Shown: positions 1-14,838 of the stretch, in pieces
How positions within the stretch are numbered: position 1 is the first letter of the stretch
Layout of the letters: every line of letters starts with the position of its first letter
IMG/VR virus record: IMGVR_UViG_3300038360_000413
Source: a virus
Taxonomy: Duplodnaviria; Heunggongvirae; Uroviricota; Caudoviricetes
Strand: one strand, 5' to 3'
Length of the DNA stretch: 14,838 nucleotides
Notes under the pieces: model-generated
Told to the model about the DNA's origin: nothing
Databases searched by the model: none
What the model saw: the letters and a program-made list of their open reading frames with translations, nothing else
Made by a program: the position numbers and the translations under genes

Positions 1-1
1 A

Positions 2-1018
2 ATTATCCAAAAAGTAAAAGAATTAGCTCCCCAAGCTAAAATAATATCTTACTTCCCAACTGACGGATCGCCTTTCTCTTTAGCTTGGAGAAATGTGCTT
101 GAAATGTCCGACGCTCTTATTTACTACACAGATTGGGCTAAAATGATAGTAGAAGAAAAAGTAAAAATAGTTAACAAACCCACATATAAATTATATCACG
201 GAGTTAATCCAGAGCATTTCTATCCACTGTCAAGAAAGAAAATAAGTGAATTAAGAGAGCAGTTTAAATGGACTGGAAAGTTTTCTGTTATTAACATAAA
301 CAGATTTCAACCTCGAAAATTTATTACTGGCACTATGTTAGCCTGGAGTATGTTTGCTAAGGGGTATAAAATTTGCAAATGTGGACATCACATGCCGATC
401 GATAGGCGATCTTGTGATTTAAACATGTGTCCTCCTGACGACATTGTGGCATCTAAAGTACATAACCGTAATGATATCTTTCTTTATTTACACATGATGC
501 CTAAAGAACTCCCAATGGGCCCTGGTCCAGCTAATATGCTACAAAATCATTTAGTTAATGCAGGATTCTTAGATGTTGATATGCTTCGTATAATTGGAGT
601 AAATGCTAGAAATATTTATGGCGGAGAAGTTGGTATAGAGGAAATAAATGAATACTACAACGCTGCTAATTACAACATTACTTCAACTTTAGGAGAAGGC
701 TGTGGGTTATCACTAATCGAAGCTGCTGCCTGCGGAACCCCAAGCATAGCACCAAAAAACAGTGCTATTCCTGAAATGCTACAACATACGGGAAAAATGA
801 TAAACCATGTCGGACACATAGCTCTATCTGGAGATAATGGACATTTACGCCCAGTTGTGAGTCCGTGGGAAATGACCTTAGCATTAGAGGAAGCTTATCA
901 AGAGTGGAAAGAAAGCGGGGAGGAAAAACATGTGCATACAGAATGTATTGCAAATGTTGATAAGAACTTCCGATGGGAAGATAAGCGAAATATTCTAAGA
1001 GATGCTCTAAACGTTTAA
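2..1018 (+). CDS. Glycosyltransferase, GT-B fold (GT4-like), 5'-partial
   Basis: Frame is open from the window edge (IIQKVKELAPQAKIISYFPTDGSP...), so the real start is upstream of the window. Motifs seen: YHGVNPEHF, NINRFQPRK, and the GT4-type donor-binding segment STLGEGCGLSLIEAAACGTPSIAPKNSAIPE. Ends TAA; 7 Trp, all TGG. Confidence 0.85.
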   Translation: MIQKVKELAPQAKIISYFPTDGSPFSLAWRNVLEMSDALIYYTDWAKMIVEEKVKIVNKPTYKLYHGVNPEHFYPLSRKKISELREQFKWTGKFSVININRFQPRKFITGTMLAWSMFAKGYKICKCGHHMPIDRRSCDLNMCPPDDIVASKVHNRNDIFLYLHMMPKELPMGPGPANMLQNHLVNAGFLDVDMLRIIGVNARNIYGGEVGIEEINEYYNAANYNITSTLGEGCGLSLIEAAACGTPSIAPKNSAIPEMLQHTGKMINHVGHIALSGDNGHLRPVVSPWEMTLALEEAYQEWKESGEEKHVHTECIANVDKNFRWEDKRNILRDALNV

Positions 1019-1020
1019 AT

Positions 1021-1050
1021 AAAAAGCCTGGTTAATCACCGGGCTTTTTT
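1021..1050. terminator. Bidirectional intrinsic terminator
   Basis: AAAAA-GCCTGGT-taatc-ACCGGGC-TTTTTT: 7-bp stem with one G:U, A-tract on the left and T-tract on the right, at the convergence of the + strand GT gene and the minus-strand operon. Confidence 0.8.
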
Positions 1051-1745
1051 AATATATGGCCATCTAAGGCCAGAGAAAGAAAAGGATTTAAACTATAAAT
1101 ATTTACATTAAAATGCTTTATTAACTGTGTTTTAATTTCTGAGGTTAGTTGTAGATTTCCCTTCATCCAGTCCAAGTAATCTTCTCTATAATCACCCTCA
1201 TTAGCCTGTCTTCAATATGTTTTACTATGCACTTCACCGTCCAAAGACCCTCCATCATGTCCTACTAAAATAATGTTAGCAGCCCCTAAGTGTGCGGCCA
1301 AGTGTAAAGCACTGTTAGTAGTGCACTTATTTATTAATAAATGCTTAGGATCTTTTCATGGCAAGTTGTTAGGAAGTTCTCCTACTGAATTTTCTAAATG
1401 TTCGAAGTAAAATAATTGCTCAGAGTTATAATTAGGAAACTCTCTTTCGAAAAAAAATCATTCCCATTCTTTAAAAGATTTCAGCGCGTTTCGACCGCCA
1501 GCCCGTTCGGGTATAATTAAATTAACCGCGGAGTTAAAAACATCTTCTATAATATCTTCGTTATAATCTTGGAAAATAACATATTTACAAATATCTATAT
1601 CAAACACACTATAAGATCTATTTACACTAATTACCGTCTTATTACGAAAAAAGTCCTTGGAGATATAATCTACCGAAGGACCTGAACATAGTACATAAAT
1701 ATCTTCATCAAGGTGAAGATTATATAGTTTATTAATTAGTCTCAA
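1032..1745 (-). CDS. DUF115/Maf/MptE-like (sialyltransferase-like) protein, 237 aa, 3 in-frame TGA read as Trp
   Basis: N-terminal YVLCSGPS...ISVN. The frame continues through TGA at 1458-60, 1356-58 and 1212-14 into ALHLAAHLGAANIILVGHD and IYSLNPFLSLALDGH, ending at TAA 1032-34 inside the terminator. TTG start abuts the upstream TAA. Confidence 0.72.
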
Positions 1746-1934
1746 TTATTCTTCTGATTCGTCCGACTCATCTCTATATCAAACTGTAACAGTTGATACT
1801 CCAGATTTGCTTGTTTCAAACACATCCCGCAATATTACACAAGCTTCATTGTTTAGTATTTCTTCGTAGTCTGTGTTACCTTCCCAATCTATAATAAACT
1901 TTCTAACTTTTTGTACCCCAACTCCGAATCCCAT
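1746..1934 (-). CDS. Hypothetical protein, 62 aa, one in-frame TGA
   Basis: GAGGAG RBS then ATG at 1934: MGFGVGVQKVRKFIIDWEG...STVTV[TGA 1779-81]YRDESDESEE-TAA. The TAA directly abuts the next start codon. Confidence 0.65.
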
Positions 1935-2087
1935 TTAATTGCTCTCCTCACCTTCCGGATCGTAATCCAATTCACGCCATTCATCGGCAGCACTTTTTTC
2001 AAGTTCTTCTCCGACAGGTATTCTTTTAAGCTCACCAGTAAGTGTGTTTTCATACACAGTATACGTGCTATATTTTTCCATAGTCAT
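1935..2087 (-). CDS. Small acidic hypothetical protein, 50 aa
   Basis: ATG overlaps the portal stop (TAATG): MTMEKYSTYTVYENTLTGELKRIPVGEELEKSAADEWRELDYDPEGEESN-TAA. Fills the gap exactly. Confidence 0.7.
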   Translation of the reverse strand: MTMEKYSTYTVYENTLTGELKRIPVGEELEKSAADEWRELDYDPEGEESN

Positions 2088-3967
2088 TATGCGCTACCTC
2101 TTGTTTGTGCCTTACTCTTATCTGAGCTAGGAGTATTTGGTTTGTCTTTTTGCCTAGTACCAGGCTGTTGCTCATTTGGAGCACTTTTAGACTTCATAGG
2201 AGGTGCGGCAGGTGCCTCACTTTCCATCATAAGTTGATATTGATTTATACGCTCCATTACCATTACAGCTATTGTAGGTGTCTTAGTTTTTAAAGACATT
2301 AAAGTCTGTTGTTGCATAGCTGGCTCTAAGGCCATTATTTGTATAGCATATTGATCTATAATAGAAAACGCATCTTCAGGTATGCCTCCAAATTCTTGTT
2401 CTAATTCTTTCTGGAATAACTCCATCTTCATTTTTAACATTTCATCTTGCATCGCTTTTTCGGAGCGTGCTTGATATTTGGCTAAAATTACTTGAGCTTT
2501 TCCACTTGATTCTGCGTCCATTTCTTTTTGCAGACCCTGCATTTCAAATGTACTTACCAAATGTTTTTTAGTAAGCTTCATTTCATCAGCATAGTGATAG
2601 CCCCATTCTTCTAGTAAGGTTGGAGTGGAGAGCTGAGAAGCGCCATTCATTTCAAGCATAAGCTGTTTTTCTTGCACATCATCGCTCATTTTAAACTTTT
2701 TAAATTTAAGTTTAATTGGCGGCAATTTAATTAGTCGAGAAGCATTAGGCAATAAGAAGTGATTTACAAAGTCTTCTAACAATTCTCTATATGTAAGAAA
2801 GTGATTCTCAATAATTCTAAGAGAGATAGATGATCCAGTCCAGGATGCTCCACCTTTAATAAATTCAATTGGTACTCCTAAACTATTAATAATGTTTTCT
2901 TCTAAAAACTTCATTTCAGGAGTAAGTAACAATGCACGAGCGTTTCCACCTAATTCTTGGTAACCAATTGGGATAGGAAATACGCCAATATGGTTCACAT
3001 CTTCTCGCCATTTTTTAATCTGCTCTTCCATCTCAGTACGCCATTGAGCAAGGTTTAATTGTGAATATGGGTCGAGTGTAACTGTGTTAGCGGGATAAAT
3101 ACTCTTCTTAGGCACAATATGCTCCATAGCAATTGCTTCGTTGCCTCTACGCAATGTTTGTAGATAAAAGATATCTTTTAACGCTGGAAGTATTATAGGC
3201 TTACCCCAACCCATATCTTCTTCAGCAAGAGTAGGACGTTTAAAATGGTATAAATTACTTTCGTCAAGTTCTATTCTTTTCTTAGTTTTTAAAGCTTCTA
3301 AAAACACCAAGGGAATGTCTCTTAAAATAGCTGCATTTCCTGATATTATTTGTTTTTTAATTTTATTAGGAATATTATAATAGTATAAGCTACTACCCGT
3401 TATTGGGTTATATTCTATGTCAATATTTTGTGGTGACCATCTTAAAAGTCTAAAATGTTTTCTGGATACTAAAGCTTCTTCGTGTACTGTAAACTTCATT
3501 TCTGAAGCTTTACATTCTTTACATGATCCATAGAATTCGAAGTTTTTTAATTTAAAACTTATGTTTTTAATATCATCTTCGTGTCCACACTTAGTACATT
3601 TTAAAAAACGTTTTTGTTTTACAAAGTAGGAAATAAAGGAATTTCCATAAGTAAAATAATCTAAGCCGATTTCTATTAAAAAGCTTTTTATTTTTAATTG
3701 TTCGTGTAGAAGTTCGTCCCATTTCTCTCTAATTTTTTCATCTACATCTGTTTTATAAAGTAAATCTGTTATTGGATATTCTGTTAGTTTAGTAATTACA
3801 TTACGCAAAAAGGCATTAGTATAGAAGAAGCCTTTACAGTACTTAAACAATACTTTTATGTCTTTAGGAATATACGAACTCGCCAAATCGAAAAATGGAT
3901 TAGGATATTCTCTACCATTTCTTGACGGGTTTTGTATATTTCTTTCAGTAAAACTTCTGTTACTCAT
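2087..3967 (-). CDS. Probable phage portal protein with Zn-ribbon insertion, 626 aa
   Basis: N-terminal YPNPFFDLASSYIP...NVITKLTEYPIT, central YHFKRPTLA...WGKP, and INSLGVPIEFIKGG resemble portals of large tailed phages as I recall them. CTKC...CKEC insertion; low-complexity C-terminal tail. Family call is from pattern recall, not a search. Confidence 0.7.
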   Translation of the reverse strand: MSNRSFTERNIQNPSRNGREYPNPFFDLASSYIPKDIKVLFKYCKGFFYTNAFLRNVITKLTEYPITDLLYKTDVDEKIREKWDELLHEQLKIKSFLIEIGLDYFTYGNSFISYFVKQKRFLKCTKCGHEDDIKNISFKLKNFEFYGSCKECKASEMKFTVHEEALVSRKHFRLLRWSPQNIDIEYNPITGSSLYYYNIPNKIKKQIISGNAAILRDIPLVFLEALKTKKRIELDESNLYHFKRPTLAEEDMGWGKPIILPALKDIFYLQTLRRGNEAIAMEHIVPKKSIYPANTVTLDPYSQLNLAQWRTEMEEQIKKWREDVNHIGVFPIPIGYQELGGNARALLLTPEMKFLEENIINSLGVPIEFIKGGASWTGSSISLRIIENHFLTYRELLEDFVNHFLLPNASRLIKLPPIKLKFKKFKMSDDVQEKQLMLEMNGASQLSTPTLLEEWGYHYADEMKLTKKHLVSTFEMQGLQKEMDAESSGKAQVILAKYQARSEKAMQDEMLKMKMELFQKELEQEFGGIPEDAFSIIDQYAIQIMALEPAMQQQTLMSLKTKTPTIAVMVMERINQYQLMMESEAPAAPPMKSKSAPNEQQPGTRQKDKPNTPSSDKSKAQTRGSA

Positions 3968-3971
3968 TTTA

Positions 3972-4457
3972 TTACCTTACTTGTTTTAAATATTCTTTTA
4001 TTTTTAAATACCGCACAGCCTGTATACCTCGTCTAGTCTCGTCTAACGGAAATGGGCCATGTACTGCTAACGCTTTCGTAGCTGCAAAATTTGGATTATC
4101 AAGTCCTGACAATGGTGGATAAAAATTATATCCTTCATCGTCAAATATGTATTTAATATACACTTTAACTTCCCAAGATAGTTTAAACTTGGGTTTTAAT
4201 TTGTTTAGCATAATCAGCGCTTTCCATATCCATTCCGGTTCAGGAACATTGGACATAAAGATATCCGCTGACATATCGTTAAGTAGAAAGACCACATTTT
4301 TAAATATATCCATATCTTCTAAAACCATGTCGTTGCGCCTAATAGCTGTCATTGCTAAAATCTGCTCCCGTTTTAAAGGAGTCAACGCTGGTTCAACGAA
4401 GTCAAGAGTCTCTGGTTCCAGAGGTTCTGTTATTTTTAAAAGATCTTCTACTAACAT
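3972..4457 (-). CDS. Hypothetical protein, 161 aa
   Basis: ORF track; GGTGGA RBS-like motif upstream; packed tightly against the portal start; TAA stop. Confidence 0.75.
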   Translation of the reverse strand: MLVEDLLKITEPLEPETLDFVEPALTPLKREQILAMTAIRRNDMVLEDMDIFKNVVFLLNDMSADIFMSNVPEPEWIWKALIMLNKLKPKFKLSWEVKVYIKYIFDDEGYNFYPPLSGLDNPNFAATKALAVHGPFPLDETRRGIQAVRYLKIKEYLKQVR

Positions 4458-4474
4458 TTTTCCACCATCAGCTT

Positions 4475-5023
4475 CTAGTGTTTATTTATTTTTTCGTAAG
4501 GGCCCCCAAGGATCTCCTCTCCAAGTCTTCTTCCAACACCCATTCCAAGTAATGCGGCTAAAGCAACACCTACTATTTTTTTAGTATTGCTTTTTCCCTT
4601 AAATAAATTAGGGTTTAATTTATTAACTACCAATGGGCCGGCAGGTAAACCTAAAGCGCCTCCTATTGCATTACCTCAATCTCCAGCCACAGGATTCCTT
4701 CTTTTCAACTCATGGGCTGCCCTTTCGGCTAGTTTCTCGAATACATATTCTGCTTTGTCCATACTTGCTTCTTTTTTCAGCTCCATACGTTTAAATTTGA
4801 CCACTGCATTTTTATCTCCGTAAACTACTTTATAGTAGGTACGTGACGCAGGTTTGCGCTTAAAAAAGCCAGATTTAGGAGTATCTATTCGCATAAAACG
4901 AGCACCAGGTTTGCCAAGCAAGGTAGCTCGTGCCTTACTTTTGTTTTTAGCGGCACTAATATTGAAAGTACCTACATGATGTGCTGCTCCAAATTCATAC
5001 AGTTGCAATTGTTTCTTATCCAT
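4475..5023 (-). CDS. Hypothetical virion-type protein with glycine-zipper segments, 182 aa, one in-frame TGA
   Basis: GAGGAG RBS, MDKKQ start at 5023. Continues through TGA 4676-78 (PVAGD[W]GNAIGGALGLPAG...KKIVGVALAALLGMGVGRRLG) to TAG 4475-77, filling an otherwise empty 200-bp gap. Confidence 0.75.
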
Positions 5024-5025
5024 TC

Positions 5026-6006
5026 TTAATTCTCCTCTAACTGAGCCTCTAAATAACAACCACGAGCTACTGCTGTAAGTGGTTCGTCCACGATTTTAAT
5101 TTCGCTTATTTCTAAAGGAAATTGTTTTGCCTGAAATTGATCTCTAAATACTTCTATAAAACCATTTATTGAAGCCGTGCCGCCGCCAATTATAATTGGT
5201 ATTGGTTTCGGAAAAGTAGGCATATTTGACGATTCAAATTGTTTTGCTAAATTAGCTAACAAATATCTAAATAATACTTCATAATATGTTTTTATAGCTT
5301 GTTGTTCTCTTGTACGCTCCTGCGTTGAGGCAGGATCTATTGTGTAATTTCCTGTTTCTTTTATATATTGAGCTTTCGCTTTAGTAATTCCACAATCTCT
5401 TGCCACGTTCTCATCAATCCAATCGCCTGATTTAGCTATGCTAAAAGTCAAAGCAGACATTCCAGCATATAAAATGGCAAAATTGACCATTCCTGCTCCC
5501 AATGAAATAGCAATTCCAGATAACTCTGAATTTTGTAAACCTACTAATCCTAAAGCTGTTGCTTCATTAATGGCTCTTGCAGAGTATCCTAAAGATTCTA
5601 TAATTTGCTTTAATACATCTTTATGATAGTCAATTTCTTGTGATTTATCAATAGGTTTTCCTGGGATACAATAAACAATGCGCTCGTTTTCTTGAGAAGC
5701 CGTTCCAACCAATCCGGAAATAATTTCTCGTAATATAGGGAAAGCATCTTGCTCAGTTGGATTTAATAATCCCTGTGCCATAGGTCGTTTTAGATCTTTA
5801 TTTCCAAAAACTTGTGCATACTCATAGGCTTTTTGTCCTATAATATGTAGTTTGTTATTAATTTCTATATAAGGCACATTAAGTGTTTTAAGTTGTCGAA
5901 GCGTTGTTACAGCTTTATCTATAGTTAAAAAAGCATTTCGTTGTAATGTAATATCTTGATTATTCACCGAAACAAAAAATCCAGTTCCACAGTCAATTGC
6001 TTTCAT
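5026..6006 (-). CDS. Actin-like ATPase (actin/MreB/FtsA/ParM/MamK superfamily), 326 aa
   Basis: Phosphate-1 AIDCGTGFF, connect-1 INEATA, phosphate-2 variant ISLGAGMVN, adenosine motif IIIGGGTA, connect-2 EPLTAVARG. Start placed at ATG 6006 (AAGGA upstream) instead of 6075. Confidence 0.85.
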   Translation of the reverse strand: MKAIDCGTGFFVSVNNQDITLQRNAFLTIDKAVTTLRQLKTLNVPYIEINNKLHIIGQKAYEYAQVFGNKDLKRPMAQGLLNPTEQDAFPILREIISGLVGTASQENERIVYCIPGKPIDKSQEIDYHKDVLKQIIESLGYSARAINEATALGLVGLQNSELSGIAISLGAGMVNFAILYAGMSALTFSIAKSGDWIDENVARDCGITKAKAQYIKETGNYTIDPASTQERTREQQAIKTYYEVLFRYLLANLAKQFESSNMPTFPKPIPIIIGGGTASINGFIEVFRDQFQAKQFPLEISEIKIVDEPLTAVARGCYLEAQLEEN

Positions 6007-6007
6007 T

Positions 6008-6088
6008 TTATAATGTCCATCCTTTATGTTGTTGATAATTTTTATTTTGTTTATTAGAAATTTTATAAATTCCACTTATTACTTTCAT
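6008..6088 (-). pseudogene. Collapsed GIY-YIG homing endonuclease remnant, 26 aa
   Basis: ATG overlaps the upstream stop (TAATG): MKVISGIYKISNKQNKNYQQHKGWTL-TAA. Looks like a GIY-YIG N-terminus joined to an HKGW-type C-terminal tail, with no YIG or catalytic core. Confidence 0.55.
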
Positions 6089-6327
6089 TAGAGATTTGAT
6101 TCTCCCACTTCGTAATCAAATGATATATTTTTGGAGCTAGAATTTTCAACAGGTATTTCATTCATTTGTTTTTTATTTGATTTGTTTGGTTCGCCAAGAG
6201 ATGTTGGAATGTTATTGTTTACAGTTATTGGACGTGAAAAATCCTTTTTCCAAAAGATATATAAAAAGACTATCTTACTAACTACAAACGTTGCAACATA
6301 TACAACTACTAACGTTTCCCAAAACAT
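6088..6327 (-). CDS. Small single-pass membrane protein, 79 aa
   Basis: N-terminal hydrophobic stretch LVVVYVATFVVSKIVFLYIFW followed by KK; TAATG coupling at both ends. Confidence 0.7.
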   Translation of the reverse strand: MFWETLVVVYVATFVVSKIVFLYIFWKKDFSRPITVNNNIPTSLGEPNKSNKKQMNEIPVENSSSKNISFDYEVGESNL

Positions 6328-7382
6328 TATACTAAATCCAATACTCCTCTACGGAATGGAGTTGGTAAGGATTCTAAAACATCTAAGCCGCTTTCGCCTT
6401 TTAGAGCTCCAATATGTCCCTCGCCAATTACACCTGTTAAGGATGCCGAAGGTATTGCAGATAGTTGGTCTTGTGTAACAGATACTCCGTCAATTGTTCT
6501 GCTGGCAACTTTTTCTTCTAAGAAAGTAGACAAGAAGGGATCTTCGAGACCTTTGCCATAAGATCCTAATAGATTGGCTTTTTCATCTACCTTTGATAAA
6601 ACCATTGCAGTTTTTTGAGGACCCAATTCGTCGGCTTTTTTAATTATTTCGTCATACGCAGTTTTTAATTCTTCGTCATTATCTTTTAAATAACCTTTTC
6701 TAATTTGAATATGATCGTAAAAATCAGGATTAAATTTAGTTTTTTGTAATGAACTATATTTTTCTAAAGCAGTTTTACCTAATGAAATATCTTTCTCTTT
6801 CGCAGCATCAATTACATTAACAATAAATTCAGCTTTCTTTTCCATTGGCATTCTGTAATGATTCTTTTCAAAGTAGGCTGCTGCTTGTTTTACATGCATA
6901 TCAGTTTCCAATGGAAACTTCTCATCTGTAGCCCATGCAAATTTGGAAATTGAAGCTCGTTTTTGCATAACAGGAGTAACCTTTCTGGTATCTACTATGT
7001 TATTAACAAACTGAGTTGAGCTGAGTTTAACTAACTCTTTTGGAACTTCTAATTTAAAGTTGTATGCTGCACTGGTTAAATTTGCAGCTGCTGTCTTAGT
7101 TACTTCCTCCGGAAGTTCATCAACTTTAGATGCTAATAAGGCCATGTTAAGTTCAACTAATTCTGGTGTGTATAATGCGAATTTACGCATTTGTCCTGAA
7201 CGTGGATTCCAAAGAATTAATGCAAAGTCTTTTTCATTGCGCTCTAATTCATCTTCGTAGGAAGGAATTGTAGCCATTCTACTTTTTTCAGATAAGGTAC
7301 TAGCAACTTCTGCTACCTTTTCTAATTCATTATTCACAATGTAATCAACCACGTCCAATGATTGTAGTGTTATAGTATTCAC
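6327..7382 (-). CDS. Hypothetical (probably virion/head-associated) protein, 351 aa
   Basis: AGGAG RBS and GTG start; long clean ORF. Internal near-duplicate RKFALYTPELV / EKFPLETDMHV; several K-x-A motifs. Confidence 0.75.
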   Translation of the reverse strand: MNTITLQSLDVVDYIVNNELEKVAEVASTLSEKSRMATIPSYEDELERNEKDFALILWNPRSGQMRKFALYTPELVELNMALLASKVDELPEEVTKTAAANLTSAAYNFKLEVPKELVKLSSTQFVNNIVDTRKVTPVMQKRASISKFAWATDEKFPLETDMHVKQAAAYFEKNHYRMPMEKKAEFIVNVIDAAKEKDISLGKTALEKYSSLQKTKFNPDFYDHIQIRKGYLKDNDEELKTAYDEIIKKADELGPQKTAMVLSKVDEKANLLGSYGKGLEDPFLSTFLEEKVASRTIDGVSVTQDQLSAIPSASLTGVIGEGHIGALKGESGLDVLESLPTPFRRGVLDLV

Positions 7383-7386
7383 GAGG

Positions 7387-7950
7387 CTATCTCCTATACT
7401 TAATTATAAAATTTTCTAATGCTGTTCCTGGGCAATTTTGTTTCCCAAATGAGGAGTGTCCGTAAATAGAAACACACTCCAAGTTTAATTTAGCACTATT
7501 TACTAAATGATTCAAGAGGTTTTCTAAAGCACGCAATTGTTTTTTAGCAGGTTTCTTGGCAGTACCAGTGTGGTTTGGTCCATTAAAATCACCAACTACC
7601 ATAATTCCAATAGAGGCTGTGTTCTGAGTTTTACAATGCCAAGTCACATCGCTAAGCATATTAGCCTGCCATACTTCGCCTTTTTTTGTAATACCATAGT
7701 GATAAGCAAACTTAGGAGCCCCGTTAGGAGAAAGATGATTGTTTGAGCCAGGAGTTATGTGGTAGTTGTTGACAGCCTCTATACTGCCATCACCCAATTC
7801 TTGATGAATAATAATTTTATTTATTTTAGATAAAGAACGCTTAGATCAGGTGCGAGTCGGATGAGCTGGTAACTCATTTATTTTGTTTATAATTTTAAAA
7901 GGAGAACCATGCTCTCCAAATGGATTAAATCTTCTAATTGTGTCAAACAT
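7387..7950 (-). CDS. N-acetylmuramoyl-L-alanine amidase (Amidase_2/PGRP-like) endolysin, 187 aa, TGA at codon 35
   Basis: Zn-amidase motifs IIIHQ, FAYHYGI, WHC..QNTASIGI, YGHS, NCPG. The first Zn-ligand His (IIIHQ) lies upstream of the track ORF start. The frame reaches ATG 7950 only through TGA 7846-48 (ELPAHPTRT[W]SKRSLSKINKIIIHQ). Confidence 0.88.
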
Positions 7951-7966
7951 TTGTTTTGTTGGTTTT

Positions 7967-8065
7967 TGGCAGGCATGGAAGGTACCGCCCCCTCATAGCG
8001 ATGAGTTGGAATCACCGCATCAGGATTTGAAGTCCTGTGCCATAGCTTCATGGCTATACACGCCT
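7967..8065 (-). tRNA. Non-canonical tRNA, anticodon UCA (opal decoder, probably Trp), 99 nt, CCA encoded
   Basis: Acceptor AGGCGTG/CATGCCT, then G73 and CCA. D-arm GCCATG-AAGC-TATGGC. Anticodon arm CAGGA-CTTCAAA-TCCTG (TCA at 8030-8028). 26-nt variable region with stem GCGGTGA/TCATCGC. T-arm GAGGG-GGCGGTA-CCTTC. All arms pair, and it occupies an otherwise empty intergenic gap. Confidence 0.85.
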
Positions 8066-8072
8066 ATTAATT

Positions 8073-8420
8073 TTAAATTCTTTTTGAGTGTTCGGCTATA
8101 CCTAATTTTCCAACATGCTTTCTACACCATTGCCAACATATGTCAATTAATGTGCGATGATGAGAGTTGCCGTACACGTCTTGACCTACATCACATACTA
8201 AGACTTTTGAATGTAGTTCTTTTGGAACGCGAGATCGGTATCTCTCTTCCATTATGATTATATGATCCGCCCAATTTCCTAACATAATAATTGTTTCTTT
8301 TGAATTACTATTAAGGCCTAGTGGTATTACGTCAACTGGCTCAAAATGTAATTTTAGCACATCTGCCAAAGCTACGCTGCGCACAAGTCCATGTTTACAA
8401 CAAGTAATTATTTTAGTCAT
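8073..8420 (-). CDS. Low-molecular-weight phosphatase-like protein (CX5R), 115 aa
   Basis: N-terminal P-loop C-KHGLV-R-S after a beta strand (IITC), WADHIIIME, and a C-terminal DVY resembling the LMW-PTP DPY acid loop. Confidence 0.7.
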   Translation of the reverse strand: MTKIITCCKHGLVRSVALADVLKLHFEPVDVIPLGLNSNSKETIIMLGNWADHIIIMEERYRSRVPKELHSKVLVCDVGQDVYGNSHHRTLIDICWQWCRKHVGKLGIAEHSKRI

Positions 8421-8429
8421 AAAAATATT

Positions 8430-8651
8430 TTATTTTATCTTACAACTTACTGATATAGGTTTATCGGTAAATAAACCATGTTTCTTCGCAAGTTTTAAAA
8501 GATGAGACTCAATAACAACTTTACCAATTTCTCTACTTGGAACAGGATTATCTAAAATATATGTAGTTTTATCAATATGATTATCGATTTGTATTGAAAA
8601 ATTATTTGATCCTGCAATTGGATCTACGTGTCCTTCAAAGAATTTATCCAT
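8430..8651 (-). CDS. Hypothetical protein, 73 aa
   Basis: ORF track; TAATG overlap with the holin stop; TAA end. Confidence 0.7.
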   Translation of the reverse strand: MDKFFEGHVDPIAGSNNFSIQIDNHIDKTTYILDNPVPSREIGKVVIESHLLKLAKKHGLFTDKPISVSCKIK

Positions 8652-9082
8652 TATTTACTAACTTTGGTTACTTTTTCATATGTACGTAATGTAGACATAC
8701 CAAGTAAAGCTAATACTAATTGAAACAAGCCATCCGCACTTATCGGAAAAGCTGCAACAGCTCCTGTTGCTAAACTAATCTTAGCCCAAAGATATGCTCC
8801 TACAATGTATTGAGGAATGAAATAAAAAGCCAAAGACGCTGCGCAAACCCAGCCGATTGCTGGACGCCAGCCTGCAACAAACCTGCTTTTATGTTGTGCT
8901 TCTAGCTTATTAATTTCTACTTGAAGTTCTGCAGGACGCTGCTTTAGTTTCTCTAAAACAGCGGCTCCTGCTAATTTTTCTTCTTTACTGGTAAGAACTT
9001 TATCTAAAACGTTTCCTATAGCATCTATAGGTTTAGCTAAAGTATCTCCACCGGCGCCGAATAATGTTGCCCAAATACTCAT
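8651..9082 (-). CDS. Holin of the GTA-holin/3TM (DUF3154) type, 143 aa
   Basis: EINKLEAQHKSRFVAGWRPAIGWVC...LFQLVLALLGMSTLRTYEK matches the family pattern I know; C-terminal hydrophobic helices; same operon as the amidase. Confidence 0.85.
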   Translation of the reverse strand: MSIWATLFGAGGDTLAKPIDAIGNVLDKVLTSKEEKLAGAAVLEKLKQRPAELQVEINKLEAQHKSRFVAGWRPAIGWVCAASLAFYFIPQYIVGAYLWAKISLATGAVAAFPISADGLFQLVLALLGMSTLRTYEKVTKVSK

Positions 9083-9084
9083 TG

Positions 9085-9333
9085 TTATTTATCCGTATCG
9101 GCCGGTATTTTTACTGGGGGCGCTTCTGGTGTTTCCTCGATCTTTTTTTCATCTGCAATTAGTTGTACTAACAAGTCCCTTTGCCCAGTAGCTTGATTGT
9201 GCTGTCTAGAAAGAATATTATAAGTTTCTTGCAGCTGTGTGATTTGATTTTGAACGTTACCAGCGTCTGCTTCTATTTTTGCGATTGCGGCGTTTACGTT
9301 AGTTAGTTTATCTTCTAAATTTAGTTTATTCAT
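9085..9333 (-). CDS. Small coiled-coil protein, 82 aa
   Basis: Heptad-like LEDKLTNVNAAIAKIEADAGNVQNQITQLQETY; first gene after the AT-rich intergenic region. Confidence 0.75.
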   Translation of the reverse strand: MNKLNLEDKLTNVNAAIAKIEADAGNVQNQITQLQETYNILSRQHNQATGQRDLLVQLIADEKKIEETPEAPPVKIPADTDK

Positions 9334-9361
9334 AATTTTTTAATATTTTGATTTAGTTAAG

Positions 9362-9404
9362 TGTTTAAAGTAAGGTTTAAAATTAAATATACTAACTTTA
9401 AACA
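9362..9404. repeat. 10-bp perfect inverted repeat, 23-nt spacer
   Basis: TGTTTAAAGT (9362-9371) and ACTTTAAACA (9395-9404) flank the putative -10 element. Confidence 0.5.
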
Positions 9405-9414
9405 TGAAAAGCAA
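9386..9414 (-). promoter_or_regulatory. Putative sigma70-like promoter upstream of the holin-tRNA-endolysin block
   Basis: TTGCTT (9414-9409), 17 nt, TATATT (9391-9386) in the longest true intergenic gap of the minus-strand operon (9334-9414). AT-rich context weakens specificity. Confidence 0.45.
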
Positions 9415-10299
9415 TTAAGAATTTGTGTTAAAATTATATTTAATTGTAACTTGTACATCGCCAGGAACATTAGTAGGATTCATAGTTATACTAATAGCGT
9501 CACCTTTTACAAATTCAGCGGATGAAAAAGTAAAATCGTACGTAGTTTTTATAACACTCAAGGTTGCTGTTGCTTTATGTGTCGAATCGCCTCCATAAAC
9601 AGAGTTGATATAGACTTTTAAATCTGTTTTTCCTGCTGCCGCGCCACCTCATATTTGTATTTGGGTTATTTTTCCATCCCATGGAGCAATTAAGCGGTGT
9701 TGATATGCCTCCCCAGCAGCTTCTACATTAGAGCCACATAAAGGAATATATACAACAGTAGACACGGCCGTAGTAAAAGCATGATTAGTAAAGTGGTCTA
9801 TTAATCCCTTAAAAGATTGTATACTGCCTCCGGTAAGATCTTTTTTTAACTCAATATCACTACCTGATACATCAAAGGCGGCATCTAGGTTTGTAATTAA
9901 CCCACTATGTGTTTCCAGCGCACCAACTAAGTTTTGACTTGTTCTATAAAAATCAGCAGCCGTATATATTCCAGAGCCTGTGGCATCTGGCACTACAATG
10001 ACAGCGCGAACTAACGGATCTATGGGTTGCATACCGCTCGCGGTTAGAGCCTGTACAGTAGTCCCGCTAATAGTAGCTGTTACGTATGGATTTATAAGCT
10101 CTAAACCATCTCTAAGGTTATCAACCTTGGTTTGTATATCACTTATAAAACTATCAAGAGTTACAGTAGTATTTAATAATTGATCTCTGAACGGAAGTCC
10201 AGATAGATAGTTAATACCGCTAATAGTTCCACTAATAGTAGCATTAGCACTAACGGCTTGGAATGTGTTAAGTTTTGTTAAATCTAAATATGCTATCAT
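9415..10299 (-). CDS. Probable virion structural protein, 294 aa, one in-frame TGA
   Basis: Track ORF continues through TGA 9649-51 (IAPWDGKITQIQI[W]GGAAAG...FVKGDAISI...VQVTIKY) to TAA 9415-17, giving a complete beta-rich C-terminal domain. Confidence 0.8.
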
Positions 10300-10301
10300 G
10301 A

Positions 10302-13300
10302 TTAAGTTGGTATTTTTCTAATAATTAAATTTTCTCCAGAACCACCACTAGTTGAAGGGAATCAGATATTTGCACCATCTCACACAGCGTTTCTGATTCC
10401 AGCGTAAGCACTTCCTACGGGAATACTGCCCTCCTCTACCGCTGTTTCTGTATTAAATATGGTTAAACTAGCACTAGACGCTAATGTTAAATAGGCTTTT
10501 CTTCCGGCAAATATCCCGCCAGTTACCTGCGTAGATACAAGCAATGATTGCCATTGAAATGGAACATCTCCAGATTGCTTAAAACGCGCTAATGTAGGGT
10601 TAGCTGATTGTGATGCTCCATAAAAACATCAGACATCTATACCATCATAAAAAATCGGTTTTATTCCTCACGCAGGAAGAGAGGTATCTCAGGACGCTCC
10701 GTCAATATTATATTTTGCCATTTTACGAAGTCCATTTCAAGTACCTTGTTCCGCTGTTCAAATATAAGTACCATCATATAATATACGATCTGTTCACATT
10801 ACCCCATCAAATCCAGCAATAGTAGCAGAGGAATCTCCTGCTATGCTATATTTCTCAAGAGCATTAGTGTCTCAAGTAGCTGCACCATCATTACACGATC
10901 AAATATTACTACCATCACATATTAACATAGAAGCGGCAACTGCTAGCGTATGAATGTGTGTATGTGTTGACATGTCGTCCGGGTCTACGCTAAACAAATA
11001 GCTTTCTTCGGTTTCGTCATCGATAATAGCCGTATAAAGCAGAGAGCCGTCTGTAGTAATTGAGTATAGTGCTGGGTAATCTGTAGTGGAAGCTCCAGGA
11101 ACTGTAATATCTTGAGAAGTAACTGTTTTAGTATGTACATTTATTTTATACATACGAGGAACAGACGATAATCCCAGTACATCTGTATATCCTCCACAGA
11201 TAAATAAGTCTGTTTTAAGAAAAACCATAGATATAGCATCAAAGGTATAATTAGCTGGGATTGTAATAGTTATGTCCTCTATTCCAGCAAATGTGTTGTT
11301 TCCTAAATTAAAAGAATAGTTATGTTCAGGGATACTGGCAATTCTACCTGTTAAATGGCCACCTTTAAAGTATCCTCTTCCAGTTTTTGCACCCGCATCA
11401 AATTGAGTAATATCATTATATGTGGCTACTAAGCCACTAGTAGTATTTAGTACAACTCTAACGTCTCCGTCACTTAATCCAATCTCATTACTATCTAAGT
11501 TAAAATAGGTAGTTCCGTCAGTTGATCTAAGATTTCCAATAACTACAGAATCTGCTGTTAATTCCCTGCTTACACGAAAGTCATCAATGTAACTTGTAGC
11601 AGCACTATCGGAGTATAGCTCAATCGCAATAAATCTTGTAGAAGATCCTAAGCTTCCAACAGCGCTTGGATGAGACCCCATAATAAAAGAATTTTTGTGC
11701 CAAGTATTGCCTACATGATTTACATAAGATACGGTAGTGTAGGAACTTAAATAATGTTTATCTGTATCAAATTCATGAACTCTAACTCTAAGATTGTTCG
11801 AACCAATACCTATAAAATGATAAAAACTAATAAAATAATTTTCTTCAGAAGTAACTGGTATAAAATGATTCGGATGTGTAGTAGCTAGTGTCCAACTGCT
11901 AGCTACTTTTAAACTATTATCTCCTGAGTGTGAAACTCCAGAATCATATTGTGAGGCATTTAATTCGACATAAGAACTTGGAGGTGCTCCAGTATTATAA
12001 TCAAATGTACTTAGCCAACTATAAACCACTCCACCATCTAAACTTAGAGTAGTACCCGCTTGTTCGAAATCAGAATTGCTAATTATATTATCATTTCCAG
12101 GCAATCCGAGAACTCCTTGAGTACCTGTATTTCCTGCAGGTCCACATATACCAGTTATTCCTTGTGGACCACAAGGTCCTGTTATTCCAGTTATTCCTTG
12201 TGGGCCGCACGGTCCAGTAATTCCTGGAGGACCACATGGACCTAATATTCCAGTTATTCCTTGTGGGCCACATGGTCCAGTAACTCCTGGAGGACCGCAT
12301 GGACCTAATATTCCAGTTATTCCTTGTGGGCCGCATGAGCCTTGTATACCTTGAGGACCGCATGATCCCAGTATTCCAGTTAATCCTTGAGGACCACATG
12401 AACCTTGTATACCTTGAGGACCACATGATCCTAGTATTCCAGTTATTCCTTGAGGACCGCAAGAACCTTCAGGGCCTTGAGGACCACATGGACCAGTTAT
12501 TCCTGTATTTCCTGGGGCACCTTTTTCACCTGTATTACCTATTGGACCACAAACACCTGTAGCGCCGGCTAATCCTTTTGGACCGCACGAACCTGTAATA
12601 CCTTGAGGACCACATGGACCTAATATTCCGGTTACTCCTTGGGGACCACATGAACCTTGTATACCTTGAGGACCGCATGAACCAATTATTCCAGTTATTC
12701 CTTGCGGACCGCACGGTCCAGTAACTCCTGGAGGTCCACATGAGCCCAGTATTCCGGTTAATCCTTGTGGGCCACATGGTCCAGTAACTCCTGGAGGTCC
12801 ACATGAGCCTAATATTCCGGTTACTCCTTGGGGACCACATGAGCCTTGTGAACCTTGAGGACCGCATGAACCAATTATTCCAGTTATTCCTTGCGGGCCG
12901 CACGGTCCAGTAACTCCTGGAGGTCCACATGAGCCTAGTATTCCGGTTAATCCTTGTGGGCCGCATGGTCCAGTAACTCCTGGAGGACCGCATGATCCTA
13001 GTATTCCAGTTAATCCTTGTGGGCCGCATGAGCCTTGTATACCTTGAGGACCGCATGAACCAATTATTCCAGTTATTCCTTGTGGGCCGCATGGTCCAGT
13101 AACTCCTGGAGGTCCACATGAGCCCAGTATTCCGGTTAATCCTTGTGGGCCACAAGGTCCAGTAACTCCTGGAGGTCCACATGAGCCTAATATTCCGGTT
13201 AATCCTTGTGGGCCACATGAGCCTTGTATACCTTGAGGACCACAGGCACCTTTTATTCCTGTATTTCCTTGAATACCTTTTTCACCTGTATATCCTATTG

Positions 13301-14837
13301 GGCCACATAAACCGATTATTCCAGTTAATCCTTGAGGGCCACACGGTCCGGTAACTCCTGGAGGACCACATGGACCTAATATTCCAGTTATTCCTTGTGG
13401 GCCACATGGTCCAGTAACTCCTGGAGGACCGCATGGACCTAATATTCCAGTTATTCCTTGTGGGCCGCAAGAACCTTCAGGGCCTTGAGGACCACATGAA
13501 CCGAGTATTCCAGTTACTCCCTGAGGACCACATGAACCTTGTATACCTTGAGGACCGCATGATCCTAGTATTCCAGTTACTCCTTGAGGACCACATGAAC
13601 CGACTAAACCAGTTGATCCAGTTGGGCCTGTAGGACCTTGGGGACCTTGATCACCTTGTACACCTTTTGGACCGCCAGGTCTAATAGTTAAAGTTTCAGT
13701 AACATCTATTGGAGCATAAGCTACTAAAGTTCATGCATAAAAGTGACATATTTCAGAACTATCTGGTGTTATGTCCACATCGATGTCAGTTCAATTGGTA
13801 CCGCTTATACCTGTACTAAGTTCAACAGAACCCTTTCCAGTAACATCAGCTACAGGAGTTCCACTATCTAATGTATAAGTAAATTTAGCTCCAGCAACCA
13901 TATCATGAACTAAACTATGTGTATTGGTAATGGCATTATATAACATGAACATGACACTATGCCCAGTACTAGGGCCGACTGGTACAAGAGGATCATTATC
14001 TATTATATATTGTGCTGCAGTTTCTCCAGTGTTAACTCCATACATTACTCATAAAATTGGATCACCACCGTTATCTTGTACTAAAGAATATGAAAAACTA
14101 TGAGGTCCGATTGCTCCTGTTATTCCGGCAGGGCCTATCTCGCCGTCTGGACCTGTAGAGCCTTGATTACCTATGCTTCCCGTAAACCCTTGAGGCCCAC
14201 AAATACCTGTTATACCTTGAGGACCGCATGATCCTAATTCTCCGGTAAATCCTTGAGGACCACAAACACCTGTTATTCCCATTGGACCACATGATCCTAA
14301 CTCTCCAGTAAATCCTTGAGGACCACAAACACCGGTCAAGCCCATTGGACCGCATGATCCTTGTTCTCCGGTAAATCCATAAACACCTTTTTCACCTGTA
14401 TTACCTATTGGACCGCATGATCCTAACTCTCCGGTAAATCCTTGAGGACCACAAAGTCCTGTTATACCTTGAGGACCACATGATCCTAACTCTCCGGTAA
14501 ATCCTTGAGGACCACAAAGTCCTGTTATACCTTGAGGACCACATGATCCTAATTCTCCGGTAAATCCTTGAGGACCACAAACACCTGTTATTCCCATTGG
14601 ACCGCATGATCCTAACTCTCCGGTAAATCCTTGAGGACCGCAAAGTCCTGTTATACCTTGAGGACCGCATGATCCTAACTCTCCAGTAAATCCTTGAGGA
14701 CCGCAAAGTCCTGTTATACCTTGAGGACCACATGATCCTAACTCTCCAGTAAATCCTTGAGGACCGCAAAGTCCTGTTATACCTTGAGGACCGCATGATC
14801 CTAATTCTCCTGTAAATCCTTGAGGACCACATACACC
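10302..14837 (-). CDS. Giant collagen-containing tail-fibre/receptor-binding-like protein, >=1511 aa, 5'-partial, 13 in-frame TGA
   Basis: One frame with no TAA/TAG from 14837 to TAA 10302-04; track ORFs 14049..14597, 13791..14045 and 10899..12104 are all in this frame. Order: collagen 1, ~142-aa globular domain, collagen 2, CBM4/9-like domain (NSDFE...HSGDNSLKV...YIDDFRV), linker, beta-propeller with CDGSNIW, YDGTYIW, YDGIDVW, WDGANIW. Next gene starts 2 nt after the TAA. Confidence 0.85.
12096..13673 (-). repeat. Collagen domain 2: about 175 Gly-X-Y triplets built from 18/27-nt units ([18 protein letters not shown])
   Basis: Gly register is identical at both ends (mod 9) and there are no stops in frame; about 45 Cys by manual count. 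Confidence 0.92.
14100..14837 (-). repeat. Collagen domain 1 (partial): >=82 Gly-X-Y triplets, 63-nt tandem unit [21 protein letters not shown]
   Basis: Near-identical 63-nt copies are visible at about 14410-14838; about 20 Cys. Confidence 0.92.
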
Positions 14838-14838
14838 T

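Follow-up and report, generated by a model that had tools for sequence, protein, structure and literature searches.

Phages that translate TGA as tryptophan (Trp) have been described from animal and human guts, in the Jade, Agate and other clades (Borges et al., 10.1101/2021.08.26.457843). The same study (10.1101/2021.08.26.457843) describes a late-gene bias of TGA and code-change genes that adjoin the lysis cassette, and it reports for recoded gut phages a split use of TGA, as terminator and as Trp codon. In the marine jumbo-phage survey of Weinheimer and Aylward, Codetta gave the standard code for all 85 bins (PMC9123017), and the paper on the RNAP-encoding mReC Caudovirales mentions neither TGA nor the genetic code (PMC7481178).

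Here we follow up a sequence-only reading which proposed that TGA encodes Trp in a window of 14,838 nucleotides (the whole stretch of DNA that was analysed). The window belongs to the block of virion and lysis genes in a marine jumbo phage whose genome measures 210,263 bp, and the runs that contain the phage DNA are seawater metagenomes. TGA-to-Trp recoding is already established in phages; it is seen here in a marine lineage. Our results confirm the in-frame TGA codons, and their reading as Trp is well supported.

Genes and TGA codons of the window

All 20 TGA triplets named by the sequence-only reading are in frame on the minus strand and belong to six open reading frames (ORFs). As had been claimed, each of these ORFs stays open up to a TAA or TAG just ahead of the next gene, and no gene of the window ends in TGA. 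All close with TAA or TAG, including the plus-strand glycosyltransferase gene, whose stop is TAA. The features are as follows.

10302..14838, minus strand: collagen-like tail-fibre gene, 3' 1511 of 1803 codons, extending past the window; 13 TGA (10362, 10380, 10629, 10668, 10689, 10737, 10758, 10794, 10872, 10899, 13731, 13791, 14049) and 4 TGG; laid out as two G-X-Y runs, a middle domain, a weak CBM_4_9-like part and a C-terminal repeat domain with DGxxIW motifs
9415..10299, minus strand: 294-aa gene of unknown family; one TGA (9649, residue 217)
8073..9333, minus strand: four TGA-free genes ahead of the tRNA, with 0 TGA and 7 TGG in total, encoding an 82-aa coiled-coil protein, a holin (phrog_3427), a 73-aa protein and a 115-aa protein with a C-X5-R-S motif
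7967..8065, minus strand: candidate tRNA of 99 nt with anticodon UCA, between the holin-containing lysis genes and the amidase
7387..7950, minus strand: Amidase_2 endolysin (PGRP/T7-lysozyme type), 187 aa; TGA (7846) at codon 35
4475..5059, minus strand: gene of ~182-194 aa with a Gly/Ala-rich hydrophobic C-terminal part; one TGA (4676)
2087..7382, minus strand: TGA-free genes of the same block, which encode Trp by TGG only (the TGA-bearing gene at 4475-5059 falls inside this span): putative portal (2087-3967), 161-aa gene, actin-like Volactin-family gene (5026-6075), 79-aa membrane protein and 351-aa gene
1746..1934, minus strand: 62-aa gene; one TGA (1779, residue 52)
1032..1745, minus strand: MptE-like or sialyltransferase-like gene, 237 aa; three TGA (1458, 1356, 1212)

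Over 1512 codons the fibre frame contains a single TAA or TAG, which is its own stop, against 25 to 118 in the other five frames, and this excludes chance as the reason for the open frame. Assembly error can be ruled out as well, since independent seawater runs show no letter difference at the TGA sites that they cover. Run X5 spans the entire 7300-11300 stretch, run X10 covers sites 7846, 9649 and 10629-10899, and contigs from the RNA libraries X21 and X22 cover 9649 and 10758-10872, in each case with identical letters. Two more TGA triplets (8020 and 7993) would fall in the amidase frame only if it were opened from GTG 8061; both are inside the tRNA gene, and the amidase start is ATG 7950.

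The amino acid encoded by TGA

All four fibre motifs of the DGxx(I/V)W type noted by the sequence-only reading (DGSNIW, DGTYIW, DGIDVW and DGANIW) are closed by TGA. The reading had put the collagen Gly positions at about 257 and the Cys positions at about 65; we count 258 Gly, in two G-X-Y runs of 82 and 176 triplets, plus 65 Cys that all occupy Y positions, and none of either is encoded by TGA. All 13 fibre TGAs are outside the collagen runs. Ten of them are found in the last ~200 residues, all in the C-terminal domain, together with one TGG-coded Trp (residue 1429). The proposed loss of the first Zn ligand of the amidase under table 11 also holds, as the start would then be TTG 7797, past the Zn-ligand His. 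The TGA (7846) is upstream of this His, which aligns with the first His of the IHH motif in PGRP amidases.

Homologous positions at the TGA columns are enriched in Trp, both in the relatives of the window, where it appears as TGG, and in the terminase. Across 25 related loci the window columns hold TGA 63 times and TGG 29 times, the rest being E, S, F, K, N, Y, Q and V; two non-coding columns in the tRNA gene account for V (5) and for 5 of the TGA. Gly (GGN) and Cys are absent from the window columns among these loci. The amidase column is TGG in 14 related loci and TGA in 3, and that of the 62-aa gene (1779) is TGG in 4 and TGA in 1. In the MptE-like gene the column of residue 130 is W (TGG) or F in relatives and the other two TGA sites are variable, while residue 217 of the 294-aa gene is Tyr in five relatives. 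For the gene at 4475..5059 no homologue was found in the related loci. In the fibre gene the TGA columns of relatives hold TGA or TGG. Its C-terminal domain, with 10 of the 20 window sites, is matched in five relatives by TGA only, so these sites alone are uninformative on the amino acid.

The phage terminase offers a broader comparison. Against 150 distant homologue representatives, its 14 TGA columns hold W in 491 of ~1021 cells (48%), Y in 163 and F in 112 (27% for Y or F), so that W, Y and F together make up 75% of the cells. They resemble the TGG control columns, in which W fills 313 of ~574 cells. Among the five most frequent residues of a column, G and C each occur in only one of the 14 columns, with 3 cells each, and Ser is absent from the frequent residues listed for these columns. 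The Trp content of the genome points the same way. TGA and TGG together account for 1.60% of codons in 36 long TGA-bearing ORFs, compared with 1.26% for TGG alone in 60 TGA-free ORFs; Trp content is thus normal only if TGA is counted as Trp.

The comparison of tables 4 and 11 suggested by the sequence-only reading was made with greedy ORF coverage, a crude measure that is not a gene caller. Genome-wide coverage rises from 0.839 with table 11 to 0.923 with TGA as sense; treating TAG as sense gives 0.867 and the TAA-sense control 0.868, so the gain is specific to TGA. The reading of TGA as Trp is based on this gain, the interchange with TGG in relatives, the W-dominated terminase columns and the Trp content.

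A candidate tRNA for UGA

A tRNA with anticodon UCA is supported as the putative decoder. It is found within the region that the sequence-only reading had marked and is absent from the text of that reading. The anticodon loop is CUUCAAA and CCA is encoded. The acceptor end has A1-U72, G2-C71, G3-C70 and G73, and the acceptor and T stems are of the 7/5 type. A D stem of 6 bp closes a 4-nt loop without GG, the long variable arm of a class II body has a 7-bp stem, and the T-loop is GGCGGUA in place of UUCRA. The cloverleaf is predicted at -36.9 kcal/mol, and the Rfam tRNA model scores 30.5 bits over the D arm, the anticodon arm and the next arm. ARAGORN with default settings missed the tRNA at 7967-8065, and it labels the copies of the relatives as tRNA-SeC. 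The class II body, the D-loop without GG and the lack of a UUCRA T-loop are the reasons why we call the function of this tRNA putative.

In 8 related loci a homologue of the tRNA precedes the amidase. The consensus structure comprises 27 pairs, of which 11 show compensatory changes, and a conserved UCCAA in the variable loop. A covariance model matches only loci with 16-32 in-frame TGA per ~20 kb, or fewer in the case of two short loci, and finds 0 matches in nine standard-code loci. Relatives with the tRNA are recoded and relatives without it use the standard code, among them sister lineages whose portals are 50-60% identical. Group B, a recoded lineage, has the tRNA ahead of an amidase gene that is free of TGA. 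With respect to the bacterial Trp identity set of PMC9976931, the tRNA matches at G73, A1-U72, G2-C71, G3-C70, C35 and A36, and differs in having C4-G69, G5.U68 and U34 where the set has G4-C69, G5-C68 and C34.

TGA use across the genome

There are ~300 in-frame TGA sites genome-wide, concentrated at 19.6-26.8, 42-83, 180-192 and 199-210 kb. Recoded genes include those for the fibre, baseplate J, the terminase and the amidase. Replication and nucleotide-metabolism blocks avoid TGA, and the class II ribonucleotide reductase and the AEP primase are free of it, as are many small genes; in total 60 long ORFs have no TGA and 283 TGG. The block pattern is not a clean division into early and late genes: the portal, actin-like and holin genes have no TGA, and ligase-like and DnaJ-domain genes have it. 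We saw no bias in the base after TGA. Genes for a tryptophanyl-tRNA synthetase (TrpRS) or a release factor are absent from the phage genome, and a function against RF2 was not found either. The terminase, with 14 TGA, would need very efficient suppression against host RF2.

The sequence-only reading had named many TGA-ending genes elsewhere in the genome as evidence against itself. Such genes do exist in part, about ten of them in TGA-poor blocks, and they limit the reading without overturning it. Ten TGA-ending ORFs overlap the start of the next ORF as ATGA, some of them behind a Shine-Dalgarno motif. Among 39 ORFs with a single TGA, 9 have it within 8 codons of the end, compared with 2.5 expected (P = 6e-4). 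The TGA-ending genes with ATGA overlaps show that TGA use is split, with TGA as terminator in one set of genes and as Trp codon in another, and that the reassignment is not genome-wide.

Alternative explanations and proposed mechanism

One possibility is that the host itself uses code 4 and has no RF2, in which case the phage would match its host and tRNA(UCA) would only add supply. Up to 14 TGA per gene would indeed demand near-complete suppression from a phage in which neither a release factor nor an anti-RF2 function was found, and read-through at the TGA 'stops' of the other gene set would be harmless because TAA or TAG follows within 1-8 codons. However, 60 long ORFs with 283 TGG and no TGA at all would be unexpected if TGA were a free Trp codon in the host, the ten ATGA stop/start overlaps have TGA as terminator, and the sister lineages are standard-code without tRNA(UCA). 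The phage DNA comes from seawater metagenomes, and the known code 4 bacteria, Mollicutes and insect endosymbionts, are not seawater plankton. We therefore consider a code 4 host improbable. That the TGAs are real stops, in genes that are broken, mis-assembled or expressed as fragments, is practically negligible. Public protein sets do list table-11 fragments as separate proteins (P0024, P0145, P0152), but the frames stay open for hundreds of codons past each TGA, the TGA columns are kept in relatives, the letters are identical in independent runs, and stops at these sites would cut domains such as the amidase Zn site and the terminase.

TGA could also be read as an amino acid other than Trp, which seems very unlikely to us. 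Ser might be expected from the long variable arm and from G73, since SerRS reads variable-arm size and G73 (PMC9976931), and the tRNA-SeC label of the relatives' copies might hint at selenocysteine. Against any of these residues stand the 75% of W, Y or F in the terminase TGA columns and the interchange with TGG in relatives. Code 25, in which TGA is Gly as in phages of Gracilibacteria and Absconditabacteria, was rejected, with TGA at 0 of 258 collagen Gly and no GGN at the window TGA columns; for Cys the count is 0 of 65. Selenocysteine decoding was rejected on the tRNA fold, the homologue columns and the number of sites: the tRNA arrangement is 7/5 rather than the bacterial 8/5, the columns are W, Y or F, and ~300 sites are far too many for SECIS-dependent insertion.

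We consider it very likely that the virion/lysis block and three other blocks of the genome are read with UGA as Trp, that the phage-borne tRNA(UCA) between the holin-containing genes and the endolysin acts as decoder, and that a standard-code host thus meets two gene sets. The bacterial tRNA-Trp identity marks of the acceptor end suggest that the host TrpRS most likely charges the tRNA with Trp. The host is most likely standard-code, since the blocks without sense TGA hold about ten TGA-ending genes. The TGA=Trp set would be fully made only once the suppressor tRNA is present. The two sets may correspond to early and late genes, and the split would then time virion assembly and lysis.

A more tentative proposal, on balance doubtful, is that of a timed code switch. 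TGA would lock the genes for the fibre, the terminase and the baseplate, and in two of three lineages also that for the endolysin, until the long-armed tRNA-Trp(UCA) is made from its place within the lysis cassette, immediately before the TGA-bearing amidase gene. The other gene set would be readable by the standard-code host, with some of its genes ended by TGA. The odd tRNA body, which lacks the D-loop GG and the UUCRA T-loop and has the conserved UCCAA in its variable loop, would be an adaptation that, for example, out-competes RF2 or evades host tRNA-targeting defences. If true, it would explain why standard scans seem to miss the suppressor tRNA in most recoded phages.

Under table 11 the genes for the fibre, endolysin, terminase, baseplate and glycosyltransferase are broken into fragments, both in this phage and in its recoded relatives. 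This defeats annotation, fibre-based host-range inference and the mining of endolysins unless TGA is taken as Trp. TGA-to-Trp recoding, described from gut phages, is extended here to a lineage of jumbo phages from seawater. The results also give a concrete case of a suppressor tRNA that is missed by a default tRNA finder, which bears on the 'missing' suppressors of most recoded phages. Since the genome clearly has some genes that end in TGA and others that read it as Trp, the code-switch hypothesis could be tested in this lineage when a host becomes available.

Comparison with known systems

The marine phage shares many features with the gut phages that Borges et al. described. In-frame TGA, translated as Trp, is concentrated in structural and lysis genes, with the replication genes in standard code; a tRNA(UCA) is encoded, close relatives are standard-code, and the code-change genes are found by the lysis cassette. 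As in Jade, the genome is about 200 kb. It differs from these gut phages in being a seawater phage of a different lineage, and from two Jade genomes in having no RF1 or TrpRS. Its suppressor tRNA, with a long variable arm and a non-canonical T-loop, is missed by default ARAGORN, and at least ten of its genes are clearly TGA-terminated with ATGA overlaps. With the phages of PMC9123017 and PMC7481178 it shares a marine origin, a size near 200 kb and a known metagenomic lineage; unlike the bins of PMC9123017, a subgroup of such marine phages is recoded here.

The phage tRNA has G73, A1-U72, G2-C71, G3-C70, C35 and A36 in common with bacterial tRNA-Trp and the classical UGA suppressors derived from it, and its anticodon loop is one base off the CCA loop. 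Unlike tRNA-Trp, it is of class II, with a variable stem of 7 bp, a 6-bp D stem with a 4-nt loop lacking GG, the T-loop GGCGGUA and non-canonical pairs at 4-69 and 5-68. It also recalls the allo-tRNAs and the irregular long-armed phage tRNAs reportedly described by Mukai et al. in 2017. Like them it is long-armed with an anticodon that is not that of Leu, Ser or Tyr and that corresponds to a stop codon. It differs from them in an acceptor/T arrangement of 7/5 rather than 8/4 or 9/3, and its identity marks point to Trp rather than Ser.

Window genes and their in-frame TGA codons

The window corresponds to bases 69387-84224, on the reverse strand, of a single 210,263-bp IMG/VR virus record with a completeness of 99% (CheckV) and a GC content of 36%. 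DNA of this phage is found in seawater or marine metagenome runs from many studies. The minus strand carries every gene of the window except one, and in reading order its features are:

10302-14838 (-), collagen-like tail fibre, cut by the window end (1803 codons in the genome)
(-), 294-aa gene
(-), 82-aa coiled-coil gene
(-), holin (phrog_3427, E 1e-26)
(-), 73-aa gene
8073-8420 (-), 115-aa gene with a C-X5-R-S motif
7967-8065 (-), tRNA, between the 115-aa gene and the endolysin
(-), Amidase_2 endolysin
(-), 351-aa gene
(-), 79-aa membrane protein
5026-6075 (-), actin-like gene (Pfam Volactin, E 1.6e-65)
(-), gene of about 190 aa
(-), 161-aa gene
(-), putative portal
(-), two small genes
(-), MptE-like / sialyltransferase-like gene, last in reading order
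(+), glycosyltransferase, convergent with the minus-strand genes

All 20 TGA codons listed by the sequence-only reading are in frame, in six genes. Each of these frames stays open until a TAA or TAG that directly precedes the next gene; TGA terminates none of the window's genes. The fibre frame contains a single TAA/TAG, its own stop, in 1512 codons, against 25 to 118 in each of the five remaining frames, which rules out an open frame by chance. The collagen counts, from which it had been argued that TGA encodes neither Gly nor Cys, are accurate: TGA occurs at none of the 258 Gly positions and at none of the 65 Cys positions, which all occupy Y, and the 13 TGAs of the fibre are all found outside the collagen runs. 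All four DGxx(I/V)W motifs close with TGA. Under the standard code the amidase does lose its first Zn-ligand His, being called as a shorter TTG-started ORF that begins after it.

Assembly error does not explain the TGA letters. An independent DNA run agrees throughout window 7300-11300, sites 7846, 9649 and 10629-10899 are covered by a run from another year, and contigs of two RNA libraries span 9649 and 10758-10872. The runs were compared as contigs only, for their sequence.

Several genes of the window are of interest in their own right. The fibre collagen, 10302-14838(-), carries Cys at Y in 65 of 258 G-X-Y triplets, in repeats such as G-x-C-G-P-Q, and this unusually Cys-rich composition suggests dense disulfide cross-linking. 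For the fibre C-terminal domain, a word-indexed protein search returned fragments of the same genome only and no distant homologues, and no PDB match was found; the MptE-like protein likewise gave no useful PDB match. The actin-like gene, whose Volactin family takes its name from an archaeal actin homologue, lies between the portal and the 351-aa gene and is kept in 20 of 25 related loci. The 115-aa protein, encoded directly upstream of the suppressor tRNA, has no match in Pfam or PHROG; its C-X5-R-S motif is the signature of low-molecular-weight phosphatases.

The amino acid encoded by TGA

The recoding is real and its interpretation as tryptophan is correct. From the surroundings of portal-gene homologues (portal identity 49-70%) we retrieved 25 related loci, and at the columns of the window TGAs they show TGA 63 times and TGG 29 times, with neither Gly nor Cys; the remaining residues are E, S, F, K, N, Y, Q and V. 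Residues 14 and 23 of a frame opened at GTG 8061, also tabulated, fall in the tRNA gene; these two columns are non-coding and supply all 5 V and 5 of the TGA counts. At the amidase site, where the PDB alignment is uninformative, 14 loci have TGG and three have TGA. Some relative has TGG at 6 of the 20 window sites, while 10, all in the fibre C-terminal domain, show TGA only, in five relatives; three have other residues and one is without a homologue.

The expected enrichment for tryptophan is also seen in the terminase large subunit of this genome, which contains 14 TGA and 9 TGG codons and was compared with 150 representatives from an exhaustive HMMER search. Its TGA columns hold W in 491, Y in 163 and F in 112 of about 1021 cells, and in four well-populated ones W accounts for 85-107 of about 141-144. 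The TGG-coded control columns are similar (W 313 of about 574).

Codon usage agrees with this reading. TGA and TGG together account for 1.60% of codons in 36 long TGA-bearing ORFs, and TGG alone for 1.26% in 60 long TGA-free ORFs; without TGA the Trp content of the TGA-bearing set would be half of what is usual. The greedy ORF coverage computed for the genome, a crude measure for the comparison of codes proposed from the sequence, rises from 0.839 under table 11 to 0.923 with TGA as sense, compared with 0.867 for TAG as sense and 0.868 for the TAA-sense control. The base following TGA shows no bias relative to the first base of all codons (P = 0.41) and differs marginally from the base following TGG (P = 0.04).

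The terminase gene (genome stretch L013:9928-12603(+)) also contains a ~260-residue insert with a LAGLIDADG_3 domain (residues ~250-515), in which several Trp codons are TGA. Since most homologues are without it, the insert is probably an intein or homing endonuclease.

A tRNA(UCA) as the probable decoder

Default ARAGORN finds 26 tRNAs and a tmRNA at genome 104-131 kb, including tRNA-Trp(CCA) and tRNA(CUA), and no UCA anticodon in the window or the whole genome. A tRNA(UCA) was nevertheless verified at 7967-8065 by folding, Rfam, relatives and a covariance model. The 99-nt sequence folds as a cloverleaf (-36.9 kcal/mol) with the acceptor stem A1-U72, G2-C71, G3-C70, C4-G69, G5.U68, U6-A67, G7-C66, followed by G73 and an encoded CCA. 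The D stem (6 bp) closes the loop AAGC and the anticodon stem (5 bp) the loop CUUCAAA; the stem of the variable arm has 7 bp, and the T stem GAGGG/CCUUC carries the loop GGCGGUA. The match to the Rfam tRNA model scores 30.5 bits and extends over the D and anticodon arms and the arm after them.

In eight related loci a tRNA of 97-100 nt, labelled tRNA-SeC(tca) by ARAGORN, lies directly upstream of the amidase gene. These fall into two sequence types, both with GG in the D-loop and normal UUCRA-type T-loops. A blastn search with the window tRNA gave no match in the related loci because its homologues are too diverged in sequence, but the three types, with that of the window, fit one consensus of 27 pairs, 11 with compensatory changes, and UCCAA is conserved in the variable loop of each. 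The covariance model derived from the three matches only this window and those eight loci, and does not find the tRNA in nine long loci of standard-code relatives. Coverage follows the same division: with TGA as sense it exceeds standard-code coverage in the eight tRNA-bearing loci, six of which, of about 20 kb, have 16-32 in-frame TGA, and is about equal to it in the nine loci without the tRNA, where TGA is at noise level only. A 16-base pattern of the tRNA 3' end gave 96 stretches over IMG/VR, the real ones being only copies already known from group B, one of two groups of recoded relatives.

The acceptor marks of the tRNA match the bacterial Trp identity set (PMC9976931). Neither a PF00472 release factor nor a PF00579 TrpRS/TyrRS is found in the phage genome and, given the missing synthetase, we infer that the host TrpRS charges the tRNA. 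That TGA is read as tryptophan through this phage tRNA is, in our judgement, very likely.

Other decoders were considered and set aside. A tRNA-like gene at L009:10456-10527(-) (genome 130456-130527) combines an acceptor stem of 8 bp with G73 and an encoded CCA, and its 8-nt anticodon loop CUUCCAAA can be read as UCA or CCA plus one extra base; it was rejected for its degenerate D arm, its 8-nt T-loop and the lack of an Rfam match at the gathering score. In the tRNA-Trp(CCA) (L008:4297-4371(-), genome 109296-109371) the base of the anticodon stem has the mismatch A31.C39; as a route to UGA reading this became superfluous once the UCA tRNA was found. The tRNA(CUA) (L008:10365-10439(-), genome 115365-115439) is a well-formed amber suppressor with A73 and G1-C72 within the tRNA array. 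Despite its presence we rejected TAG recoding, for which there is no coverage gain above control and no convincing TAG-split gene; TAG ends 54 ORFs of the crude TGA-as-sense ORF set.

Two further RNAs were noted. At L008:6610-6677(-) and L008:5989-6463(-), a tRNA-like gene (Rfam tRNA 43 bits; A1-U72, G73, CCA) bears a tetraloop hairpin where the anticodon loop would be and adjoins sub-threshold YrlA (Y RNA-like) matches. The tmRNA (L007:14475-14855(-), genome 104475-104855; Rfam 88.8 bits) encodes the tag peptide GKTQFALAA.

TGA as a terminator elsewhere in the genome

Only part of the genome is reassigned: sense TGA clusters at 19.6-26.8, 42-83, 180-192 and 199-210 kb, and long ORFs at 84-150 kb have essentially none. 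Among the recoded genes are those of the fibre, baseplate J and terminase, two for GT1 glycosyltransferases, one ligase-like and one with a DnaJ domain. No TGA occurs in a class II ribonucleotide reductase, an AEP primase or a 1506-aa multi-glycosyltransferase (32 TGG), and three genes of the window, encoding the portal, the actin-like protein and the holin, are likewise free of it.

Of 39 ORFs with a single TGA in the TGA-poor blocks, 9 have it within 8 codons of their TAA/TAG end, where 2.5 are expected (P = 6e-4). The terminal TGA of ten table-11 ORFs shares bases, as ATGA, with the ATG that starts the next ORF (of at least 40 codons), in some cases preceded by AGGAG-like motifs. These are ordinary coupled stop/start junctions, and TGA is therefore a terminator for that gene set. 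Many genes ending in TGA elsewhere in the genome had been named beforehand as evidence against recoding; the ten overlaps go part of the way towards this, but they refine the tryptophan reading and do not overturn it. Judging from gene content, one of the two gene sets would be early and the other late. A stronger reading, a timed switch of the code together with an adapted tRNA body, is tentative and in our view somewhat doubtful.

Lineages and comparison with known recoded phages

The sampled recoded phages fall into three deep lineages, namely this phage and groups A and B. In the portal tree they are interleaved, with weak support, with standard-code relatives, and the recoding may have a single origin. 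Loci L024 and L026 and the group B loci L022, L023, L025, L029 and L031 were compared for the amidase and tRNA. The TGA at amidase codon 35 is common to this phage and group A, and the group B amidase has no TGA, though tRNA(UCA) sits directly upstream of it. A TGA-gated endolysin is for this reason not a fixed feature of the lineage.

The finding that TGA encodes tryptophan is useful for annotation. An analysis of 85 marine jumbo-phage bins with Codetta found the standard code only (PMC9123017), and a paper on RNAP-encoding Caudovirales does not discuss the genetic code (PMC7481178). The TGA-to-Trp recoded phages of Borges et al. (10.1101/2021.08.26.457843) were described with the same TGA split, and a code switch during infection was proposed for them. 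Every sequence-level criterion of those phages is found in ours, but it differs from them in its seawater habitat and lineage, in being without a phage RF1 and TrpRS, and in the irregular form of its suppressor tRNA.

Follow-up and report, generated by a model that had tools for sequence, protein, structure and literature searches.

A putative UGA-decoding tRNA with a second, CCA-bearing arm lies inside the lysis cassette of a TGA-recoded marine phage

A tRNA gene with a UCA anticodon was found within the lysis cassette of a marine giant phage, probably one of Bacteroidota. It is probably the single tRNA through which UGA is decoded genome-wide, housed in the lysis operon, rather than a private timer of the endolysin encoded directly behind it. 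The stretch of DNA analysed, referred to as the window, is 14,838 nt long, and searches were extended to the 210-kb genome of the phage (G000).

The gene order proposed in the initial annotation, together with the tRNA(UCA) and the 16-nt A/C-rich gap that follows it, was recovered on the minus strand of the window, where an 82-aa protein, a holin, a 73-aa protein and a 115-aa protein are followed by the tRNA, a spacer and an Amidase_2 endolysin. All features given below lie on this strand. Ahead of the cassette is an intergenic region of 81 nt (9334..9414), the largest gap of the gene block. The putative promoter assigned to it could not be supported, as no sigma-70-type or Bacteroidota-type (TTTG/TAnnTTTG) consensus was found in 9414-9334; the phage's own RNA polymerase may use other promoters. 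The first gene (p82, 9085..9333) encodes a coiled-coil protein with no assigned function and a weak coiled-coil Pfam match, and short coiled-coil ORFs similar to it stand first in the cassettes of relatives. The 143-aa holin (8651..9082) matches PF11351 GTA_holin_3TM (2e-11; 44.9 bits, above the cut-off of 24.8) and the holin family phrog_3427 (1e-26). The 73-aa protein (p73, 8430..8651) is kept upstream of the tRNA in relatives, with BLASTP matches in L005, L006, L012, L016, L019 and L020. Its ORF ends 3–7 nt ahead of the tRNA in L005 and L006, the called ORF overruns into the tRNA in L012, L016 and L020, and the matched ORF of L019 stops ~375 nt upstream. The 115-aa protein (8073..8420) had been labelled a phosphatase, a label backed only by a CX5R-S motif and, weakly, by an Atlas lead to LMWPc (PF01451; rank 12, score 0.90). 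It has no Pfam, PHROG or PDB match, its single-sequence AlphaFold model is poor (pLDDT 43), and BLASTP matched it in none of the relatives compared, among which it is confined to the phage of the window. A recount of the four genes ahead of the tRNA gave the same totals as before, 0 TGA and 7 TGG (four in the holin, three in the 115-aa protein and none in p82 or p73).

The tRNA (7967..8065; 99 nt, five arms and an encoded CCA end), a putative opal suppressor of Trp type, begins 7 nt after the preceding gene and is separated by the 16-nt spacer (7951..7966) from the ATG of the amidase. The spacer does indeed have no Shine-Dalgarno sequence, as previously stated, but this is not distinctive because the Shine-Dalgarno core is missing in 64% of this phage's ORFs of at least 100 aa. 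The amidase (7387..7950) is 187 aa long when TGA is read as Trp and matches PF01510 (2e-17; 64 bits, cut-off 26) and the endolysin family phrog_1493 (3e-21). On the other side of the cassette, a large tail-like protein (10302..14837), whose full gene has 14 TGAs, 13 of them inside the window, marks the end of the TGA-rich structural block.

The amidase contains one in-frame TGA, at codon 35 (7846..7848), which aligns with a Trp that is invariant across 12 homologues. H49, H165 and C173, which are presumably the Zn ligands as in other members of the family, are also invariant in this alignment and all lie downstream of codon 35, confirming the placement given in the initial annotation. A start downstream of the TGA, which that annotation had raised against its own proposal, is not borne out: the sole table-11 start past the TGA is a TTG at 7797, from which a product of 136 aa would have lost H49. 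Because the conserved residues from I20 to W35 lie at or ahead of the TGA and the first Zn ligand precedes any later start, synthesis of the amidase would be impossible without UGA decoding. All five Trp codons of the L019 amidase are TGA, three of them in motifs that have TGG in relatives (LPWH, the W35 site and VTWH). Since W35 is invariant in the 12 homologues and the L019 TGAs fall at motif sites where relatives have TGG, TGA stands for Trp in this phage. The closest amidase homologue, P0003 (73% by BLASTP, 71% in the alignment), is annotated as a complete protein of 191 aa that has W at the codon-35 site, and this protein call suggests that the codon there is TGG. Upstream of its amidase the P0003 contig leaves a gap of 121 nt, equal in size to that of the window, and a tRNA may therefore be present there as well. 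Among the cellular homologues of the amidase, almost all belong to Bacteroidota.

The tRNA(UCA) is the sole opal decoder of the genome. ARAGORN called 26 tRNAs and one tmRNA in the 210-kb sequence, none with a UCA anticodon, and a scan for UCA anticodon hairpins returned this tRNA-like site alone. TrpRS (PF00579) and RF1 (PF00472) had no match in the same genome. In-frame TGAs number well over 100 genome-wide, and roughly 50 ORFs besides the amidase carry them and rely on the tRNA, including the phage RNA polymerase gene with one TGA. In the structural block (G000 42.1–74.8 kb), 60% of Trp codons are TGA (72 TGA versus 48 TGG), compared with 19 TGA versus 249 TGG in 84 minus-strand ORFs at 84–178 kb. 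Bacteroidota use the standard code. Because TGA is scarce at 84–178 kb relative to the structural block and the kin of the amidase are Bacteroidota, the host very probably has the standard code and does not read TGA; a host that already decodes TGA as Trp, the other objection foreseen earlier, is thus very probably not what the phage meets. TGA at conserved Trp positions, a late-gene bias, a host very probably of standard code and a suppressor tRNA are all seen here, as in code-4 recoded phages. Within this pattern the lysis cassette is poor in TGA, with 1 of 10 Trp codons compared with 72 of 120 in the structural block (Fisher p = 0.005). Structural genes carry 5–15 TGAs each, and the endolysin, with a single TGA, is the most weakly gated of the TGA-bearing late genes. 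TAG recoding was also considered, as a tRNA(CUA) is present, and was rejected when only 4 of 45 TAG-ended ORFs extended by at least 60 codons.

ARAGORN missed the tRNA at 8065-7967, and its relaxed, intron and mitochondrial settings gave only implausible folds at the site. Rfam RF00005 scored it at 30.5 bits (cut-off 29), covering model positions 8–63 only and reading the extra arm as the T arm. A covariance model built from the tRNAs of relatives (R1) scored it at 76 bits (E = 2e-17), as high as the tRNAs of L006 and L020. The minimum-energy fold has five arms, including a perfect 7-bp acceptor stem in which AGGCGUG is paired with CAUGCCU, followed by G73 and CCA, and alignment with six relatives revealed compensatory changes in 15 of the 25 predicted pairs. 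The fold over all five arms and the R1 score favour a tRNA. The anticodon UCA (8030-8028) sits in the loop CUUCAAA. The long extra (variable) arm (7998..8018) consists of a 7-bp stem and the loop UUCCAAC, with CCA at 8009-8007, and this loop is a predicted mimic of the Trp anticodon loop (U-CCA-A). UCCAA can be seen in the extra-arm loop of all seven tRNAs found via the amidase; a further scan, in which the motif was no requirement, gave 35 long-arm tRNAs, 34 of them with UCCAA. The stems that carry it are varied (53 distinct sequences among 67 family tRNAs), and the discriminator is G in 66 of the 67. The T arm (7978..7994) has the aberrant loop GGCGGUA, in place of the UUCRANU that the same GAGGG/CCUUC stem carries in relatives, and the D arm has a 6-bp stem and a 4-nt loop, AAGC, with no GG. 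Both loops are unlike those of all relatives, and the aberrant T-loop and unusual D arm account for the failure of ARAGORN. The function of the tRNA is deduced from the necessity of UGA decoding, and the GGCGGUA loop and the GG-less D-loop weigh against a genome-wide role.

The identity of this tRNA was assessed from its own features and those of its kin. A1-U72 and G73 are identity marks of bacterial tRNA-Trp, and both are present here; the anticodon CCA is not, since the anticodon arm carries UCA and CCA lies on the extra arm. In non-recoded relatives the best matches to R1 are ordinary tRNA-Trp(CCA) genes. A UCA anticodon arm is thus combined with an extra arm of covarying stem and N-U-CCA-A-N loop, as in a two-anticodon-arm design, and the tRNA is best explained as a predicted tRNA-Trp derivative with the anticodon UCA in which a second, CCA-bearing hairpin replaces the variable loop. 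A literature search found no published description of a two-anticodon-arm Trp opal suppressor tRNA. It is extremely unlikely that a Sec/Ser-like body (long extra arm, G73 and 6-bp D stem) instead leads to charging by SerRS, with UGA read as Ser or Sec, although Ser/Sec determinants include a long extra arm and G73 (PMC5389517) and ARAGORN calls the tRNAs of relatives tRNA-SeC. The acceptor/T branch is 7/5 rather than the 13-bp branch of tRNA-Sec (8/5 in bacteria), UGA stands at invariant Trp positions, and the extra-arm loop is a conserved copy of the Trp anticodon loop and not free sequence. The A1-U72 pair, a mark of Trp, and the tRNA-Trp(CCA) identity of the ordinary tRNAs nearest R1 likewise argue against SerRS. 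Decay of the window tRNA is also very unlikely. UGA would then be read by a near-cognate tRNA-Trp(CCA) or by a different aberrant tRNA of the phage, for example the element at G000 130460-130524 with its 8-nt loop, CUUCCAAA. The failure of ARAGORN, the departure of the T-loop from UUCRANU and of the D-loop from GG, and the presence of several degenerate tRNA-like elements in the tRNA cluster would fit such decay, but all stems are intact, among them the acceptor stem with its G73 and CCA, conservation extends to the anticodon loop and to the extra-arm loop with its CCA, and the R1 score is level with those of L006 and L020. Moreover, the T-loop and its D-loop partner are altered together, as in coherent remodelling, the more than 100 in-frame TGAs require efficient decoding, and independent contigs, as well as seawater runs filed in 2018 and 2020, contain an identical tRNA sequence.

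The synteny on which the earlier proposal depended was found to hold across relatives, with the tRNA directly 5' of the amidase in seven TGA-recoded lineages (the window, L005, the L006 group, the L012 group, L016, L019 and L020) and spacers of 10–34 nt in the relatives. Conservation of the codon-35 TGA held in part: the W35 site is TGA in five of the seven (the window, L012, L016, L019 and L020) and TGG in L005 and L006. In L005 and the L006 group the tRNA is kept beside an amidase without any TGA. Of the sister amidases, that of L005 has TGA at none of its 4 Trp codons and that of L019 at all 5; in the L020 amidase, too, every Trp codon is TGA, and the immediate neighbours of the L019 and L020 amidases have few TGAs. 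Such loading of the amidase with TGA (5 of 7 lineages at the W35 site, 5 of 5 codons in L019) could represent selected gating and not drift, which runs counter to the preferred reading. Non-recoded relatives with the same gene order do not have the tRNA–amidase adjacency, and the order amidase, p351, volactin is conserved also in relatives that have no tRNA. In the wider tRNA family, lysins make up only 6 of 64 distinct downstream neighbours. Searches of the phage collection and the viral contigs, by DNA and by exact peptide, detected no close relative, and peptide and tRNA-pattern scans of metagenomes gave none either. The 23 metagenome matches to the tRNA pattern are attributed to chance, as none qualified as this tRNA under R1.

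In none of the seven lineages did the 110 nt ahead of the tRNA yield a promoter consensus above chance. The tight spacing (7 nt and 16 nt) and this result suggest that the tRNA and the amidase are co-transcribed. In three metatranscriptome runs, short contigs with 100% identity cover parts of 8321-8783, 9461-10302 and 6139-6313, and none covers the tRNA or the amidase; such contigs cannot show RNA ends. They are weak evidence for expression of the cassette because DNA carry-over is possible. That processing of the tRNA sets the 5' end of the amidase mRNA, as was suggested earlier, is plausible. The RNA polymerase gene itself requires UGA decoding, which bears on how the tRNA is first expressed and is a point against a genome-wide decoder in this position.

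Under the genome-wide reading, the cassette transcript would include the tRNA, which RNase P and 3' processing would then release, so that the holin-side mRNA would be split from an amidase mRNA whose leader is very short. Once charged by the host TrpRS, perhaps with the aid of the CCA hairpin, the tRNA would permit translation of every TGA-bearing gene, and the endolysin would therefore depend on it only as one of about fifty genes. Its position beside the amidase would go back to a single insertion, in the recoded subclade's ancestor, that strong synteny has maintained, and any feed-forward effect on the lysin would be a side benefit. The initial annotation had instead proposed a selected, compact switch, in which tRNA and lysin share one transcript in a coherent feed-forward arrangement and lysin is made only after the stable tRNA accumulates, delaying or sharpening lysis and suppressing leaky lysin. 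Of that proposal, the requirement for UGA decoding and the conserved adjacency stand, whereas the genome-wide use of the tRNA, the TGA-free holin and the depletion of TGA in the cassette do not accord with it, and such a switch is considered unlikely. Adjacency across seven lineages with spacers of only 10–34 nt, TGA at the same invariant Trp in five of them and the all-TGA amidases of L019 and L020 beside TGA-poor neighbours all argue for it. However, the whole genome is served by the tRNA, one TGA gates less than the 5–15 of structural genes, and the amidases of the sisters L005 and L019 are wholly different in TGA content, with the tRNA kept where the amidases have none (L005 and the L006 group). 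The TGG suggested for P0003 by its protein call and the small share of lysins among downstream neighbours of the tRNA family point the same way. The holin, itself free of TGA, is the normal timer of lysis. Precedents for the switch are a synthetic suppressor-tRNA feed-forward loop reported to reduce leaky expression (PMC7969014) and the proposal of Borges et al. (10.1101/2021.08.26.457843) that lysis is controlled by recoding. It is similarly doubtful that the tRNA was selected to sit between the holin-side genes and the endolysin, where its excision would both split the transcript, giving the lysin mRNA a 10–34-nt leader and a stability of its own, and supply the decoder, with charging by the host TrpRS via a decoy CCA hairpin.

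Comparison with known systems places the genome-wide decoder near the code-4 phages of Borges et al. (bioRxiv 10.1101/2021.08.26.457843), who reported lysis genes with recoded stops and proposed that recoding times late or lytic expression, a point also made in the initial annotation. As in those phages, the host is (very probably) of standard code, TGA is found mainly in structural and lysis modules, and a suppressor tRNA is encoded by the phage. Their Jade phages have a "code change module" adjoining the lysis cassette, and here too the suppressor is found at the cassette. However, the Jade module combines a suppressor tRNA with TrpRS and RF1 and lies upstream of the cassette, whereas neither protein is found here and the tRNA is flanked within the cassette by the holin-side genes and the lysin. 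The present cassette is also poor in TGA where those of Borges et al. are enriched, this giant phage is marine and not from the gut, with Bacteroidota as its probable hosts, and its tRNA differs from their suppressors in having a second, CCA-bearing arm. Suppressors were detected in only about 35% of the TGA-recoded phages in that study. In the synthetic "leak dampener" (PMC7969014), a suppressor tRNA and a stop-bearing target are driven together so that output needs both, and the same logic would apply here if the lysin is gated; that system was engineered in Escherichia coli with one target, whereas here some fifty genes are involved and co-transcription is inferred. The UCA anticodon, long extra arm, G73 and 6-bp D stem with a 4-nt loop are shared with tRNA-Sec (selC) and with the allo-tRNAs and irregular phage tRNAs of Mukai et al. 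(PMC5389517). Unlike those tRNAs, the window tRNA has an acceptor/T arrangement of 7/5 and not 8/5, 8/4 or 9/3, an A1-U72 pair, UGA at Trp positions and a conserved extra-arm loop sequence.

The locus offers a conserved natural case in which code switching as a timer of late and lytic phage functions can be tested, with a single code-switching tRNA placed in the lysis operon and neither a synthetase nor a release factor encoded by the phage. The comparative data counsel caution against taking each in-frame stop in a lysin for a dedicated timer. A decisive suppressor can also escape standard tRNA finders, and the tRNA described here extends the two-anticodon-arm design by a diverged member.

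The phage genome from which the window derives (G000; 210,263 bp in IMG/VR, estimated 99% complete) carries the window at bases 69387-84224 on its reverse strand, and the same DNA is present in many seawater metagenomes. Coverage of the genome by ORFs of at least 100 aa rises from 73% under table 11 to 88% when TGA is read through. In-frame TGA codons occur in blocks, the pattern that Borges et al. (bioRxiv 10.1101/2021.08.26.457843) published for recoded phages whose hosts use the standard code: the structural block (G000 42.1-74.8 kb, plus strand of the genome) holds 72 TGA and 48 TGG codons in 18 ORFs, and 84 minus-strand ORFs at G000 84-178 kb hold 19 TGA versus 249 TGG. Cellular homologues of the phage amidase are nearly all from Bacteroidota, chiefly Cytophagales and Bacteroidales, which fits a host using TGA as a stop codon. 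The fused RNA polymerase ORF (G000:C1 92296-99360) has a single in-frame TGA, codon 794 at 94675, within an intein-like N-terminal block, so that the phage polymerase too depends on UGA decoding.

The lysis cassette reads, on the minus strand, p82 (an 82-aa protein, 9333-9085), holin (9082-8651), p73 (73 aa, 8651-8430), a 115-aa CX5R protein (8420-8073), the opal suppressor tRNA(UCA) (8065-7967), a 16-nt A/C-rich spacer and an Amidase_2 endolysin (7950-7387). A recount of the four genes ahead of the tRNA gave 0 TGA and 7 TGG, the same as the initial annotation. The promoter proposed there found no support, as the 81-nt leader region shows no sigma-70-type or Bacteroidota-type consensus, and the sole basis for calling the 115-aa protein a phosphatase is a CX5R-S motif. 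The 115-aa gene has no BLASTP match among the relatives compared, the p73 homologue directly adjoins the tRNA in the related lineages L005 and L006, and the gene looks like a phage-specific insertion between p73 and the tRNA. The amidase does lack a Shine-Dalgarno sequence, but this has no special significance, since the core is absent from 64% of the ORFs of this phage.

The single in-frame TGA of the amidase lies, as had been proposed, at codon 35 (7848-7846), ahead of H49, H165 and C173, which we take to be the Zn-ligand positions. These residues and W35 are invariant in an alignment of 12 amidase homologues. Conserved residues I20 to R33 precede the TGA, and the sole table-11 start beyond it, a TTG at 7797, would give 136 aa and lose H49, both of which indicate that the enzyme needs UGA decoding.

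The tRNA was missed by ARAGORN and matches Rfam only over positions 8-63. Folded at minimum energy, it shows five arms. The acceptor is a perfect 7-bp stem (A1-U72) that leads into G73 and CCA; the D arm has a 6-bp stem and 4-nt loop; the anticodon arm carries the loop CUUCAAA, the 7-bp extra arm the loop UUCCAAC, and the T arm the loop GGCGGUA. Homologous tRNAs, labelled 'tRNA-SeC(tca)' by ARAGORN, were located via the amidase in six related phages; 15 of 25 predicted pairs in the tRNA alignment show compensatory changes, and the window tRNA scores 76 bits against the covariance model made from it. The extra-arm loop contains UCCAA in all seven tRNAs and in 34 of 35 long-arm-class tRNAs from a viral-contig scan in which the motif was not required. 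Among 67 distinct tRNAs of the family there are 53 different stems, with loops that are mostly GUCCAAA, CUCCAAA or UUCCAAC, the Trp anticodon-loop pattern. Together with the best matches of the model in non-recoded relatives, which are ordinary tRNA-Trp(CCA) genes, these loops identify tRNA(UCA), at the level of sequence, as an opal suppressor that derives from tRNA-Trp and carries a spare CCA hairpin, a design of which no description was found in the published literature. The window copy is atypical of its family, having lost both the canonical T-loop and the D-loop GG.

Other tRNA-like elements lie elsewhere on the minus strand of the genome. One at G000:C1:110898-111046 shows the anticodon-loop motif CUUUAAA, giving a UUA anticodon that would read UAA; an insertion of ~75 nt comes next, and no clean acceptor stem forms. 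G000:C1:115365-115439 encodes what looks like a canonical tRNA with a CUA anticodon, an amber suppressor; despite this, TAG appears to be an ordinary stop, as read-through extends just 4 of 45 TAG-ended ORFs by at least 60 codons. At G000:C1:130460-130524, an element uncalled by ARAGORN combines a discriminator G and an encoded CCA with an anticodon loop of 8 nt (CUUCCAAA); it may be a tRNA of Trp-like type or one that decodes four bases.

tRNA(UCA) was initially proposed to act as a switch for the endolysin, and feed-forward control resembling the synthetic suppressor-tRNA system of PMC7969014 may exist here. The adjacency raised in the initial annotation is kept: the tRNA immediately precedes the amidase (spacers 10-34 nt) in seven lineages whose amidases have diverged to 49-56% identity to that of the window (BLASTP). 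The upstream ORF ends 7 nt before the tRNA in the window and 3-7 nt before it in L005 and L006, and non-recoded relatives sharing the order of amidase, p351 and volactin lack such a tRNA, both at this junction and in the rest of their genomes. Conservation of the codon-35 TGA is partial: the W35 site is TGA in 5 of 7 lineages, but in L005 and the L006 group the tRNA is kept beside an amidase free of TGA. The sister amidases of L005 and L019 (L005:2929-3531 and L019:2914-3522; bootstrap 99), both immediately preceded by the suppressor tRNA, use TGA for 0 of 4 versus 5 of 5 Trp codons, and by this comparison Trp codon choice flips fast between close relatives.

The TGA-free amidases and the L005/L019 contrast tell against a private switch. 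So do further findings: the genome has no other UCA tRNA, neither a TrpRS nor an RF1 gene was found in it, and ~50 ORFs, that of the phage RNA polymerase included, need this tRNA. TGA is also significantly scarcer in the cassette than in the structural block (1/10 versus 72/120, p = 0.005), with 5-15 TGA per gene in the structural genes just upstream, one in the amidase and none in the holin, and lysins make up only 6 of 64 distinct genes downstream of the tRNA across the wider family. The proposal thus stands insofar as the amidase needs UGA decoding, but the sole UCA tRNA serves far more than the endolysin, and the lysin, as judged from these comparisons, does depend on it, but only weakly and in a way that is labile in evolution.

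Most likely the tRNA is instead the general code-switching component of the genome. It was probably inserted once, between p73 and the amidase, in an ancestor common to the recoded subclade, and has stayed there inside a strongly syntenic region. No promoter consensus was found within 110 nt upstream of the tRNA in any of the seven lineages, which, with the tight spacing, suggests that the tRNA is excised from the cassette transcript, by analogy with known transcripts bearing both tRNA and mRNA. Excision would leave a very short leader on the amidase mRNA.

Both lysis genes with recoded stops and a suppressor-tRNA module at the lysis cassette have been published (Borges et al., bioRxiv 10.1101/2021.08.26.457843). 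Unlike that module, the window tRNA lies inside the operon, immediately ahead of the lysin, and has no companion TrpRS or RF1; it also differs in its two anticodon-like arms and degenerate T-loop, and the phage in being marine, with a probable Bacteroidota host.

A Volactin-family actin-like protein (PF25216, 1.6e-65) is encoded at window 5026-6075, minus strand, three genes downstream of the amidase, and is found there at 52-75% identity in all relatives, recoded or not. Window 10081-11379, which takes in the C-terminal part of the large tail-like protein and the first part of p294, has 98.9% DNA identity to L006:1-1299, from another large phage, whereas neighbouring genes of the L006 phage are only 50-75% identical to those of the window or undetectable by blastn. 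A recent recombination, perhaps involving a host-recognition module, seems to have taken place here.

Follow-up and report, generated by a model that had tools for sequence, protein, structure and literature searches.

How host synthetases come to charge the suppressor tRNAs of phages with recoded stop codons, a form of recoding that is now established, is a question raised by Borges et al. (10.1101/2021.08.26.457843), who described TGA-to-Trp recoding of late and lysis genes, found suppressor tRNAs in only ~35% of TGA-recoded phages, and suspected that non-canonical ones exist. The locus examined here raises this question in a concrete form. In a 14,838-nt stretch of phage DNA (the window), the lysis cassette holds, between the holin and the endolysin, the gene for an RNA with a UCA anticodon, the acceptor end of a bacterial tRNA-Trp and a long variable arm. 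We asked whether this RNA is a decoder of UGA, which amino acid it would insert, and what its long arm may be for. The genome to which it belongs is that of a marine phage (210 kb, 99% complete).

Results

A UCA tRNA gene in the lysis cassette

The minus strand of the gene folds into a 99-nt cloverleaf (Table 1), and the minimum free energy (MFE) structure of the reverse complement is exactly the one drawn in an earlier reading made from the sequence alone (the sequence-only reading), whose description of length, anticodon, acceptor pairs, G73, CCA, D arm, variable region and T loop was right in every detail. The 7-bp acceptor stem, AGGCGUG/CAUGCCU, contains A1-U72, G2-C71 and G3-C70 as well as C4-G69, and a 4-nt connector (UAUA) joins it to the D stem, while the 26-nt variable region consists of AU, the hairpin and UAU. 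All 30 stem pairs are intact, and the RNA has the cloverleaf of an elongator tRNA (7-bp acceptor stem, 5-bp anticodon stem, and a 7-nt loop with U33 and a purine at 37). The conserved elbow (D-loop G18G19 and T-loop U54-U55-C56-R57-A58) is absent from the window copy, which leaves a possible G19-C56 pair, and a working L-shape is assumed here, given the odd T loop and the D loop without GG.

The MFE was -36.9 kcal/mol versus -29.4 +/- 3.4 in shuffled sequences (z = -2.2; 6 of 200 shuffles were as stable). By itself, the fold energy gives moderate support for a real RNA, and the covariation of the relatives is decisive. The Rfam tRNA model (RF00005) scored 30.5 bits (gathering score 29), matching model positions 8-63 only and misaligning the variable arm as the T arm. 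ARAGORN called no tRNA at this locus, even with 85% thresholds, and it labels relatives of the window tRNA as tRNA-SeC(tca), in line with the earlier expectation that scanners would miss the gene or call it Sec. Two ORFs that overlap the gene, 7883-8257(+) and 7887-8051(-), were judged spurious. A code-4 frame from 8061 also crosses the tRNA, yet both the amidase domain and the proper ATG (7950) of the endolysin lie downstream of it. Promoter and terminator sites around the tRNA were no more frequent than in shuffled sequence. From three seawater metatranscriptomes came a few 151-nt contigs that fall within the cassette (8321-8783, 9461-10302), with zero over the tRNA; these contigs possibly represent DNA carry-over.

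Table 1 Features of the tRNA locus and its putative clients (window coordinates unless marked as genome).
Feature	Position	Strand	Remarks
tRNA(UCA) gene	7967..8065	-	Encoded CCA 7969-7967, G73 at 7970; supported by fold, stem covariation, partial Rfam tRNA match and as the sole UCA cloverleaf
D arm	8039..8054	-	6-bp stem GCCAUG/UAUGGC (one G-U), 4-nt loop AAGC without GG; subtype-B feature, Sec-like in shape only
Anticodon arm	8021..8037	-	5-bp stem CAGGA/UCCUG, loop CUUCAAA, anticodon UCA 8030-8028
Variable-arm hairpin	7998..8018	-	7-bp stem GCGGUGA/UCAUCGC, 7-nt loop UUCCAAC 8011-8005; C-C-A 8009-8007, apparent mimic of the tRNA-Trp anticodon loop
T arm	7978..7994	-	5-bp stem GAGGG/CCUUC, non-canonical loop GGCGGUA, which retains C56 but not U55 or A58
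Endolysin (Amidase_2)	7387..7950	-	ATG 16 nt past the CCA end of the tRNA; one in-frame TGA 7848-7846, upstream of the catalytic domain
Holin (3-TM, GTA_holin_3TM / phrog_3427)	8651..9082	-	Upstream member of the lysis cassette; zero TGA
Collagen-like tail-fibre gene	10302..14837	-	5' end off the window; 13 in-frame TGA; putative client of the suppressor
tRNA-like element with 8-nt loop CUUCCAAA	genome c130456-130525		Ends in G73-CCA

TGA codons of the late genes align with tryptophan

In-frame TGA is abundant in the structural and lysis genes (late genes) of the phage, and ORFs tile 20-26 kb, 42-75 kb and 180-192 kb only when TGA is taken as a sense codon. Homologues of three paralogous glycosyltransferases show W opposite TGA (119/120 and 106/120 of them) or W/Y/F, and at the TGA column of the endolysin 105 of 141 homologues have W; neither Ser nor Cys was ever aligned opposite a phage TGA codon. 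These alignments indicate that TGA stands for tryptophan in the late genes of the phage, and the earlier proposal of Trp rather than Ser or Sec is borne out by them. About one Trp codon in two in the late genes of the window is TGA (20 TGA versus 21 TGG), and an efficient decoder is therefore needed. When TGA/(TGA+TGG) was set against the tRNA across sister loci, the values were 0.26-0.49 versus 0-0.18, which is a trend only, as the ORF definitions are crude and the loci differ in content.

The window copy is the sole candidate for this decoder among the cloverleaves of the genome. The ARAGORN list contains 26 other tRNAs, none with a UCA anticodon, and a scan of both strands of the 210-kb genome found no second UCA cloverleaf, so that another tRNA-Trp(UCA) in the phage, named beforehand as a possible refutation, did not turn up and the assignment as the opal decoder of the phage holds. 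A search of the genome for phage-encoded TrpRS, release factor, SelA and SelB, which the sequence-only reading had suggested, found none. The acceptor end carries the complete bacterial Trp identity set given in a review (G73, A1-U72, G2-C71, G3-C70; PMC9976931), with which the earlier use of A1-U72 and G73 as a Trp signature agrees, and the phage's own tRNA-Trp(CCA) shares A1-U72 and G73. Judged from these features and the alignments, the RNA is very probably a real Trp-inserting decoder of UGA.

A covarying family with two subtypes

Relatives were gathered by synteny or by end-anchored patterns, none of which demanded UCCA. Syntenic relatives were obtained by searching a 351-aa neighbour protein in a large protein collection, and three sister phages (L156, L229 and L237) were found to have a UCA tRNA in the equivalent slot, directly ahead of the endolysin. 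The endolysin of L237 has two TGA codons and carries TGG at the position of the window endolysin's TGA, and the acceptor stem of its tRNA, AGGGGCG/CGCCCCU, is what we take to be the acceptor stem of E. coli tRNA-Trp. All members found by synteny only (window, L156 and L237) have the same four Trp acceptor elements.

In the window tRNA and five relatives, 26 stem positions were paired in 153/156 cells, mostly with 2-5 pair types each, and the RNAalifold consensus of 24 other members recovered all five helices, 20 of the 26 pairs having compensatory changes. Homologues and covariation, proposed earlier as a check, were thus both found, and the covariation indicates that the window tRNA is more than a chance fold. 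The relatives also explain its odd shape. The 6-bp D stem is common to the window copy, L197 and L231 (subtype B) and is absent from the syntenic L156, L229 and L237; the sister copies in the same slot have a normal D loop with GG and the T loop UUCGAUU. T loops in the relatives are UUCGAUU or AUCGACA, and subtype A has the conserved elbow. Because the D and T arms of the sister copies are canonical, the Sec-like D arm is a peculiarity of the subtype and not a trace of family ancestry. L197 and L231 fit an 8/4 acceptor/T arrangement, whereas the window copy is 7/5. The window copy is a divergent subtype, with a 6-bp D stem and an odd T loop, that gene finders have overlooked.

Several other searches were of little use. 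The 351-aa protein had no match in IMG/VR, and blastn of window 7700-8400 had none in phage GenBank records. A holin-based search gave 63 loci of ~40% identity from small unrelated marine phages and was uninformative, and the glycosyltransferase-bearing contigs of the relatives L152 and L154 end just before the fibre gene, so that the tRNA slot is not reached. An exact 15-mer of the anticodon arm produced only chance matches in IMG/VR, plus one true Sec-like tRNA (L085/L071), and almost all matches listed from a metagenome pattern scan were chance, the one real case being L348, which is L231. A covariance model (R1) was rejected, as its near-equal scores for the full-length window tRNA (50.0 bits), a phage tRNA-Ser (47.8) and a Sec-like tRNA (51.9) fail to discriminate the family.

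The variable arm as an apparent copy of the Trp anticodon loop

The decoding arm of the window tRNA has U34-C35-A36, whereas the loop of the variable arm displays the full C-C-A, with U before it and A after it. The anticodon loop of E. coli tRNA-Trp is CUCCAAA, and that of the phage's own tRNA-Trp(CCA) is UUCCAAA. We defined a two-arm tRNA-Trp(UCA) as one in which a 5-bp UCA arm is accompanied by a variable hairpin of 4-7 bp with the 7-nt loop N-U-C-C-A-A-N, a class that includes the window tRNA. In the family, UCCA in the variable-arm loop is invariant in a 24-sequence alignment and present in 28/29 members, the loops being CUCCAAA (10 members), GUCCAAA (8) or UUCCAAC (6). The stems beneath these loops vary from 4 to 7 bp, with 9-11 double changes per pair, while the decoding arm has the same loop in all members and 5 bp throughout. 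In the phage's tRNAs for Ser, Leu, Tyr, His, Thr and Cys, the variable arm ends in a short, unrelated loop. By this comparison, the conserved long arm, a second hairpin in the shape of an anticodon arm, imitates the anticodon loop of tRNA-Trp and is not an arm of the Ser or Sec type. The sequence-only reading had passed over this copy, which is the main point of the molecule.

Among IMG/VR UCA tRNAs with the same acceptor ends, two-arm and one-arm forms amount to 23 and 5 distinct sequences, respectively. When the forms were compared in L398/L401 and L250, the sequences were close, with the hairpin essentially the sole difference. We found no published description of the two-arm design in the literature.

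Discussion

Proposed mechanism

We propose that the transcript of the lysis cassette includes the tRNA, which would then be cut out, and that the host TrpRS would charge it with Trp, the phage having no TrpRS of its own. TrpRS reads the anticodon bases C34-C35-A36 (PMC9976931), and the variable hairpin would hand the enzyme this element, which was presumably lost from the decoding arm when C34 became U. Identity and decoding would then each have an anticodon of its own, on different arms. The 5-bp UCA arm would read UGA on the ribosome in competition with RF2, which may yield full-length structural proteins, the three glycosyltransferases, and the endolysin, whose TGA lies ahead of the catalytic domain. 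Taken as a whole, a functional opal suppressor that inserts Trp in late genes, with the CCA arm as a proposed identity element for TrpRS, appears likely to us. We give about even chances that the variable arm itself works as a handle for TrpRS, and slightly lower ones that a natural tRNA divides the jobs of the anticodon, with the UCA arm decoding UGA and the CCA of the variable hairpin serving as an identity tag bound by TrpRS. It is very improbable that the two hairpins swap under the D stem and one molecule reads both UGA and UGG.

Alternative explanations

The tRNA may also insert Trp at UGA while its CCA arm is no handle for TrpRS, a reading that we consider unlikely but of real weight. 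The arm could be the relic of a duplicated anticodon arm, retained because it assists folding; it could keep other synthetases away as an antideterminant, be bound by a modification enzyme or a phage protein, or aid the tRNA against RF2, and it is to these roles taken together that this weight is given. In the architecture of tRNA, the tip of the variable arm is distant from the anticodon position, so TrpRS would need an unusual way of binding to reach it. The His, Thr, Cys and Ile tRNAs of the phage are also long-armed without any mimicry of the anticodon, which suggests some other use for long arms in this lineage. There are also one-arm UCA tRNAs that share these acceptor ends, some close in sequence to two-arm ones, and tRNA-Trp-derived opal suppressors accept Trp according to work cited in 10.1101/2021.08.26.457843, so the arm is not strictly required. 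Against these points stands the loop itself. A relic would have drifted, but U-C-C-A-A stays invariant on stems that differ in sequence and length (4-7 bp) and on tRNA bodies that diverge, which implies that the loop bases themselves are read by something, and they are exactly the bases that TrpRS reads (PMC9976931).

Other readings deny either a live tRNA or its Trp identity. SerRS could in principle read the long arm and G73, both of which are its marks, and 8/4 allo-tRNAs do insert Ser in E. coli (Mukai et al., PMC5389517), an arrangement that L197 and L231 share. The window copy, however, is 7/5, it has A1-U72 instead of the G1-C72 of Ser tRNAs, its 7-nt arm loop differs from the short ones in the phage's Ser tRNAs, and the TGA columns are W or aromatic and never S in all three sets of homologues (119/120, 106/120 and 105/141); TGA as Ser is disfavoured by these data and seems highly improbable. 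A gene that has decayed or stands idle, with UGA read by near-cognate tRNA-Trp(CCA), by a host tRNA or by the 8-nt-loop element CUUCCAAA, would fit the T and D loops that are off consensus, the rejection by ARAGORN, the fold z-score of just -2.2 and the G73-CCA end of that element. We give it only a very small chance: every stem pair is intact (30/30) and CCA is encoded, the slot ahead of a TGA-bearing endolysin is conserved, the TGA usage of the late genes (20 TGA versus 21 TGG) calls for an efficient decoder, and CUUCCAAA lacks a D arm and scores under the Rfam threshold. Least of all is this a selenocysteine tRNA, although UCA, G73, the 6-bp D stem with its 4-nt loop and the long arm would suit one and ARAGORN labels the relatives SeC. 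On the Rfam tRNA-Sec model (RF01852), the window tRNA reaches 31.1 bits (gathering score 47) and is outscored by the phage's ordinary Ser and Lys tRNAs; its helix is 7/5 and not 8/5, as an eighth pair would be U-C; the phage genome has no SelA or SelB; single genes hold 13 or more TGA, at Trp columns; and the sister copies lack the Sec-like D arm. Selenocysteine is refuted as far as sequence can tell. Of the earlier interpretation, the opal decoder and its Trp identity are thus retained, whereas a body repurposed from a tRNA-Sec or allo-tRNA finds no support in the Rfam score, the 7/5 arrangement, the missing SelA and SelB, and the canonical arms of the sister copies.

Significance

One reason why suppressors go undetected can be seen here, in a decoder so far off consensus that ARAGORN rejects it and Rfam aligns half of it. 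The design of the window tRNA, with a Trp anticodon loop copied onto the variable arm, is widespread. If this arm is a handle for TrpRS, it would represent a new principle of tRNA identity, in which the identity anticodon is uncoupled from the decoding anticodon, and such a portable identity module could let any decoding anticodon be charged with Trp. We believe that it could then be a ready-made scaffold for genetic-code engineering. Flanked by the holin and a TGA-gated endolysin, the gene makes it possible to test directly whether the code switch is coupled to lysis timing, as has been proposed.

Comparison with known systems

The closest parallels are the suppressors of the Agate and Jade clades (10.1101/2021.08.26.457843). 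As in our phage, TGA is concentrated in structural and lysis genes and read as Trp, the host presumably uses the standard code, and charging would proceed via TrpRS. In Jade, a code-change module is located directly upstream of the lysis genes, and our tRNA is likewise found beside the lysis cassette. However, those are gut phages, whereas the present one is a marine 210-kb phage in which no phage TrpRS or RF1 accompanies the tRNA, and the tRNA architecture is not described by Borges et al., whereas the decoder here is class-II shaped, bears CCA on an arm and is missed by ARAGORN. Of 13 phage tRNA(UCA) assayed in E. coli extract in a preprint (10.1101/2025.10.30.685624), all 13 inserted Trp. 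Bacterial tRNA-Trp and the opal suppressors derived from it share with the window tRNA the four acceptor elements and the anticodon loop CU-N-CA-AA, but tRNA-Trp, a class I molecule, has just 5 nt in its variable loop, whereas 21 nt of the 26-nt variable region here form a hairpin that copies the loop of the Trp anticodon arm. Further departures of the window copy from tRNA-Trp are C4-G69, the 6-bp D stem and the deviant T loop.

Allo-tRNAs (PMC5389517) resemble this tRNA in having a long variable arm on a non-standard body, in occurring in phages and, for some, in acting as suppressors. Their 8/4 or 9/3 split is not that of the window copy, although L197 and L231 are 8/4, and their identity is Ser (or Ala, Cys, His), with Trp mentioned 0 times in that paper, whereas TGA aligns with W, Y and F here; an anticodon-mimic arm is not described for them. 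Bacterial tRNA-Sec (RF01852) shares the anticodon, G73, D arm and long arm already discussed, but its 13-bp 8/5 acceptor/T helix, G1-C72, SelA/SelB pathway and rare UGA sites have no counterpart here. As for the mimicry itself, the E. coli thrS mRNA operator (PMC9976931) also presents a hairpin that shows the cognate anticodon loop, there to recruit the synthetase. Mimics of the thrS type reside in mRNAs and regulate translation, whereas the mimic described here is built into a tRNA, beside a different decoding anticodon.

Structure and relatives of the window tRNA

The window corresponds to the minus strand of positions 69387-84224 in an IMG/VR virus record of 210,263 bp, a genome that is 99% complete (CheckV) with 36% G+C. 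The RNA, taken as the reverse complement of its interval, has a cloverleaf as its MFE fold, and each item of the sequence-only description of this structure was borne out by the sequence and the fold (see table). Taken alone, its fold energy is moderately unusual (z = -2.2).

Relatives were found through the 351-aa product of the gene after the endolysin, whose homologues lie on marine metagenome contigs. Three syntenic sister phages (L156, which equals L157 and L158; L229; L237) share ~50-60% amino-acid identity over the cassette, and each carries a 96-98-nt UCA tRNA in the same slot, immediately 5' of the endolysin; other relatives (L160, L161, L235 and L239) have neither the gap nor a UCA tRNA there. 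The window and sister copies have in common A1-U72, G2-C71, G3-C70, G73, the anticodon loop CUUCAAA and a long arm, whereas only the sisters have D and T loops of the ordinary kind (GCUGGG and UUCGAUU, respectively). The 6-bp D stem and 4-nt D loop of the window copy recur in copies from two unrelated phages, L197 and L231, and these two copies are compatible with an 8/4 arrangement. Since the window tRNA is closer in identity to these two (55-59%) than to the syntenic copies (43-46%), it is either a fast-diverged or a replaced copy. Across the six sequences, pairing is kept in 153 of the 156 cells that the 26 stem positions make up, and most positions show several pair types.

As anticipated from the sequence alone, scanners miss this tRNA or call its relatives Sec: ARAGORN did not detect it even with thresholds lowered to 85%, and labelled the three sister copies tRNA-SeC. 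The Rfam tRNA model gave a marginal pass (30.5 bits vs 29) with a partial match in which the variable arm was read as the T arm. The further idea of a tRNA-Sec or allo-tRNA ancestry for the body is unsupported, because the tRNA-Sec model reaches 31.1 bits where its gathering score is 47, below what it gives the standard Ser and Lys tRNAs of the phage, and the D and T loops are ordinary in the sister copies. A tRNA that looks like genuine tRNA-Sec is present on two IMG/VR viral contigs, L085 and L071.

Features of the window tRNA and associated loci (window coordinates unless stated)
Feature	Location	Description
Window tRNA	7967-8065 (-)	99 nt
Acceptor stem		AGGCGUG/CAUGCCU; A1-U72, G2-C71, G3-C70
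Connector		UAUA
D arm		6-bp stem, loop AAGC
Anticodon arm	UCA at 8030-8028 (-)	5-bp stem, loop CUUCAAA
Variable region		26 nt; 7-bp stem, loop UUCCAAC
T arm		5-bp stem, loop GGCGGUA
3' end		G73 and encoded CCA
Arm loop UUCCAAC	window, L197	
Arm loop GUCCAAA	L156, L229, L231	
Arm loop GUCCAUA	L237	
Sec-like tRNA	L085:10745-10834 (-); L071	6-bp D stem, 4-nt D loop, long arm, UCA, G1-C72; full UCCA absent from arm
Endolysin gene	7387..7950 (-)	TGA at 7848-7846; ATG at 7950
Actin-fold protein	5026-6075 (-)	349 aa; strong match to Pfam Volactin, 222 bits
Small clade-conserved protein	4676-5059 (-); L156:8627-8983; L161:6255-6569	~100-130 aa; weak precomputed PF00153 matches
Tail-fibre gene	10302-14837 (-)	long collagen-like G-x-y repeats, Cys-rich (GPQG/CGP)
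GT4 genes (three)	L003:4026-9506 (genome 63-68.5 kb)	one other ORF between; 3-7 in-frame TGA each
tmRNA	genome c104475-104855	tag peptide GKTQFALAA
CUA tRNA	genome c115365-115439 (L006)	canonical, 75 nt, A73; ARAGORN label 'Pyl'
Cys, His, Thr, Ile(UAU) tRNAs	genome c116674-126563	85-93 nt, hairpin variable arms
tRNA-like element	genome c130456-130525	no proper D arm; 8-nt anticodon loop CUUCCAAA; G73, encoded CCA

A second arm with a CCA loop

In all six sequences the variable arm has a stem of 4-7 bp, unrelated in sequence, and a 7-nt loop N-U-C-C-A-N-N, and the anticodon loop of the phage's own tRNA-Trp(CCA) is UUCCAAA. In sequence, the variable arm is a mimic of the Trp anticodon loop. Short, unrelated loops close the arms of the remaining long-armed tRNAs in this phage, which are those for Ser, Leu and Tyr and, unusually, for His, Thr, Cys and Ile; the Cys, His, Thr and Ile(UAU) arms occur despite these being class-I species, and their loops are not anticodon copies.

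A scan of IMG/VR in which nothing but the UCA loop and the acceptor ends (AGGGG...CCCCUGC) was held constant gave another 23 distinct cloverleaves, 92-97 nt long and located on large phage contigs; 22 of these cloverleaves carry UCCA in the arm (loops CUCCAAA, GUCCAAA, UUCCAAC or UUCCAAA). In an alignment of 24 sequences, with the window tRNA excluded, U-C-C-A is invariant, and RNAalifold predicts five helices. Compensatory changes affect 20 of the 26 pairs, and each pair of the arm stem shows 9-11 double changes. The stem of the UCA arm is 5 bp in every member, and that of the CCA arm ranges from 4 to 7 bp. The ribosome requires a 5-bp anticodon stem, and the variable length of the CCA-arm stem suits an off-ribosome role. 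When the scan was repeated with class-I spacing, just 5 distinct one-arm UCA tRNAs were found, so the two-arm form (23 distinct sequences) is the commoner. Between loci L398/L401 and L250, the one-arm and two-arm forms differ by hardly more than the hairpin.

Opal decoding by the phage

On the opposite strand of the genome, at 104-131 kb, ARAGORN reports a tmRNA together with 26 tRNAs. The tRNAs include Trp(CCA) and a CUA tRNA (an amber suppressor), and none of the 26 has a UCA anticodon. A custom cloverleaf scan of both genome strands for UCA anticodons, class I or II with any acceptor sequence, matched the window tRNA alone. Also present is a tRNA-like element whose anticodon loop is the Trp loop plus one U; it scores 25.3 bits with the Rfam tRNA model, sub-threshold, and might represent either a degenerate tRNA-Trp or a decoder of four-base codons.

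Once TGA is read as sense, the collagen-like fibre gene becomes a single frame of >1511 codons with 13 TGA, and this is the sole way to open the tightly tiled frames that lie at genome ~20-26 kb, 42-75 kb and 180-192 kb. TAG tested likewise across the genome gave no comparable pattern, its opened frames gaining read-through tails only, and the phage shows no sign of TAG recoding. For the meaning of TGA, we aligned the phage's three paralogous GT4 glycosyltransferases (7, 6 and 3 TGA) with 120 homologues. Depending on the TGA column, the residue was W in 119/120, W in 106/120, W in 11/11 close relatives or Y in 119/120, the remainder being F/W/L mixtures, and Ser, Cys and Gly were absent from these columns. 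TGA therefore means Trp in the late genes of this phage, and the proposal that the window tRNA is its opal decoder is supported, given that it is the sole UCA tRNA in the genome. The GT4 genes lie just upstream of the fibre gene, which suggests fibre glycosylation. Contigs of related phages stop at the tail-fibre gene, probably because its repeats break assemblies.

Under table 11 the endolysin just downstream of the tRNA is missing the start of the Amidase_2 domain, and its frame extends to an upstream ATG when one TGA is read as sense. Homologues have W at this column in 105 of 141 cases (Y 18, F 10), and sister phage L237 has TGG there. The position of the UCA tRNA ahead of a TGA-bearing endolysin is conserved, and the lysis cassette that holds the window tRNA depends on it. 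The actin-fold protein is conserved beside this cassette in every sister phage; the small clade-conserved protein has matches to the mitochondrial carrier family, odd in a phage.

Discussion

The window tRNA is a real opal-suppressor tRNA, and it almost certainly inserts Trp. TGA-to-Trp recoding of late and lysis genes, with suppressor tRNAs adjoining lysis cassettes, was described by Borges et al. (10.1101/2021.08.26.457843), who could find suppressors in just 35% of the phages with recoded TGA and suspected tRNAs of a non-canonical kind. In a 2025 preprint (10.1101/2025.10.30.685624), 13 of 13 phage tRNA(UCA) tested in E. coli extract inserted Trp, with tRNA shape undiscussed.

Trp identity elements comprise the discriminator base, the anticodon and the first acceptor pairs (PMC9976931). 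We found no TrpRS/TyrRS-type synthetase, release factor, SelA or SelB in the phage genome, so charging would have to fall to a host enzyme. The window tRNA would be transcribed together with the lysis cassette, processed and charged by the host TrpRS. Its UCA arm would decode UGA in competition with RF2, and the variable-arm loop U-C-C-A-A may offer TrpRS the anticodon identity element of which the change C34 -> U deprived the decoding arm. The tip of a variable arm is not at the anticodon's site on the synthetase, and this geometry counts against the last step. A weak point is also that one-arm UCA tRNAs occur and are known Trp acceptors, which makes it doubtful that the CCA arm is necessary for Trp charging. 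The CCA arm is best explained at present as a putative TrpRS handle.

In the full-text literature, with most subscription journals outside the search, we found no description of a second, cognate-anticodon arm on a tRNA. The irregular tRNAs with long arms that Mukai et al. (PMC5389517) reported from bacteria and phages have Ser, His, Cys or Ala identity, with Trp unmentioned. The window tRNA is a divergent, scanner-evading member of the two-arm tRNA-Trp(UCA) family.
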